The notes below the pieces were generated by a model that saw only the letters and a program-made list of their open reading frames with translations, did not search any database and was not told the origin of the DNA. Shown here piece by piece: positions 1-64,000 of a stretch of 64,000 bases of DNA. The DNA comes from an uncultured Aquimarina sp. Lineage in GTDB: Bacteria; Bacteroidota; Bacteroidia; Flavobacteriales; Flavobacteriaceae. Both the position numbers and the translations under genes were made by a program. Each line of letters opens with the position of its first letter. Within the stretch, counting starts at the first letter, position 1. The stretch covers positions 90,981-154,980 of the forward strand of contig CANMLL010000009.1 in NCBI GenBank assembly GCA_947498775.1, written 5' to 3'.

Positions 1-87
1 TGGTTCTTAAAAAATAAAACTTGAGAATTTTTGATGAAAACATACTACATTGAGTAACTCGTTACGAATAAAAAACTAAAGAGTATA

Positions 88-438
88 ATGAAAGCACAAA
101 GATTGGTTGTTGTTTTGATGATTATGAACCTAACTTCTTGTATGAAGAAGGACTATGTTCTAAAAGAAAACCATCATTTAGAATCTGCTTTTCTGCTCAA
201 CTCATCAAGAACATTTAGAGGATATTTTTATGTTGGTTCTGATGAGAGTTTTCATTATTTTTATGAAAATTGGAGTCTCAAAAAGGACAAGTATTTCAAA
301 ATAAGTAAAAATAACTTGCATGTGCATTATTCTTTCAATAAAGATGAAGATGCCATACCAATAACATTACTAGAAAAACACGAGGCAACGGTATTTGCCG
401 ATAACGAGCATTATACAATATATATACTGAAAGAATGA
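88..438 (+). CDS. hypothetical lipoprotein, 116 aa
   Basis: ATG ORF. The N-terminal hydrophobic segment ends in a lipobox-like LTSC. A 4-nt ATGA overlap with the next ORF suggests coupling. No family recognised. Confidence 0.55.
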   Translation: MKAQRLVVVLMIMNLTSCMKKDYVLKENHHLESAFLLNSSRTFRGYFYVGSDESFHYFYENWSLKKDKYFKISKNNLHVHYSFNKDEDAIPITLLEKHEATVFADNEHYTIYILKE

Positions 439-983
439 AAAATTTATTCTGGGTATTCGTGTTAATTTTGACCAGTTGTACTAGTGGTAAAAAAGGAGCT
501 AATTGTGATATAACTAAGTATCTATCTAATACAAGAAAAACCGAAGTTGTAACCAAATTGATCAGTTGTAGTCAAGATAGTGGCAAAATTATAGATGAGA
601 ATACTAGTTATATACCTTCAGAGCAAAGAATCAATGTTTTCAAATGCCTATACAAGCCTCCTACAGAAATTGATGATGTAGAATTTGATCTTTTCAACGT
701 TAATGGTTTTTCTAATCATAGAACAACAGTACCAGGTGCTTCGTCATGGCAATATAGATTTGTTATAAAAGTAAACCCAACTAATATTGACAAATGGTTA
801 GATGGAGTTGTTAAAATGGACATAGATTACAATACAGGTTGGATGAAAAATCTAATTCATTGCAGAAAAGAAAAATGGCGTATTAAAAGTACCCCTGAAA
901 TCTATGTTCATGAAGAATCCAGAACAGCTATAATTGTCTATAGAGAGGAAGGCATACTCTTCAAAACTTCAGTAAAACACTAA
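435..983 (+). CDS. hypothetical lipoprotein, 182 aa
   Basis: ATG ORF with a signal peptide and LTSC lipobox. Translationally coupled to 88..438. No family recognised. Confidence 0.6.
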   Translation: MKNLFWVFVLILTSCTSGKKGANCDITKYLSNTRKTEVVTKLISCSQDSGKIIDENTSYIPSEQRINVFKCLYKPPTEIDDVEFDLFNVNGFSNHRTTVPGASSWQYRFVIKVNPTNIDKWLDGVVKMDIDYNTGWMKNLIHCRKEKWRIKSTPEIYVHEESRTAIIVYREEGILFKTSVKH

Positions 984-993
984 ATTCAAAAAG

Positions 994-1626
994 ATGAAAA
1001 AAATTATTATGTGTATCATTATTTTGTTCTTTAGCAAATATGTTCCTGCACAATTTTCATATCAACCAACCGATAAAGAAGTACTGGACTCGTGGATCAA
1101 CGAAGCCAAAAAAAAACAAAGAAGTTGATCCTTCTCAAATTCAAAAACTGGAAGGTGCGTATGAAGATGTGATAACAAATCCCAAAAATGCAAATGCGGT
1201 CTTCGATTACAGACGCATTCTTACCGCTGTGTTGCAACCGGGATTGGCATCAGCTACTACCAAAACAGTATCCCAAGGTGGAAAAAAATTATAGAAGAGG
1301 CCGAAGATGCATACAGAAATGCAATTAGTAATTGTAAATGTCATGGCAGAGCTAATATTATGTTAAGATTATTGTATAATCAACATGGGAAGTATTTCTT
1401 GTCCGAACCTCATCTCGAGAAAGGTTTAAAATTAGAAGAAGGAGAAGAAGATTGAATGCTAGCAGCCAATCAATATCTGCTGGCCGGTGCGTATACCTAT
1501 AAAACGGATGATGAAAAGTATCTCAACATTTATGAATTGTTCAAAAAGTATGCACAAACAGTAACCAAAGATGCGCCGTATTATAAAAAAATGGCAGGAT
1601 TATATGTGGGATATTATGAAAAATAA
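994..1626 (+). pseudogene. fragmented gene for a secreted protein (frameshifts at homopolymer A runs plus an in-frame stop)
   Basis: ATG at 994 gives a signal-like MKKIIMCIIILFF... and the frame ends at TGA 1126-1128, just after an A9 run (1108-1116). Coding continues in the frame of track ORF 1040..1294. It shifts again at an A7 run (1282-1288) and runs to TAA 1624-1626, with an in-frame TGA at 1453-1455. Confidence 0.5.
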
Positions 1627-1841
1627 GAAGAATTCATCTCCAGGACCCAGAATATTAAACAAATTTTCCTTTCAATTTTTTGATGGTCATTTTTATATAC
1701 GGTATTGGGAATTCTTAAGTCCAGGATTCGATACTGTTTGAAAAAGATGATGTTCGTATATTTAAGAATAAGCTTATGATAGGAAACACCGAGATCTACA
1801 ATACGAAAACTGATTATGATCATTTTATTTAAGAAAATAAT

Positions 1842-2372
1842 ATGCCAGATACGGATTGTACTACTAATTTTGGATCTTATTATAATCCATTATCACTTAT
1901 AGGAGACTTTTATAGTTATGAATTTGGAGAAAGTTCTGAATCTGCTTGTGGAAAACCGGGTAGTACAGTTGGCGTTAAAAGTATTTCCTTAAAAACTGGC
2001 AAACAAATAAGCATTCTCGAGCTTTTTGAAGAAAAGGATGTTGTCGCGGCTTTCAAAAATGATCCTTGGGTTTTAAAAATGGCAAAACAACATCAAACAG
2101 AGATAGATACGATTAAAACCCTAGAAGATGTTACGAGTTTTTTAAGTAGTACGTACGATGGTATTAAATTTGCAAAGTCAAGCTTTTGTGTACTTGATTT
2201 TAAGAACAGAAATGCTAAAATACGCTTTGTTGCTAGAGAATATATGGGTTATAACCATCATAAACATTTACAACTAGGGTTAGAGATACCTGTAAAAAAA
2301 GAAGCACTGGTTTTTTTTAAGGATATGGACAATTTCTTTTTAGGAGCCTTTGATAATTGGTTACAAAAATAA
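1842..2372 (+). CDS. hypothetical protein, 176 aa, possibly the 3' remnant of a longer disrupted gene
   Basis: ATG ORF without a signal peptide. The 1627..1841 region upstream holds coding-looking fragments in two other frames (FSFQFFDGHFYIRYWEF..., EKDDVRIFKNKLMIGNTEIYNTKTDYDHFI). Confidence 0.45.
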   Translation: MPDTDCTTNFGSYYNPLSLIGDFYSYEFGESSESACGKPGSTVGVKSISLKTGKQISILELFEEKDVVAAFKNDPWVLKMAKQHQTEIDTIKTLEDVTSFLSSTYDGIKFAKSSFCVLDFKNRNAKIRFVAREYMGYNHHKHLQLGLEIPVKKEALVFFKDMDNFFLGAFDNWLQK

Positions 2373-2484
2373 ACTAGAGCGTAAATTTTTTTTATGAATT
2401 TAATAAAAGCATACAAACAATCGATTTTGATAGAAATCAGGTTTCTAAACAAAAAATATTCAATAAAATATAATCAAGACCAAA

Positions 2485-2985
2485 ATGAAAACAATCTTTT
2501 CAAGTAAATGTATTGGAACACTATTGTTAGTTTTCCTTTTTATCTCCTGCGATGTAAAAAACAACAAAGTACAGGATACTATAGATCCAAAACGAAACGA
2601 AACTGAAGCCAGGGCAACATTGCAAAAACTTCTTACTTCTATTGAAAACAAGGATCTTGAGTCTCTTAAAACAACTATGGCACCAACCGGAGAAATGGAA
2701 CTTATCATACCCGGCAGAGCCATTACCTACACCGTCGATGAGTTTGTAGCGTTACATCAAAACTGGTTTAAAGATACCACTTGGACAATGCAAACCAATA
2801 TTCTGAATTTAAAAGTAGATCAAAATATAGGGTTTGCTACAACTGATGCCATGTACAAGGAGCCCGAAAGAGATAGAAAACCATACTTCAATCATATGAT
2901 CGTGAGTTACGTTCTAAAAAAAACTAATAACAAATGGTATGTGATAAAGGATCATGCTTGTTCCTTAAAAAAGTCTACTGATTAA
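2485..2985 (+). CDS. SnoaL-like / DUF4440-like lipoprotein, 166 aa
   Basis: Signal peptide with lipobox FISC. The C-terminal NKWYVIKDH motif and overall size are typical of NTF2-like DUF4440 proteins (recalled, not searched). Confidence 0.5.
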   Translation: MKTIFSSKCIGTLLLVFLFISCDVKNNKVQDTIDPKRNETEARATLQKLLTSIENKDLESLKTTMAPTGEMELIIPGRAITYTVDEFVALHQNWFKDTTWTMQTNILNLKVDQNIGFATTDAMYKEPERDRKPYFNHMIVSYVLKKTNNKWYVIKDHACSLKKSTD

Positions 2986-3091
2986 TGCTAGCAGTATCTT
3001 AATGTATAGTTTGTTGAACATTGCAAAGTGTATTCATTTCAACTCAAAAAGAATTGTATGAACTCATAAACCAATCTAAAAGACCTTACTA

Positions 3092-3586
3092 TTAAGGTAC
3101 TTTTATAAAATACTTTTCTTCTAAGGCCTGATCTTGCCAAAAAGCTAATGGGAATTTCCAATATGGTTTATCTTCATAAATTACATGATAATTCCCCCAA
3201 GTATATTCAAAGGGATACTCTTTTTTATGTTTTTTTATAAATACTGTCCCAAAAACATATGCCGAGGTGGTACCACTAACCCTTCCGGTATGAAGCTGTA
3301 CCGATGTAATTCTAAATTCTGTACCTATTGGAATATCTGTTATATTTTCTACATTTTCAATACCATATCCCGTATTATCTTCAATAATATTAGAATATTT
3401 TTTAGGATTAGAAGCAGGGTTTTTAGCAAGGACTACAGGTGTTTTAGTTACTAACTTATGATTTATTAGATCACTAAATGGTTTTTCTGAAGATACATCT
3501 GAATGCTTTGGCAAACAAGAATTAAGTAATACCACACTTAAAAATAAAAGTATGAAATGATTTCTATGATTTAACTTCATAGTCAT
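3092..3586 (-). CDS. hypothetical lipoprotein
   Basis: The ORF is trimmed to the internal ATG (MTMKLNHRNHFILLFLSVVLLNSC) that gives a signal peptide plus lipobox. No family recognised. Confidence 0.55.
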   Translation of the reverse strand: MTMKLNHRNHFILLFLSVVLLNSCLPKHSDVSSEKPFSDLINHKLVTKTPVVLAKNPASNPKKYSNIIEDNTGYGIENVENITDIPIGTEFRITSVQLHTGRVSGTTSAYVFGTVFIKKHKKEYPFEYTWGNYHVIYEDKPYWKFPLAFWQDQALEEKYFIKVP

Positions 3587-3657
3587 GTTAATAAAACATT
3601 CTAAACAAATCATCTGAATACAACTAATGTTCTATGATCCAAATAGACCTGTATTTA

Positions 3658-4062
3658 TCAAATTTTTGGTCCTCTGAAAGATGTTCTTACCAACCGGTTG
3701 AACTCTTTTTTAAGAGGTTTAAACTCAACATTATGTTCAATACCTGCTTTTTTTAAAGCCGTTTTTACTATTTTCTGCTTTTTGTAGACTTTAATCCCTA
3801 TGATAATAAGTAGCCCTATAAAACCTAACAGAATAGTAACCATAGTTGTTCTAATGGTACTAATATCTGATACGCTATAATTATTTCCTGCAAAAAAAAG
3901 ATTATAAATTAAAACAGTACCAAGAAAACCAAAAATCACATATCGTACGTGTAAAGAGGATTTTTGATAATCGCCATATAGATCAAGTATGGCTTTTAAG
4001 TTGGATTCGGGTATTTTTTTGAGTAATTGAAATTGATTCTCCTGATTGGATGTATCCTTCAT
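3658..4062 (-). CDS. hypothetical membrane protein, 134 aa
   Basis: ATG ORF with two long hydrophobic segments and a basic C-terminus. Confidence 0.5.
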   Translation of the reverse strand: MKDTSNQENQFQLLKKIPESNLKAILDLYGDYQKSSLHVRYVIFGFLGTVLIYNLFFAGNNYSVSDISTIRTTMVTILLGFIGLLIIIGIKVYKKQKIVKTALKKAGIEHNVEFKPLKKEFNRLVRTSFRGPKI

Positions 4063-4073
4063 GATGATAAAAT

Positions 4074-4128
4074 TTTACTCGATAATCGAGATTTAAATGC
4101 TCCGAGGCTTGCCCCGAGGTTCTTTACT
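4074..4128. repeat. dispersed intergenic repeat, short copy (copy A)
   Basis: The 40-nt run tttactcgataatcgagatttaaatgctccgaggcttgcc is identical to 33869..33908. The shared tail ggttctttact also matches. It contains the palindromes ctcgat-a-atcgag and atttaaat. Confidence 0.8.
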
Positions 4129-4193
4129 TTGCTTGCTTCCAAGTTAATGAAGTGGTTATTTATATTTTCTAATCATTTCTGAAACATTAAATT

Positions 4194-4502
4194 CTATATC
4201 CCAAAAATACTAAGTCCTCCCAAAGAAATAAATAGTATAAAAATTGAAGATACAAAAAGTGCAACAATAACAATTAATCGAACCCATTTACTTTGGTTTG
4301 ACAATAGGCTAAGTACTAAAAAAATAATAAAGCCTATGAGACTTATTATAAAAAGTATTCCTATAATAACAGCCTCAAAAAAACCACTTAGTCCATCGGC
4401 TCCGTGACCAGCATGATACACTATCCAATAGTATAAAACATAGAATGATATGGCTAGCACAAAGAAAACTACAAGGGGAATTATATGTTTTTTAAAATTC
4501 AT
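4194..4502 (-). CDS. hypothetical small membrane protein, 102 aa
   Basis: ATG ORF that is almost entirely hydrophobic (about three TM segments). Confidence 0.5.
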   Translation of the reverse strand: MNFKKHIIPLVVFFVLAISFYVLYYWIVYHAGHGADGLSGFFEAVIIGILFIISLIGFIIFLVLSLLSNQSKWVRLIVIVALFVSSIFILFISLGGLSIFGI

Positions 4503-4852
4503 TCGATAAACTATTCTTCAGTTAGAAACTTTTCTTTTCATCAATAATACTATCAAAACAATAGTAATGTTTACTAAAAACCATTTAATTGAACTTATAC
4601 CTATTCTGATGTAAAAATAATCAATGTAAGTAACGCATAAGTATCAAATTATAATCTGGAACTTCATAATTGAGTAAAAAAATTACTGCCAAGTTGTTTA
4701 ATTATTCGAGGTATCTCTTTTCTTTGATGGCGGCTTGCAAACATATTTATCCACAAATAATTAATTCCTTGGGTAAACTTTATTCTTTTATTAGTTGTGA
4801 TAGAATATTTATCTGTATTCATTCGTTAAAGAAAAAAATCTCTATTTATAGC

Positions 4853-5236
4853 ATGAAACGAATGAAAATTACAGCAGGCCATCAACAAGCTATGCCATAT
4901 TTGGTAGTCGAAAAAGCCGAAGATTTTATTGATTTTATTCGTAAGATCTTTAATGCACAAGAAATGATACGCAATCTGGATCTTGATAACCGTATACAAC
5001 ATTCTGAAATCAAAATAGGCGATAGTACTATATTGCTTGCTGAAGCTTCAAAAAACTATCCGGCCCACCCCGGGTCGATGTATGTGTATGTAAAAGATAC
5101 CGATCAAACCTATTATGAAGCCATTGACGCTGGTGCAAAATCCCTGATGGAGCCCATGGAAGAAGACCACGGAGCGCGAGGAGCAGGTTTTAAAGATCCT
5201 TTTGGCAATACCTGGTGGATCGCTACTTTAAATTAA
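4853..5236 (+). CDS. VOC (glyoxalase/bleomycin-resistance, PhnB-like) family protein
   Basis: Trimmed to ATG 4853 (MKRMKITAGHQQAMPYLVV...). The ending ...GARGAGFKDPFGNTWWIA is typical of PhnB-like VOC proteins. Confidence 0.7.
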   Translation: MKRMKITAGHQQAMPYLVVEKAEDFIDFIRKIFNAQEMIRNLDLDNRIQHSEIKIGDSTILLAEASKNYPAHPGSMYVYVKDTDQTYYEAIDAGAKSLMEPMEEDHGARGAGFKDPFGNTWWIATLN

Positions 5237-6520
5237 TCACAGCTGTTCTTTTCTTGTAGTAAACAAAATGATATTCATAATGACTAAGGTTACAAAAGCA
5301 GGTAATACCCAGGCCAGACTGTAATTACCAAAAGGAAGAATATCCAAAACAGGTTGTATTTGTTCTTTCATTCCTATCGAAGCAAAAAAGTCGGGTAAAC
5401 TAAACAAAATAGTCACCATAACTACTGTCTTGAATACTGTTGGTGAAGTAACTTTTTCTGGCAATACATTCAAAAATATTAGCATTATCGTGATCGGATA
5501 GATAAACATTAACGCGGGCACTGCCACATTGATAATGTAATGTACATCAAATTGCCCCATGAGTACGCCCAAAATACTTCCGATAATGGCAGTAATTAGG
5601 TATATTTTCTGAGAATTTCCAAAGAGTCCTTTCATAAAATCCGCAGTTCCGGTAATGATTCCAACCGCTGTAGTGAAACATGCCAATCCAACCAAAATAC
5701 TTAACAACATCTTCCCAATATTTCCAAGGGTTCTGAGACTTATCCCCGAAAGTAATTCTGTACGAGCAATATCAGCATCAAATTGCGTATTAAACAAAGC
5801 TCCTGTGTAGATCATTCCTGCATAAATCAGTAATAACCCAAACCCTGCAACAGCACCAGATTTTATCATCAGGTTTCTGTTGCGTTCTTCATTTTCTTCC
5901 CCTTTAATCTTTAATGAAATGATAATTACACCACCTACCACAACGGCACCGATAGCATCAAAGGTTTGATATCCTTCAAGTAATCCACTAATTACTGGTG
6001 TTTGAAAATCAGAAGGACTAATAGTTGCCTCTGTAGAAAAAATACCAATACAAATAATACTAAGAATCACAATAAACAGGATCGGAGAAAGAAACTTGCC
6101 CAACAATCCTAGTATTCTGGCTCGATTAAGTACAAAGACTAATACTAATGCAAAATAAATGCTGCTGGTTATCCAGGAATTTACTTCAAAAAAAGGTTGT
6201 ATTGCCATTTCGTGGGTTACCGAAGCTGTTCTGGGCGATGGCAATGCAATTGAAATAGTATAGACCAATATACAATACACCAAACTAAATGTAGGTGACA
6301 CCTTTTTTGCAAAATCCTGCATAGTGCCTTGCAATCTGGCATGGGCAAAAATCCCTAGTAAAGGAATAATCACAGCCGAGATTACAAATCCAAGTGTCAC
6401 CAAAAACCAGGCATCTCCTGCCTTAAACCCCAAAAGCGGAGGAAGCATTAGGTTTCCTGCGCCAAAAAACATAGAAAACAATGCAAATCCTGCTACAAAA
6501 GTTTCTTTATTAAATTTCAC
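5237..6520 (-). CDS. brnQ: branched-chain amino acid transport system II carrier (LIVCS family)
   Basis: 427-aa polytopic membrane protein. The N-terminal FALFSMFFGAGNLMLPPLLG is the characteristic BrnQ motif. Confidence 0.85.
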   Translation of the reverse strand: MKFNKETFVAGFALFSMFFGAGNLMLPPLLGFKAGDAWFLVTLGFVISAVIIPLLGIFAHARLQGTMQDFAKKVSPTFSLVYCILVYTISIALPSPRTASVTHEMAIQPFFEVNSWITSSIYFALVLVFVLNRARILGLLGKFLSPILFIVILSIICIGIFSTEATISPSDFQTPVISGLLEGYQTFDAIGAVVVGGVIIISLKIKGEENEERNRNLMIKSGAVAGFGLLLIYAGMIYTGALFNTQFDADIARTELLSGISLRTLGNIGKMLLSILVGLACFTTAVGIITGTADFMKGLFGNSQKIYLITAIIGSILGVLMGQFDVHYIINVAVPALMFIYPITIMLIFLNVLPEKVTSPTVFKTVVMVTILFSLPDFFASIGMKEQIQPVLDILPFGNYSLAWVLPAFVTLVIMNIILFTTRKEQL

Positions 6521-6588
6521 ACCCTTAAAAATTTCTTGAAGTTCGTTTCGTTTTATTAGATTTATGTGCCTAAAAATATAACTTCAAA

Positions 6589-7368
6589 ATGGTTTTACCG
6601 TACAAAGGGATCAAAATAAATTATAATGTTGTTGGACAAGGTCGTCCCTTGGTTTTTCTACACGGTTTTTTGGAGAACTCGATAATGTGGAAAGAAACGA
6701 TTCCCTTTTTTTCGAACCATTACTGCTGTATTTCTATCGATTTGTTGGGACATGGTCATACCGAATGTCTTGGATATATTCATACCATGGAGGATATGGC
6801 CCGGGCTGTAAAAGCGGTCTTAAATCATCTTGAAATCACAAAAACCACACTGGTCGGTCATTCTATGGGAGGGTATGTCGCTCTGGCCCTCTTAGATCTT
6901 TTCCAGGATTTGGTAACTGGATTAGTGCTTCTTAATGCTACCTCATTACCGGATAGCGCAGAGCGAAAACTTAACCGTACACGAGCCATCAAAATAGTAA
7001 AGGAAAATCCAAATGCATATACAAACATGGCAATTGCAAGTCTTTTTGCTGAAAAAAATCGATTAAAATTTGCTGAAAAAATTGACGCGATTAAAAAAGA
7101 GGCTTCAAAAACTAGCTTGCAGGCAATTATATCTGCTCTTGAAGGGATGAAAATACGAAAAGATCGCAGCTCGATTCTAGCCAATTTTAATGGACCCAAA
7201 ATCATTCTTTCGGGAAAACAAGATCCTGTTTTGGTACACACTCAAAGTATTCGCGAAGCTGAGCACTATAAAACTTCTCTAATTAGTTTTAACGGGGGCC
7301 ATATGACCTACATAGAAAACAAGGAAGAATTCTTGTTGGCATTACAAAATTTCCTAGCAAAATACTAG
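6589..7368 (+). CDS. alpha/beta hydrolase
   Basis: HGFLEN oxyanion region and GHSMGG nucleophile elbow. 259 aa. Confidence 0.8.
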   Translation: MVLPYKGIKINYNVVGQGRPLVFLHGFLENSIMWKETIPFFSNHYCCISIDLLGHGHTECLGYIHTMEDMARAVKAVLNHLEITKTTLVGHSMGGYVALALLDLFQDLVTGLVLLNATSLPDSAERKLNRTRAIKIVKENPNAYTNMAIASLFAEKNRLKFAEKIDAIKKEASKTSLQAIISALEGMKIRKDRSSILANFNGPKIILSGKQDPVLVHTQSIREAEHYKTSLISFNGGHMTYIENKEEFLLALQNFLAKY

Positions 7369-7577
7369 CAAAAAAAATGCGGCTTTCATAAGGCTTGATT
7401 TAGACGAAATACACTTTTTAAGGTCTAAAAACAATTGAAAAGGGCTTTTTTAGTTAAAAATCAATTCATTAAGACAAATTTTTCTTACAAAAACATTGTT
7501 AATTAGAAAAAAACTATTATTATTGTATTGGTAATGAACCCTTAACACTTTTCTATGCATTAATATCCCTAAAAATA

Positions 7578-7847
7578 ATGAAAAAATCTACCCCCAACTC
7601 CGCTTTTTCCTTCTCCAAAATCTACTGTTCTCTTTTTGGTCATAACTATGTAGTTAGTAAAAAAGTTACACATCATATTAAAGAATATTCATGTACGCAT
7701 TGTCGAGAAGAAGCTACTACAAATAGCAGAGGTCGACTAGAGGTAATGACCCCAAAATTAAAAGAAATCAATGATGCTTTGGCTTCTGTTCACGCCAAAA
7801 AAATAGCAAGACGTAAGTCTAATACTTCTTTCCAGGCGGCTTCTTAA
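7578..7847 (+). CDS. hypothetical small protein with a Cys/His zinc-ribbon-like motif, 89 aa
   Basis: ATG ORF with C-x4-H ... C-x2-C spacing (CSLFGH ... CTHC) and a basic C-terminus. Confidence 0.4.
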   Translation: MKKSTPNSAFSFSKIYCSLFGHNYVVSKKVTHHIKEYSCTHCREEATTNSRGRLEVMTPKLKEINDALASVHAKKIARRKSNTSFQAAS

Positions 7848-7848
7848 A

Positions 7849-8895
7849 CTATTCCTTGATTGGATTCCAACCCTGAGCTTTTATTTCTATTTTTTCATTT
7901 GCTCTGGTTACCAAACCAATTCCACTTTTCTTATCGGTCATATGACCAATTACGGTAAGGTTAGGATTTGCCTTAATTTTTGGGTAATCTTCTTGTTTTA
8001 TTGTAAACAATAATTCATAATCTTCTCCTCCATTAAGTGCTACAGTGGTACTACTTAATTTAAATTCTTCACATATTGAAATAACTGCAGGATCCAGTGG
8101 TATTTTTTCTTCATACAGATTAACTCCCACTTTTGATTGCTTACATAAGTGAATCACCTCTGAAGATAATCCGTCACTAATGTCTATCATACTTGTTGGT
8201 TTTACCTCAAGTGCTTTAAGAAGTTCTGGAATGTCTTTTCGTGCTTCTGGCTTCAGTTGTCTCTCAATAAGATAGGTGTATCGATCCAGGTCGGGTTGCG
8301 AATTTGGATTTACTTCAAACACCTGTTTCTCTCTTTCTAAGACTTGTAGCCCCATATAGGCTGCTCCCAAATCACCCGTCACCACTAGAAGATCATTATC
8401 TTTTGCCCCACTACGATATGCCAGATCTTCTTCATTTGCATATCCTATCGCAGTCACACTAATAATTAATCCGGTAGTTGATGAGGTCGTATCGCCACCA
8501 ACTACATCAACATTATATACTTTGGCAGCCGTTTGGATCCCTGCATATAACTCTTCTAAAGCCTCTAGAGGAAATCTATTTGATATTGCAATCGAAACCA
8601 TTACCTGGGTTGCCGTTGCATTCATTGCATATACATCAGACAGGTTAACGATAACCGATTTGTATCCCAAATGCTTTAGAGGGACATAGGCCAGATCAAA
8701 ATGCACCCCTTCAATTAATAAATCGGTAGACACCACACATTTTTTATCTTTAAAATCTAATACTGCAGCATCGTCCCCGATTCCTAAATCGGTAGTTTTT
8801 TGTGTTATTTTAAAATTCTTTGTTAGGTGATCAATCAATCCAAACTCTCCCAACTCTGATATAGGCGTTCTTGGTGTATTTTTATCTTCAATCAT
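7849..8895 (-). CDS. thiL: thiamine-monophosphate kinase
   Basis: 348 aa. It has the IGDDAAVL motif and AIR-synthase-like fold signatures (GGDTT, DISDGL). Confidence 0.85.
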   Translation of the reverse strand: MIEDKNTPRTPISELGEFGLIDHLTKNFKITQKTTDLGIGDDAAVLDFKDKKCVVSTDLLIEGVHFDLAYVPLKHLGYKSVIVNLSDVYAMNATATQVMVSIAISNRFPLEALEELYAGIQTAAKVYNVDVVGGDTTSSTTGLIISVTAIGYANEEDLAYRSGAKDNDLLVVTGDLGAAYMGLQVLEREKQVFEVNPNSQPDLDRYTYLIERQLKPEARKDIPELLKALEVKPTSMIDISDGLSSEVIHLCKQSKVGVNLYEEKIPLDPAVISICEEFKLSSTTVALNGGEDYELLFTIKQEDYPKIKANPNLTVIGHMTDKKSGIGLVTRANEKIEIKAQGWNPIKE

Positions 8896-9100
8896 GGTGC
8901 AAAGGTAGGCAACAAACTTATTTTATTTCATCAAGTGATTTAAACTTTTTTTAATCCACCATAAAATGTCTTTTTTTTCATTTTAAAGATGGCACCTGTT
9001 ATCCTATGACTTCTCCGTCGAAGCAAAGCAGATAAACTGCGCCAGAAGTAGGTTTAATAATTAATCCCTATTTTGTCATTTGTTATATATATGTTAGGTT

Positions 9101-9133
9101 TTGTGAATAAAATCTACTTATGTAGTATATTTG
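9101..9133 (+). promoter_or_regulatory. candidate Bacteroidota-type promoter of the suf operon
   Basis: TTG at 9101-9103 and tatatttg (TAnnTTTG) at 9126-9133, 35 nt upstream of the sufA ATG. Confidence 0.35.
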
Positions 9134-9168
9134 CAGCTCATTTAGAATTAATCTTTTTATTACGGCCT

Positions 9169-9498
9169 ATGATTAAGGTATCAGACATAGCAAAAAACAA
9201 GGTTGTCGAATTGATGAATGATGATGGATACGATGCCGCTACCGATTATGTTCGTGTTGGTGTAAAGAGTGGTGGATGTTCGGGTTTGTCGTATGATTTA
9301 AAATTTGATAAAGCACAACAAGAAGGAGATAAAGTCTTTGAAGACAATGGTGTAAAGATTATTGTAGATAAAAAAAGTTTCCTTTATCTAATAGGTACCA
9401 CCCTTGAATATTCTGGCGGCTTAAACGGTACTGGCTTTGTTTTTAATAACCCAAACGCAAGCAGAACCTGCGGTTGTGGAGAAAGTTTTTCACTATAG
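9169..9498 (+). CDS. sufA: HesB/IscA-family A-type Fe-S carrier
   Basis: Trimmed to ATG 9169 (MIKVSDIAKNKV...). It has the GGCSG motif and the C-terminal CGCGESF signature, and sits at the head of the suf cluster. Confidence 0.8.
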   Translation: MIKVSDIAKNKVVELMNDDGYDAATDYVRVGVKSGGCSGLSYDLKFDKAQQEGDKVFEDNGVKIIVDKKSFLYLIGTTLEYSGGLNGTGFVFNNPNASRTCGCGESFSL

Positions 9499-9559
9499 AT
9501 AGATTAGTATACTAGGATTTTGGTAAAAAAGATCCAGAAACAATTTCAGGAATAGACAG

Positions 9560-11005
9560 ATGGCATATACAGAAGACGATTTAAAGAAAGAGTTAGAAAC
9601 TAAGGAATATGAATATGGATTTTATACCGATATCGAATCTGATACATTTCCTGTAGGGCTTAATGAAGATATAGTTCGTGCAATTTCTAAGAAAAAGGAA
9701 GAGCCAGATTGGATGACAGATTGGAGATTAGAGGCTTTTCGAACCTGGGAACAGATGCAAGAACCTGAGTGGGCAAATGTACATTATGTAAAACCTGATT
9801 TTCAGAATATCTCTTATTATTCTGCTCCAAACAAAAAACCAAAATATAATAGTATAGATGAGGTAGACCCCGAATTGCTTGAAACTTTTAAGAAGCTTGG
9901 AATTTCATTAGAAGAACAAAAGAAATTGGCAGGAGTTGCAGTAGATATTGTAATGGATTCTGTATCGGTAGCAACTACTTTTAAAGAAACCTTGGCAGAA
10001 AAAGGGATTATTTTCTGTTCAATCTCAGAAGCTATACAGGAACATCCAGAACTTGTAAAAAAATATATTGGTTCTGTAGTTCCGCAAAAAGATAACTTTT
10101 ATGCCGCATTAAACTCGGCGGTATTTAGTGATGGTTCTTTTTGTTATATTCCTAAAGGTGTTCGTTGCCCTATGGAATTATCTACCTATTTTCGAATTAA
10201 TCAAGCAGGTACAGGGCAATTTGAACGTACATTGGTTATTGCCGACCAAGGAAGTTATGTAAGCTACCTTGAAGGATGTACGGCTCCCTCTCGGGATGAA
10301 AATCAATTGCATGCTGCCGTGGTAGAATTAATTGCGCTAGATGATGCAGAAATAAAGTATTCTACAGTACAAAATTGGTACCCCGGTAATGCTGAAGGAA
10401 AAGGTGGTGTCTATAATTTTGTAACAAAAAGAGGTCTTTGTGAAACGAATGCTAAGATCTCCTGGACACAAGTTGAAACTGGATCTGCGATTACCTGGAA
10501 ATATCCTTCTTGTGTACTCAAAGGAGATCATTCTGTAGGAGAGTTCTACTCGATTGCTGTGACTAATAATTTTCAGCAAGCAGACACAGGGACCAAAATG
10601 ATACACTTAGGTAAACACACTAAAAGTACTATTATATCCAAAGGTATTTCTGCCGGAAAATCGCAAAACAGCTATCGAGGATTAGTACAAATAAGTAGTA
10701 GGGCTTCTAATGCACGTAATTTTTCGCAATGTGATTCTTTGTTGATGGGCAATGAATGCGGTGCACACACGTTTCCTTATATAGAGGCAAAAAACAAAAC
10801 AGCTCAAATAGAACATGAAGCAACTACTAGCAAAATAGGTGAAGATCAAATTTTTTACTGTAACCAACGTGGTATTGATACCGAAAAAGCAATTGCCTTG
10901 ATCGTAAATGGTTTTAGTAAAGAAGTGTTAAACAAATTGCCTATGGAGTTTGCGGTAGAAGCACAAAAACTTCTGGAGATTTCGCTAGAAGGTTCTGTGG
11001 GCTAA
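9560..11005 (+). CDS. sufB: Fe-S cluster assembly protein SufB
   Basis: 481 aa with highly conserved SufB blocks ([39 protein letters not shown]). Confidence 0.95.
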
Positions 11006-11032
11006 TAGTATGTAACCATCAAACCTAGATTA

Positions 11033-11449
11033 ATGAAAAAATCATTTCTTCTCATTGCCATAACCTTATTAATTTTTTCGTGTAAAAAAGAAAAATCAGA
11101 AACAGAAAACATAGCACCTAGTTTAATTCGTGGAGAGTTTATTTTGATTGATGGTGCTGCAGTGATAATGGGAAAAGACTTCATTTATGGTGTGGTGATT
11201 AATAACATGACCAAAGAATTAGCCAAAAAAGTGGAGCCCTTACAAAGAGAAGAATATGATATGGTGCCAGTGGTAATAAAGGGAATTGTTAAGCCCAACG
11301 ACACCAATGGTGTCGAAAAATGGAAAGAAATAGTAGAAATAACAGAAATTATTGGAGTTAGTGCCCCTACTTCAGAATTACCGACAAAAATTAATTCGGC
11401 AGAAACTGAACAAAGTGCCCTTGACTCAATAGAACAAAAAGAAAATTAA
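11033..11449 (+). CDS. hypothetical lipoprotein inserted between sufB and sufC
   Basis: Signal peptide with lipobox IFSC. 138 aa. No family recognised. Confidence 0.55.
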   Translation: MKKSFLLIAITLLIFSCKKEKSETENIAPSLIRGEFILIDGAAVIMGKDFIYGVVINNMTKELAKKVEPLQREEYDMVPVVIKGIVKPNDTNGVEKWKEIVEITEIIGVSAPTSELPTKINSAETEQSALDSIEQKEN

Positions 11450-11485
11450 ATACAATATATCTTATTAAAGATAAAAGAATTAAGC

Positions 11486-12238
11486 ATGTTAGAAATAAAA
11501 GATTTGCACGCTAGCGTAGAAGAAAAAGAAATTTTAAAAGGTCTTAGCCTTAATGTAAAAGCAGGAGAAGTTCATGCAATTATGGGACCTAATGGCTCTG
11601 GAAAAAGTACATTGGCCAATATTGTTGCCGGAAAAGAAGACTATGAGGTTACTAAGGGTGAAATTCTTTTGAATGGAGAAGATATGGAAGAACTGGCTGC
11701 CGAAGAACGTGCTCATAAAGGTGTTTTCTTGTCGTTTCAATATCCTGTAGAAATTCCAGGGGTTACGGTTACCAATTTTATGAAAACGGCAATCAATGAG
11801 ACTCGAAAAGCACAAGGGCTTGAAGAAATGCCTGCAAAAGATATGCTGAAGAAAATTCGTGAGAAATCAGAATTACTGGAGATCGACCGTAAATTTTTAT
11901 CCCGCTCTCTTAATGAAGGATTCTCGGGTGGAGAGAAAAAACGAAATGAGATCTTTCAAATGGCGATGATGGAGCCAAAATTAGCCATTCTGGATGAAAC
12001 TGATTCTGGGCTTGATATTGATGCTTTGCGCATCGTTGCCAACGGAGTAAACAAGCTTAAAGGTGGGGATAATGCCATTGTGGTAATTACACACTATCAA
12101 AGACTATTAGAATATATCGTTCCTGATTTTGTACATGTGTTATACGATGGTAAAATTGTGAAGTCAGGAACCAAAGAATTAGCTCTTGAGTTAGAAGAGA
12201 AGGGATACGATTGGATTAAGGAAGAGATAAACGCTTAA
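11486..12238 (+). CDS. sufC: Fe-S cluster assembly ATPase SufC
   Basis: Walker A GPNGSGKST, ABC signature FSGGEKKR and Walker B LAILDE. Confidence 0.95.
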   Translation: MLEIKDLHASVEEKEILKGLSLNVKAGEVHAIMGPNGSGKSTLANIVAGKEDYEVTKGEILLNGEDMEELAAEERAHKGVFLSFQYPVEIPGVTVTNFMKTAINETRKAQGLEEMPAKDMLKKIREKSELLEIDRKFLSRSLNEGFSGGEKKRNEIFQMAMMEPKLAILDETDSGLDIDALRIVANGVNKLKGGDNAIVVITHYQRLLEYIVPDFVHVLYDGKIVKSGTKELALELEEKGYDWIKEEINA

Positions 12239-12272
12239 TTAGTTTCTTGTTTCTTGTTTAAAGTTTCAAATT

Positions 12273-12674
12273 ATGGCAACCATTAAAAAGTTTGAAGATT
12301 TAGAAATTTGGCAAGAAGCTAGAAGGTTATGTCAAAAAATTATTGTCTTAGTACAAACAACCGAATTACAAAAAGATTACGGACTCAAAGATCAAATAAA
12401 GCGAGCTTCCGGTTCTGTAATGGATAATATTGCAGAAGGTTTTGAAAGAGCTGGAAATTTAGAGTTTAGACAATTCTTATCAATAGCCAAAGGATCTGCT
12501 GGAGAAACAAGATCTCAATTGTATAGAGTTTTTGATTATGAATATGTTGATGAAGAAACATTAAAAATTTTAGTAAGTGATTATGAAACCCTAAGTAAGA
12601 GAATTTCTGGTTTTATAAGCTACTTAAACAAAAAAGAATATAAGGGTACAAAATTTAAAAAATCTGAGACCTGA
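12273..12674 (+). CDS. four-helix-bundle protein (23S rRNA intervening-sequence protein family)
   Basis: 133 aa. QIKRASGSVMDNIAEGFER ... SIAKGSAGETRSQL is the hallmark of this family. Confidence 0.8.
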   Translation: MATIKKFEDLEIWQEARRLCQKIIVLVQTTELQKDYGLKDQIKRASGSVMDNIAEGFERAGNLEFRQFLSIAKGSAGETRSQLYRVFDYEYVDEETLKILVSDYETLSKRISGFISYLNKKEYKGTKFKKSET

Positions 12675-12705
12675 AACTTGAAACTGTTTCATTAGAAACA
12701 TAAAT

Positions 12706-14031
12706 ATGAAACTAAAAATGGAATTGAAAGAAAAATTAGTCTCCTCTTTTTTGGCCTTCGAAAACACTGTGGATATAGATGCTCCTGTTCATGATATCAG
12801 GAGTCAGGCGATCAAAGTTTTTGAAGAAAAAGGGTTTCCTACCAAAAAAGAGGAAGCGTGGAAATATACTTCTCTAAATACGATATTAAAACATGACTAT
12901 AGTGTTTTCCCTAAAGAAGAAAATGCTTTAGAATTTAAGGATGTAAAAAAATATTTCCTTCATGACCTTGATACCTATAAAATTGTATTTATAGACGGCA
13001 TATATTCTTCGCACTTGTCTGAGACTACTCATGACAAAATAGACGTGTGTTTAATGTCTTCTGCATTGACCAAGGATAAATACAAGCCTCTTATAGATAA
13101 CTATTTCAACAAAATAGCCCGCCAGGATGGTCTTAGTTCTTTAAACACAGCTTTTTCTAAAGAAGGCGCCTATATTTATATTCCAAAAAACAAATTGGCC
13201 GATAAGCCGATTCAAATTATACATTTTTCTACCGGAAAAGAATCCTCGCTGCTTTTACAACCTCGTAATTTGATTATTGTTGAAGAAAATTCTCACGTTC
13301 AGATTATCGAGCGTCATCAAAGTCTTACCGAGAATCAGGTGTTGACAAATTCGGTAACCGAGATCTTTGCAGACAAGAGAGCGGTGGTAGATTATTATAA
13401 AATACAGAACGACAACCAAAACGCCTCGTTAATCGACAACACGTATATCGAACAACAGGCTCAAAGCTTAGCATCTGTGCATACCTTTGCTTTTGGTGGA
13501 AATATTACCAGAAACAATCTGAACTTCTTCCAAAAAGGAGAAGGTATCGATTCTGTGCTTAATGGTATAACCATTATCGAAGAAAAACAACATGTAGATC
13601 ATAACACTTTGGTGCATCATACAGCACCAAATTGTGAAAGCCACCAGGACTATAAAGGTATTTTTGACGAAAAAGCTATTGGGGTTTTTAACGGAAAAAT
13701 CATTGTGAATAAAGAAGCTCAGAAAACCAATGCTTTTCAGTCAAACAATAACATCCTTTTAAGTGATAAAGCAACGATCAACTCAAAACCTCAACTAGAG
13801 ATTTTTGCTGATGATGTAAAATGTTCTCATGGCTGCACCATTGGCCAATTAGATGAAAATGCTTTGTTCTATATGAGATCTCGTGGTATTGGCGAAAAAG
13901 AAGCCAAAGCCTTAATGATGTATGCCTTTGCCAATAATGTTTTGGAGAGTGTGAAAATCCCTCAATTAAAAAGTAGAATCAATAAACTAATCGCCAATAA
14001 ACTAAATGTAGATATTGGATTTGATTTGTAA
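12706..14031 (+). CDS. sufD: Fe-S cluster assembly protein SufD
   Basis: 441 aa. The C-terminal block PQLEIFADDVKCSHGCTIGQLDENALFYMRSRGI is typical of SufD. Confidence 0.9.
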   Translation: MKLKMELKEKLVSSFLAFENTVDIDAPVHDIRSQAIKVFEEKGFPTKKEEAWKYTSLNTILKHDYSVFPKEENALEFKDVKKYFLHDLDTYKIVFIDGIYSSHLSETTHDKIDVCLMSSALTKDKYKPLIDNYFNKIARQDGLSSLNTAFSKEGAYIYIPKNKLADKPIQIIHFSTGKESSLLLQPRNLIIVEENSHVQIIERHQSLTENQVLTNSVTEIFADKRAVVDYYKIQNDNQNASLIDNTYIEQQAQSLASVHTFAFGGNITRNNLNFFQKGEGIDSVLNGITIIEEKQHVDHNTLVHHTAPNCESHQDYKGIFDEKAIGVFNGKIIVNKEAQKTNAFQSNNNILLSDKATINSKPQLEIFADDVKCSHGCTIGQLDENALFYMRSRGIGEKEAKALMMYAFANNVLESVKIPQLKSRINKLIANKLNVDIGFDL

Positions 14032-14056
14032 TTAATTCAATAGACCATAAATAACA

Positions 14057-14082
14057 AGCCAGGCTAATGTCTGGCTTTTTTA
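14057..14082. terminator. hairpin terminator between sufD and the convergent hydrolase gene
   Basis: agccag / ctggct stem with an 8-nt loop, followed by a T6 run. Confidence 0.55.
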
Positions 14083-14087
14083 TACCG

Positions 14088-15440
14088 CTATTTTATTGCA
14101 CCAGCCATTTCTTTTAAAAATGTATTAAAATCTACACCTGCATCCCCTATCAATCCAAAACGCACAATCACAAGGTCTTTTGAAGGGATTATAAATACCC
14201 GTTGCCCTTGATACCCATTTGCCGAAAACATATCTCGGGGAGCATCGGGATAAAATCCTCCGGCGTTCAGCCAAAAATGACCTCCATAATCTCCTTCGGA
14301 TGTTGGACTTGGAGTGGTCACGTAATCGACCCATGATGGGTCAAATATTTTCGTGCCATTCCAGTTCCCTTTATGAAGATATAACAATCCAAACTTAGCC
14401 CAATCTCTCACCGTTGCCCAGGCATATGAAGATCCCACATAGTTGCCCGCCATATCCGTTTCTATTACCATCGAATGCATCCCGATCTTATCAATAAATT
14501 CTCTATATGGATAGTCAAGGTATTCTTGATGTGTGGTAAACTGTTTTCTTAGAATTCCAGACAACAAATTAGAAGTGCCTGAAGAATAAAGCCAATTTTC
14601 ATTGGGCTTATGTATTGCCTTTTTATGAATCTGGGCAGTGGTCATATCTCTATCTAGATATAACATTTTTGTAATGTCAGAAATAGAACCATAATCCTCA
14701 TCCCATTTTAAACCACTATTCATTTGTAGTAAATTGTTAATGGTTATTGCCTTTCTTCCATCATTTTGCCACTCGACTACAGGCGCCTTACCATTAATAT
14801 CTATTTTGCCTTGTGACTGTAATACGCCATACATGGTACTAAGAACACTTTTGGTCATTGACCAGCCCAGTAAAACTGAATTTTTATCAAAGCCATCAAT
14901 ATACCGTTCTCCAATAATTTGATCTTTATAAAGCACAAGAATCGCTCTCGTTTTTTTAATATCCTCTCCATTAGTGTCAAAAATTGAGGCAACCGTTCGA
15001 TCTATCTTATCATAGTCAATATTTTCGAAAACAGTATCTGTTTGCGGTAAATCTCCGTATGGATAAGGAAGGTTGGTTTTATAAAACGTTCGTTTAGGAA
15101 TTAAAAATGGCTCTTTTTCATCAAAATCTTCATCAATTAAAACACTTCCCAACCCTTCTCGATAAATTGCTTTTCGTTCTTTAAACCCAAATACATTAGC
15201 CATTGCATACTTATTCTGCTTGTCCACCTCATCTGTGGCTAGTCGTACATTAGGAACATCATGGTCTGTCTTATCCGTGTATTCTAGGCTTCTATGCCCA
15301 AGAAAAACAGATGAACTCATGTTTTTTGCAGAAAATCCAGATATGATTTCGAGCTTAGGGTAATTTATAGTTATGGCAATGCAAATTCCCACAAAAAGAA
15401 AAAGAAATGTGCCGCCAATAATTTTTTTAAATCGCTTCAT
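14088..15440 (-). CDS. serine hydrolase (beta-lactamase/class C-like family), membrane-anchored
   Basis: 450 aa with an N-terminal TM segment and the S-x-x-K motif SMTKS. Confidence 0.75.
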   Translation of the reverse strand: MKRFKKIIGGTFLFLFVGICIAITINYPKLEIISGFSAKNMSSSVFLGHRSLEYTDKTDHDVPNVRLATDEVDKQNKYAMANVFGFKERKAIYREGLGSVLIDEDFDEKEPFLIPKRTFYKTNLPYPYGDLPQTDTVFENIDYDKIDRTVASIFDTNGEDIKKTRAILVLYKDQIIGERYIDGFDKNSVLLGWSMTKSVLSTMYGVLQSQGKIDINGKAPVVEWQNDGRKAITINNLLQMNSGLKWDEDYGSISDITKMLYLDRDMTTAQIHKKAIHKPNENWLYSSGTSNLLSGILRKQFTTHQEYLDYPYREFIDKIGMHSMVIETDMAGNYVGSSYAWATVRDWAKFGLLYLHKGNWNGTKIFDPSWVDYVTTPSPTSEGDYGGHFWLNAGGFYPDAPRDMFSANGYQGQRVFIIPSKDLVIVRFGLIGDAGVDFNTFLKEMAGAIK

Positions 15441-15518
15441 AAGAAAAAAGATTAAACCATTCTAAAAATAGGCAATCTGAATTAGAAATACTTATTACTT
15501 TTGCAGAAAGAAATTGCA

Positions 15519-16733
15519 ATGTTTGATGTACATAAGATCAGGGAAGATTTTCCGATCCTGAAACGCGAAGTAAACGGAAAACCTTTGGTATATTTTGATA
15601 ATGCAGCCACCTCACAAACTCCACAAGTTGTTATTGACACTATTGTAGATTATTATAGTAATTACAATGCCAATATCCATAGAGGAGTGCATACCTTGTC
15701 TCAAGAGGCCACAGATGCATACGAAGTTGCTCGCAAAAAAGTACAACAACATTTTAATGCAAAACACTCGCATGAAATTATCCTAACTTCAGGGACTACG
15801 CACAGTATCAATATTATTGCTACCGGTTTTACCCATTTTCTTGCTGAAGGAGATGAAATTATCGTTTCTGCCTTAGAGCACCATTCTAATATCGTGCCTT
15901 GGCAAATGCTTTGCGATCGTACCGGTGCGGTTCTAAAAGTAATTCCCATGAACGAAGAAGGGGAATTATTAATGGATGTATATGATACATTGCTTTCAGA
16001 TAAAACCAAACTTGTTTTCACAAATCATATTTCGAACGCATTGGGTACCATAAATCCTATCGAAGAAATTATAGAAAAAGCCCACAGCGTTGGTGCGGCA
16101 GTGCTCATTGATGGTGCACAATCATGCCCTCATGTTAAACCCGATGTTCAAGCCCTGGATGTTGACTTTTATGTAGCATCTGCACACAAACTTTGTGGTC
16201 CTACAGGGGTTGGTATGCTCTATGGAAAGTCTGAATGGTTAGAAAAACTTCCTCCATATCAAGGCGGTGGAGAGATGATCGAGCAGGTAACTTTTGAAAA
16301 AACTACCTATGCCGGGCTTCCACATAAATTTGAAGCCGGCACCCCAAACATTTGTGGTGGTATTGCATTTGGTGCTGCCCTGGATTATATGAATGCTATA
16401 GGCTTTGACAATATTGCAGCCTATGAAAAAGAATTACTCGATTACGGAACCAAAAAGCTTTTGGAGATTGAAGGGCTTAAAATATATGGTACTTCCCAAA
16501 ACAAAACATCTGTGATCTCATTTAATCTTGAAAACATTCACCCCTATGATGTAGGAACCATCGTAGATAAACTAGGAATAGCCGTACGTACTGGTCATCA
16601 CTGTGCACAACCAATCATGGATTTCTATAAAATTCCTGGTACTGTGAGAGCCTCATTTTCATTTTACAATACCAAGGAAGAAATCGATGCGCTGGTTGAA
16701 GCAGTTAAAAGGGCCAAAATGATGCTGTCCTAA
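15519..16733 (+). CDS. sufS: cysteine desulfurase SufS
   Basis: Trimmed to ATG 15519. It has the PLP-lysine region SAHKLCGPTG and the active-site RTGHHCAQP. Confidence 0.9.
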   Translation: MFDVHKIREDFPILKREVNGKPLVYFDNAATSQTPQVVIDTIVDYYSNYNANIHRGVHTLSQEATDAYEVARKKVQQHFNAKHSHEIILTSGTTHSINIIATGFTHFLAEGDEIIVSALEHHSNIVPWQMLCDRTGAVLKVIPMNEEGELLMDVYDTLLSDKTKLVFTNHISNALGTINPIEEIIEKAHSVGAAVLIDGAQSCPHVKPDVQALDVDFYVASAHKLCGPTGVGMLYGKSEWLEKLPPYQGGGEMIEQVTFEKTTYAGLPHKFEAGTPNICGGIAFGAALDYMNAIGFDNIAAYEKELLDYGTKKLLEIEGLKIYGTSQNKTSVISFNLENIHPYDVGTIVDKLGIAVRTGHHCAQPIMDFYKIPGTVRASFSFYNTKEEIDALVEAVKRAKMMLS

Positions 16734-16915
16734 ATAGATAAGGAGCTTTTTGCTCCCTCATTTTGTTTGATTTCACCATAAAAATCACTAAATTACAGTA
16801 TACAATGAATTCGTGTTAACGATTTGTTAATCAGATTGTTAAATATTGTTTTGTTTCCGTTAAATGCAAAACAAAGCCTTCTTTTTTTCGTTTACATCCT
16901 ATAATACTCTTAAAA

Positions 16916-17935
16916 ATGAAAAAGTTCGCAATTCCAGGCATCATCCTCTCATTGTTTTTACTCTTAGGCTGTCCTAGCAAGAAAACCACTACTACGGCTA
17001 ACGAACCAGAATGTATGGATGCTGAAACTGCCAAAACATTATATAAATCAACAAATAGTGGTTCCAACAAAAGGTGCGCTACAATGGAGGTTTTAGAAAA
17101 ACACATAGTCAAAAGCCCAAATCTAAAATCTAGAATGGAGGCTATAGAAAATCAATGTAAATCCTTTATCGAACTTAGAAAAAGTGGAAAAATAGCCGAT
17201 ATGGATACTCTCAATATACCTACAGTCGTACATGTGATTTATAGCAAAGACGAAGAAAATATTTGTAAACAACAAATTATCTCTCAGATCAATGTTTTAA
17301 ACCAAGATTTCACCAAGACCAATACAGATATCAACCAAATTCCTGAAGAATTTTCTGAATTTTCTGCTAATATTGGAATTCGTTTTAAATTAGATACCAT
17401 TATAAGAGTTTCTTCTACAAGAGCAGAATGGGGAACCAACGATCAAATGAAATTTTCATCAAGCGGAGGTTCTGATGTAGTTGATTCTTCAAAGAATTTA
17501 AACATTTGGGTGTGTAACGTTGGTGGTGGTATTCTAGGGTATGCTCAATTTCCTGGGGATGATCCCGCGACTGATGGTATTGTAATTTCTCCTCAGTTTT
17601 TTGGTACCATGGGGTCTGTTACTGCTCCTTTTGATAAAGGAAGAACGACAACTCACGAAGTAGGCCACTGGCTTAACTTACGTCATATTTGGGGTGATGG
17701 CAATTGCTTACAGGATGATTTTGTAGACGACACCCCTGTATCCGACGGGCCTAATTTTGGTTGCCCTACCTATCCCACACTACGTTGTAATACCAATGAT
17801 ATGACTATGAACTATATGGACTATAGTGATGACGCATGCATGCATATGTTTACTATTGGTCAAAAAGATAGAATGCAAGCAGTATTTGCTCCTGAAGGGC
17901 CTAGACAAAGTTTTGTGAAACCCTTGGTGCAGTAA
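16916..17935 (+). CDS. M43 (pappalysin/cytophagalysin-like) zinc metalloprotease lipoprotein
   Basis: Lipobox LLGC. Extended zinc motif HEVGHWLNLRHIWGD and a downstream Met-turn region NYMDY. Confidence 0.75.
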   Translation: MKKFAIPGIILSLFLLLGCPSKKTTTTANEPECMDAETAKTLYKSTNSGSNKRCATMEVLEKHIVKSPNLKSRMEAIENQCKSFIELRKSGKIADMDTLNIPTVVHVIYSKDEENICKQQIISQINVLNQDFTKTNTDINQIPEEFSEFSANIGIRFKLDTIIRVSSTRAEWGTNDQMKFSSSGGSDVVDSSKNLNIWVCNVGGGILGYAQFPGDDPATDGIVISPQFFGTMGSVTAPFDKGRTTTHEVGHWLNLRHIWGDGNCLQDDFVDDTPVSDGPNFGCPTYPTLRCNTNDMTMNYMDYSDDACMHMFTIGQKDRMQAVFAPEGPRQSFVKPLVQ

Positions 17936-17975
17936 CTGTTTTAAAATAGTATTTTTAGAAAAGTAACATTCACAT

Positions 17976-18686
17976 ATGCATAAGTTTGGTTTAATATTGA
18001 GTTTGGTTTTCTTGTTTTCTTCATGCCAGGAAACGAAAAAAATCTATATCGCTAGTCATTTGACTGATTGTGAAGGAGTAGCACCTCAAAAATGTATGCT
18101 AATCAAAAGCAGACCTTCAGAAGACTGGACCTATTTTTATGATACTATTGAAGGTTTCAATTATGAAGAAGGCTACTCTTATGAGCTTGAAGTTGCCGTG
18201 ACTCGAATAGAAAATCCACCTGCAGATGGTTCTTCGCTACAATACTCATTGCTTAAAATTCTTTCTAAACAAAAAGATCAAACAGTTGGTCAAAATATGA
18301 CCCATTCAACACCTATTCAGCAACAAGAAGTATCAGATATAGTCTATGAAGCTAGTACCCGAGGTTCTTTTTTTCAAGTCAAAATCAACAAAGACCTTAT
18401 TCAAAAAACTAAGGACCGAAGTTTGCAAAAAATAAATTCTAAAACGTGTAGCAAACAAGACTGGACCACTCTTCTTTCTCTTCTTGAGACCATACCGCTT
18501 GAAGAAATTAATACCCTTACACCTCCAACCGATAAAAGAGCTACCGATGCGGCACTTCATGCTAAACTAAAGATCATTACCAAAACCAATACCTATACTT
18601 CTATTGGATTTGATCATGGCAATCCTCCCGAAAAAATAAAACAATTAGTTAATACTATGCTATCATTGGTAGAAAGTATTGAATAG
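17976..18686 (+). CDS. DUF4377-like lipoprotein
   Basis: Lipobox FSSC. The C-x-G-x-x-P-x-x-C-M-L-I-K and GFNYEEGYSYELEV pattern is recalled from DUF4377. There is an extra C-terminal domain. Confidence 0.5.
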   Translation: MHKFGLILSLVFLFSSCQETKKIYIASHLTDCEGVAPQKCMLIKSRPSEDWTYFYDTIEGFNYEEGYSYELEVAVTRIENPPADGSSLQYSLLKILSKQKDQTVGQNMTHSTPIQQQEVSDIVYEASTRGSFFQVKINKDLIQKTKDRSLQKINSKTCSKQDWTTLLSLLETIPLEEINTLTPPTDKRATDAALHAKLKIITKTNTYTSIGFDHGNPPEKIKQLVNTMLSLVESIE

Positions 18687-18726
18687 CAACTATTCTTGTT
18701 GTACTTTTGTTGAAAATTTGTAGACA

Positions 18727-19149
18727 ATGACAATACAAGAAATTCAGGCAGAAATTGTTGACGAGTTTAGCATGTTTGATGATTGGATGCAACGCTATGA
18801 GTATATGATCGAATTAGGGAAGTCTCTTCCGTTAATTAATGAAAAATACAAAACAGACGATAATATCATAAAAGGGTGTCAAAGCAAAGTATGGGTGCAT
18901 GCCGAAATGAAAGATGATAAAATCGAATTTACTGCAGATAGTGATGCCATTATTACCAAAGGTATTATTGCCATTCTTATTCGTGCTTTTTCTGGGCAAC
19001 ACCCAAAAGATATTATTGATGCCGGTACTGGGTTTATTGATGAAATTGGTCTGAAAGAACATCTCTCGCCAACACGAGCAAATGGTTTGGTAAGCATGAT
19101 CAAACAATTAAAAATGTACGCAATCGCTTATCAAACACAATTAAACTAA
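18727..19149 (+). CDS. sufE: SufE-family sulfur acceptor
   Basis: 140 aa with the conserved KGCQSKVW active-site cysteine block. Confidence 0.85.
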   Translation: MTIQEIQAEIVDEFSMFDDWMQRYEYMIELGKSLPLINEKYKTDDNIIKGCQSKVWVHAEMKDDKIEFTADSDAIITKGIIAILIRAFSGQHPKDIIDAGTGFIDEIGLKEHLSPTRANGLVSMIKQLKMYAIAYQTQLN

Positions 19150-19198
19150 TCCTTTTTGTTGGGCAATACCCACAAGGACCGACTAAAAATAAAAAATA

Positions 19199-19525
19199 AT
19201 GAGTGAAACAGTTATAGACACCAACGAGTTAGGGGAAAAGATTGTAAGAGTACTTAAAACGATTTATGATCCCGAAATTCCTGTAGATATTTACGAGCTT
19301 GGACTTATTTATGATGTATTTGTAAATGAGGATTATGACGTAAAAATCTTAATGACGCTTACTTCTCCAAACTGTCCGGTAGCAGAATCATTGCCCGAAG
19401 AGATCCGCGAAAAAGTAAAATCATTAAACGCAGTAAATGATGTAGAAATGGAGCTTACTTTTGATCCGCCATGGTCACAAGATTTAATGAGTGAAGAAGC
19501 AAAACTAGAATTAGGAATGTTATAA
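19199..19525 (+). CDS. DUF59 / SufT-like Fe-S assembly protein
   Basis: 108 aa with IYDPEIPVDIYELGLIY and LTSPNCP motifs. Confidence 0.8.
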   Translation: MSETVIDTNELGEKIVRVLKTIYDPEIPVDIYELGLIYDVFVNEDYDVKILMTLTSPNCPVAESLPEEIREKVKSLNAVNDVEMELTFDPPWSQDLMSEEAKLELGML

Positions 19526-19555
19526 TCCTTTTATAAGACAAATACACGTTCTTAC

Positions 19556-19993
19556 ATGAATCAAGTACATTACAACAAATTAGAAAGAATGTATTTGCAG
19601 GCAAATATCAATACCAAAATTTTTGACACTACAACCGTCAAAATTTCGGAAGAGATGGCGCAAATCGAACTTGAAATATCAGATAAGTATTTTCATGCTT
19701 TGGAAGCTATTCATGGTTCGGTATATTTTAAATTGCTTGATGATGCCGCTTTTTTTGCAGTAAATTCGATAGTTGAAGATGTTTCTGTGCTTACAACTTC
19801 ATTTACTATTAATTTGATACGACCCGTAAATAAAGGAATGATAACAGCTATTGGTAAAGTGAAATTTAAATCCCGGAATCTATTTGTTGCAGAATCAAGC
19901 TTATACAATGAAAATGGTAAAGAAATAGCTTTTGGGACTGGAAATTTTTCAAAAAGTAAAGTTGAATTGTCAGAAAAAATAGGATATTTATAA
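19556..19993 (+). CDS. PaaI-family hotdog-fold thioesterase
   Basis: 145 aa with the HGSVYFKLLDDAAFFA motif. Confidence 0.6.
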   Translation: MNQVHYNKLERMYLQANINTKIFDTTTVKISEEMAQIELEISDKYFHALEAIHGSVYFKLLDDAAFFAVNSIVEDVSVLTTSFTINLIRPVNKGMITAIGKVKFKSRNLFVAESSLYNENGKEIAFGTGNFSKSKVELSEKIGYL

Positions 19994-20502
19994 TGGCTGA
20001 AGAAATCGTAAATAGAGTTGCTAATAATCAAAACCTTGTTACTATTGACCTGGAAGATTATTATCCTGAAGGAAACCGTGTACCTTTTGATATCAAAGAC
20101 TGGCTTTTTGAAGGACTAATTTTACGTGAAAAAGACTTCAGACAGAAAGTCAAAGATCATGATTGGAGCCAATATCAAGACCAATTTGTGGCATTAACAT
20201 GTTCTACCGATGCCATTATACCAGGATGGGCTTATCTTTTATTAACAAGCTCATTGTTTCCTTATACAAAAAAGGTAGCTGTAGGCACTTTAGAAACACT
20301 AGAAACTATTCTGTATACCGAGATTATAAATAATCTTAATGTTTCAGAATATCAAGACAAACTACTTATCATAAAAGGTTGTGCCAATAAACCCGTTCCC
20401 GAAGGGGCCTATATTTCATTAATTCAAAAATTACAACCTGTTGCCAAAAGCATCATGTATGGAGAGGCTTGTTCTTCGGTTCCTCTTTTTAAACGCAAAT
20501 AA
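19993..20502 (+). CDS. DUF2480-like protein
   Basis: 169 aa. TAATG overlap with the upstream gene. This family commonly trails flavobacterial suf clusters (recalled). Confidence 0.5.
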   Translation: MAEEIVNRVANNQNLVTIDLEDYYPEGNRVPFDIKDWLFEGLILREKDFRQKVKDHDWSQYQDQFVALTCSTDAIIPGWAYLLLTSSLFPYTKKVAVGTLETLETILYTEIINNLNVSEYQDKLLIIKGCANKPVPEGAYISLIQKLQPVAKSIMYGEACSSVPLFKRK

Positions 20503-20585
20503 TTCAGTTTATCGTTTAATCTTGTTTTTTATCGAAAAAACACCCTTAGATATCTTCTATCTAAAACAAAAAACGTTACTTAAAA

Positions 20586-20593
20586 TATATTTG
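20586..20593 (+). promoter_or_regulatory. candidate -7 box (TAnnTTTG)
   Basis: tatatttg lies about 150 nt upstream of the 20745 ATG. This would imply a long 5' leader. Confidence 0.25.
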
Positions 20594-20744
20594 CCAACAT
20601 AAATTTTGTACAGATTATTTATTTTGGTTAAGTATATCAAATAAGTATACAATGGGACAATTCATTTCTTTGAATTGGCTTGTTTGATATATACCCCTCT
20701 TGACTGGAGTAATCGTCTGATCAACTCTAAAACTATCTTATCAC

Positions 20745-21665
20745 ATGAAAAAAACACTGTTAACATTAGTGCTACTTATTAGTTCTGCTATTGTATTTGC
20801 CCAAGATGAAGCAAAGGACGAAGCTCCAAAAGACGGATGGACCCGAGCAGGAAATATCAGTTTCCTGTTCAATCAATCAGCTTTTAATGCCGAGTGGCTT
20901 GGAGGAGGAACCTCAAACATTGCCGGAAATCTGTCTGTGTCCTATGATTTTAATTATCGAAAAGGAAGTCTAACCTGGGACAATAAAATTCTTGCAGATT
21001 ATGGTTTAACCAAAATTAAAGACCAAGAATTTACTCGTAAAACCAACGACCGTTTCGAGTTTAACTCTTTGCTGGGTAAACAAATTAAAGAAACAAATTG
21101 GTATTACTCTTTTCAGTTAAATTTCAGAACGCAATTTGCTCCTGGTTATTCGTTTGGAACCGATACTGATGGAAGCGAAACACGTACCGAAATCACTGAT
21201 CTTTTTTCTCCCGCTTACCTACAACTAGGACCAGGTATGCTTTGGAAGAAAAATGACAATCTTAAAGTAAATATATCTCCCGCCACGGCAAGATTCATCT
21301 TTGTTGATGGAGACTTTACAGATGTAGGAGATGATCAAGCAGCTATCGATGCTTTTAATGATGCTGGTGGCTATTTTGGTGTAGAAGCCAATGATTCCTT
21401 CCGTTTTGAATTTGGTGCAGCTGTTAATGCCTATGCTAAGTTTGAGATCATGAAAAATATATCAATGGAAAACATCTTGAATTTATACTCAAATTACCTT
21501 GAAGATGCTCAAAATGTGGATATCGATTATACTGCAAATGTGGTAATGACAATCAATAAATACCTATCTACTAACTTAACCTTTCAGGCAATTTATGATG
21601 ACAATGCCATTCAGGCAGTTCAGGTGCGACAGGTATTTGGATTAGGTGTAAATTATGGATTTTAA
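20745..21665 (+). CDS. DUF3078-like outer-membrane beta-barrel protein
   Basis: Signal peptide, the AFNAEWLGGGTSNIAGN motif and a terminal aromatic residue. Paralog of 22565..23590. Confidence 0.65.
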   Translation: MKKTLLTLVLLISSAIVFAQDEAKDEAPKDGWTRAGNISFLFNQSAFNAEWLGGGTSNIAGNLSVSYDFNYRKGSLTWDNKILADYGLTKIKDQEFTRKTNDRFEFNSLLGKQIKETNWYYSFQLNFRTQFAPGYSFGTDTDGSETRTEITDLFSPAYLQLGPGMLWKKNDNLKVNISPATARFIFVDGDFTDVGDDQAAIDAFNDAGGYFGVEANDSFRFEFGAAVNAYAKFEIMKNISMENILNLYSNYLEDAQNVDIDYTANVVMTINKYLSTNLTFQAIYDDNAIQAVQVRQVFGLGVNYGF

Positions 21666-21673
21666 ATAAACTG

Positions 21674-21762
21674 AAAGAGGTCTAAAAAATTCATTATTGG
21701 GAGAGTAGCGAAAGAATCAGCAAAATTTATCTTTCGTAACAACATCTTTTTTGGACCTCTTT
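21674..21762 (+). terminator. long nested hairpin downstream of the DUF3078 gene
   Basis: 16-bp outer stem aaagaggtctaaaaaa / ttttttggacctcttt (one G-U on the + strand RNA). It encloses an inner cgaaaga / tctttcg hairpin, and a T-rich tract follows. Confidence 0.45.
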
Positions 21763-22208
21763 TACTTTTTTGATGACATCTCCATATAAAACTCATAGTC
21801 ATCTTCATCTACAATCTTAAAACCAATTCGCTCATAAAGGTATTTTGCCGGGTTTTCCTTTAGAACTTTTAAAAACAATATTTTATTTACCGACTTAGCC
21901 TTCAAAATCATCATGTGTAACACCTGTTTTCCTATTCCTTTGCCTTGAAATTTTGGTGCTATTTGTAATTGTAGTATTTCTATCCTATTATGATCTGCTA
22001 CATATTTAAGCAAACCTACTTTATCTCTGGATGTCGAAATAAGATAGGAACCCTCAAAGCTTTTCTGTATCCTAGCTATATGTTCTTGGTTAGATAAATA
22101 GATTCCAGCCTTTTCTAGATGCCCGACCATGGTTTGTTTTCTTAGATCGAGCAAAAAATCTTTGTCTGCCTCTTTTGCTTTAATAAGCGAGATTCCTAGT
22201 TTTTTCAA
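21762..22208 (-). CDS. GNAT family N-acetyltransferase
   Basis: 148 aa. QIAPKFQGKGIGKQ is an acetyl-CoA binding motif. Confidence 0.75.
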   Translation of the reverse strand: MKKLGISLIKAKEADKDFLLDLRKQTMVGHLEKAGIYLSNQEHIARIQKSFEGSYLISTSRDKVGLLKYVADHNRIEILQLQIAPKFQGKGIGKQVLHMMILKAKSVNKILFLKVLKENPAKYLYERIGFKIVDEDDYEFYMEMSSKK

Positions 22209-22349
22209 AGTAATTGATATCTGATATCTACGAATATAATGCTATTCATTATGATACCCTTGTTAAACCCGGTTTATGCATAGAAAATCTATTTCATGTT
22301 GAAACTACTTCAAATACAGTCGCTTCACTTAGTTTTTTAATGTAATCAT

Positions 22350-22437
22350 AGCGATGCTATGCCAAAATCAAGAAAACTACTGTATGTATTGTAAGCGATG
22401 CTATGCCAAAATCAAGAAAACTACTGTATGTATTGTA
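22350..22437. repeat. perfect 2 x 44-bp tandem direct repeat
   Basis: agcgatgctatgccaaaatcaagaaaactactgtatgtattgta occurs twice back to back (22350-22393 and 22394-22437) in a divergent intergenic region. Confidence 0.95.
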
Positions 22438-22564
22438 TTTGCAACCCTCATTACGAAGTTCTAATGTAAAACGGGTTACATTCAATAGCTTCATTTACTT
22501 TTTGATTTGAAAAAGCTGACTGCATCTTGTATATTTGTTGCTTATCCCTGCAACAAAAGATTAC

Positions 22565-23590
22565 ATGAAAAGGGTTTTTTTAACTAGTTTTCTTCTTTTT
22601 TATATAATGCATGCCTTCTGTCAGGAAGAGAAAAAGGTGAAGCAGCTAGATTCTATTCAGTCTAATCTAAAACGGTCACTTGATAGCCTTTTAAAGGGAA
22701 CCCCAAATGATCTAAACATTATCGTATTGAAGGGAATCTTAAAAGAAATCACACCCAAAAAACCGAAAGAAGAGCATATCGGTTGGAAAGCCAAAGGAAA
22801 ATTCTCACTACTCTTTAACCAATCGGCCTTTAATTTTGACTGGCAAGGCGGGGGTACGTCAAACATTGCCGGAAACGCAGTAGTTAATTATGAATTCAAC
22901 TATAAAAAGAAAAGTCTTACATGGTACAATAAGATTTTGGCAGACTATGGGCTTTCATTTTTAAAAGATGAAGATTTTGCACGCAAAACCAATGATAGGA
23001 TCGAAATAAACTCTCGTCTGGGAAAACGTATTGGAAATGGTAACTGGAACTATTCTTTTTTTACTAATTTCTTATCACAATTTGACAAAGGATTTAGATT
23101 TGAAACTGATCCTGATACCGATGAAACAATTCGTGTTGAAGAAACTCATTTTTTCTCTCCCGCATTTATACAGGCCGGACCCGGTGTGCTTTGGAAAAAA
23201 AGCGATGACCTTAATATCAACCTAGCTCCTGTTACCTCACGTATGATTTTTGTGGATAAAGAATTCACCAATGTTGAAGGTTATGAAGATGGTGATTATT
23301 TTGGTGTGGATGCTGGAGAGAGTACAAGATTTGAGTTTGGAGGGTCTCTTGCTGCTAACTTAAAATTTTCAATATCTGAAAATTTCACTATAGAGAATGT
23401 CCTTAATCTATATTCAAACTATATTGAGGACCCTGCAAATGTCGATATCGATTATACCTTTAACCTCAACGTAAAGATTAATAAATATATCTCATTTAGT
23501 TTCGTGTTCCAGAGTATTTATGATGATAATGCTACTGGTGCTTTCCAGATAAGACAAGTTACAGGTATCGGGCTCGATTATAAATTCTAG
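22565..23590 (+). CDS. DUF3078-like outer-membrane beta-barrel protein (paralog)
   Basis: Trimmed to ATG 22565 (MKRVFLTSFLLFYIMHAFC). It has the AFNFDWQGGGTSNIAGN motif and a terminal F. Confidence 0.65.
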   Translation: MKRVFLTSFLLFYIMHAFCQEEKKVKQLDSIQSNLKRSLDSLLKGTPNDLNIIVLKGILKEITPKKPKEEHIGWKAKGKFSLLFNQSAFNFDWQGGGTSNIAGNAVVNYEFNYKKKSLTWYNKILADYGLSFLKDEDFARKTNDRIEINSRLGKRIGNGNWNYSFFTNFLSQFDKGFRFETDPDTDETIRVEETHFFSPAFIQAGPGVLWKKSDDLNINLAPVTSRMIFVDKEFTNVEGYEDGDYFGVDAGESTRFEFGGSLAANLKFSISENFTIENVLNLYSNYIEDPANVDIDYTFNLNVKINKYISFSFVFQSIYDDNATGAFQIRQVTGIGLDYKF

Positions 23591-23594
23591 AAGC

Positions 23595-24803
23595 TTATTC
23601 TTCTACAATCTCGGGATATAAGAAATTATTATAAGGGAAACGAGTTACATGAATATCCCTAATTTCTTTATACACTCGTTTTCTAAACTCGTCCATATTT
23701 TCTTTATTGATTGCCGAAATAAACAAGGCATTATCTCCTATTTTACTCATCCAAGTCTGCTTCCATTCGTCTAGTGTATAATGAGCCTTGGTTCTTTCTG
23801 TTGTTAAATCATCGTTATCGATTACGGCATGTTTATAAGCGTCAATCTTATTAAAAACCATGATCGTTGCCTTATCTGTACAATCAATCTCTCCTAGAAT
23901 TTTATTTACCGAATCTATATGATCTTCAAACTGGGGATGCGAAATATCTACAACATGTAGCAACAAATCTGCTTCTCGAACCTCATCAAGAGTACTTTTG
24001 AAGCTTTCTATCAACTGTGTAGGCAACTTTCTAATAAACCCAACAGTATCGCTTAATAAAAAAGGAAGATTGCCAATAACCACCTTTCTTACTGTGGTAT
24101 CCAGTGTTGCAAAAAGCTTATTTTCAGCAAATACTTCACTTTTGGCAATCACATTCATAAGGGTAGATTTACCCACATTGGTGTATCCTACCAGGGCAAC
24201 ACGAACTAATTTACCACGGTTACCTCTTTGGGTAGCCATTTGCTTATCGATGGTTTGTAATTTCTTTTTTAATAAAGAAATTCGATCTCGCACGATACGG
24301 CGGTCAGTCTCAATCTCTGTTTCACCAGGACCACGCATTCCTATACCCCCTCTTTGTCTTTCGAGGTGAGTCCATAATCCGGTAAGTCTTGGCAATAAAT
24401 ATTGATATTGTGCCAGCTCTACTTGTGTACGTGCATAACTGGTTTGTGCACGCTGAGCAAAAATATCAAGTATTAGATTGGTTCTGTCTATGATTTTTGC
24501 TTTAAGAATGCGCTCGATATTGCGCAATTGTCCTGGAGATAATTCATCATCAAAAACTACGGTTCCGATCTCATGCTCTTCTACATATGCCTGCACCTGT
24601 TCCATTTTACCGGTACCGATAAAGGTTTTAGAATTGGGCATATCCATTTTTTGCGTAAACCGTTTTACCACTTCACCACCCGCGGTATAGGTTAGAAACT
24701 CTAATTCGTCTAGAAATTCTTCAAGCTTTTCTTCGTCTTGATTTTTGGTTATTATTCCTATTAAAACCGTTTTTTCGTATGCAATTTCCTTCCTCTCTAA
24801 CAT
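23595..24803 (-). CDS. hflX: GTPase HflX
   Basis: 402 aa with the HflX N-domain, G1 GYTNVGKST, G3 DTVGF and G4 NKID. Confidence 0.9.
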   Translation of the reverse strand: MLERKEIAYEKTVLIGIITKNQDEEKLEEFLDELEFLTYTAGGEVVKRFTQKMDMPNSKTFIGTGKMEQVQAYVEEHEIGTVVFDDELSPGQLRNIERILKAKIIDRTNLILDIFAQRAQTSYARTQVELAQYQYLLPRLTGLWTHLERQRGGIGMRGPGETEIETDRRIVRDRISLLKKKLQTIDKQMATQRGNRGKLVRVALVGYTNVGKSTLMNVIAKSEVFAENKLFATLDTTVRKVVIGNLPFLLSDTVGFIRKLPTQLIESFKSTLDEVREADLLLHVVDISHPQFEDHIDSVNKILGEIDCTDKATIMVFNKIDAYKHAVIDNDDLTTERTKAHYTLDEWKQTWMSKIGDNALFISAINKENMDEFRKRVYKEIRDIHVTRFPYNNFLYPEIVEE

Positions 24804-24926
24804 GCACTATGTTTATCTTCTATTTCTTAATTTACTATCTTGTACTATAATCCTAGTTTACAAAAATACGACAATTATACACTTGAAAGTCTACGATAGA
24901 CAGGGATTATTAAAAAAATACGCACA

Positions 24927-25898
24927 ATGGCCAATAAATTTTATTTCAGTAAAAAAAATACAAATCACTATACCGTAGCATTTTATAATCTGGAAAACCT
25001 TTTTGATACCAAAGACGACCCTCGAATACTAGATGAAGATTTTTTACCCGATTCTGAAAAACGATGGACTCATAAACGATATGAGAAAAAGGTATCAAAG
25101 CTTGGTACTGTGATTTCTAATATTGGTTTTTCAAAAACAAGAAAAGCTCCCATCTTGGTTGGTGTAGCAGAGGTAGAAAACAAAAAGGTGCTCGAAGATC
25201 TCGTTACTACCAAACATCTAAAAAACAAAGATTATGGTATTGTGCATTATGATTCTCCTGATGAGCGCGGTATTGATGTGGGTTTGTTGTATCAAAAACA
25301 GCATTTTGAAGTCATTGCTTCTGAAAACATTCCTGTTTTGATAGATAGCCAGAAAGGAGAAAGAGATTATACACGTGATATTTTATGGGTAAAAGGGGTT
25401 TTAAATACCGAAGAAGTGAATATCTTGATTAACCATTGGCCTTCTAGACGAGATGGCGCCGAACTTACCTCATATAAACGCGTTGCAGCAGCAGAAAAAA
25501 ACCGGGAAGTAATCCAGCAAATTACTTCAGAAAATACTGAAGCCAAAATCATTATTATGGGTGATTTTAATGACGACCCTACTAGTGAAAGTATTAAAAA
25601 CCTGGTAAGAGAGGATCTTTTTAACCCAATGGAAAAATTATTAACCCGATACAGTGGTAGCTTGAACTACAGAAGTCAATGGAATCTGTTTGATCAAATC
25701 ATTTTTAGTCATAATTTTCATAAATATGAAAAAGGGAAGCATAGTTTTTCTGATGCCTCTATTTTTGACAAACAGTTTTTAAAAATCTATAAAGGGAGGT
25801 ACAAAGGAAATCCTTTTAGAACATTCGTTGGAAGAAAATATATCGGGGGATATAGTGATCATTTTCCTGTTTATATAAGACTGAAGCACAATGAATAA
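24927..25898 (+). CDS. endonuclease/exonuclease/phosphatase (EEP) family protein, no signal peptide
   Basis: AFYNLENLFD at the N-terminus, INHWPSRR, MGDFND and a C-terminal GYSDHFPVY. An in-frame TAG at 24897-24899 precludes an N-terminal extension. Confidence 0.75.
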   Translation: MANKFYFSKKNTNHYTVAFYNLENLFDTKDDPRILDEDFLPDSEKRWTHKRYEKKVSKLGTVISNIGFSKTRKAPILVGVAEVENKKVLEDLVTTKHLKNKDYGIVHYDSPDERGIDVGLLYQKQHFEVIASENIPVLIDSQKGERDYTRDILWVKGVLNTEEVNILINHWPSRRDGAELTSYKRVAAAEKNREVIQQITSENTEAKIIIMGDFNDDPTSESIKNLVREDLFNPMEKLLTRYSGSLNYRSQWNLFDQIIFSHNFHKYEKGKHSFSDASIFDKQFLKIYKGRYKGNPFRTFVGRKYIGGYSDHFPVYIRLKHNE

Positions 25899-25961
25899 TC
25901 TATTCATTGGCAAGACATATTTATAGGGGTTTTAACTCGGTAAAAACAGGCGAAGAACCCT

Positions 25962-26006
25962 AAAAAAGTCCGGATAGTTTGAAATTCAAACTATCCGGAC
26001 TTTTTT
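25962..26006 (+). terminator. rho-independent terminator
   Basis: 15-bp stem gtccggatagtttga / tcaaactatccggac, flanked by A6 and T6. Confidence 0.8.
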
Positions 26007-26054
26007 GATGTAACCTCACAATATATTCGTTTCATAAACCATAAAACATTAAAT

Positions 26055-26534
26055 ATGAAAACACAAAATTTAAAAAAACTGGCTCTTTTATGTGTAGGAT
26101 TACTGATTGTGTCCTGCAGCAAAAACGATCTTTCTGAAGTTGATGAAAATGAAGCATTAGTTCAAGAAAAAAACGAAGTCGAACTTGTAGAAACACCAGA
26201 TGACAAAAACTTTATTGTTATTGGCCTAGCACCAGGTATTTATGGTAATTCCAATGTAGACGCCTGGGATAGCGAAACCTACAGCTATATCTTAACTCAA
26301 GCAGAACTTAATGCAGTTCCTAGCCATTTAAGGAAGTTTAGGGTAAAATTTGACAAGTGGGTCGGAGGCTGGGCAAACCAAGCAACCTACAACAACCAAC
26401 CTAGTACAGTAACCGCAAAATTTCCTTCTGGCAATGGAAGTATATCCTTATACAGGATCGGCTTTCAGATGTATAACAGCAGTACAGGACAAAATTATGA
26501 ACAAGTCTGGAAAACGGTTCAGGTGAATAATTAG
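26055..26534 (+). CDS. hypothetical lipoprotein, 159 aa
   Basis: Signal peptide with lipobox IVSC. No family recognised. Confidence 0.55.
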   Translation: MKTQNLKKLALLCVGLLIVSCSKNDLSEVDENEALVQEKNEVELVETPDDKNFIVIGLAPGIYGNSNVDAWDSETYSYILTQAELNAVPSHLRKFRVKFDKWVGGWANQATYNNQPSTVTAKFPSGNGSISLYRIGFQMYNSSTGQNYEQVWKTVQVNN

Positions 26535-26561
26535 TTTGTTTTAAATCAATTTGTAATTACC

Positions 26562-26598
26562 AAAAAAGGCCAAGGCTGAGATTCAGCCTTGGCCTTTT
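26562..26598. terminator. bidirectional terminator between convergent genes
   Basis: GC-rich stem ggccaaggctg / cagccttggcc, flanked by an A-run and a T-run. Confidence 0.8.
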
Positions 26599-26621
26599 AA
26601 CACTACTATAACTAACTAAAA

Positions 26622-27344
26622 TTAAAATTCTAATTTTCCATATCCTCCTCGCCGCACATACGAATCCCAGCAATTAGCACAATGGTTATCGAGCCAAACA
26701 TTAGGAAATGTATAACTATTGGTAGCTCCTGAAGCGGGTACAGTTTGATCCGAGACCACCATATAGGTATGAAATTGTTTCACAAACCAGCCATCGGTAC
26801 CCTGTAATTGAATTTTTGAAGAGATAATCCTCACCCAACTTACTGCTTGACCTGGTATAGATGCCTTAAAAAGATAATAATCCCATTTTCCTGGTTCATG
26901 ATCATCACCAGGATTATTTAAAACAATATTCTGAAGATTATACACTCCTTTATCGGTTTTAAAATAAACGCCAGCCTTTACATTACCATCGGTACCATTG
27001 TCTGTTTGGGTTCCCGTATATGTTGCTATTCTATAATACCATTCTGTGCTTACCGCTTTGTTAGACACATTACTTTTTGCCATATATTCTGCAACGGCTT
27101 CACTAAACTTCGAATTCGCTTCTTCTTCACTTAAATCCCCATTTAGGCGTTTGTGTAACAATGGTATTTCTGGTTCTGATTTATCTTCTATAATTTCATC
27201 ACTATTTCCCGTTGTACTCAGAAAACCTGCTCGCTCATTAGTGTTTATAAAATCAGTTTCTCCGTCTGGTTGTTCACAAGAAGCGATACAAAATACAAAT
27301 AACGCTACCCCTAAAACTCCCATGAAATTTCCCCCTTTCTTCAT
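26622..27344 (-). CDS. lipoprotein with a PLAT/LH2-like beta-sandwich domain
   Basis: Lipobox IASC. The C-terminal half YRIATYTGTQTDNGTDGNVKAGVYF...GKWDYYLF...LQGTDGWFVKQF...FPNVWLD follows the PLAT pattern (Y-x-V-x-TG...GTD-x-V, ...W-x-hydrophobic..., F-x-x-x-x-W-L). Confidence 0.45.
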   Translation of the reverse strand: MKKGGNFMGVLGVALFVFCIASCEQPDGETDFINTNERAGFLSTTGNSDEIIEDKSEPEIPLLHKRLNGDLSEEEANSKFSEAVAEYMAKSNVSNKAVSTEWYYRIATYTGTQTDNGTDGNVKAGVYFKTDKGVYNLQNIVLNNPGDDHEPGKWDYYLFKASIPGQAVSWVRIISSKIQLQGTDGWFVKQFHTYMVVSDQTVPASGATNSYTFPNVWLDNHCANCWDSYVRRGGYGKLEF

Positions 27345-27679
27345 TTTGATTTGTTTATTTGATTACTATTCCTTTTGACACGATCTGCAATCCAAATCTG
27401 TTATCAAATTCCTCATGATCAAATATAAATCATTGATATTCAATATAAAAGAGTTCAAAATCCCGTTTGCTTAGGGTTATTTTACCCTCTTCTGGCTTAA
27501 TCACTATTAAGAACGATATATATTTATATAATAGCCTAATTATCAAATTATTGATTAATAAAGGCTTGTCAATAAAATTGTTAATTTGTTGATATTTTTT
27601 TAACGTAACTTGGGTGATCGAATGGGTATAATGCCATACCTTGTGCTACGCAAAAAATCACACAAACAAACTAATTGTC

Positions 27680-30600
27680 ATGAAATTAAAATTACTTTTA
27701 ATTCCATTCATTACTTTATGCCTTATAGGGAAGCAGAATGGGATTGCACAGTCTGTATTTATCAATGAAATACATTATGATAATGTAAGTACCGACGTAG
27801 ATGAAGCTATCGAAATTGCCGGCCCTGCCGGAACAGATCTTACAGGGTGGACCATTATTTTATACAATGGAGCTGGTGGGGCACAATATGGTAGCACTAT
27901 AAAACTCTCAGGCACCATCCCCGATCAACAAAATGGTTTTGGTACCATCATTTTATTTCCTTCTGGAAGTATCCAAAACGGAGCACCCGATGGGATCGCG
28001 TTGGTTGATAACAACAATACCGTTCTCCAGTTTTTAAGTTATGAAGGTGCTTTTACTGCCACAGATGGCCCTGCTTCAGGATTAACCAGTACAGATATTG
28101 GGGTGTCTGAATCTAGCAGTACTTCTGCCGGAGCTTCTTTGCAATTATCAGGTGCCGGAACCATGGCTGCTGATTTTGTTTGGGAAGTCACAACAGCAAA
28201 TACATACGAGGCGGTAAATACTAATCAAGTATTCGGAACACCAATAATTTTACCTGTGATCAACGAATTTGTGTTTAACCACACTGGATCTGATACTGAT
28301 GAGTTTGTAGAAATACTAGCCGGTCCAGAAGCTGATCTAAGCGAATATTGGTTGCTAGAAATAGATGGTGACAGTAACTCGGCCGGTACAATAGACGAAG
28401 TAATCCAACTAGGCACTACCGATGTGAATGGGTATTTTACCACTGCTTTTGGTAGCAATACTTATGAAAACGGAACTGTAGCCTTATTATTAGTGAAAAA
28501 TTTCACCGGAAGCCTAAACCAGGACCTTGATACAAATGATGATGGGGTTTTCGATAGTACTCCTTGGGAAGAAGTTCTAGATGATATAGGGGTAAATGAT
28601 GGTGACGCTACAGATTTTAATTATGCTGCTGTTACTTTATTACAATCCTTTGATGGGATTTCATTCACTGTTGGTGGAGCGTCAAGATTTCCCAACGGAG
28701 AAGACACTGATACAAATACCGACTGGACTAGAAATGATTTTGATGGAAGTGGATTACCAAGCTTTCCAACAGTATCGGCAGAACCAGGAGAAGCTGTTAA
28801 CACGCCTAATCGTGAAAATGTAGTAATCGAAGACGGTGGTGGCGAAGAGGCAGTTATTGTTATTAATGAAATAGATGCCGATACTGAAGGTTCTGATGTT
28901 CTGGAGTTTGTTGAACTATATGATGGAGGAGTTGGAAATACAACTCTAGACGGGTATATTTTGGTATTCTATAATGGATCAAACGACCAGAGTTACGCAA
29001 CCTATGATCTAGCTAATCAGACAACAAATGCAAGTGGCTACTTTGTAATAGGAAATACTGATGTTCCTAATGTGTCATTAACATTTCCCGGTAATGGATT
29101 ACAGAATGGTCAAGATGCTGTAGCTCTTTACAAAACCGATGCGGCAAGTTTCCCCAACGGAAGCACTGTTACTACGGATAATCTTATCGATGCTATTGTT
29201 TATGATACAAACGATAGCGATGATGCAGAATTATTAGTGCTTTTAAACGCCGGAGAGCCACAAATAAATGAAGATGAAAAAGGAGATAAGGATTTCCATT
29301 CACTGCAACGTTTCCCAAACGGATCTGGTGGTTTAAGAAATACAAATACTTATACACAAGCAATCCCTACTCCAGGATCTGCAAATACTAGCGCTACTGA
29401 AGTAGTGAATCTAATCATTAATGAGTTTGATGCAGATACGCAAGGGTCAGACGCCTTAGAATTTGTTGAATTATATGACGGTGGAACCGGAAATACATCC
29501 TTAGATGGCTTCGTATTAGTAAACTACAACGGAAACAATAACACAAGCTATAATGCAATCGATTTGGATGGTTTCTCCACCGATGCTGAAGGATATTTTG
29601 TAATTGGTAATGCAGATGTAACCAATGTAGATCTTGTAGTGCCTGGAAACACCTTCCAAAATGGAGCTGATGCGGTAGTACTTTATTCTGGAGATGCAAC
29701 AAGTTTCACTAACGGAACAGCTGTAACTACAGATAATATCATTGATGCTATCGTATATGATACTGATGATAGCGACGATGCAGAATTATTAGTGTTATTA
29801 AATATCGATCAGCCACAGGTAAATGAAAATGCCAACGGAAGTAAAGATTTCGAATCTCTTCAGAGGGTTCCGAATGGAGAAGGTGGCGCTCGTAATACTA
29901 TAACTTATGTTGCTAAGGCTCCTACACCAGGTGCTAGTAACGATGGTATCATCGTAGTTCCAGGGGATCCAATAACCATTGCTGAAGCCAGAGCTGCAGC
30001 CGAAGGAACACCTGTTACCATTTCAGGGGTACTTACCGTAACTGATAGCTTTAATGGTCCTGCATTCGTTCAGGATTCAACTGGTGGTATTGCTGTTTTT
30101 GACGACTTAGTGCAAGCCGATGCCGCACTGAAGGTTGGAGATTCTATAACACTTACAGGAGTAAGAGCTGCTTTCAACGATCAAGTTCAGATTGGATCTG
30201 TAGTAGAAGTAATAAATAACGGACTTCCAAACAACCCAATAGTTCCACTAGAAATTACACTTGCAGAACTGGCTAATCATCCTGGCGAATTGGTTAGCGT
30301 GCTTAATACAACCTTCCCTAATCCCGGTGATCTTTTATTTGGCAACAGTAATTTTACACTTACCGATACAAGTGGAACAGGAGAATTACGTGTAGATAAT
30401 GATGTGGCATCTATTGTTGGTAAAGTTCAACCCGTTACTTGTCCAGAAATCACGGGTGTGGTAGGGCGTTTTATGGAGCTTTTCCAACTATTACCAAGAG
30501 AATTTGCAGATATTCCTTGCGCAGTAGAGTTTGTCCCTCCTGGTGATACCATTGGTTTTCCTAAAGAAGATACTTTTGACGTAGTAGCCTGGAATATTGA

Positions 30601-32293
30601 GTGGTTTGGAGACGAAAACAACTCTCCTGTGGGTCAAAATCCAATGTCTGATGCCATCCAAAGAGATAGTACTGCTACGGTACTTAAAAGGTTAAATGCT
30701 GATGTATATGCTGTTGAAGAAATTGCCGATGATGCTTTGTTTGCCGAATTGGTAGCTCAGTTACCTGGATATGACTATATCTTGTCTGATGCAGTCTCAA
30801 ATCCTGGTGGCACTCCACCGTTTCAAAAAGTAGGATTCATTTATAATACTGAAACCGTTTCTGTGGTCAATACCCGAGCAATGCTTACTTCTATACATCC
30901 ACTCTATAATGGTGGTGATGATGCTGCTTTGGTAGACTACCCAAGTGAGACTTCGCGTTTCTTCGCAAGTGGTAGGTTGCCTTTCTTAATGACAGCCGAT
31001 GTAACTATCAACGGAGTAACAGAGCGAATCGATCTTATTGCATTACACGCAAGAGCCAACAGGGGTACAGATGCGCAAAACCGTTATGATATGCGTAAAT
31101 ATGACGTTGAAGTGTTAAAAGATTCACTTGACGCTAATTTTGGCAACAACAAATTAATTTTATTAGGAGATTATAATGATGATGTAGACGAAACCGTGGC
31201 CGATATTCCTTCTACTATTTCTAGTTTCCAGGAATATGTAGATGATACGGCTAATTATACCATTGTTTCTTCTGCATTAAGTGAAGCTGGCTTACGTTCT
31301 TTTGTGTTTAGAGAAAATATGATTGATCACATCGCCATCACTAACGAACTTGATGAAGCCTATATCGAAAACTCTGTTACGGTTCATTATGAGGTGTATG
31401 ATGCAGATTATACGTTTACGACTTCTGATCACTTCCCGGTTTCGGCAAGATTTTTACTAGAACAACCTTTTCTAGATAATGAATGTGCAGCAACATCGGT
31501 GGTGTCTTTTGAACAGGGAAAAAGAAAAGATGGTGGAAGAATATCAATGCTAAGAAGTTTTCCAGAACGTGCTCTTGGGACTCCTAACGAGATAAAATAC
31601 TTTGATTTTGTAAGCTTAGGATTTGGTGGGTCCATCACTATTGAGCTGAATAATGAGATTTTTGACAATAAAGATACTAACGAATTTGCTGTGTTTGAAT
31701 CTACCGGATTCTTTGGTAATATACCTTGTAACTATTTCCCGGAAACTGCTGAAGTATTTGCATCGCAAGATGGTGTAGAGTTTGTTTCTTTAGGAACTAC
31801 GTGCCAGGACGGAGAATTTGACCTTGCAACGGGTAATTTATCTTCTGCAAAATACATTAAGGTTGTAGATACCAGTGATAGAAATATTTTCCCTTGGTTT
31901 GCAGACGGTTTTGATCTGGATGCTATTATGTGTTTAGAAAACGGAGAAAATGTTCTTGCAAAACAAAATGTGGTATTAGCAGAAAACCCAACCGCTTTTG
32001 AAAGCGAACTAATGGAAGAAGGCTTTGGTTTAGAAGAAGTAAAAGTTTCTGTATCCCCTAATCCGGTTCGTAGTAATTTATTTGTTGATTTTAATGTGCT
32101 GTCAAAAAGTGAAATCGATGTTTTGATCACAGATGTTACTGGCAAAACGGTATACAAGCAAACGGTTCGATTAACTATTGGACAATCTAAATTATCTGTT
32201 GACATGAGTCGTTTTCCTAATGGATTTTATGTGGTTCGAGTTTCTGATACAAAAGGAAGTTTTAGAATTACCGAAAAGGTTATTAAAAATTAA
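27680..32293 (+). CDS. T9SS-secreted ExeM/NucH-like extracellular nuclease with four lamin-tail-like modules
   Basis: Trimmed to ATG 27680 (signal MKLKLLLIPFITLCLIG). LTD-like modules open with (V/I)INE(I/F) at about 27755, 28255, 28850 and 29405. An OB-like segment follows (PVTISGVLTVTDSFNGPAFVQDSTGGIAVF). The EEP domain runs from DVVAWNIEWFG (about 30578) to SDHFPVSARF (about 31450). The last 80 aa or so look like a T9SS type-A sorting domain (SPNPVRSNLFVDF...NGFYVVRVSD). Confidence 0.8.
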   Translation: MKLKLLLIPFITLCLIGKQNGIAQSVFINEIHYDNVSTDVDEAIEIAGPAGTDLTGWTIILYNGAGGAQYGSTIKLSGTIPDQQNGFGTIILFPSGSIQNGAPDGIALVDNNNTVLQFLSYEGAFTATDGPASGLTSTDIGVSESSSTSAGASLQLSGAGTMAADFVWEVTTANTYEAVNTNQVFGTPIILPVINEFVFNHTGSDTDEFVEILAGPEADLSEYWLLEIDGDSNSAGTIDEVIQLGTTDVNGYFTTAFGSNTYENGTVALLLVKNFTGSLNQDLDTNDDGVFDSTPWEEVLDDIGVNDGDATDFNYAAVTLLQSFDGISFTVGGASRFPNGEDTDTNTDWTRNDFDGSGLPSFPTVSAEPGEAVNTPNRENVVIEDGGGEEAVIVINEIDADTEGSDVLEFVELYDGGVGNTTLDGYILVFYNGSNDQSYATYDLANQTTNASGYFVIGNTDVPNVSLTFPGNGLQNGQDAVALYKTDAASFPNGSTVTTDNLIDAIVYDTNDSDDAELLVLLNAGEPQINEDEKGDKDFHSLQRFPNGSGGLRNTNTYTQAIPTPGSANTSATEVVNLIINEFDADTQGSDALEFVELYDGGTGNTSLDGFVLVNYNGNNNTSYNAIDLDGFSTDAEGYFVIGNADVTNVDLVVPGNTFQNGADAVVLYSGDATSFTNGTAVTTDNIIDAIVYDTDDSDDAELLVLLNIDQPQVNENANGSKDFESLQRVPNGEGGARNTITYVAKAPTPGASNDGIIVVPGDPITIAEARAAAEGTPVTISGVLTVTDSFNGPAFVQDSTGGIAVFDDLVQADAALKVGDSITLTGVRAAFNDQVQIGSVVEVINNGLPNNPIVPLEITLAELANHPGELVSVLNTTFPNPGDLLFGNSNFTLTDTSGTGELRVDNDVASIVGKVQPVTCPEITGVVGRFMELFQLLPREFADIPCAVEFVPPGDTIGFPKEDTFDVVAWNIEWFGDENNSPVGQNPMSDAIQRDSTATVLKRLNADVYAVEEIADDALFAELVAQLPGYDYILSDAVSNPGGTPPFQKVGFIYNTETVSVVNTRAMLTSIHPLYNGGDDAALVDYPSETSRFFASGRLPFLMTADVTINGVTERIDLIALHARANRGTDAQNRYDMRKYDVEVLKDSLDANFGNNKLILLGDYNDDVDETVADIPSTISSFQEYVDDTANYTIVSSALSEAGLRSFVFRENMIDHIAITNELDEAYIENSVTVHYEVYDADYTFTTSDHFPVSARFLLEQPFLDNECAATSVVSFEQGKRKDGGRISMLRSFPERALGTPNEIKYFDFVSLGFGGSITIELNNEIFDNKDTNEFAVFESTGFFGNIPCNYFPETAEVFASQDGVEFVSLGTTCQDGEFDLATGNLSSAKYIKVVDTSDRNIFPWFADGFDLDAIMCLENGENVLAKQNVVLAENPTAFESELMEEGFGLEEVKVSVSPNPVRSNLFVDFNVLSKSEIDVLITDVTGKTVYKQTVRLTIGQSKLSVDMSRFPNGFYVVRVSDTKGSFRITEKVIKN
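28850..29959 (+). repeat. intragenic tandem duplication of a lamin-tail-like module (period about 555 bp)
   Basis: The two 185-codon units align colinearly, from INE(I/F)DADT(E/Q)GSD to PTPG(S/A). Shared nucleotide runs include gatgcagaattattagtg. Confidence 0.85.
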
Positions 32294-32362
32294 AGGAGGC
32301 AGAGCATCGAGGAGTTCTATAGATTAAATTATAAATAATATTTTGAATATTGACATAAAAAT

Positions 32363-32396
32363 AGTATATTTACTATGTATTAATAGTAAATGTACT
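32363..32396 (+). promoter_or_regulatory. 13-nt inverted repeat immediately upstream of the Xre-RES operon (operator or 5' hairpin)
   Basis: agtatatttacta - 8 nt - tagtaaatgtact. The arms are complementary at 12 of 13 positions, and the mismatch is G-U in + strand RNA. It ends 4 nt before ATG 32401. Confidence 0.45.
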
Positions 32397-32400
32397 TTAT

Positions 32401-32925
32401 ATGAGAAATAAAACTATTTCTTCCGCAGACAAGAGAAAGGCAGATGTTATAAAAAACATAGTAACCAGTGCTTCCAGAAAAGCAGAAATTTCTATTCCAA
32501 GCACCCGAAAGCATAAGTTAACTATTAATGAAAAGAATTATGTGTGGTCAACAAATAGGGAAAAAATAGGAGTAATAAGAAAAGGTTTGCCATATGCTGC
32601 TATTGAGCACATAAGTAAAAGAACCAATATTCCTGTTAAGCATTATTTAGAATCACTAGAAATTGTTCAAACCACCTATAATAAGAAGAAAAAAAGTAAT
32701 GCTGGTTTAAGTAAACAGGACAGTGAATTTATTGTTGAATTAATAGAATTATATGAATTTGGATTAAATGTTTTTAATAATGAAGAGGAAAAGTTTCAGC
32801 GTTGGTTACGAAAGCGGAATATTTCATTAGGTAATTCAAAACCCGAAAGTTTATTTGATAGTTTGGCAGGAATAAATGAAGTAAAAAAAGCGCTTAACAG
32901 GTTGGAGTACGGAAACATGGCATAA
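32401..32925 (+). CDS. Xre/ParS/MbcA-type antitoxin (HTH plus DUF2384-like toxin-binding domain)
   Basis: 174 aa. The C-terminal FQRWLRKRNISLGNSKPESLFDSLAGINEVKKALNRLEYG matches the DUF2384 pattern. The stop overlaps the RES gene start (TAATG). Confidence 0.7.
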   Translation: MRNKTISSADKRKADVIKNIVTSASRKAEISIPSTRKHKLTINEKNYVWSTNREKIGVIRKGLPYAAIEHISKRTNIPVKHYLESLEIVQTTYNKKKKSNAGLSKQDSEFIVELIELYEFGLNVFNNEEEKFQRWLRKRNISLGNSKPESLFDSLAGINEVKKALNRLEYGNMA

Positions 32926-33392
32926 TGAGAGTATTTAGAATAGAACGTGAAAAATACTTAGTTTCTACACTAGAAGGCATAGGCGCAGCAAAAACTGAGG
33001 GTTATCGTTGGAATAGTTTAAATACATACTTGGTTTATACTGCTTCAACTAGAGCCTTAGCAACCTTAGAAGTTTCTGTACATTTAGATTTAAGTGAAGA
33101 CTTACCTCTGGATAGATATTACGTAGAAATAGATATCCCTGATGATATGGAAATTTTAGAAATTGAAATTGAAGATTTACCAAAAGGATGGGATAATAAA
33201 CCTCCAATTTTACAGACACAATATATAGGGGATGAATTTGTTAAGTCTGATGAAGCAGCTATATTAAGAATACCTAGCTGTATTGTTCCTCCTGAATATA
33301 ATTATTTGATAAATCCAAAACATAAGGATGCATCAAAAATAAAAGTGATCTCAACAAAGGAAATGAAATTTGATAATAGAAACAAAGTCTAA
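32925..33392 (+). CDS. RES-domain toxin (NAD+-targeting family)
   Basis: 155 aa. GYRWNSLNTYLVYTASTRALATLEV carries the R ... E ... S signature spacing. Paired with the upstream Xre-like gene. Confidence 0.7.
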   Translation: MRVFRIEREKYLVSTLEGIGAAKTEGYRWNSLNTYLVYTASTRALATLEVSVHLDLSEDLPLDRYYVEIDIPDDMEILEIEIEDLPKGWDNKPPILQTQYIGDEFVKSDEAAILRIPSCIVPPEYNYLINPKHKDASKIKVISTKEMKFDNRNKV

Positions 33393-33396
33393 ACAG

Positions 33397-33433
33397 AAAA
33401 AAGCCGGCCGAATTATCAAATTCAGCCGGCTTT
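33397..33433. terminator. bidirectional hairpin terminator
   Basis: gccggc...gccggc stem extended by gaatt/aattc, flanked by an A-run and a T-run. It lies between convergent gene ends. Confidence 0.6.
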
Positions 33434-33437
33434 ATAA

Positions 33438-33692
33438 TTACTTCTTTTTATTCTCTAATTCGCGTTTTTTTCTTTTCGCTTCACGCTCTCGTTGTCTTTG
33501 TTGTCTTTTTAATTTTCTAAGTTCTTTTTTAGATAGTTTTTTGGTTGCTACCTTTTTTTGAGTCTTTTTTACAGTGGTTGCCGTTGCTTTTTCTGCAACT
33601 TCTTGTTGTTTTTCTTCTTTTTTCTTGTCACCACACGCAATTACTGTTATTACAAACAGTGTTACTACGAACCACTTTTTTAAAGTTTTCAT
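33438..33692 (-). CDS. small lipoprotein with an extremely K/R/E-rich tail, 84 aa
   Basis: Signal peptide with lipobox VIACG, followed by about 60 residues of lysine/arginine/glutamate-rich low-complexity sequence. Confidence 0.5.
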   Translation of the reverse strand: MKTLKKWFVVTLFVITVIACGDKKKEEKQQEVAEKATATTVKKTQKKVATKKLSKKELRKLKRQQRQREREAKRKKRELENKKK

Positions 33693-33868
33693 GATACAAC
33701 ATTTATTTAGTTTGTACAGTGTATAAAACGTAATAACTAATAAATTGTTTTATAGTTGACCTAAAGATAGTATTTATGGGGCACAAGGAGTGACAGCTAA
33801 ATTTTGAGTTCAAATAACAGTATTAGAATATAGCAACACAAATTTTATCAACCTCTCTTAAAAAAGAA

Positions 33869-33967
33869 TTTACTCGATAATCGAGATTTAAATGCTCCGA
33901 GGCTTGCCTCGAAATCAAAAATCAGTTTCTTACAAATGCCTCGTGGGCTTCCCCCGGTTCTTTACTC
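33869..33967. repeat. dispersed intergenic repeat, long copy (copy B)
   Basis: The first 40 nt are identical to 4074..4113 and the tail ggttctttact is shared. About 45 extra internal nt contain a second aaatgc...ggcttcc sub-unit. It overlaps the stop codon of the S41 peptidase gene. Confidence 0.8.
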
Positions 33968-35584
33968 CAATATCTTATCGTACTGGCTTTTATTGTTGAG
34001 TATTTCTTTGCTTTTAGCTACTTCTGGATTGTGTTTTACATAATAGGTATACAAACCTTCTCTATAAAAATAGCGTTTAATAATTTCATCGGTAAGTAGT
34101 GCAACAATTTCTTTTTTATAGGTGTCCAACGCTTTTTCTTTAGATAATTTTATCGAAGCAATCAGCGCATCATAACTAGCCGCAATATCACTGTCTAGTT
34201 TTTCTCTTTTTGCCGTAAGAAGCGCTTTACTGAACGAATTTTCTGTGGCCGTTTCAAAATTAAAATCACTTTGTTTTACAAACTGTTTAAAATCCTCATA
34301 ATCATTATCGGTAAACTTGAAGTCCCCAGAGTTTTCTAGCTGGTGGGTGTAATAATATTTGGTTGCGTAACCAAAAATGGCATCCGATTTTAACAATGCG
34401 GTTGTGATATCACTATATTTTGAGGTTTCCAGTTGGATATCGGGTTGTATCCCTCCACCATCATATACGGTTCTTCCTTTTTTTGTTTTAAAAGCTTTAA
34501 AATCTTTTTCGTCAATACGAACTGCATTATTGTTGTTATCGCGGTTCCAATAATCCAAGGCCTGTATGCATCGGCCACTTGGTGTGTAGTACCTAGAGAT
34601 TGTAATTTTTAATTGTGTCCCGTAGGTAAGTTTTTTAGGTCGTTGCACCAAACCTTTACCAAAACTTCTGGCTCCTATGACCACTCCTCTATCCAGATCC
34701 TGGATACCACCCGCTACAATTTCGCTAGCCGAGGCACTTCTCCCATTTACCAAAACTACCAAAGGTATTTGTATATCTATAGGGGCTTTTTTTGTAAAGT
34801 ACTCTTTATTGTATTTTTTCACCACAGATTTTGTAGTAGTAATCAATTCTCCTTTTGGAACAAATATGTTTGTAACATTTATTGCTTCGCTTAATAACCC
34901 TCCTGGATTTCCTCGTAGGTCCAAAATAATTTTATCGGCTCCTTTTGCTTTTAGATCTTTAAGCGCATCTATGGTCTCGCTAGAAGCTTTGTTGTTAAAT
35001 TTTGATAAAACAATATATCCTGTATTATCATCCAGTAGCGTATAAAAAGGAACGGCGTCTACCTCTATTTCTTCTCGGGTAAGCACTGTGGTTTTAGTTT
35101 CTCCTTGTCTTTTGTAGGTTATATCTACTTTGGTTCCGCTGGCTCCTTTCAATAATTCTCCTGCGTCTTCTTTAAAATCGGCTACTGTGATATCTCCTAT
35201 CTGAATAATCTCATCGCCTGCTTTAAGACCGGCTTTATCTGCCGGATAATTTTTATAGGGCTCTATAATGATGATTTTATCTTTTATCGTTTTTACAGAA
35301 GCCCCAATGCCCGTATATTCTCCTGCATTTCTAATTTTTGAAGCTTCTACATCCTGCTCATTCCAATACTTTGTATAAGGATCCAAATCATCAAGCATCG
35401 CTTTGATGGCAGTATCCATAAGCTCGGCGGGATTGGTTTCATCAACATAATTCATGTTCAACTCCTTGAACATGGTTGTGAAAATCTCAATTTGCTTTGC
35501 AATCTCAAAAAAGTCTGATTTAAAACTTACCGTCGTAAAAAAGATGGTAATGGCCAGTATTGGAAAGATTATTTTCTTTTTCAT
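33962..35584 (-). CDS. S41 family C-terminal processing peptidase with a PDZ domain
   Basis: 540 aa. PDZ segment GLKAGDEII, DLRGNPGG, and the catalytic region GRSASASEI. Confidence 0.85.
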   Translation of the reverse strand: MKKKIIFPILAITIFFTTVSFKSDFFEIAKQIEIFTTMFKELNMNYVDETNPAELMDTAIKAMLDDLDPYTKYWNEQDVEASKIRNAGEYTGIGASVKTIKDKIIIIEPYKNYPADKAGLKAGDEIIQIGDITVADFKEDAGELLKGASGTKVDITYKRQGETKTTVLTREEIEVDAVPFYTLLDDNTGYIVLSKFNNKASSETIDALKDLKAKGADKIILDLRGNPGGLLSEAINVTNIFVPKGELITTTKSVVKKYNKEYFTKKAPIDIQIPLVVLVNGRSASASEIVAGGIQDLDRGVVIGARSFGKGLVQRPKKLTYGTQLKITISRYYTPSGRCIQALDYWNRDNNNNAVRIDEKDFKAFKTKKGRTVYDGGGIQPDIQLETSKYSDITTALLKSDAIFGYATKYYYTHQLENSGDFKFTDNDYEDFKQFVKQSDFNFETATENSFSKALLTAKREKLDSDIAASYDALIASIKLSKEKALDTYKKEIVALLTDEIIKRYFYREGLYTYYVKHNPEVAKSKEILNNKSQYDKILE

Positions 35585-35628
35585 TGGTGTATTTTTTATA
35601 TAATTGCTACTGCAAAAAGGGTTGTAAA

Positions 35629-36006
35629 TTATTTTGTTTCTATCTCTTTTTCAACAAATTTTTGTAATATTCCTTTTACTTTTGGTTCTATAAACTGATA
35701 TTCGGGCATTTCATTTCCTGAATATAAAAACATAAAAGCGAATTGATGAGTAGTCTTGGGTACAAGATACTTATTTTTTCGATAACTTTCACGCAATAAA
35801 CGCTTTATACGATTACGATCCACAGCAGTTTTAAAATGTCGTTTACTTACCGATACTGCAGTTTTAATACTCACATCGTCATCAAAAACAGCTTCTCTGT
35901 ACACTAAGCGTATCGGGTGTTTAACAATAGTTTTCCCTTCAGAAAAAAGTAGCTCTATCTCTTTTTTACTCTTTAGTCTTTCTTTCGTATTAAAGGTTGC
36001 CTTCAT
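35629..36006 (-). CDS. rnpA: ribonuclease P protein component
   Basis: 125 aa, basic, with KERLKSKKEIELLF and AVDRNRIKRLLRE motifs. Confidence 0.85.
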   Translation of the reverse strand: MKATFNTKERLKSKKEIELLFSEGKTIVKHPIRLVYREAVFDDDVSIKTAVSVSKRHFKTAVDRNRIKRLLRESYRKNKYLVPKTTHQFAFMFLYSGNEMPEYQFIEPKVKGILQKFVEKEIETK

Positions 36007-36072
36007 GGGGCAATAAATGTAGTGATAAGATTTGTATTAGGGTTATAAAAGACAATGACCGGCTTGACCCTT

Positions 36073-37905
36073 TTAATTAGGGTAATTATTATTACTAGGA
36101 TTTACATCAGCCATAGTACCCATAATATCAATAGCAATGGCTTTTATCTCTGAGATCGGTTTAGGGATCTCTACAACATAAGTAGGATTGGTCCAGGGCC
36201 AATCTACCAACAGAGTTCTGTTTATAGAAGGAATCGGATTTTCCTTTTCTCCTCGCATCATTCTCAATGGAGCATAGAATGACTCCACTGTTCCGTCTTT
36301 ATATTCGACATATAGGTCTATTGGCATTGGCATTAACCCTATGCGCTCCAGGGTGACTTTGGTTGTGTTCTTATTTTCTTCAACTTCTTTAATACCATAA
36401 TCAATCCAATTAGTGGTTTGTGTCCAATCGGTTAAATACCAATCTAGTTGTATCCCCGATACCTTTTCTGCTACTCTCTTAAAGTCATTGGGAGTTGGAT
36501 GCTTAAATTTCCAGGTATCATAATATCTTCGTATTGTTTTTGCAAGGTTATCCTCTCCGATAATATACCCCAACTGAGACAGAAAAACCGCACCTTTGGA
36601 ATAGGCAGAATTTCCGTAGGCAAAATTATGCGCATATCGATCGGCATGCGTTGTTTGAGGCTGTTCTACCCCCGAAATTGCTAGCTGAAAATAATCGATA
36701 TACATTTTTTTCAAAGAGTTGGGGTTGTTTTGTTTCATTACTTCATTCATCGCCAATGTTGAAATGTAACTTGTAAATCCTTCATCCATCCACGAATGTT
36801 TTGCCTCATTGGTAGCCAAAATATGTTGAAACCAGGCGTGCGCCATCTCATGAGCTGTTACACCTACCAAACTTCCAAAACTTCGCTCTCCCGTAATCAA
36901 TGTACACATTGCATATTCCATACCACCGTCTCCTCCTTGAAGAATAGAATATTGGTCGTATGGGTATTTTCCGATCTTTTCACTAAAATATTGCATTAAT
37001 TCTACTGTTTTTGGCTGTAGATCTTTCCATTTATCGATAATCTCTTCGTTATTCTTGTACAAGAAATGAAGCGTAGGTCCACCGGGCACTTTTGCTATAT
37101 CATGAAGATATTCTGGATCTGCAGTCCAAGCAAAATCATGAACTTTTGGTGCCTTAAAATGCCATGCCAGCTTTTTGGTTTTGTGTTTTACTTTGACTCC
37201 TGTTGTTTCGTAACCATGTCCAATTTTATTAGGGTTCTGTAAATAACCTGTGCCTCCAACAACATAATTTTTATCAATATGTATAGTTACATCAAAATTA
37301 CCCCAAACTCCATGAAACTCTCGGGCAATATATGGGTCTGCATGCCAACCCTCAAAATCATATTCTGCCATTTTTGGATACCATTGTGTCATCGACAGCG
37401 CAACCCCTTCTTTGTTGTTGCGACCAGAGCGGCGTATTTGTTTAGGTACCTGACCTTGGAATTGCATTGAAAACGACGCTTTTTTTCCTGGTAAAATAGG
37501 TTTGTTTAAGGTAACTTCCAATACGGTACCTGCTACTTTATAGTTTAATTGGCTTCCATTCTGAGATAAAGAAGAAACTTTTAAATATCCTGATTCTTGT
37601 GGAGTCAACTTGCTTATTTTGTCCAAAATCTTTGGGCTGGGATCCGGAAGGTTTATCGAGCGAATATCCATTTCGCTGCCAGGCTGAAAAGCATTAAAAT
37701 ACAGATGATAAAAAACCTGATTCAAGGTGTCTGGAGAATTGTTCGTATAACTTAATTCCTGCGTCCCTGTGTATTGAAAATTTTCAACGTTCATGTCAAT
37801 ATTCATGGTATAATCAACATGTTGTTGCCAATACGATGTGTTATTTTGCGCAGTAACGCAAAGTACTACAAGGGAAAAAACGAGTGTGATTTTTTTGAAC
37901 ATCAT
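36073..37905 (-). CDS. M1 family metallopeptidase
   Basis: Signal peptide, HEMAHAWF zinc motif and the downstream WMDEGF glutamate. Confidence 0.85.
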   Translation of the reverse strand: MMFKKITLVFSLVVLCVTAQNNTSYWQQHVDYTMNIDMNVENFQYTGTQELSYTNNSPDTLNQVFYHLYFNAFQPGSEMDIRSINLPDPSPKILDKISKLTPQESGYLKVSSLSQNGSQLNYKVAGTVLEVTLNKPILPGKKASFSMQFQGQVPKQIRRSGRNNKEGVALSMTQWYPKMAEYDFEGWHADPYIAREFHGVWGNFDVTIHIDKNYVVGGTGYLQNPNKIGHGYETTGVKVKHKTKKLAWHFKAPKVHDFAWTADPEYLHDIAKVPGGPTLHFLYKNNEEIIDKWKDLQPKTVELMQYFSEKIGKYPYDQYSILQGGDGGMEYAMCTLITGERSFGSLVGVTAHEMAHAWFQHILATNEAKHSWMDEGFTSYISTLAMNEVMKQNNPNSLKKMYIDYFQLAISGVEQPQTTHADRYAHNFAYGNSAYSKGAVFLSQLGYIIGEDNLAKTIRRYYDTWKFKHPTPNDFKRVAEKVSGIQLDWYLTDWTQTTNWIDYGIKEVEENKNTTKVTLERIGLMPMPIDLYVEYKDGTVESFYAPLRMMRGEKENPIPSINRTLLVDWPWTNPTYVVEIPKPISEIKAIAIDIMGTMADVNPSNNNYPN

Positions 37906-37913
37906 TGAAAAAA

Positions 37914-39587
37914 TTATTTAGACATTTTATCGGCCATGATAAGTGCATTATAGAGATTCACCATCTTACCAGATTTTGATAATTCGGAAAAACTTTTAAT
38001 GTTTGTGGGGTCTCCGCCAATCATAACATCTGCTTTGGTGCTTAATCCGCTATCCATCAATATTTTCTTTACTTCGAAGGCCTTTAACTTGGGGTAATAC
38101 GACCGTATTAAAGCAGCAACACCTGCTACTGCCGGAGCTGCCATCGAGGTTCCGTCTAGAAACTCATACGAATTATTAGGCGTCGTAGACCAAATCTCAA
38201 CTCCTGGAGCAAATGCATCTACATTATTTTTACCATAATTAGAAAAATTGGCTGTTAGATTTGATCCGTATTCATAATTTAGAGCACCAATGGTAATAAA
38301 GTTGTTTGAAATTTCAGAAGCATTATCGATTTGATCATTGGGATACACTGCTTTTTGATCCAGATCTTCGGTTTCATTTCCTGCTGCATTTACAATAAGT
38401 ACGTCTTTTGCTGCAGCATACTTTATTGCTTCTTGTACCCATTCTGGATGCGTACTAAAATATTTACCAAAACTGGTGTTGATTACCTTGGCGCCATTGT
38501 CTACTGCATAGCGTATAGCAAGTGAAATATCTTTATCATATTCGTCTCCGTTTGGAACCGCTCTTATCGCCATTATTTTCACATTTTGAGCCACTCCGTT
38601 TATTCCAATACTATTATTTCTTTCTGCAGCAATTATTCCAGCAACGTGCGTACCATGTTTGATCCCTTCTTTCTTTGGATCAGGGTCCATTACATTATTA
38701 TTTCCGTAGTTAGTATCCGTAATATCATCTACATTATCACCAACTTCTTTTCTGCCATCAAGCTCTAAATTTAAATTATAGTTTAATCGTTCTGTAAAAT
38801 GCTCGATACCTTCTTCTAGGTTTTTGATAAATTCTGGAACAGTATCTCCTGGGTCCAAAAACTCATACATTTGCGAAAGAAAAGCCATATGATATTCTAC
38901 TTCTTTTGTCTCTGGGTCGAGTTGCATTAGCTCTTCTTTTGAATAATCCTCTTTGCCCAAAGCCTTTGCAATCGCATCATGAGACACTCTTGATTGTTCT
39001 ATTATCTGTTCATACTGCAACTTATTTGAAGAAGCTTCCTGATATTCCTTTTCAAATTCGGCTTTGGCTTCAATATATTCCTGATATTCATCACGATCTT
39101 TTTCTTCTATCGAAGCTAAAAATTTACCGTCATATTTTGGTTTAAGTTTTTTTATTATTCTAACAAATTCCAGGTTTTCGTTATACGAGTCTCCCAGAAA
39201 ATTCCATCCATGAATATCATCTACATACCCATTGTTGTCATCATCCTTACCATTTCCTTTGATTTCTTTGGTGTTGGTCCAAATTACATCATCAAGATCT
39301 TCATGTTCGATATCTACACCGCTATCAATAACCCCTACAATGATTGTTTGACCTTTTCTGTTTTTAATAATCTCATTGTATGCTTTGTTCACACTCATTC
39401 CAGGAATTGTATCGGTTACCAGGTCATAAAAGCTCCAATTTTTTAGTTGGGTCTCGGTTAACTCACCATTCTTTAACGGAACAGTATCTATATTCTCGAT
39501 TGGAGTTGAAATTATTACAGGCGCTCCGCAACTCATGAAAATTAATGATGCTGCGATAGTGATAATAATTCTATTTGATAGGGCCAT
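37914..39587 (-). CDS. S8 family (subtilisin-like) serine peptidase
   Basis: Catalytic triad contexts VIDSGVD, HGTHVAGIIAA and GTSMAAP. Confidence 0.9.
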   Translation of the reverse strand: MALSNRIIITIAASLIFMSCGAPVIISTPIENIDTVPLKNGELTETQLKNWSFYDLVTDTIPGMSVNKAYNEIIKNRKGQTIIVGVIDSGVDIEHEDLDDVIWTNTKEIKGNGKDDDNNGYVDDIHGWNFLGDSYNENLEFVRIIKKLKPKYDGKFLASIEEKDRDEYQEYIEAKAEFEKEYQEASSNKLQYEQIIEQSRVSHDAIAKALGKEDYSKEELMQLDPETKEVEYHMAFLSQMYEFLDPGDTVPEFIKNLEEGIEHFTERLNYNLNLELDGRKEVGDNVDDITDTNYGNNNVMDPDPKKEGIKHGTHVAGIIAAERNNSIGINGVAQNVKIMAIRAVPNGDEYDKDISLAIRYAVDNGAKVINTSFGKYFSTHPEWVQEAIKYAAAKDVLIVNAAGNETEDLDQKAVYPNDQIDNASEISNNFITIGALNYEYGSNLTANFSNYGKNNVDAFAPGVEIWSTTPNNSYEFLDGTSMAAPAVAGVAALIRSYYPKLKAFEVKKILMDSGLSTKADVMIGGDPTNIKSFSELSKSGKMVNLYNALIMADKMSK

Positions 39588-39598
39588 TTTATCTGTTT

Positions 39599-40459
39599 TT
39601 AATTAAATATTTCGTTGCAAGTGAAAACCTCTTTAAGGCGCACTCCTTTTTCTGTATGTTTTACTGTTATTATTTCGTTATGGGCATCATGCTCTAAAAA
39701 CAAATACCACCCATTATTGGCTGCATTTTCCAGAAATAATTTTTTTTCATCCAACGTTAACAATGGTCTTGTGTCATATCCCATTACATAAGGTAAGGGT
39801 ATATGGCCGGCTGTAGGCAGTAAATCTGCCATAAAAACTATGGTTTTATCCTTATAATCGATATGCGGAATCATCTGTTTTTCTGTATGTCCATTAGCAA
39901 ATAGTACGCCAAACCCTAGTTCTGATGTTTTTTGGAAGGTTTTATCCGTTCTGGAAATAAAATGCAATTGCCCGCTTTCTTGAATAGGCAAAATATTTTC
40001 TTTTAGAAATGAGGCTTTTTCGCGAGCATTTGGTACTACAGCCCATTGCCAATGTTCTTTGTTGCTCCATACCTTGGCGTTTTTGAATGCCAATTCATAC
40101 TGGGTTTTGCTGTCGTTCCATTGTACCACCCCACCACAATGATCAAAATGCAAGTGCGTTATAAATACATCGGTAATATCATCTCTATGAAAACCAGCTT
40201 TTTGTAATGATTTGTCCAAACTATCATCCCCCCACAATGAATAGTAGCTGAAAAACTTTTCAGATTGCTTGTCACCCATCCCAGAATCAATAAGAATCAA
40301 CCTGTCTCCATCTTCAATTAGCAAACATCGTGCAGCAATATCAATGAGGTTATTTTGATCAGACGGGTTTGTTTTTTGCCATAATGTTTTGGGCACTACA
40401 CCAAACATAGCGCCACCATCAAGTTTAAAATTTCCAGCTTTTATCGGGTATAAATTCAT
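39599..40459 (-). CDS. MBL-fold metallo-hydrolase
   Basis: 286 aa with the HLHFDHCGG metal-binding motif. Confidence 0.85.
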   Translation of the reverse strand: MNLYPIKAGNFKLDGGAMFGVVPKTLWQKTNPSDQNNLIDIAARCLLIEDGDRLILIDSGMGDKQSEKFFSYYSLWGDDSLDKSLQKAGFHRDDITDVFITHLHFDHCGGVVQWNDSKTQYELAFKNAKVWSNKEHWQWAVVPNAREKASFLKENILPIQESGQLHFISRTDKTFQKTSELGFGVLFANGHTEKQMIPHIDYKDKTIVFMADLLPTAGHIPLPYVMGYDTRPLLTLDEKKLFLENAANNGWYLFLEHDAHNEIITVKHTEKGVRLKEVFTCNEIFN

Positions 40460-40568
40460 TTGTTAAGCTTATTTCCTTATTCATCACAAAAAGCAATCCC
40501 TTATAATCTCTAGAGTCTTTTTTAATTATTTGATGAAAATTTTTGCAAATTAGAAAAAAAGGTAGGGA

Positions 40569-40832
40569 TCAAGATTTAATTTTTGGACTTTTTAACACTA
40601 TTTCATCAGGTTTTGTGCTAGACATTATATTTTCCAAGCGTGTTCCATGATCTAGTAGTGCTTTAATCTTATTTTCTTTCTTATTGGTTTTCTCTCCAAC
40701 AGGCACCATAATTAGCCTGCAATCAAAGAAATCTACCATGCGCAAAGCTTCAAAGATGTTGTTTTTCAGATTTGTAGAAAAAGCAACGCCAATAAGAATT
40801 GTATTAAATTTGTGCTGTAATAATTCGCTCAA
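40569..40832 (-). CDS. hypothetical protein, possibly a truncated universal-stress-protein-like fragment
   Basis: 87 codons with only a TTG start available. ILIGVAFS...LIMVPVGEKT is vaguely USP-like. Weak. Confidence 0.3.
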   Translation of the reverse strand: MSELLQHKFNTILIGVAFSTNLKNNIFEALRMVDFFDCRLIMVPVGEKTNKKENKIKALLDHGTRLENIMSSTKPDEIVLKSPKIKS

Positions 40833-40964
40833 GACATAGATTTTCTTAGACTTTTGAGGGGTAGAATATAAACTTAATTTTTCAAACTATGAAATTGTCT
40901 TTATTTCTGTTATGTTTAAAAAAATCCCGATCTTTCTTGTTTATAACTAGATCAACCAAAAAAT

Positions 40965-42800
40965 ATGATAGAACTAGCAGGAATTGTTATACTAGGAATA
41001 TTAGCGCAATGGGTAGCGTGGAAATTTAAAATCCCTGCAATTTTACCACTTATTTTAATAGGGCTTTTGGTGGGTCCAATAGCCACTTTGTATACCGTTG
41101 ATGGTACCAAACTGATACAGCCTATCTGGAATGGTCAAGAAGGATTGTTCCCAGGAGAAAGCTTATTCTATTTTGTGTCTTTGGCTATTGGTATTATCCT
41201 TTTTGAAGGTGGTCTTACGTTAAGACGCAGTGAAATTCTAAATGTAGGACCCGTAATCATAAAACTAATTACAGTTGGGGTAGTTGTTACCTTTTTTGGA
41301 GCAGGTTTTGCTGCACATTTTATATTTGACTTAAGCTGGCGCATTTCTTTTCTGTTTTCATCATTGATTATAGTCACAGGACCTACAGTTATAACACCTA
41401 TTTTACGTAATATCCCGTTAAAAAAGGATGTTTCGGCCGTGCTAAAATGGGAAGGGATCTTAATTGATCCTATTGGAGCCCTAGTAGCCGTTTTGGTGTT
41501 CGAATTTATTAGAGTTGGTGGTGGCGAAGAGTTCACCTTTACGGCTTTAATCGAATTTGGCAAAATAGTCTTGATTGGTCTCACTTATGGTTTTACTTTT
41601 GCTCATGGCCTGGCCTTTTCGCTAAGAAAAAAGATCGTTCCCCATTATTTGTTGAATGTTGTCACCCTGGCTGCAGTGCTTGGTGTTTTTGTATTATCTG
41701 AAGTTTTTGCACACGAATCTGGATTGCTTTCTGTAGTGGTGATGGGAATGGTTCTTGGAAATTTAAACCTTTCTGATCTTAATGAAATATTATATTTCAA
41801 AGAATCCCTGAGTGTACTTTTGATTTCGATCCTGTTTATTCTGCTTTCGGCAAACATTAATGTCGAAGACTTAAAGCTCGTCTTTAACTTGAAAGCCGTC
41901 TTGCTTTTTGCTGTAGTTGTTTTTATTGTAAGGCCATTGGGCGTATTTCTAAGTGCTTCAAAATCCGGGCTCAAAACCAACGAAAAATTATTTATAAGTT
42001 GGGTTGGACCTCGTGGTATAGTAGCCGCAGGGATTGCTTCGTTATTTGGTTTAAAACTTTATAAAGAAGGGGTTCCCGGAGCAGAATATATCACTCCACT
42101 AGTATTTATGATTGTGCTAGGTACGGTATTACTAAATGCCACTACGGCCCGTCTTTTTGCCAAAGTGGTTGGCATTTTTCTCAAAAAATCTGAAGGAATT
42201 TTAATCATCGGAGCCTCAAAAGTCTCACGACTTATCGCTATATATATCAAAAACAATAATCGCCATGTAGTGTTGGTAGATAGCAACAGAGATCATATCA
42301 ACAAGGCCAAAGATTTGGGCCTAGAAGCAATCGAAGGAAATATTTATGGGGATCAGCTTAAAGATAATATCGAACTAAACGATGTAGGATATCTGATGGC
42401 ACTAACCGGAAATAGTGATATTAATAAATATGCTATTAATAAGTTTAAAGAGCAGTTTGGAGAGCATGGATCCTTTAGGCTTATTACTCCCGAAGAGATG
42501 AAGGATCCAAAAAACAATCCGCAAGAAGGGTTGTTTTCTCATACAGACGACTATTATAAGCTCATTGCTCTAGCCGAAAAGTATCCTGGTATACAAGAAA
42601 TAAAAATACAAGACCAAAAACACTACAAAACACTGATCGATCTTACCAAGGAAGACAATGAAATTATACCGCTGTTTTTAAAAGACGCCGATAAAAATAT
42701 ACGTATTATATCATCCTATAGCAAAGAGATAGAACAAGTACAAGAAGACAGTTTTCTTGCATACATAGGCAAGCCAATAGACATTGAAGCGGTAAAATAA
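40965..42800 (+). CDS. CPA1-type cation:proton (Na+/H+) antiporter with a C-terminal TrkA-N-like domain
   Basis: 611 aa: about 400 aa of polytopic membrane domain, then IIGASKVSRLIAIYIKNNNRHVVLVD, which is Rossmann-like. Confidence 0.8.
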   Translation: MIELAGIVILGILAQWVAWKFKIPAILPLILIGLLVGPIATLYTVDGTKLIQPIWNGQEGLFPGESLFYFVSLAIGIILFEGGLTLRRSEILNVGPVIIKLITVGVVVTFFGAGFAAHFIFDLSWRISFLFSSLIIVTGPTVITPILRNIPLKKDVSAVLKWEGILIDPIGALVAVLVFEFIRVGGGEEFTFTALIEFGKIVLIGLTYGFTFAHGLAFSLRKKIVPHYLLNVVTLAAVLGVFVLSEVFAHESGLLSVVVMGMVLGNLNLSDLNEILYFKESLSVLLISILFILLSANINVEDLKLVFNLKAVLLFAVVVFIVRPLGVFLSASKSGLKTNEKLFISWVGPRGIVAAGIASLFGLKLYKEGVPGAEYITPLVFMIVLGTVLLNATTARLFAKVVGIFLKKSEGILIIGASKVSRLIAIYIKNNNRHVVLVDSNRDHINKAKDLGLEAIEGNIYGDQLKDNIELNDVGYLMALTGNSDINKYAINKFKEQFGEHGSFRLITPEEMKDPKNNPQEGLFSHTDDYYKLIALAEKYPGIQEIKIQDQKHYKTLIDLTKEDNEIIPLFLKDADKNIRIISSYSKEIEQVQEDSFLAYIGKPIDIEAVK

Positions 42801-42917
42801 CATCGTTAAAAAGCAGGATTAAACGATGAAATTTATTTTTTTAACAAAAATTTTTGTTAATAAAGAATATTCCTATATATTTGGGGCTGTTAAAATTTAA
42901 ACTTAAACCCCCAGATT

Positions 42918-43151
42918 ATGAAAAAACTTATGTATGTGGCAGTAGTTGCCTTAGCTCTTGGATTTACCTCTTGTGGAAGTGATGATGATGGTGGTTGTCC
43001 ATCATGTGATAACGGCCCTGTTAGTATATCCGTTTGTGACAATGGAGACGGTACTTACAGTATTGAAGGTGGTACTCCAATAGAAATTCCGGAAGGTCAA
43101 ACTTTTGATGACGTATTCGCACAAGCTTGTTCGTTTATTAGTGCTAACTAA
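42918..43151 (+). CDS. small cysteine-rich lipoprotein, 77 aa
   Basis: Lipobox FTSC plus four further cysteines in an acidic, Gly/Asp-rich mature peptide. Confidence 0.5.
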   Translation: MKKLMYVAVVALALGFTSCGSDDDGGCPSCDNGPVSISVCDNGDGTYSIEGGTPIEIPEGQTFDDVFAQACSFISAN

Positions 43152-43166
43152 AATTTTTCATTTTAG

Positions 43167-43210
43167 AAAAACAAGAAAAGTGACCTATTTGGTCACTTTT
43201 CTTGTTTTTT
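43167..43210. terminator. strong bidirectional terminator
   Basis: Perfect 19-bp stem aaaaacaagaaaagtgacc / ggtcacttttcttgttttt with a 5-nt loop. Confidence 0.85.
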
Positions 43211-43227
43211 AAAAGATACATCACGAT

Positions 43228-43626
43228 TTATATAAGTAACAATTCGTAAGGATTAGATATTGTTTTATGTCCAAATCGCTTTAATAGCTCAAACTCATTC
43301 GTTTTATCTATATTTTCGAGAGCTAGTTTATCTCTTATAGCTGGTTGTTTTAATCCAGGGATTCGAATTTTAAAAAAAGGCCACAAAGTTGTACTGGTAT
43401 ATTCACTGTCTAAATCTGGAAATCCAATTATGGGGTTATATTCCGTAGATTTTTTAAACTCTTCTGAGTATTCAAAGTTCCACAATCCCTTATTACAACG
43501 TAAGTAACCTACATCAATATCATCTACTTTTAATAAAAAAGTGGCCACAGCGTTTTTTGGAAGACTAACATCAGAATCTTCTTCGCTTTTGCTCAGCCAT
43601 TTTTTAATAAGATCTTTCATCATCAT
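43228..43626 (-). CDS. HipA N-terminal-subdomain-like (HipS-like) protein
   Basis: About 132 aa (ATG 43626; TTG 43629 is also possible). VATFLLKVDDIDVGYL... and LWPFFKIRIPGLKQPAIRDKLA...ELLKRFGHKTISNPYEL parallel the HipA N-terminal (couple_hipA) signature. It starts within 6 nt of the upstream kinase stop. Confidence 0.6.
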   Translation of the reverse strand: MMMKDLIKKWLSKSEEDSDVSLPKNAVATFLLKVDDIDVGYLRCNKGLWNFEYSEEFKKSTEYNPIIGFPDLDSEYTSTTLWPFFKIRIPGLKQPAIRDKLALENIDKTNEFELLKRFGHKTISNPYELLLI

Positions 43627-43631
43627 CAAGA

Positions 43632-44639
43632 TTATAGTTTTCTAATAAGCTCAAATCGTTTTTTTATAATATACAAAATTAATTCATTTCTCTCTATAAT
43701 AAAGAATCTTTTAAATTCTTTAACGTATAAATCAATAACTTTATTTTCGTTTTCAATAGATACTAACTCATCTATTAATGCCTTATAGATAGCATTGCTT
43801 TTTAATGATTTAATCAGCTCAAAGTGGTTGGCATTTTTATTCTTCTCAATACTTATTCGAGGTTTAGCATTATTAATATATTTATCAACCTTCATCCCGC
43901 CGTTCTTCTTCGCCTCAAAATATTTTTTAATAGTTTCATCACTAAAATTCCATAAAAGACCCCTTGCAGAATCATAAATTGGCGAAAACCTTGAAGAACC
44001 AGGAGATTTTTTCACCTTGCTAATTACACCCCAATTATAAAAGTGCCTATCATTATTGCCAACTATTGCATCAAAAGCAATCATTTTGATTAAATCAAAA
44101 ATTATTTCTTCATGAACCTTAGGAAAAATTACCCTAATGGCATCTTCTATAAATTCGAAACTAAATAGGTCTCTAGCAGTATCTACATTTTCAGCTATTT
44201 CTTTAGCCATTTCACTGTCATCCAAATACTGTCCGCATATTTCTGCTCCATGTATAAGTTGTTCATTAGATTTAAGAAAGTATTTACTCAAAAACCGAAT
44301 TTGTTTATTAATACAATAAAGCTTTGTTTCATTCATTTCTAAACCTATAGTCTCACCTATTTTGTTTATTACATACTCAATAACTGATTCATGAGGATAC
44401 CATTTTTCTGCAGATTTAGCAATATACGGAGTCCATGTTTTCAGATAGTTCTTTCTTATCCCACTATTTTTTTTATACTCATAAACACGTATAAACTCTT
44501 TTGGGGCATCACCGTCCAAATCATAATTTTTTACATAATAATGAGACTCCTTTAACAGAGGAATTTTATTTGAATCCTTTAGTTTGCCTGAATTATTAAG
44601 AGACTGTACTTTACTTAATTTTTTATCTAATATGCTCAA
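43632..44639 (-). CDS. HipA-like Ser/Thr kinase core (HipA_C-like)
   Basis: 335 codons with only a TTG start available. FDAIVGNNDRHFYNWGV is catalytic-loop-like and SPIYDSARGL resembles the metal-binding segment. Confidence 0.65.
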   Translation of the reverse strand: MSILDKKLSKVQSLNNSGKLKDSNKIPLLKESHYYVKNYDLDGDAPKEFIRVYEYKKNSGIRKNYLKTWTPYIAKSAEKWYPHESVIEYVINKIGETIGLEMNETKLYCINKQIRFLSKYFLKSNEQLIHGAEICGQYLDDSEMAKEIAENVDTARDLFSFEFIEDAIRVIFPKVHEEIIFDLIKMIAFDAIVGNNDRHFYNWGVISKVKKSPGSSRFSPIYDSARGLLWNFSDETIKKYFEAKKNGGMKVDKYINNAKPRISIEKNKNANHFELIKSLKSNAIYKALIDELVSIENENKVIDLYVKEFKRFFIIERNELILYIIKKRFELIRKL

Positions 44640-44781
44640 CTTTTTTAACCTTTGTTTTTAAAATATAACTCTTTATTAATATAGAATTAATTCCTTGTTC
44701 CAGATCACCTTTTAACTTAAAAGTATACAAAGTTTACTAATCCGATATTGTTATACATAGATAATAAATGACTGCAGCATC

Positions 44782-45804
44782 TCACTTTTTCTGTTTTATA
44801 ACATAAATGTACACCGGATAATGATCACTATATCCATCTGTAAAAGACCCATTACTAAAGCTTCTAAAAGGATATCCCTTATACTTACCCTTTTGGGTGG
44901 TTAGAAAGTCTTTATTAAAAATTCCTGCTTTATAATATCTATAGGATGTATAATCTTTGGTTAAAAACTCATTAGAAATAATAATTTGATCAAAAATCCC
45001 CCAGCTATCACGCCAGGCATGCGTACCAATGCCTTTTTTTGTCATCTTCAACATGGGGTTATACAACCCTTTTAAAGCTATGTTTTCTTTGTCTGATTTT
45101 GCGTCCAGAATCTTTTTTATACTCCGATCATTGGGATTGTCATTAAAATCTCCCATAGTGATAACTTTTGAATACGGATCAATGGCAAAAAGAGAGTCCA
45201 TGATTTTTTTGTTCAACTCGGCTGCTTTTTTTCTTTTGTATGTACTGCGCTCCTCTCCGCCTCGTCTGGATGGCCAGTGATTTACAATAATATGGATCAA
45301 ATCTCCATCCAGATATCCACTTGTTACCAGTTGGTCTCTTGTATATATTCTTTTATTACTGTTGTTATCATAAAGCACCAATTCATAGTTTTGTATATTT
45401 TTTGGTTTGAATATTGATTTTTGATATAACAACGCCACATCGATCCCTCTTCTGTCGGGAGAATCAAAATGTGCTATACCATAATTCTTTGTTGAAAGTG
45501 ATGGTTGATTCACAAGATCTTCCAATACCTTTCTGTTCTCAATCTCCGAAACTCCTATAACTACAGGTGAATTTTTAGCAACATCTGCGCCAATTTTTGA
45601 AATCGCGAGCGCCATATTTTCAAGTTTTTGCAAGTATACTTCCTCTGTCCTGACGTCATCAAATGTTATGGGGTCATTTTCTGCGTCAAAAAGATTTTCA
45701 AGATTATAAAACGCTATTGTTTGAATGTTATAGGTTTTCCTTCCCTGCGAAAAAAGATTAATAGAACATAGTACTGTAATAAAAAGTAACGCTCTCGAAT
45801 TCAT
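44782..45804 (-). CDS. secreted endonuclease/exonuclease/phosphatase (EEP) family protein
   Basis: Signal peptide MNSRALLFITVLCSINLFSQ. AFYNLENLFD, VNHWPSRRGG, MGDFND and GYSDHYPVY. Paralog of 24927..25898. Confidence 0.8.
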   Translation of the reverse strand: MNSRALLFITVLCSINLFSQGRKTYNIQTIAFYNLENLFDAENDPITFDDVRTEEVYLQKLENMALAISKIGADVAKNSPVVIGVSEIENRKVLEDLVNQPSLSTKNYGIAHFDSPDRRGIDVALLYQKSIFKPKNIQNYELVLYDNNSNKRIYTRDQLVTSGYLDGDLIHIIVNHWPSRRGGEERSTYKRKKAAELNKKIMDSLFAIDPYSKVITMGDFNDNPNDRSIKKILDAKSDKENIALKGLYNPMLKMTKKGIGTHAWRDSWGIFDQIIISNEFLTKDYTSYRYYKAGIFNKDFLTTQKGKYKGYPFRSFSNGSFTDGYSDHYPVYIYVIKQKK

Positions 45805-46014
45805 TATCTGGTCTTTAAAAATGAGTTTGTTTTCTGTTTCCTTTCTCTAGAAGTTGTCTAAATCCTGACAACCTCTGTTTAAAATATTTAAATCAAATGC
45901 AAAGATTAATTTTTTCAGTTTCAAAAAATGAAACTCATACCCTTTATTATTGCACTTTATTGAATTGAACTTGTCTAGGCAAGTTCTAATGTTAATCATC
46001 TAAAATTCAAAAAC

Positions 46015-48897
46015 ATGTTTCGAATACCCGCCGGTTCAAAATACCTGCTTTTCTTTTTTCTGTTTTTCATTTCAATTATAAATGGGCAGCAAACCGGACT
46101 AAAAGGAAGAATTATTGATGCTGCCACAGCAGATAATATTGTGGGAGCCAAGATTTTTTTTAAAGAAACAACCGTCTTTGTAATTACTAATGATTTTGGG
46201 GTTTTTGATTTTAAGAATACTATACTTCCGCTTGGCGAGCAAATTCTAATGATTTCGGCAAAAGGATACAATACAAAACGTTTTCCTGTAGTAATCAATG
46301 AGGGTAAGGTGTTAGATCTTAAAAAAATAGAACTTCAATATGATTTCAATAACGAAAAAAACCAAATAGGAACCATTACGCTTTCTGACACCGAGCTTGA
46401 CGATGAGAACGATATTGCTTTCAATATGTCTGCATTACTGCAAGCAAATCGCGATGTTTTTTTGAATGCTGCTGCTTTTGATTTTAGCGCAACATTCTTT
46501 CGCCCACGAGGTCTTAAAAACGAAAATGGAAAAGTATTGATCAATGGAGTAGCAATGAACAAGATGCTGGATGGAAGACCACAATGGAGCAATTGGGGAG
46601 GATTAAATGATGTGCAGCGCAACCAGGAGTTTTCCTTCGGAATCTCACAAAACGACTATGCTTTTGGTGACTTGTTGGGCACTTCGAATATCATCATGAG
46701 GGCATCAAAATACAGAAAAGGAGGTAGAATTTCTTATGCTTCATCCAATCGCAGCTATCAAGGTAGGGTTATGGGAACTTATAATTCGGGAAGCACATCA
46801 AAAGGATGGGCTTTTTCGGTTTCTTTATCGCGTAGGTTTGGACAAGAAGGGTATATTGATGGCACGGGTTATGATTCAAATTCGTTCTTCGCCTCTGTCG
46901 AAAAGAAAATAAACAATAACCACAGTATTAATCTCACCGGCTTTTATACACCCAACCGAAGCGGAAGATCTACTGCCATTACCGAAGAAGTTTTTAATAT
47001 AAAAGGAGCTACCTATAATCCCAATTGGGGTTACCAGAACGGGAACATCAGAAATTCACGAGAGCGCATTGTAGAAGAACCTGTACTTATGCTTAATCAT
47101 TACTGGGATATTAACAAGAATACCGTGCTAAACACTAATATCGCCTTTCAAACCGGAAAAATTGCGAATTCGCGAATCGATACTGGTGGTAGCGATTTAA
47201 TTTCTACTCCTGCCGGAAATGTATATATAGGTGGCGGCCGCGGTGCTAACACCAACCCTGTGCATCCAGATAACTTACCAAGTTCTTTTCTAAAAGATAG
47301 TAACCCAACGGCTGTAGCTTACCAAAATGCGTTTTTAGCACAACAAAACCTTGTTAATAACGGCCAACTAGATTGGGGTCGTTTGATACAAGCCAACCAA
47401 AAAAATGCATTACAAGGAAACAATGCAACCTATATTTTGTACGAAGATCGAACCGATGACACCCAGCTTAGCAGTAATATAGTTTTAAGCAGCCAGATAA
47501 ATAACCACCTTACATTAAATGCGGCAATACACTATAGAAACTTAAAAAGTGAGAACTTTGCAGAGGTTAAAGACCTGCTAGGGGGGTCTGGTTTTCTGGA
47601 TGTTGACTTGTTTGCATTATCGGCTTCTGGTTTGTCTGCTTCAGAATTAGCAAACAGAACTCAGAGTGATCTGCAAAACCCTAATCGTATTGTGAGTGTA
47701 GGAGATCGTTATGACTACAATTACGAGATGTACGCTTCAACCATTAATGGGTATGCGCAAACTCAATTTAAGTATGATAAATTCGATTTTTTCCTGGCGG
47801 GTGATATTACACAAACCTCATATCAACGCAATGGCCTTTTTGAGAATGGCTATTTTCCCGGTGCTCAATCTTTTGGAAAAAGCCCTAAAGTAGATTTCAA
47901 AAACTATGGTGTTAAAGGAGGAGCAACATTGAGAGTTCACGGTCACCATTCTCTTAACCTAAATGCTGCATATTTTACCAAAGCGCCTTCAATTAGAAAT
48001 GCTTTTGTAAATGCGCGGCAAAGCAACGCTTCCGTGTCTCAGCTAATAGGTAAAAATCAGGAAAATGAAAAAATCCAATCTATTGATGCCAGTTATATTT
48101 TTCGTTCTTCAAAGATTAAGGCAAAAATAACTGGCTATTATACCCAAATTCAGGATGCTTCAAATATTTCATTCTTTTTTACCCAGGCAATCTCGGGATC
48201 GGGGGCCGGTTTTGTTCAGGAAATTCTTACTGATATAGATAAGCTACATATTGGTGGAGAACTTGGCATAGCATATCAAATCACTCCAACTATAAAGCTA
48301 AAAGGGGTAGCGGCTATCGGTCAATTTAAGTACAATAGCGACCCCGATCTGGCACTGGCAAGCACCAGTGATATTTTTACCGATTTTCAAGGAATTCGTC
48401 CTTTCGGGAAATCAGCTTTAAAAGGTTATTACCTATCTGGTGGACCTCAACAGGCTGCTCAATTGGGGTTTGAATATCGCGATCCAGATTTTTGGTGGTT
48501 TGGTGCCACAACCAACTACTTTTCTAATGCTTTTATAAGTGTTAGCCCTTTTGCTAGAACATCCAATTTTAACCAAGATGTGGATGGGCTTCCTTTTAAT
48601 GATTATAACGCAGAAATTGCCAGATCCCTACTACAACAAGAACGTTTTGATGATTACTTCTTGGTGAATGCCATTGGTGGTAAATCCTGGAGAATAAAAA
48701 AGTATTATGTCGGCTTTTTTGCCTCTGTAAACAACATCCTTAATCAAACATATAAAACGGGAGGTTTTGAGCAAACAAGAAACGCAAATTATAGACGTGC
48801 CCTAGAAGAATCTCAACGCGAAACACCTGTGTTTGGACCTAAATATTTCTATGGATATGGCACATCCTATTATATTAATTTTTACATCCGATTTTAA
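46015..48897 (+). CDS. TonB-dependent receptor with an N-terminal CarboxypepD_reg-like domain
   Basis: 960 aa. Signal peptide, GLKGRIIDAATADNIVGAKIFF, a plug region, a long beta-barrel and a C-terminal ...NFYIRF. Confidence 0.85.
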   Translation: MFRIPAGSKYLLFFFLFFISIINGQQTGLKGRIIDAATADNIVGAKIFFKETTVFVITNDFGVFDFKNTILPLGEQILMISAKGYNTKRFPVVINEGKVLDLKKIELQYDFNNEKNQIGTITLSDTELDDENDIAFNMSALLQANRDVFLNAAAFDFSATFFRPRGLKNENGKVLINGVAMNKMLDGRPQWSNWGGLNDVQRNQEFSFGISQNDYAFGDLLGTSNIIMRASKYRKGGRISYASSNRSYQGRVMGTYNSGSTSKGWAFSVSLSRRFGQEGYIDGTGYDSNSFFASVEKKINNNHSINLTGFYTPNRSGRSTAITEEVFNIKGATYNPNWGYQNGNIRNSRERIVEEPVLMLNHYWDINKNTVLNTNIAFQTGKIANSRIDTGGSDLISTPAGNVYIGGGRGANTNPVHPDNLPSSFLKDSNPTAVAYQNAFLAQQNLVNNGQLDWGRLIQANQKNALQGNNATYILYEDRTDDTQLSSNIVLSSQINNHLTLNAAIHYRNLKSENFAEVKDLLGGSGFLDVDLFALSASGLSASELANRTQSDLQNPNRIVSVGDRYDYNYEMYASTINGYAQTQFKYDKFDFFLAGDITQTSYQRNGLFENGYFPGAQSFGKSPKVDFKNYGVKGGATLRVHGHHSLNLNAAYFTKAPSIRNAFVNARQSNASVSQLIGKNQENEKIQSIDASYIFRSSKIKAKITGYYTQIQDASNISFFFTQAISGSGAGFVQEILTDIDKLHIGGELGIAYQITPTIKLKGVAAIGQFKYNSDPDLALASTSDIFTDFQGIRPFGKSALKGYYLSGGPQQAAQLGFEYRDPDFWWFGATTNYFSNAFISVSPFARTSNFNQDVDGLPFNDYNAEIARSLLQQERFDDYFLVNAIGGKSWRIKKYYVGFFASVNNILNQTYKTGGFEQTRNANYRRALEESQRETPVFGPKYFYGYGTSYYINFYIRF

Positions 48898-48908
48898 TTA
48901 TCAACATT

Positions 48909-50318
48909 ATGAAAACATCTATTAACAACTTAAAAACATTGGCTTTTGTACTTGTAATAGTACTTATTAAAACAAGCTGTACACCTGAAGAAAATTTTGC
49001 AACACCCCCCTTGCTTATAGAAGAGCCGTCAATCAACGGAACAATAGTCGATATCGAAGCTGTTTTGGGTATCATGAACCAAGAAATAGAAAAAGAAGGA
49101 GAAAATGCTAAAGTCGTTTTTGACAACACCAACAACTTTATGGTTGGTTATGTGGTTTCAAGCGATAAAGGAGGCAATTTTTTTAAAGAGCTTATTCTTC
49201 AAAACAAGAACATAGGTCCAACTGCGGGAATAAGATTGTTAATAGACAATTCTCCATTGTACACCTCATACGAATTTGGTCGCAAAGTGTTTGTGAAACT
49301 TGATGGATTGTCTGCAGGGATAGAAAATGGTGTTCCGACCTTGGGTCTTTTAGACGGAAATACTATAGCATCGGTTCCTTCATTTTCAGTAAATGAAATC
49401 ATTACTAGGTCCACAGAAGTATTTGCAATCACTCCGTTAGAAATTACTATGGAAGACTTTGTAGATCGGTTTTTAAACCTCTACATTAAAATCAATGACA
49501 TGCAATTCAATAAAAACATGGTTTTAGATAACAATGCTTTTACGTTTGCCGCCGAATCAAATGACGAGTTTGATGGTGAACGAATTGTTGAAAGCTGTAA
49601 AACAGGAAGAACCACCATAATGAGTACCAGTACTTTTTCGGATTTTAAAGGGCTTACTTTACCTAGTAATCAAGGAAGTTTTACAGGGATTTTGACTAAG
49701 AATTTTTTAGGAGACACTTTTAATTTAGTGCTCAATGATCCGGAAGGTCTTATTTTTGATATCGAAACCCGTTGTGATCCCGAGGTATTACAATGCTCTT
49801 CTATCGAGGTAGGAAATAACATTCTTTTTGAAGAAGACTTTGCAGGATTAAAAATAAAAGATCTGGAAGAAAAAGGATGGATCAATAGCAACACCACGGG
49901 CGGCATGTTAGATTTTGAAATTGGTGATTTTGCAGAAAATCAATATGCTCAAATCACAGGTTTTAGATCAAAAGAGCCCATATATGAAGTCTGGCTCATC
50001 TCCCCAGAAATTGATATTGCCAATTCGGCCAATGAAGTCTTAAATTTTGATATACAAACCGGGTACGATAATGGCAATATTCTGGAAGTTTTTGTAACCA
50101 CCGATTTTACAGGCGACATTCAAACCGCTTCATGGAAAAAATTGGATGCAAATCTGCCTCGAGGCCCATTAAATGCCTTTGGAGATACTGTTCCTGCTGG
50201 GCCGATTTCTTTATCATGTCTTAATGGTTCTGTAAGAATAGGTTTTCGATATATCGGCGGCGATCCAAGAGCTACAACGCGTTATCATATTGATAATGTT
50301 GAAATAAAAGGGGAATAA
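48909..50318 (+). CDS. DUF5689-like (OB-fold) plus choice-of-anchor-J-like surface lipoprotein
   Basis: Lipobox KTSC. VGYVVSSDKGGNFFKELILQNK...IRLLID resembles the OB-like segment of the big nuclease. The C-terminal FEEDF...W...YIGGD...YHIDNVEI is choice-of-anchor-J-like. Confidence 0.55.
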   Translation: MKTSINNLKTLAFVLVIVLIKTSCTPEENFATPPLLIEEPSINGTIVDIEAVLGIMNQEIEKEGENAKVVFDNTNNFMVGYVVSSDKGGNFFKELILQNKNIGPTAGIRLLIDNSPLYTSYEFGRKVFVKLDGLSAGIENGVPTLGLLDGNTIASVPSFSVNEIITRSTEVFAITPLEITMEDFVDRFLNLYIKINDMQFNKNMVLDNNAFTFAAESNDEFDGERIVESCKTGRTTIMSTSTFSDFKGLTLPSNQGSFTGILTKNFLGDTFNLVLNDPEGLIFDIETRCDPEVLQCSSIEVGNNILFEEDFAGLKIKDLEEKGWINSNTTGGMLDFEIGDFAENQYAQITGFRSKEPIYEVWLISPEIDIANSANEVLNFDIQTGYDNGNILEVFVTTDFTGDIQTASWKKLDANLPRGPLNAFGDTVPAGPISLSCLNGSVRIGFRYIGGDPRATTRYHIDNVEIKGE

Positions 50319-50365
50319 CTATTAAAAAATAGTGTAACTAATTTTTAGTTACACTTATATTTGCT

Positions 50366-50612
50366 ATGTCAAGAATAGAGAAATTAATCTAAAAGTTTTT
50401 ATCTGTTCCAAAAAAACCTAACCTGGGAAGAGCTTGTTAAAATTCTTAATTACAAAGGGTATTTCGAAAAATATAGCAAAGGAAAAAAGGGTGGATCTAG
50501 ACGAAAGTTTATTAACAAAGAAAAAGATATTATTAGCTTACACAAGCCTCATCCAGGTAATATTGTAAAACAATACATTATAAAGCAAATAATTGAAAAA
50601 TTAGAGTTTTAA
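50366..50612 (+). pseudogene. hicA: hicA-family toxin gene disrupted by a nonsense codon and a frameshift
   Basis: ATG 50366 gives MSRIEKLI, then TAA (50390-50392). The same frame continues KFLSVPKKPNL. After an A7 run (50410-50416) the HicA-like sequence LTWEELVKILNYKGYFEKYSKGKKGGSRRKFINKEKDIISLHKPHPGNIVKQYIIKQIIEKLEF continues in another frame to TAA 50610-50612, with no start codon of its own. Confidence 0.65.
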
Positions 50613-50624
50613 AACTTAAATATC

Positions 50625-50990
50625 ATGAAAAACTTTATGGAATATAAAGGTTACTTGAGCAGCATTACTTTTAGTAATGAGGACATGATTTTTTTTGGGA
50701 GATTGGAAGGAATTAATGATCTGGTGCTTTTTGAAGGCGATTCTGTTTCAGAGCTTCAAAATGCTTTTCAAAGTGCTGTAGAAGATTATTTGGAGACATG
50801 TAAAGAAAAAGGCAAACAACCCGAAAAAATATATAAAGGAGTTTTTAATGTAAGGGTACAAAAAAGTATTCACAGAAAACTTTCGCGAATAGCGATAAAA
50901 AATGGAGTAAAACTTAATGATTTAGTGAATAAGTCACTGCTATTTTTGATAGACCATGAAGATCAGGTTCTTCATAAAAAAGATGTTTAA
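50625..50990 (+). CDS. hicB: HicB-family antitoxin
   Basis: 121 aa. YKGYLSSITFSNEDMIFFGRLEGINDLVLFEGDSVSELQNAF...YLETCKEKGKQPEK...FNVRVQKSIHRKL is the classic HicB plus RHH-like layout. Confidence 0.8.
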   Translation: MKNFMEYKGYLSSITFSNEDMIFFGRLEGINDLVLFEGDSVSELQNAFQSAVEDYLETCKEKGKQPEKIYKGVFNVRVQKSIHRKLSRIAIKNGVKLNDLVNKSLLFLIDHEDQVLHKKDV

Positions 50991-51434
50991 CTACCTCACC
51001 ATCCCAATATGTGGGATCCCATCCTCGAGATACTCCTCTCCCACTTGTTCAAATCCATGGGCTTTATAAAACTTTTTTAAATAGGTTTGGGCAGATATTT
51101 TGATGTCTTTGGTCTCAAAATACTTTTCTATAGCATCAATACTTTCTTTGATAAGGTCATGGCCATAACCATACTTTCTTTCTTTTTCTGCAACCACTAC
51201 ACGCCCGATACTGGCTTTTTTAAAATAATTTCCCGCTTCAAAAATTCGAGTATATGCTACTACTTCATTGTTTTTATAGCCAATTACGTGAAGTGCTTTT
51301 TGATCTTTGTTATCGATATCTTGATAAACACAATCTTGTTCTACCACAAAAACTTGGGCACGTAAGCGCAAAATTTTATATAATTCTGGCGTTGATAACT
51401 CATCAAAACGTTTAACCTTAAATGTAAGATCCAT
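50991..51434 (-). CDS. ElaA-like GNAT N-acetyltransferase
   Basis: 147 aa with YKILRLRAQVFVVEQDCVYQDID, typical of ElaA. Confidence 0.75.
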   Translation of the reverse strand: MDLTFKVKRFDELSTPELYKILRLRAQVFVVEQDCVYQDIDNKDQKALHVIGYKNNEVVAYTRIFEAGNYFKKASIGRVVVAEKERKYGYGHDLIKESIDAIEKYFETKDIKISAQTYLKKFYKAHGFEQVGEEYLEDGIPHIGMVR

Positions 51435-51436
51435 AG

Positions 51437-52354
51437 TTAATCCTGTACAATTATATCTTTATTATCCTTTTTACCAAACTCTGGTTGAAGCGTTACATGA
51501 TTGATCTTAAACTCGTCTCGCAAAATATGTTCTATCTCATGAAGAATCTCTCCAAATTCTGATACGTGTATATCATCATCAAAATCAATATGAGCTTCGA
51601 GATGTGTTTCTTCTTCATTAAGTTGCCAGACATGAACATGGTGTATGCTTTTTACCTTTTGTAATGAATTAATTGTTTTTACAATTTCTTTTACCTCAAT
51701 AGTATCCGGTGTATATAGCATCAACACTTTAAAAGACCTTTTAAGCAGATCATATCCAACTACAATAAGATAAATGGCAATAGCAAAGGTAAGCACACTG
51801 TCTATCCAAAAAATCTTGTAAAACCGCATCAACAAACCGCCTATTAATACCGCTACTGATGCCATCAGGTCTGTAATAAGATGCAAATAGGCCGACCGCA
51901 TATTCATGTTTACTTTACTGTCTTTTCTTAAAAGCAGCACACTTAACCCATTTCCTAAAATTGCTATGGCAGAAAGTATAATCACAATCTGTGCGCTTAT
52001 CTCTTGTGGATTTTGCAACCGCTCAATGGCTTCAAAAATTAAAATAATAGCAATAACCATTAAGGAAGCAGCATTTATAAATGCTGCCATAATTTCGGCT
52101 CTTTTAAATCCAAAAGTTCTCTTGATAGAAGCCTCTTTTTTAGCTAGTCTGTTTGCAAAATAACTTACAATCAACGAAAGTACATCACTAAAATTATGAA
52201 GTGCATCAGATAACAGCGATAGACTACCAGATATTAGCCCTCCTATTACTTGAGCCACTGTAATGCCAATATTTAAAAGAATAGAAAATAGTAGATTACG
52301 CCCAATAAGCTTTTGATGTGAGTGTGAATCATTATGAGCGTGATGATGTGCCAT
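51437..52354 (-). CDS. cation diffusion facilitator (CDF) family metal efflux transporter
   Basis: His-rich N-terminus, six TM segments with LLSDALHNFSD and HLITDL motifs, and a cytoplasmic C-domain. Confidence 0.85.
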   Translation of the reverse strand: MAHHHAHNDSHSHQKLIGRNLLFSILLNIGITVAQVIGGLISGSLSLLSDALHNFSDVLSLIVSYFANRLAKKEASIKRTFGFKRAEIMAAFINAASLMVIAIILIFEAIERLQNPQEISAQIVIILSAIAILGNGLSVLLLRKDSKVNMNMRSAYLHLITDLMASVAVLIGGLLMRFYKIFWIDSVLTFAIAIYLIVVGYDLLKRSFKVLMLYTPDTIEVKEIVKTINSLQKVKSIHHVHVWQLNEEETHLEAHIDFDDDIHVSEFGEILHEIEHILRDEFKINHVTLQPEFGKKDNKDIIVQD

Positions 52355-52357
52355 ATA

Positions 52358-52792
52358 TTAATTACACATAGGTATTTTGTTTACTCTATTTAGGTGTCTG
52401 CCTCCTTCAAATGCTGTAGACAAAAATGTTTTTACCATATCCAATGCTTGATGTTGCGACGTAAACCTGGCAGGGATACATATAATATTAGCATTATTGT
52501 GCTGCCTTGTTAATACGGTAATCTCTTTTGTCCAACAAAGCCCAGCTCGCACATTTTTATACTTGTTAGCAGTCATACAAACCCCATTACCGCTTCCACA
52601 AATTAAAATACCAAAATCCACTGTGTTGCCATCAACATCCTTTGCTACTGGATGTACAAAATCTGGGTAATCTACACTACTCTCTTCATTTGTACCATAG
52701 TTAGTAACCTCAATTCCTTGTGATTTTAAATGTGCTACAACTGCAAATTTGTATGCTGTTCCTGCGTGATCATTTCCGATAGCTATTTTCAT
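52358..52792 (-). CDS. rpiB: ribose-5-phosphate isomerase B
   Basis: 144 aa with MKIAIGNDHAG and ICGSGNGVCMTANK motifs. Confidence 0.9.
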   Translation of the reverse strand: MKIAIGNDHAGTAYKFAVVAHLKSQGIEVTNYGTNEESSVDYPDFVHPVAKDVDGNTVDFGILICGSGNGVCMTANKYKNVRAGLCWTKEITVLTRQHNNANIICIPARFTSQHQALDMVKTFLSTAFEGGRHLNRVNKIPMCN

Positions 52793-53352
52793 TTTATACC
52801 TTTTTTGTTCTCTTCACAAAGATAATTCAATCCAAAAAAAGTAATCTCCAAAAAATCAATTATTTAAGCCAATGTTACGGTAATGTTAATAAGTCTATCC
52901 CTTCTGTTAACATAAGATGTGAATAAACAGTTCCTAAAATTCTGAAAGTTTTTTTGGTTGTTTTCCTTTTTATTAGAATACAAGTATCTTTTAAACATAT
53001 CAAAATATTAAACCATCTTTTTTTAGGTAAGTTCTTAAGTAGTAAACGAATCTTATAAACTACGGTTTTACCGTAAAATTATTAAAAATTGTAGGTGTTT
53101 ATATTCTATTAACAAGTGTTAATTAAATTTTATTTTCAGAACGTTTTCAGTGTTTTAACATACTAATATCCTGTTTATATGTTTTTGAAAATTTCATCTA
53201 ACTAAAAAAACAAATAAAACCTTATAAAGTTATACCGCTATCCACACTACATCATCATCATCATTTTTAATTTTTAATTTCAAAAAAGAAAAGATAAATA
53301 TATTAAATATGTTGAAAACTCATTTTTTGTTGCATATTTTAAAATAGTAATT

Positions 53353-53592
53353 TTATACTATTCTTAAGTATGGATTCTTGTTTAAATTATCGATAATCTT
53401 AAGTACTCTGATTTTGTCTTTTTGATGTACCTTTAGATTGATTCCTCCTAGTGCATTGGAGTAAAATGGAAAAACGCCTATCATCGTTTCGTTTTCAAAA
53501 AAATAAGAAATTCCCTCTTGGTCAAGAAGAAGTTTTAAAACAGCATATTCGTGTGGATAGGTGTATGTTTTTACAATAACAAAATCTTTCAT
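53353..53592 (-). CDS. DUF2007-like small protein
   Basis: 79 aa. The pattern VKTYTYPHEYAVLKLLLDQEGI...GGINLKV is recalled from DUF2007. Confidence 0.5.
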   Translation of the reverse strand: MKDFVIVKTYTYPHEYAVLKLLLDQEGISYFFENETMIGVFPFYSNALGGINLKVHQKDKIRVLKIIDNLNKNPYLRIV

Positions 53593-53643
53593 TAAATAAA
53601 GCGCAGCTATAGTTTATTTAAATATACAAAATATTGAAATAAG

Positions 53644-53823
53644 CTAGTTCATTTGTATTGCTTTACGATCAGGTTTACCAGAACCAATTGTTTGAGACTC
53701 TTGAACTGTTTCCTTTTTCTGATCAATTGTATTGTTTATGTAAATGGTAAAAGAATACACCCCAAAAAGGAAAATTAAAACAAAGAATAGTATGATTTTG
53801 TGTATTTTCTTGATTTTTAACAT
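53644..53823 (-). CDS. possible small membrane protein, 59 aa
   Basis: ATG ORF below the track cutoff (MLKIKKIHKIILFFVLIFLFGVYSFTIY...) with one TM segment. Weak. Confidence 0.3.
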   Translation of the reverse strand: MLKIKKIHKIILFFVLIFLFGVYSFTIYINNTIDQKKETVQESQTIGSGKPDRKAIQMN

Positions 53824-54063
53824 AGCTGGTTAATATACTAAACGTACAAATATAAATACTAGTGTATTAAAATTAAGTAAATTTTAAGAAAAAAAGTCAA
53901 ATTTGTTGAGAATTTTTAAATGTAAATAGCTGATTTACAGATAATGTATTTTTAAATAATTAAACAGTTATACTATTTGAGGATTAATAAAAGTTTAAAC
54001 TTAAAATTACAGATGTTAAAAGATAAGCTGTACTTTTATAACATAGTTATATAATTGATATTA

Positions 54064-56262
54064 ATGAAAAGAAAGAGTAGTAGAAGAAAAAAGTCTCCCA
54101 AAATAGAGAATATCACTCAAGGAATATTAAAAATATTAAAATCCGACCCTGATAAAACATTTAATTATAAGCAAATTGCTACAAAGTTTGGAGTAAATGA
54201 TGCGAGCAGTAGAAATCAAATCATTAAAAAATTAGCCCAATTAGCTGCTAAGAAACAAATTGAAGAGGTAGATAGAGGGAAATTTAAAATAGTACCAAAT
54301 ATAAATACGTATACCGGGATTTTAGATATTACATCAAAAGGCAGTGGATATGTACTTGTTGAAGATCTTGAAAATGATATTTTTATTCCTAATAATAATT
54401 TGAATAAAGCATTGCATGGTGATGAAGTAGAAGTGTATATATATCGCAGAAAACGAAGGGGAAAAAGTGAAGGTGAAATTTCTAGGGTCATAACGCGTAA
54501 GAAGAATGAATTTGTGGGTGTAATAGAGATTCAGAAGAACTATGCATTTGTAAATATACAGGATCCTAAAATGTATACCGATGTCTTTATTCCTAAAAAC
54601 AAAATTGGAAAAGCCGAGGATGGTGATAAAGTATTAGTCAGACTCGAAGATTGGCCAGATAAAGCTGATTCTCCATTTGGTAAGGTTATCAAAGTGCTTG
54701 GTAAGCCAGGAGAACACAATACCGAGATACATGCTATTTTAGCTCAGTATGGTCTCCCCTATGAGTTTCCCGAAGAAGTTGAAGAATACGCCAATAAACT
54801 AGATACAAGCATACAAGAAGCTGAGATTAAAAACCGCAGGGATATGAGAAATATCCTGACCTTTACTATTGATCCAAAAGATGCCAAGGATTTTGATGAT
54901 GCCTTATCATTTCAGGTTTTAGAAAATGGTAATTTTGAGATTGGGATTCACATCGCAGATGTATCCCATTATGTAATTCCGGGAACGATATTGGATGATC
55001 AGGCTTACGAAAGGGCAACATCGGTATATCTGGTAGATCGGGTGGTGCCTATGTTACCAGAAGTGTTATCAAATAATGCATGTTCGCTGCGACCGCATGA
55101 AGAAAAATATACCTTCTCTGCAGTTTTTGAATTAAATGATAAAGCCGAAATCAAAAACCAATGGTTTGGTAGAACAGCTACCTACTCTGATGCACGTTTT
55201 GCATACGAAGAGGCACAGCAAATTATCGAAACAAAAGAGAATACTATTCCTGCAGAGATTTCTCTTACCGGAAAAACATATCAGGCTGATCAAAAAATTG
55301 CTGATGCTGTATTGAAATTAGATGAACTGGCCAAGATCATGCGCACCAAGCGTATGAGACAAGGAGCTATTTCTTTTGATAAGGTTGAAGTAAAATTTAG
55401 CTTAAACGAAAGTAACGAACCTGTAGGCGTGTTTTTTAAGACATCTAAAGATGCTAATAAACTTATTGAAGAGTTTATGCTGCTTGCTAATAAAAAGGTA
55501 GCAGAATTCATAGGAAAACAAAATCCAAAGAAAACATTTGTTTACCGAGTACACGACGAACCAAATGATGAGAAATTAGCGGCATTGCAAAACATTATTG
55601 GTCGATTTGGATATAAATTAGATCTTAGAGATCGCAAAACAACCACCAAATCATTGAATGGTCTATTAAAAGATGTTCAAGGTAAAAAGGAACAAAATCT
55701 GGTGGATACACTTGCTATACGAAGTATGAGCAAGGCAGAATACACAACCCATAATATCGGCCATTATGGATTAGCTTTTGATTATTATTCTCATTTTACA
55801 TCACCAATAAGAAGATATCCCGATGTTATGGCACACCGTTTGTTGCAACATTACTTAGATAATGGAAAATCTGCTGCAGAAGAAGAATTTGAAGAAAAAT
55901 GTAATCATAGCAGCAGTATGGAAAATCTTGCAGCTAGTGCAGAGCGGGATTCGATTAAGTTTATGCAAATAAAATTTATGAAGGATCATGAAGATGAGCA
56001 ATTTTTGGGTGTAATTTCTGGAGTGACCGAATGGGGAATTTATGTAGAGATTATAAACAACAAATGCGAAGGTATGGTTCGTCTAAAAGATATAAACGAT
56101 GACCATTATATTTTCGATCAAGAGGAATATGCAGTTATAGGTCAAGCCTCCAAAAAGATATATCAGCTAGGAGACGAAGTATATGTAAAAGTGAAAAATG
56201 CAGATTTAATCAAAAGACATTTGGATTTTACACTTTTAGGAAGTAGAAATGAGATAGAATAA
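54064..56262 (+). CDS. rnr: ribonuclease R
   Basis: Trimmed to ATG 54064. RNB domain motifs (TIDPKDAKDFDDA, HFTSPIRRYPD) and a C-terminal S1 domain. Confidence 0.9.
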   Translation: MKRKSSRRKKSPKIENITQGILKILKSDPDKTFNYKQIATKFGVNDASSRNQIIKKLAQLAAKKQIEEVDRGKFKIVPNINTYTGILDITSKGSGYVLVEDLENDIFIPNNNLNKALHGDEVEVYIYRRKRRGKSEGEISRVITRKKNEFVGVIEIQKNYAFVNIQDPKMYTDVFIPKNKIGKAEDGDKVLVRLEDWPDKADSPFGKVIKVLGKPGEHNTEIHAILAQYGLPYEFPEEVEEYANKLDTSIQEAEIKNRRDMRNILTFTIDPKDAKDFDDALSFQVLENGNFEIGIHIADVSHYVIPGTILDDQAYERATSVYLVDRVVPMLPEVLSNNACSLRPHEEKYTFSAVFELNDKAEIKNQWFGRTATYSDARFAYEEAQQIIETKENTIPAEISLTGKTYQADQKIADAVLKLDELAKIMRTKRMRQGAISFDKVEVKFSLNESNEPVGVFFKTSKDANKLIEEFMLLANKKVAEFIGKQNPKKTFVYRVHDEPNDEKLAALQNIIGRFGYKLDLRDRKTTTKSLNGLLKDVQGKKEQNLVDTLAIRSMSKAEYTTHNIGHYGLAFDYYSHFTSPIRRYPDVMAHRLLQHYLDNGKSAAEEEFEEKCNHSSSMENLAASAERDSIKFMQIKFMKDHEDEQFLGVISGVTEWGIYVEIINNKCEGMVRLKDINDDHYIFDQEEYAVIGQASKKIYQLGDEVYVKVKNADLIKRHLDFTLLGSRNEIE

Positions 56263-56320
56263 TGCTAACCTTTCAATATAAAAACACATAAATCTTAATC
56301 TAATTTTAAAATTTAGGACG

Positions 56321-56992
56321 ATGCAAAAATTAATGTTTATTTTGATTTTTGTAGTGACAACTGCACAAGCACAGGATATCATTACAAAAGAAGTAAGAGA
56401 TTTTAATGAATTAAAGGTATTTGACAAAATTCAGGTTACTTTGGTTCAGGGCGAAGAAAATAAGGTTGAAGTCACTGGTATTAAAAGAAGAGAAGTTGAT
56501 GTTGTACAAAACGGAAGTCTTCTTAAAATAAGAATGTCACTTGATAATTTATGGGATAACAATAATACCAAAGTAGTGGTATATTATACCCAGATTAATA
56601 AGATCGATGTCAACGAAGGGGCAAGAGTTAAGGCTAAAGGTATTATTAGTGCTGAAACTTTGGATCTACGAGCACAAGAAGGAGCTAGTATAAGAGCAGA
56701 AATAGATGCTGGGTTCGTTTTTGTTAAGGCAATTACCGGAGGAGAAATTGAAGTAAAAGGAGAAGCAAAAGAGCAGGAGGTAACCATTACTTCTGGTGGT
56801 CAGTATTATGCGAGCAGTCTTAGAACCAAAGATACCCAGGTAAAAGTTAGCGCAGGAGGTACTGCCGAGGTGAATGCCAAAAATTATATGAAAGCCAATA
56901 CAAATGCGGGCGGAACAATAAGAATTTTTGGCAATCCAAGAGAAATGGATACTCAAAAACTTTTAGGCGGAAAAATTATCGAAGTTAACTAA
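56321..56992 (+). CDS. DUF2807 / head GIN domain-containing protein
   Basis: Signal peptide and a repetitive beta-helix-like pattern (KVEVTG..., GGEIEVKG, GGTAEVNA, GGTIRIFG). Confidence 0.6.
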   Translation: MQKLMFILIFVVTTAQAQDIITKEVRDFNELKVFDKIQVTLVQGEENKVEVTGIKRREVDVVQNGSLLKIRMSLDNLWDNNNTKVVVYYTQINKIDVNEGARVKAKGIISAETLDLRAQEGASIRAEIDAGFVFVKAITGGEIEVKGEAKEQEVTITSGGQYYASSLRTKDTQVKVSAGGTAEVNAKNYMKANTNAGGTIRIFGNPREMDTQKLLGGKIIEVN

Positions 56993-57029
56993 GTAGTTTT
57001 TAACTTTGTAAGAAACACGTATACACCCA

Positions 57030-57725
57030 ATGCTTCAAGATGCCCAAGCTGCTATACCATTAGGATTCTTATTAGCTTTTCTAATCGGACCTGTTTTTTT
57101 TGTACTGCTAGAAACCGCAGCTATAAAAGGGTTTAGAGCAGCTTTAGCAGTAGATCTTGGTGTTATTTTGGCCGATATAGCTTTTATTTTTATTGCGTAT
57201 TTCTCTACCAATCAGATTTTAGAGAAGATAAAAGATGACCCCGCACTGTTTATTTTTGGGGGAGTTTTATTGGCTACTTACGGAGTGATTTCTTTTATTC
57301 AGGAACGAAAAAATTATAACCGACTTCGGGATACTTCAGTAGAAATTATTAATAAGCACAATTATTTAATGCTTTTTGTAAAAGGATTTTTACTGAATTT
57401 TATAAATATCGGAGTACTAGGTTTTTGGTTAAGTATAATTATTGTTATTGGACCCCAATTAGATATGGACACCAATAGAATGCTTTATTTTTTTAGTGTT
57501 GTTTTGGGTACGTATCTCTTCATTGACGTTTTTAAAATGCTCTTAGCTAAACGATTAAAAAGGAAACTAACACCAAAAAGAACCTATATTATCAAAAGAG
57601 TCATAAGTATTATGCTGGTGGTATTTGGGGTATTTTTGATATTAAAAGGTGTTGTTCCGGATGAAGTGGAACAAAAAATTCAGGATAGAATCGAAAAAAT
57701 AAGACCAGAATCAAAATTTGAATAA
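57030..57725 (+). CDS. LysE-family translocator
   Basis: 231 aa, polytopic, with an N-terminal GFLLAFLIGPVFFVLLE motif. Confidence 0.7.
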   Translation: MLQDAQAAIPLGFLLAFLIGPVFFVLLETAAIKGFRAALAVDLGVILADIAFIFIAYFSTNQILEKIKDDPALFIFGGVLLATYGVISFIQERKNYNRLRDTSVEIINKHNYLMLFVKGFLLNFINIGVLGFWLSIIIVIGPQLDMDTNRMLYFFSVVLGTYLFIDVFKMLLAKRLKRKLTPKRTYIIKRVISIMLVVFGVFLILKGVVPDEVEQKIQDRIEKIRPESKFE

Positions 57726-57758
57726 AAAAATCCTGTAAAAATTTTACAGGATTTTTTT
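57726..57758. terminator. bidirectional terminator shared by the LysE-family gene and tRNA-Cys
   Basis: aatcctgtaaa / tttacaggatt stem flanked by A7 and T7. Confidence 0.75.
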
Positions 57759-57759
57759 G

Positions 57760-57830
57760 AGGTGTCGAGCGGATTCGAACCGCTGTAGATGGTGTTGCAG
57801 ACCACTGCCTAGCCACTCGGCCACGACACC
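57760..57830 (-). tRNA. tRNA-Cys (anticodon GCA)
   Basis: The reverse complement folds as a cloverleaf. Acceptor GGTGTCG/CGACACC, anticodon stem GTGGT/ACCAT with loop CTGCAAC, T-arm AGCGG-TTCGAAT-CCGCT, discriminator U. CCA is not encoded. Confidence 0.9.
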
Positions 57831-57849
57831 CAATTTTTTGATTGGTTGG

Positions 57850-57857
57850 CAAATGTA
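57850..57857 (-). promoter_or_regulatory. candidate -7 box for tRNA-Cys
   Basis: The minus strand reads tacatttg (TAnnTTTG), about 20 nt upstream of the mature tRNA 5' end. Confidence 0.35.
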
Positions 57858-57905
57858 AAAAAATTTATGAATACTTCTTAATTGATTTTACATTAAAACG
57901 CAAAG

Positions 57906-58277
57906 TTAACGATTTTTACTTCTTGTGATCGTTACCATTTCAACATTTCCACCTATAGGTGGATTAATTTTAGAAACATCAATTGTTGCTTTCTCCACCA
58001 AAGGAATTTCTTTCAATATACGAACTAAAATACGGTCTGCCGCATGTTCTAACAATTTAGAACGAATCGCCATTTCTTCCTTTACAATATGATTAAGATG
58101 TACATAGTCTACTGTATCTCCCAAACGGTCGGTAGCCGCAGACTCTGATAGATCGGCTTTTATTTTTAAATCTACTCTATAATCAGAACCAATTTTTTTT
58201 TCTTCAACAAGGCATCCGTGATAGGCATAAATCTTAATATTTTTCAGCTTAATTAATCCCACAGAATTTTTTAACAA
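57906..58277 (-). CDS. folB: dihydroneopterin aldolase
   Basis: About 120 aa. IKLKNIKIYAYHGCLVEEKKIGSDYRVDL is the typical FolB N-terminus. The start codon is uncertain (TTG/GTG). Confidence 0.8.
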   Translation of the reverse strand: MLKNSVGLIKLKNIKIYAYHGCLVEEKKIGSDYRVDLKIKADLSESAATDRLGDTVDYVHLNHIVKEEMAIRSKLLEHAADRILVRILKEIPLVEKATIDVSKINPPIGGNVEMVTITRSKNR

Positions 58278-58377
58278 AGGTAAAAGTTTCTTTTTATCTA
58301 TCTACCGGAAAACAACCCTTTTTTTGTTGCTTTACAAGATGAGATTTTTAGTAGTTTTGTAGCTCATTTTATACATA

Positions 58378-60420
58378 ATGACAGAAGACAAAAAATCGCT
58401 CAATTTTATAGAGCACATTATAGAAGAAGATTTAGAAAACGGAATGGATCGTAAAAATCTACGGTTTCGGTTTCCGCCAGAGCCTAATGGATATTTGCAT
58501 ATTGGTCATACCAAAGCTATTGGTATAAGTTTTGGATTGGGACTTAAGTATAATGCACCTGTAAACTTACGTTTTGATGATACCAATCCCGCAAAAGAAG
58601 AACAGGAATACGTAGATGCTATCAAAGAAGATATTGCATGGTTAGGATATCAATGGGATCAGGAGTGTTATTCTTCAGATTATTTTCAACAATTATATGA
58701 TTGGACGGTTCAATTAATAAAGGAAGGAAAAGCGTATGTAGATTCACAATCGGCAGAGGCTATTGCCGAACAAAAAGGCACCACAACAGAACCAGGAACC
58801 AACAGTCCGTATAGAGATCGTTCTGTAGAAGAAAATTTGGATCTTTTTCTACGAATGAAAGACGGTGAGTTTAATGAAGGAGAACATGTAGTTAGGGCCA
58901 AAATAGATATGGCAGATCCAAATATGTTAATGCGGGACCCATTGATGTACAGAATACTTAAAAAATCACATCACCGCACAGGGGATACCTGGTGTATTTA
59001 TCCTATGTATGACTGGACCCATGGCGAAAGTGATTATATTGAAAACATCTCACATTCATTGTGTTCTTTAGAGTTTAAACCACATAGAAAGTTATATGAT
59101 TGGTTTTTAGATCAGGTATATAGTACAGAGATAAGACCAAAACAACGAGAATTTGCAAGACTTAATTTAAGCTATACGATCATGAGTAAACGTAAATTAC
59201 TCAAGCTAGTTGAAGAAGGTCATGTATCGAGTTGGGATGATCCTAGAATGCCTACTATTTCGGGATTGAGAAGGCGAGGATATACACCAGCATCAATACG
59301 TAAATTTGTTGAAACTGTAGGAGTGGCAAAACGTGAAAATGTAATCGACGTATCGCTTCTGGAGTTTTGTGTGCGCGAAGATCTTAATAAAATTGCACCA
59401 CGGGTTATGGCTGTTTTAGATCCAGTAAAACTGGTTATTACCAATTATCCAAAAGGAGAAGAAGAGTGGTTGGATGCCGAAAATAATCCGGAGGATGAAA
59501 CTGCAGGATCTAGAAAAGTACCTTTTTCGGGAGAATTATATATCGAAAGAGAAGATTTTAAAGAAGAAGCAGGGCGAAAGTTCTTCAGACTTACCCTAGG
59601 AAAAGAAGTACGTCTTAAAAACGCATATATCATCAAAGGAGAAAGTGTAGTAAGGGATACCAATGGAAATATTACTGAAGTTCATTGTACCTATGATCCC
59701 AAAAGTAAGTCCGGTAGCGGCACCGAGGAATCAAAACGTAACGTAAAAGGCACATTACATTGGGTTTCTGTAGTTCACGCTGTCCCTTCAGAAGTGAGAA
59801 TATACGATCGATTGTTTAACGATGAAGCTCCAGATGGTTATAAAGACAAAGATTTCATGGAATTTTTGAATCCAGATTCTTTAAAAGTAATTACGGGGTA
59901 TTTAGAACCAAGTCTAAAAGAAGTTAAAGCTTTGGATCAGTTTCAGTTTCAGAGACTAGGATATTTTAATGTTGATTTGGATAGCAAACCAGAATCATTG
60001 GTGTTTAATAAAACAGTTGGTTTACGGGATACTTGGGCTAAAGTTAAACCTACTTCTGCACCGCAAAACACATCCAAACCACAGCAAAGTAGGCAAGTAG
60101 AGGTGTCTGCAATCGAAGAGATTAAAAGAGCAGGGAAGAAGTATACCAATGTACCCGATCAGAAGAGAGAAGCGCTTAAAATCAAAATAAAGGAAGCTGC
60201 CAAAAATATTACGGTTGAAGAACTAGAACCTCTTTATAATACTGCAGTAAAAAAGGCAGGTACTCGAATTGCCACAATGATTTCTCTAGGCGTATTTCTT
60301 GAGAATCAGGGATTGGAACCAAATCAATTGGCTAAAGAATTTATTGTAAAAGCATTAGATGACAAGAATGAATTACTGAAGAAGGAAGCTTCGGTTTTAA
60401 CCAATAAATATAAAATATAA
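58378..60420 (+). CDS. glnS: glutamine--tRNA ligase with a C-terminal extension of about 125 aa
   Basis: HIGH motif (PNGYLHIGH), the KMSKS equivalent (IMSKRKL), and GlnRS anticodon-binding blocks to about aa 555. A helical K/E-rich appended domain follows. Confidence 0.9.
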   Translation: MTEDKKSLNFIEHIIEEDLENGMDRKNLRFRFPPEPNGYLHIGHTKAIGISFGLGLKYNAPVNLRFDDTNPAKEEQEYVDAIKEDIAWLGYQWDQECYSSDYFQQLYDWTVQLIKEGKAYVDSQSAEAIAEQKGTTTEPGTNSPYRDRSVEENLDLFLRMKDGEFNEGEHVVRAKIDMADPNMLMRDPLMYRILKKSHHRTGDTWCIYPMYDWTHGESDYIENISHSLCSLEFKPHRKLYDWFLDQVYSTEIRPKQREFARLNLSYTIMSKRKLLKLVEEGHVSSWDDPRMPTISGLRRRGYTPASIRKFVETVGVAKRENVIDVSLLEFCVREDLNKIAPRVMAVLDPVKLVITNYPKGEEEWLDAENNPEDETAGSRKVPFSGELYIEREDFKEEAGRKFFRLTLGKEVRLKNAYIIKGESVVRDTNGNITEVHCTYDPKSKSGSGTEESKRNVKGTLHWVSVVHAVPSEVRIYDRLFNDEAPDGYKDKDFMEFLNPDSLKVITGYLEPSLKEVKALDQFQFQRLGYFNVDLDSKPESLVFNKTVGLRDTWAKVKPTSAPQNTSKPQQSRQVEVSAIEEIKRAGKKYTNVPDQKREALKIKIKEAAKNITVEELEPLYNTAVKKAGTRIATMISLGVFLENQGLEPNQLAKEFIVKALDDKNELLKKEASVLTNKYKI

Positions 60421-60427
60421 GCATAAG

Positions 60428-60463
60428 AAAGACCCCTTAGATTCTTACAACTAAGGGGTCTTT
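60428..60463. terminator. bidirectional hairpin terminator
   Basis: 13-bp stem aaagaccccttag / ctaaggggtcttt between convergent gene ends. Confidence 0.7.
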
Positions 60464-60496
60464 CGTATATAAATTTTTGTTTTAATAAGGTGTTTC

Positions 60497-61006
60497 CTAG
60501 TTATCTGCAATATGTTCGTCAACAGGGATTTCTATGTCTGTCCTAAACCTTGGAAACAACTTTTTTGTTTCAGGATCATCTAGTAATTTATTTGATTCTA
60601 CAAAGTACCATTGATCTTTTTTGTCATTGTAAAAACCGAATAACGAACTTTTTAGGGTGATTGATCTTCCATTAAAGTCCATCTCGGTAGTGGTCCTAAC
60701 CAAACAACGATATTCTTTATTTTCTTTTCTAACATCGGTTACTTCATCAACCTTAGAACTAACGATCTTTATTTTTTGAGCATCCATCGTCCTAAAAATC
60801 TCATCCATGGTTTCCATAAGCTGTTTTTCTCCGTATGCTTTATAGACTTTTGGATGTGTATGTTTTAAGATGGTGCTTAAATTTCTATCAATTGATGCTT
60901 GAGAAGTTGCTTTAGCATCCCTTGTTGCCTGTTTTTTTAACGTCTTGATATTTTGGGAAAAAACACTTCCCGAAATAAACAATAAAATAATTAAGTAATT
61001 TTTCAT
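60497..61006 (-). CDS. hypothetical secreted protein, 169 aa
   Basis: Signal peptide MKNYLIILLFISGSVFSQ. No family recognised. Confidence 0.55.
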   Translation of the reverse strand: MKNYLIILLFISGSVFSQNIKTLKKQATRDAKATSQASIDRNLSTILKHTHPKVYKAYGEKQLMETMDEIFRTMDAQKIKIVSSKVDEVTDVRKENKEYRCLVRTTTEMDFNGRSITLKSSLFGFYNDKKDQWYFVESNKLLDDPETKKLFPRFRTDIEIPVDEHIADN

Positions 61007-61200
61007 GGGGATAATTTTGTATAAATATACGAAATTTTTAAACTATAATATATTTTTATAATTTTTATAAAAATAATTGTTTTTTCTTATTAAAAATAAC
61101 TTTGTATAATGCGTTTTTAAGCTATTAAATAATGAAGCATTATGATTATATTATAAAGGGATTAAAATCTCTTTAAAAAGCTCGTTATTCGGTTTTGATA

Positions 61201-61240
61201 AAAAATAACCCAGTTACAAATTGTAACTGGGTTATTTTTT
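61201..61240. terminator. terminator downstream of the SPFH gene
   Basis: 13-bp stem ataacccagttac / gtaactgggttat flanked by A5 and T6. Confidence 0.75.
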
Positions 61241-61255
61241 AAATACACGCTATTT

Positions 61256-62206
61256 TTATTGATCAGCACCCGGTTTTTTTCGACCGAGATTTTTTTTAGC
61301 ATTCTGTTTTTTCATTTCTTCTCCAATTTGGTTTGAAGCAGTAAATGATGCAATCATATTATTTAACATATCACTTCCTGCCTGAGGAGAATTTGGTAGC
61401 AATATCAAATTACTGTTTGTTTCTTCTCCTATAGATTGTAATGTATCATAATGTTGGGTTACAACAATCAGGGCTGATGCTTCTTGAGAATTTATTCCTA
61501 CATTATTTAGCACATCAACACTTTCTTCTAATCCACGGGCTATTTCTCTACGCTGGTCTGCTATACCCTGCCCCTGTAATCGTTTACTTTCTGCTTCTGC
61601 ACGTGCTTTGGCAACAATCTTAATACGCTCAGCTTCAGCTTCATATTCTGCTGCAACCTTTTCACGCTCTGCCGCATTAATTCGGTTCATAGCTTCTTTA
61701 ACCTGCATATCGGGATCTATATCGGTAACCAATGTTTTAATGATATCGTATCCATAGTTTACCATAGCCTCATTAAGCTCTTGTTTTACAGCGATAGCTA
61801 TATCGTCTTTTCTTTCAAAAACATCATCTAGTTTCATTTTCGGTACTTCGGCACGTACCACATCAAATACATAAGAGGTAATTTGATCATGAGGATTTTC
61901 TAATTTATAAAATGCATCATATACTTTTTCTTTGATCACCTGAAATTGAACAGATATTTTGAGACGCACAAAAACATCATCTTTTGTTTTGGTTTCTACT
62001 AAAACATCTAATTGCTGAATTTTAAGGTTAATTCGTCCTGCAATACGGTCAAATACAGGAATTTTAAAATGCAAGCCCGAACTTCTTGTGCTTAAAAATT
62101 TACCAAAACGTTCTACGATTGCGGCCGTTTGTTGTTTTACGGTAAATATTCCGGATATCAGAATGATAAATCCGAAAATGATTAGTGGAATTAAATATAG
62201 ACCCAT
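61256..62206 (-). CDS. SPFH/band 7 (stomatin-like) family protein
   Basis: N-terminal TM segment, a PHB domain (VERFGKF...LHFKIPVFD) and a coiled-coil AEREKVAAEYEAEAERIK region. Confidence 0.85.
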   Translation of the reverse strand: MGLYLIPLIIFGFIILISGIFTVKQQTAAIVERFGKFLSTRSSGLHFKIPVFDRIAGRINLKIQQLDVLVETKTKDDVFVRLKISVQFQVIKEKVYDAFYKLENPHDQITSYVFDVVRAEVPKMKLDDVFERKDDIAIAVKQELNEAMVNYGYDIIKTLVTDIDPDMQVKEAMNRINAAEREKVAAEYEAEAERIKIVAKARAEAESKRLQGQGIADQRREIARGLEESVDVLNNVGINSQEASALIVVTQHYDTLQSIGEETNSNLILLPNSPQAGSDMLNNMIASFTASNQIGEEMKKQNAKKNLGRKKPGADQ

Positions 62207-62273
62207 TATTTTTTTGTTTAAAGTTAGTATTTATTAAAAAATGAATTTACTGATAAATTGTTAAAGATTTGGC

Positions 62274-62453
62274 TTATTTACAAATTGTTATCATTGCGGT
62301 CGATATACCAGAACCACCAGATAATCCAAAGGCAACAGAAACAACTTCCCAACCATCTTTTGATACATTGTTAAGGGTATCTTCAACCTCTTTTCTTAAT
62401 TTTTCTGTAGACCACACATTAGATTTTTTTAAAACTTTATATTGTTTTCCCAT
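62274..62453 (-). CDS. DUF4177-like small protein, 59 aa
   Basis: Trimmed to ATG 62453 (MGKQYKVLKK...LNNVSKDGWEVVSV). The pattern is recalled from DUF4177. Confidence 0.45.
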   Translation of the reverse strand: MGKQYKVLKKSNVWSTEKLRKEVEDTLNNVSKDGWEVVSVAFGLSGGSGISTAMITICK

Positions 62454-62528
62454 AGTCAAAATGTTTATAGCGTTGTATAGTATCTGTATATCGTAGCACA
62501 AAATTGTTACAGTTTCAAGAAAACAGAA

Positions 62529-62651
62529 GAGGTCTGAATAAGTATATTATTTACGGTCCTGTCACATTAGCGGAGTCGAAATGTATTGAAACCCAAAGGT
62601 TATTTTTTCTCGACTCCGACCGAAATGACAGAGAAAGTTACTTTTCAGACC
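62529..62651. repeat. nested inverted-repeat element (three concentric stems)
   Basis: Outer stem aggtctgaa / ttcagacct (62529-62537 / 62643-62651), middle stem tgtca / tgaca, inner stem ggagtcga / tcgactcc (62571-62578 / 62609-62616). Confidence 0.7.
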
Positions 62652-62680
62652 TTTAGATATAGATAATTTTCTTTAATAAT

Positions 62681-64000
62681 TTATAGCTTTTCAATAGCGC
62701 TTTCTATCCTTTTAATAGTTTCTTTTTTACCAATCATAGACGCTATAAAAAATACATCTGGCCCTTGCAAAGAACCAACCAAGGCAGTTCGTAAAGGCAT
62801 CATTATTTTGCCAAACCCAATTTCTTTGCCGGTGATCCAACCCTTTACAATACTTGAAACGTTGTCTTCAGAAAAATCAATAATGTCGTCGAGTATTCTT
62901 TCGAGTTCGTGCATTAAAGTTGGGGTGTCCTCTTTCCAGGCTTTTTTTGTTGCTTTTTGATCGTATGTATTGGGAGCGATAAAAAAGAAGTTGGTTAGAC
63001 CCCAAAGGTCTTCAATAAAAACAGCTCGTTCTTTAACGGTATCAATAATATGAGATACATCAAGTGTTGTTGATATGTTCTTTTCTGCAAGGATGCTTAA
63101 AAATTCTTTAGACAAAAAAGAAGTATCGGTACGTTGCAAATGTTGTTGCTGAAACCATTTGGTCTTTTCGGGGTCAAACTTAGCACCTGCTTTATTGACT
63201 CTTTTAAGGTCAAATTCTTGTATAAGTTCGTGAAGAGAGAACAACTCTTGCTCTGTTCCTGGGTTCCAACCTAAAAAGGCAAGCATGTTAATCACTGCCC
63301 GAGGTAGATAACCGTCTTCTCGATAACCAGATGAAATTTCGTTTGTTTTAGGATCATTCCATTGTAGCGGAAAAACAGGGAACCCCATTTTATCTCCATC
63401 GCGTTTGCTTAGTTTTCCCTTTCCTATTGGTTTTAATATTAAAGGTAAATGGGCAAATATTGGAGCTTCCCAACCTAAAGAACGATATAGCAAAACATGT
63501 AAAGCTAAAGAAGGTAACCATTCTTCACCGCGAATTACATGCGTGATTTCCATTAAATGATCATCAACAATATTGGCAAGATGGTAGGTGGGCATACCAT
63601 CACTTTTGAACAATATCTTATCGTCAAGAACGTTGGTGTCGATTTTTATATCTCCGCGTATCACATCAGATAAATGTAAGGTTTCGTTCTGTGGAGATTT
63701 AAACCTAATTACATATGGATCACCAGATGCAATTTTTTCTTGCACATCTTTTGGGGACAATGACAAGGAGTTGGTTAATTTTTCTCTGTTGTGCCAATTA
63801 TAAATAAATGTTTTTCCGTTGGCCTCATGATCTTTTCTGTGTCCATCAAGATCCTCTTCGGTATCAAAAGCATAATAAGCAAAACCATTATGTATCAATT
63901 GATCCGCGTATTGTTTGTACAAATGTTTACGTTCACTTTGGCGATAGGGTCCGAAACCACCATCTTTACCAGGTCCTTCGTCAAAGGGAATGGTACACCA
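62681..64000 (-). CDS. gltX: glutamate--tRNA ligase (5' end lies beyond the window)
   Basis: KLSKRDG (KMSKS-type) motif. The frame stays open to the window edge (...WCTIPFDEGPGKDGGFGPYRQSERKHLYKQYA...). The track start at 63922 is an internal TTG. Confidence 0.9.
   Translation of the reverse strand, partial: WCTIPFDEGPGKDGGFGPYRQSERKHLYKQYADQLIHNGFAYYAFDTEEDLDGHRKDHEANGKTFIYNWHNREKLTNSLSLSPKDVQEKIASGDPYVIRFKSPQNETLHLSDVIRGDIKIDTNVLDDKILFKSDGMPTYHLANIVDDHLMEITHVIRGEEWLPSLALHVLLYRSLGWEAPIFAHLPLILKPIGKGKLSKRDGDKMGFPVFPLQWNDPKTNEISSGYREDGYLPRAVINMLAFLGWNPGTEQELFSLHELIQEFDLKRVNKAGAKFDPEKTKWFQQQHLQRTDTSFLSKEFLSILAEKNISTTLDVSHIIDTVKERAVFIEDLWGLTNFFFIAPNTYDQKATKKAWKEDTPTLMHELERILDDIIDFSEDNVSSIVKGWITGKEIGFGKIMMPLRTALVGSLQGPDVFFIASMIGKKETIKRIESAIEKL

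Follow-up and report, generated by a model that had tools for sequence, protein, structure and literature searches.

A conserved kinase-first pair of HipA-like kinase and HipS-like genes on an insertion-polymorphic segment of an Aquimarina genome

The window (the whole stretch of 64,000 nucleotides of Aquimarina DNA that was analysed) contains two closely spaced genes on its minus strand, which a first-pass annotation of the letters alone had read as a HipA-type kinase divided into two polypeptides. An ORF check found both open reading frames exactly where that annotation had placed them:

43632..44639, minus strand: gene for a HipA-superfamily Ser/Thr kinase core, 335 aa, TTG start
43228..43629, minus strand: HipS-like gene (HipA N-subdomain-1 fold), 130-133 aa

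The neighbours in the window encode an Exo_endo_phos_3 nuclease, a 77-aa protein without a Pfam match and a Na+/H+ exchanger. Most of the named relatives of the nuclease gene are from Aquimarina.

The TTG is the sole start of the kinase ORF, as had been stated, because the first in-frame methionine is residue 102. The ORF contains FDAIVGNNDRHFYNWGV and SPIYDSARGL, and its assignment to the HipA C-terminal kinase core is borne out by both a Pfam profile and a high-confidence structure model. Residues 67-230 match HipA_C (PF07804) at E 4e-11, and the 43.4 bits exceed the gathering cut-off of 30.5. No NCBIfam model was matched in an NCBIfam profile search, and the PADLOC model PDC-M03A matched with E 9.7e-32. 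The AF2 model (pLDDT 90.9, pTM 0.90) finds its best PDB match in the Helicobacter pylori kinase CtkA, followed by HipT and HipA, with a Foldseek probability of 1.00 for CtkA, HipT (Legionella pneumophila and E. coli) and HipA. The kinase is without N-subdomain 1, and is in this sense HipJ/HipI-like and CtkA-like.

The elements expected of a working kinase can be placed on this model, which runs from strand 34-37 through a loop to strand 47-52, strand 70-76 (with K75) and helix 83-97 (with E84 and E88). We take L41-D-G-D-A-P-K47 as the candidate Gly-rich loop, K75 as the candidate ATP lysine with E84/E88 in helix C, G194-NNDRHFYNW203 (including D197 and N202) as the catalytic loop, and D223 in YDSARG as the Mg-binding residue. 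D197, H199, N202, D223, K75, E84, E88 and G43-D44-x-P46-K47 are invariant in an alignment of 64 sequences, whose members share only about 55-60% identity with the query; D42 and A45 are nearly invariant (at least 90%). The D-x-H-x-x-N motif (D197-R-H199-F-Y-N202) and Y-D223-SARG are thereby both invariant in the 64 homologues, and they align with GNFDRHNGNWG and APIFD of CtkA. The L-D-G-D-A-P-K loop is acidic, near-invariant and has a single Gly; it is matched to the loop of HipA and HipT by position only. The residue before its Leu is variable and the one after it is a conserved Asp. From these patterns, the first gene is predicted to encode a catalytically intact core kinase that is maintained by selection.

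Four starts are possible for the second gene (TTG 43629, ATG 43626, 43623 and 43620), of which the third ATG (43620) best fits both the N-terminus of the family and the 130-aa NCBI call (P0121). The proposed resemblance of its product to HipA N-terminal subdomain 1 holds up, with a Couple_hipA match (PF13657; 26.7 bits vs a cut-off of 22.5; E 8e-6, above the gathering score) and a HipS-fold model. TIGR03071, also named in the first-pass annotation, does match, but its 26.4 bits fall just under the cut-off of 27.8. PADLOC PDC-M03B matches at 6.8e-14, over profile positions 25-109 of 232 only. The AF2 model (pLDDT 85, with a short, low-confidence N-terminal tail) has the HipS chains 7vkb_B and 7ab3_B as its top PDB matches (TM on target 0.80-0.81), with 7czo and HipA N-termini as further matches. 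Pfam searches found no second domain in the small protein and no HIRAN domain in its longer relatives. Taken together, the profiles and fold matches uphold the reading of a split HipA-type module, with a core kinase and a separate N-subdomain-1 or HipS-like protein.

The small-protein family has features of its own, namely some 25 extra residues at the N-terminus and an LWPFFxIRIPGLKQP motif that is invariant. The Trp65 (E-G-W) wedge of E. coli HipS is absent from the family; an invariant PGLKQP loop, 3 residues longer, takes its place. This position was judged on one sequence alignment to a solved HipS, a phmmer alignment in which the EGW of Haemophilus influenzae HipS falls opposite Q94-P95-A96, after a 3-residue insertion. 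HipS proteins do not universally carry Trp65 (PMC10627512).

The two genes are as tightly coupled as had been claimed. The kinase stop codon TAA (43634..43632) is followed by 'tc' and then by TTG 43629, and the intergenic gap is 2-11 nt depending on the start of the small gene, because the stop ends at 43632 and the starts range from TTG 43629 to ATG 43620. We surveyed the neighbourhoods of the best 80 loci among the 212 GTDB species genomes with a match; these 80 loci are all Bacteroidota, and 78 were assessable. The small gene lies directly downstream of the kinase gene in 78/78 of these, with gaps of -32 to +13 nt in intact pairs and never a fusion; the lone exception on the gap (L065) has a truncated kinase. 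Kinase and small protein also co-diverge (r = 0.80 over 2485 pairs). No HipB or other HTH gene occurs at the locus, the genes upstream of 64 related loci included no recurrent HTH family, and conservation across the related Bacteroidota loci extends to no further neighbour. The kinase-first order and the absence of HipB that the first-pass annotation had described thus both hold in Bacteroidota relatives. Strict pairing, order and coupling, without a third partner, point to an obligate pair.

One way to account for such a locus is as an artefact, in which a sequencing error or frameshift has split a single HipA gene, or the gene is a pseudogene in decay. Only the fact that the two domains lie side by side speaks for this. 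The order of kinase then N-subdomain is the reverse of that in HipA, and no frameshift restores HipA because the domain order is reversed. Moreover, 78/78 assessable loci keep the two ORFs apart, at about 335 and 130 aa, the kinase and the small protein have, respectively, more than 1149 and 410 clusters of homologues of these same lengths (for the small protein, 330 clusters at 50% identity and E <= 1e-10), and the catalytic residues are invariant. We reject a frameshift or fused-gene artefact on the last point and on the lack of any fusion in the 78 loci, and give it next to no chance of being correct. The pair is genuine, its conservation extends across Bacteroidota, and its layout was published in 2021.

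Outside the window, the contexts of the pair are heterogeneous. A plasmid collection gave no match to the kinase, and a phage collection gave a single distant match of the hipIN type only; two IMG/VR contigs carry the pair, with little phage signal around it. The relatives occur across free-living soil, water and marine Bacteroidota. This distribution bears on a further reading, in which the kinase is an exported effector like CtkA and the small protein its chaperone or immunity factor. CtkA is indeed the best match by both sequence profile and fold (E 1.7e-7, TM 0.77), but inspection of the sequence and model revealed nothing signal-like at the N-terminus and no secretion-sorting feature at the C-terminus, the partner folds like HipS, and the hosts are spread over the free-living groups just named. 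We consider an exported effector very improbable.

In the window, the pair sits on DNA that is missing from a close relative (L081, GCA_947492435.1), with the following features:

43213..44781, no strand assigned: inserted segment of about 1.57 kb, missing in L081 (GCA_947492435.1)
44782..44801, no strand assigned: direct repeat copy on the nuclease side, 20 nt, imperfect; includes the Exo_endo_phos_3 stop codon
43193..43212, no strand assigned: direct repeat copy on the hairpin side; forms one hairpin arm
43162..43214, no strand assigned: hairpin between convergent genes, arms 43162-43185 and 43191-43214
44640..44781, minus strand: AT-rich leader upstream of the kinase gene, inside the insert, 142 bp

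By blastn, positions 51500-44782 and 43212-37193 of the window match L081 contiguously at 99.3% identity, with nothing between them. Since the site is empty in L081 and the flanks are 99.3% identical, the window carries an insertion of about 1.57 kb. Direct repeats (family D4; 17/20 identical, spacing 1589) bound the insert, and the empty site of L081 has the repeat in a single copy. Across the pair the GC content is 0.26-0.31, compared with 0.35-0.41 in the flanks, in agreement with the claim that the pair is more AT-rich than its neighbours; with the empty site in a near-identical genome, this low GC also bears out the suggestion of a small acquired island. The pair is accessory, insertion-polymorphic DNA. 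Homologous recombination from a divergent donor is not favoured as its source, as the mismatches to L081 are evenly spread (about 6 per kb) and the junctions have no divergent tract.

The hairpin has a perfect 19-bp core and a 5-nt loop, and folds with a free energy of -28.3 kcal/mol (z = -7.35; 0/200 shuffles fold as well). The first-pass annotation had described it as a terminator closing the pair; the hairpin is real, but it does not belong to the island, since it is also present at the empty site of L081, where the loop reads TATTT instead of the AAATA found here (inverted). Its presence there implies that the insert has borrowed the terminator of its neighbours, which lies outside the island. 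The hairpin is probably a bidirectional terminator; it was already part of the target site and has come to end the inserted operon as well. A simple terminator scan did not pick it up, probably because the stem is AT-rich. No second copy was found within the window, so that a REP-like repeat family is not supported, and Rfam returned only hairpin look-alikes below its threshold.

At the other end, the 142-bp leader was said to hold no HTH ORF, and the only ORFs in it are indeed of 22-35 aa, which leaves no coding capacity for a regulator. It matches no Rfam family. A sigma-70 promoter scan of the leader was not above chance, while a single Bacteroidetes-like TTTG / TAnnTTT[GA] pair occurs near 44731/44725 (a pattern match only). 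Presumably the promoter of the module lies in this leader.

What might such a pair do? Our preferred reading, to which we give a probability of roughly 0.55, is of a toxin-antitoxin or abortive-infection module in which a toxic kinase is held in check by its HipS-like partner. The first gene would supply the core kinase, and the translationally coupled small gene the detached N-subdomain-1 protein. This protein would dock on the kinase N-lobe beside the Gly-rich loop, in the manner of HipS on HipT, and hold the kinase inactive. Were the partner lost, titrated or displaced, perhaps because a phage infects the cell or the module is lost, the kinase would act on an essential target by phosphorylating it, probably a translation factor such as an aminoacyl-tRNA synthetase, and growth would stop. 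We infer each of these steps, from binding and inhibition to toxicity, target and trigger.

Several observations are consistent with restraint by the partner. The profile hits and confident models match HipS, HipT, HipA and CtkA, the catalytic residues are invariant, and the pair is apparently obligate and co-divergent (r = 0.80). It also appears mobile, given the empty site, the low GC and the heterogeneous contexts, and some relatives adjoin genes of type IIG or type I restriction-modification, Mokosh, NucC, AbiLi or PDC-S31/S37. A full-length PDC-M03 match, consisting of a HipA-domain and a HIRAN-domain gene, occurs in Clostridioides phage phiCDKH02 (C. difficile), where this HIRAN version adjoins a phage integrase and an ImmA/IrrE gene. 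There is precedent both for the mechanism, in that HipT is neutralised when HipS binds at its Gly-rich loop (PMC10627512), and for the role, in that a module of a HipA-like kinase and a DUF3037 protein is a reported validated defence system (PMC12548924). Co-variation adds a faint hint of contact between kinase and partner; loss of kinase D42 goes with loss of HipS K93 in 3/4 cases vs 7/67 otherwise (Fisher p = 0.008, phylogeny ignored).

Other observations argue against it. The Trp65 wedge is not conserved, and its position falls on A96/P95 of the PGLKQP loop. The small protein is a single HipS-like domain without a DNA-binding domain, and no regulator gene accompanies it, which departs from a canonical type II toxin-antitoxin module. 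The lack of a DNA-binding autoregulator and an antitoxin encoded second are both atypical of type II modules. The nearly invariant D42 and the invariant D44 replace the Ser/Thr autophosphorylation sites of HipA and HipT, and because two conserved Asp residues stand at these sites, regulation may differ from that of HipA and HipT. Finally, the neighbours in the window are housekeeping genes and not a defence island.

The absence of the wedge and of a transcriptional autoregulator also fits an obligate two-subunit kinase. Here the small protein would complete the HipA fold, and would serve to stabilise the kinase, to activate it or to choose its substrate, not to neutralise it; such an enzyme could be a regulated signalling or stress kinase, or a one-piece effector triggered from elsewhere. 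In HipA itself, N-subdomain 1 is covalently fused to the kinase and is not inhibitory, which counts against restraint and for a holoenzyme; the fold match of the small protein to HipA N-termini speaks for a holoenzyme as well. Translational coupling and strict 1:1 co-inheritance would also suit a stoichiometric holoenzyme. Yet the two stand-alone HipS proteins that have been characterised, those of Legionella and of E. coli O127, both act as antitoxins (PMC10627512, PMC9325769). The patchy, mobile, low-GC and insertion-polymorphic spread of the pair is typical of toxin-antitoxin or defence cargo and not of housekeeping signalling, and the related hipIN type is among the defence candidates of PADLOC. 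On balance, we regard a two-subunit kinase as a possible but doubtful explanation.

The module might also do no more than stabilise itself or adjacent DNA by post-segregational killing, with no role in phage defence. The two-gene layout on accessory DNA is classically toxin-antitoxin-like, and other accessory cargo occurs at or near the same intergenic spot in relatives (a lanthipeptide cluster in L082, hicAB nearby in L083). However, in the window the pair stands alone amid housekeeping genes, with no mobile element to stabilise; some of its relatives adjoin restriction-modification, Mokosh or NucC genes, and its HIRAN version lies beside the phage integrase and ImmA/IrrE gene described above. 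Pure addiction therefore seems to us a rather unlikely role.

A bolder reading makes the Bacteroidota clade a minimal, regulator-free abortive-infection system. Here the HipS-like subunit would itself sense phage, for instance with the PGLKQP loop or with the N-terminal tail specific to its family, and the kinase would be controlled by an acidic, phosphomimetic-like Gly-rich loop (D42/D44), clamped by the basic partner residues K93/R88, and not by Ser autophosphorylation. This is a speculative elaboration, and we hold it to be unlikely as a whole. If true, it would represent a control logic for the HipA family distinct from that of both HipBA and HipBST.

To our knowledge, few toxin-antitoxin or defence systems of Bacteroidota have been studied. 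We also know of no HipA kinase studied so far (HipA, HipT, YjjJ) that comes without an HTH partner or HTH domain, and we know the HTH-less kinase-first types (hipJS, hipIN, hipL) from sequence analysis only. If the partner is an antitoxin or sensor without the Trp wedge, acting on a kinase without autophosphorylation sites, the pair would widen the view of how HipA-family kinases are restrained; if it is neither, the locus is one more annotated pair of HipA-domain genes. Two genomes with 99.3% identical flanks, differing by a 1.6-kb module, provide a natural experiment.

Among known systems, HipBST of E. coli O127:H6, Legionella pneumophila and Haemophilus influenzae shares with the window pair a HipA that is divided between a kinase (HipT) and a separate N-subdomain-1 protein (HipS), and the window models match HipT and the HipS chains, respectively. 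In contrast to HipBST, hipB is absent and the gene order is reversed relative to hipB-hipS-hipT. In place of the S-psi-S autophosphorylation motif of HipBST, the window kinase has L-D-G-D (cf. PMC10627512), and its partner differs from the HipS of HipBST in the wedge that is not conserved and in its roughly 25 additional N-terminal residues. The kinase is also closer to CtkA (JHP0940; 3AKJ/3AKK/3AKL) than to HipT. CtkA, whose PDB title describes a secreted proinflammatory kinase, is the solved kinase closest to that of the window, with which it has in common the GN-DRH--NWG loop, the (I/Y)-(F/Y)-D Mg site and a C-terminal helical bundle, although the identity is only about 17-18%. The HipA-like kinase and DUF3037 module (PADLOC PDC-M66; 'DS-6') is likewise built of two genes around a short HipA-like kinase, also occurs in Bacteroidota and is reported to be a validated phage defence on its own (PMC12548924). 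Its partner is DUF3037 and not HipS-like, and a PADLOC search of the window kinase returned no PDC-M66 model at E <= 1.

The closest layouts are those of hipJS and hipIN, the kinase-first bicistronic modules of clade XI in the survey of Gerdes, Baerentsen and Brodersen (2021, mBio 12:e01058-21; PMC8262856). The order that the first-pass annotation found unexpected had thus been defined by sequence analysis in 2021. The system is 'uncharacterised', as it was also called, in that we found no experiments on hipJS, hipIN, HipL or PDC-M03 in the literature searched, but its type is already recognised under the names hipJS, hipIN and PDC-M03. In that survey, the partner is HipS only in hipJS and HipS-HIRAN in hipIN, and neutralisation by HipS was proposed for hipJS (PMC8262856).

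PDC-M03, the PADLOC equivalent of hipIN, is a candidate system that has not been validated. The window pair resembles it in that the kinase comes first and the partner starts with a HipS-like domain, and both proteins match the PDC-M03A and PDC-M03B HMMs. The difference lies in the C-terminal HIRAN half, which the window partner is without; it covers positions of about 25-110 of the PDC-M03 partner profiles (232-262 positions), whereas the HIRAN-domain protein of phage phiCDKH02 covers 1-229. Similarly, the window kinase matches PDC-M03A at 1e-31 over only 46-273 of its 280 positions, and the phage protein reaches 5.5e-140. The small-protein family aligns with residues 24-112 of the phage HipS-HIRAN protein at an hhalign probability of 96.7%. 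Judged by these profiles, the window module appears to be the HIRAN-less counterpart of hipIN and PDC-M03.

As in hipJS, the kinase of the window pair is a short core that lacks N-subdomain 1, the gene downstream of it encodes a HipS-only protein, and there is no HTH or HipB gene. We therefore class it as hipJS by gene layout, the similarity seen for its kinase being to the HipI-type PDC-M03A models. At 335 aa, the kinase is longer than the survey's kinases HipG, HipI, HipJ and HipM (279-321 aa), and compared with the kinases given there, its clade has L-D-G-D-A-P-K with no conserved Ser/Thr before it (PMC8262856). The part of the survey tables covered here contains no Bacteroidetes names, and hipJS accounts for only 2 modules of 1,239 in the survey (PMC8262856). 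Set against those 2 modules, the more than 1100 kinase clusters and 212 GTDB species genomes found here indicate that the HipS-only type is far commoner than the published survey implied.

Two minus-strand ORFs make up the pair, and both are present as the first-pass annotation described them. The features discussed here are:

44639..43632, minus strand: kinase gene, 335 aa, TTG start
43629/43626/43623/43620 to 43228, minus strand: small-protein gene, 130-133 aa depending on start
44782..45804: Exo_endo_phos_3 nuclease gene, flanking the pair upstream
42918..43151: gene for a 77-aa protein with no Pfam match
43162-43214: hairpin with a perfect 19-bp core (free energy -28.3 kcal/mol, z = -7.35)
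43213-44781: inserted segment, ~1.57 kb of extra DNA relative to the related assembly GCA_947492435.1 (L081)
43193-43212 and 44782-44801: imperfect 20-nt direct repeat bounding the insert (17/20 identical, spacing 1589)

The first in-frame ATG of the kinase ORF occurs only at residue 102, leaving TTG as the only start, as had been proposed. Two nucleotides past the kinase stop codon (TAA, 43634..43632) lie a TTG (43629) and then three ATGs (43626, 43623 and 43620), all candidate starts of the small gene. Since the third ATG fits the family N-terminus and a 130-aa database entry (P0121), the spacer between the genes is 2-11 nt. The 142-bp gap upstream of the kinase contains no ORF longer than 35 aa and no Rfam family match, and there are no HTH proteins among the neighbours in the window (the nuclease, the 77-aa protein and a Na+/H+ exchanger), in line with the earlier claim that no HTH ORF accompanies the pair. 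The AT-richness noticed at first reading is also borne out, with a GC content of 0.26-0.31 across the pair vs 0.35-0.41 in the flanks on both sides.

Two further observations concern the surroundings. The nuclease gene is contiguous with genes for a 960-aa CarboxypepD_reg-domain protein and a DUF5689 protein (44782-50318); the latter two share the plus strand, and the nuclease gene points away from them. This arrangement is kept in L081 and in a 75%-related genome (L083), and has no relation to the kinase pair. On the other side (39599-40459, minus strand), a 286-aa protein of metallo-beta-lactamase fold (Pfam Lactamase_B) is encoded on the chromosome and is conserved among relatives. Its orthologue in L081 and L083 also has a precomputed match to PF23023 Anti-Pycsar_Apyc1, whose name derives from cyclic-nucleotide phosphodiesterases of phages.

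Sequence and predicted structure both identify the large protein as a HipA-superfamily kinase core, as first suggested. It scores 43.4 bits against Pfam HipA_C (gathering score 30.5), and its AlphaFold model is confident (pLDDT 90.9, pTM 0.90). Foldseek places H. pylori CtkA nearest to this model (TM 0.77), then HipT of Legionella and E. coli, then HipA; CtkA is also the top PDB match of the kinase-family profile (E 1.7e-7). Across 64 homologues only ~55-60% identical to the window kinase, the catalytic loop (G194-NNDRHFYNW) and Mg site (Y-D223-SARG) are invariant or nearly so, as are K75 in strand beta3, E84/E88 in the next helix and the loop L41-D-G-D-A-P-K47. The kinase is under selection as an enzyme and is no relic.

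The small protein is HipS-like by profile and by modelling. The resemblance to HipA N-terminal subdomain 1 noted earlier holds for Pfam Couple_hipA (26.7 bits, above 22.5), while TIGR03071 is narrowly missed. In its model (pLDDT 85) the fold overlays that of the HipS chains in 7VKB and 7AB3 (TM 0.80-0.81), as well as the HipA N-terminal subdomain. Specific to this family are an N-terminal extension of ~25 residues (a helix, then an acidic linker modelled at low confidence) and an invariant LWPFFxIRIPGLKQP motif. The small-protein profile matches 330 clusters at 50% identity (E <= 1e-10), and nearly all small-protein clusters among the matches listed are stand-alone proteins of 100-145 aa; Pfam found no HIRAN domain in the few longer relatives.

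Scanning one genome per GTDB species gave 212 relatives, of which we fetched the best 80 loci. These are Bacteroidota throughout, including Chitinophagaceae, Sphingobacteriaceae, Cyclobacteriaceae, Saprospiraceae and Flavobacteriales. A small-protein homologue lies directly 3' of the kinase in 78 of the 80, and the contig stops at the kinase in the other two. The ORFs are separate in all 78 assessable loci, so the split proposed at first reading is real. A frameshifted HipA is ruled out, because no frameshift could yield HipA from a kinase followed by an N-subdomain. Intergenic spacing ranges from -32 to +13 nt (most commonly -4, +1 and +2), the sole exception being a locus with a truncated kinase (L065, 187 nt). 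The kinase-first order is conserved in the same 78 loci. The upstream neighbours at 64 related loci share no HTH family, and when every flanking ORF was clustered, no further conserved gene emerged. Divergence between loci is correlated for the two proteins (pairwise, r = 0.80; mean 0.49 for each), and the two genes are passed on, and evolve, as one unit. At 90% identity, the family comprises more than 1149 kinase clusters and 410 small-protein clusters.

Pairs 41-42% identical to that of the window (kinase 337 aa, small protein 131 aa) also occur on two IMG/VR contigs classed as viral (L084:2713-4126 and L085:5959-7372). Their neighbours match only one DNA-repair PHROG and one transposase-like PHROG, and the contigs may be integrated elements rather than phages.

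The first-pass annotation took the pair, closed by a terminator, to be consistent with a small acquired island. L081, reached via the flanking nuclease gene, matches the window at 99.3% identity on either side of the pair and lacks the pair itself; there the nuclease gene leads directly into the hairpin, whose left arm contains the gene's stop codon, and the 77-aa gene follows 41 bp further on. The window therefore carries ~1.57 kb of extra DNA, and the bounding repeat is single-copy at the empty site. The island thus stands, and so does the perfect hairpin, but not as part of the island: by this comparison it predates the insert and is probably the neighbours' terminator, now used by the inserted operon. 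The stems are identical in the two genomes, and the 5-nt loop (43186-43190) is reverse-complemented (AAATA in the window vs TATTT in L081, same strand), which suggests that the palindrome was flipped or rebuilt, possibly in connection with the insertion. Mismatches between the window and L081 are evenly spread (~6 per kb), with no sign of a divergent recombination tract in this comparison. In the nuclease-proximal repeat copy, an AG/GA swap at 44790-44791 changes the nuclease C-terminus from ...KQEK to ...KQKK; mismatch density around it is far over the 0.7% background.

L083 also has the empty arrangement. In a third genome, whose nuclease is 77% identical to the window's, the site equivalent to ~43150-44781 lacks the pair and holds a lanthipeptide cluster (Lant_dehydr_N/C and LANC_like; L082:3351-7361) between the Exo_endo_phos_3 gene and the Na+/H+ exchanger. 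The site thus tolerates cargo, and accessory genes appear to have landed there repeatedly. The low GC, the two relatives without the module and its varied contexts elsewhere favour gain by insertion; the relatives may alternatively have lost it by a precise deletion between the repeats. A second small toxin-antitoxin indel occurs in the same neighbourhood: a hicA/hicB pair lies between acetyltransferase and DUF5689 genes in L083 (886-1524) and is missing from L081.

The evidence establishes that the kinase is intact and its partner has a HipS fold, that the two genes always occur together and are coupled, that no regulator accompanies them and that the module is accessory. In HipBST, HipS binds HipT at its Gly-rich loop and keeps it inactive (PMC10627512; PMC9325769). 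On this model, the small protein would hold its kinase in check by docking on the N-lobe; a kinase released from it would halt growth by phosphorylating some essential target, and the pair as a whole would work as a toxin-antitoxin or abortive-infection module. The main competing reading makes the small protein a structural or activating part of a two-piece kinase instead. Kinases without D42 tend to have partners without K93 (3/4 vs 7/67 otherwise, p = 0.008), a weak hint of contact between the kinase and HipS loops; the three loci concerned are the most divergent ones and could go back to one event.

Support for a defence role is circumstantial. Some immediate neighbours elsewhere are defence genes (type IIG and type I restriction-modification, Mokosh, NucC, AbiLi, PDC-S31/S37). 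The temperate C. difficile phage phiCDKH02 carries a full hipIN/PDC-M03 pair (L086:2884-4473; PP767789.1 1415-3004), encoding proteins of 289 aa (HipA domain) and 235 aa (HIRAN domain), between integrase and ImmA/IrrE-XRE genes. A different two-gene module, a HipA-like kinase with a DUF3037 protein, is a reported working defence system (PMC12548924). Caution is called for, as the pair's neighbours in the window are housekeeping genes and the module lacks an autoregulator. The loop differences from HipS and HipT given below likewise call for caution about the proposed mechanism.

In three Cyclobacteriaceae loci (L033, L034 and L080), a 1200-1290-aa gene on the same strand, ending at ~3965-3975 of each locus, lies 3-16 nt from the kinase start or overlaps it. 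Three upstream neighbours in the locus set are type IIG restriction-methyltransferases, and these may be the same genes, in which case the pair would form part of a restriction-modification operon.

The organisation had been called unexpected, a view superseded by published work. Gerdes, Baerentsen and Brodersen (mBio 2021; PMC8262856) sorted HipA homologues into ten gene organisations, including two kinase-first bicistrons of clade XI: hipIN (14 modules), with a HipS-like plus HIRAN partner, and hipJS (2 modules), with a HipS-only partner, which the authors speculate arose from hipIN by HIRAN loss. Their account of clade XI lists no experimental work. In PADLOC, hipIN-type modules are listed as PDC-M03, a "phage defence candidate", and the phiCDKH02 proteins are full-length matches to PDC-M03A and PDC-M03B (5.5e-140 and 1.3e-109). 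The window kinase matches PDC-M03A (1e-31) and the small protein PDC-M03B (7e-14), the latter spanning just the N-terminal third of the profile and aligning with residues 24-112 of the phage HIRAN protein. By architecture, the window pair fits the definition of hipJS, and is a HIRAN-less relative of PDC-M03. The first-pass annotation was correct as observation and mostly correct as interpretation; the pair is a reasonable experimental target and unlikely to surprise a specialist.

Unlike HipBST, the pair has no hipB, a reversed gene order and no S-psi-S motif; where the HipT loop has phospho-serines, the window kinase has two conserved Asp. The small protein does not retain the Trp65 wedge of E. 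coli HipS, and its equivalent loop is three residues longer (P-G-L-K-Q-P). Nor is the pair a canonical type II toxin-antitoxin system, because the partner has no DNA-binding domain. Three things are new relative to the survey and PADLOC: HipS-only modules are abundant, in Bacteroidota at least, and greatly outnumber the two published ones; the Gly-rich loop and the HipS loop of this type are unlike those of characterised systems; and a natural pair of occupied and empty sites defines the insertion boundaries.
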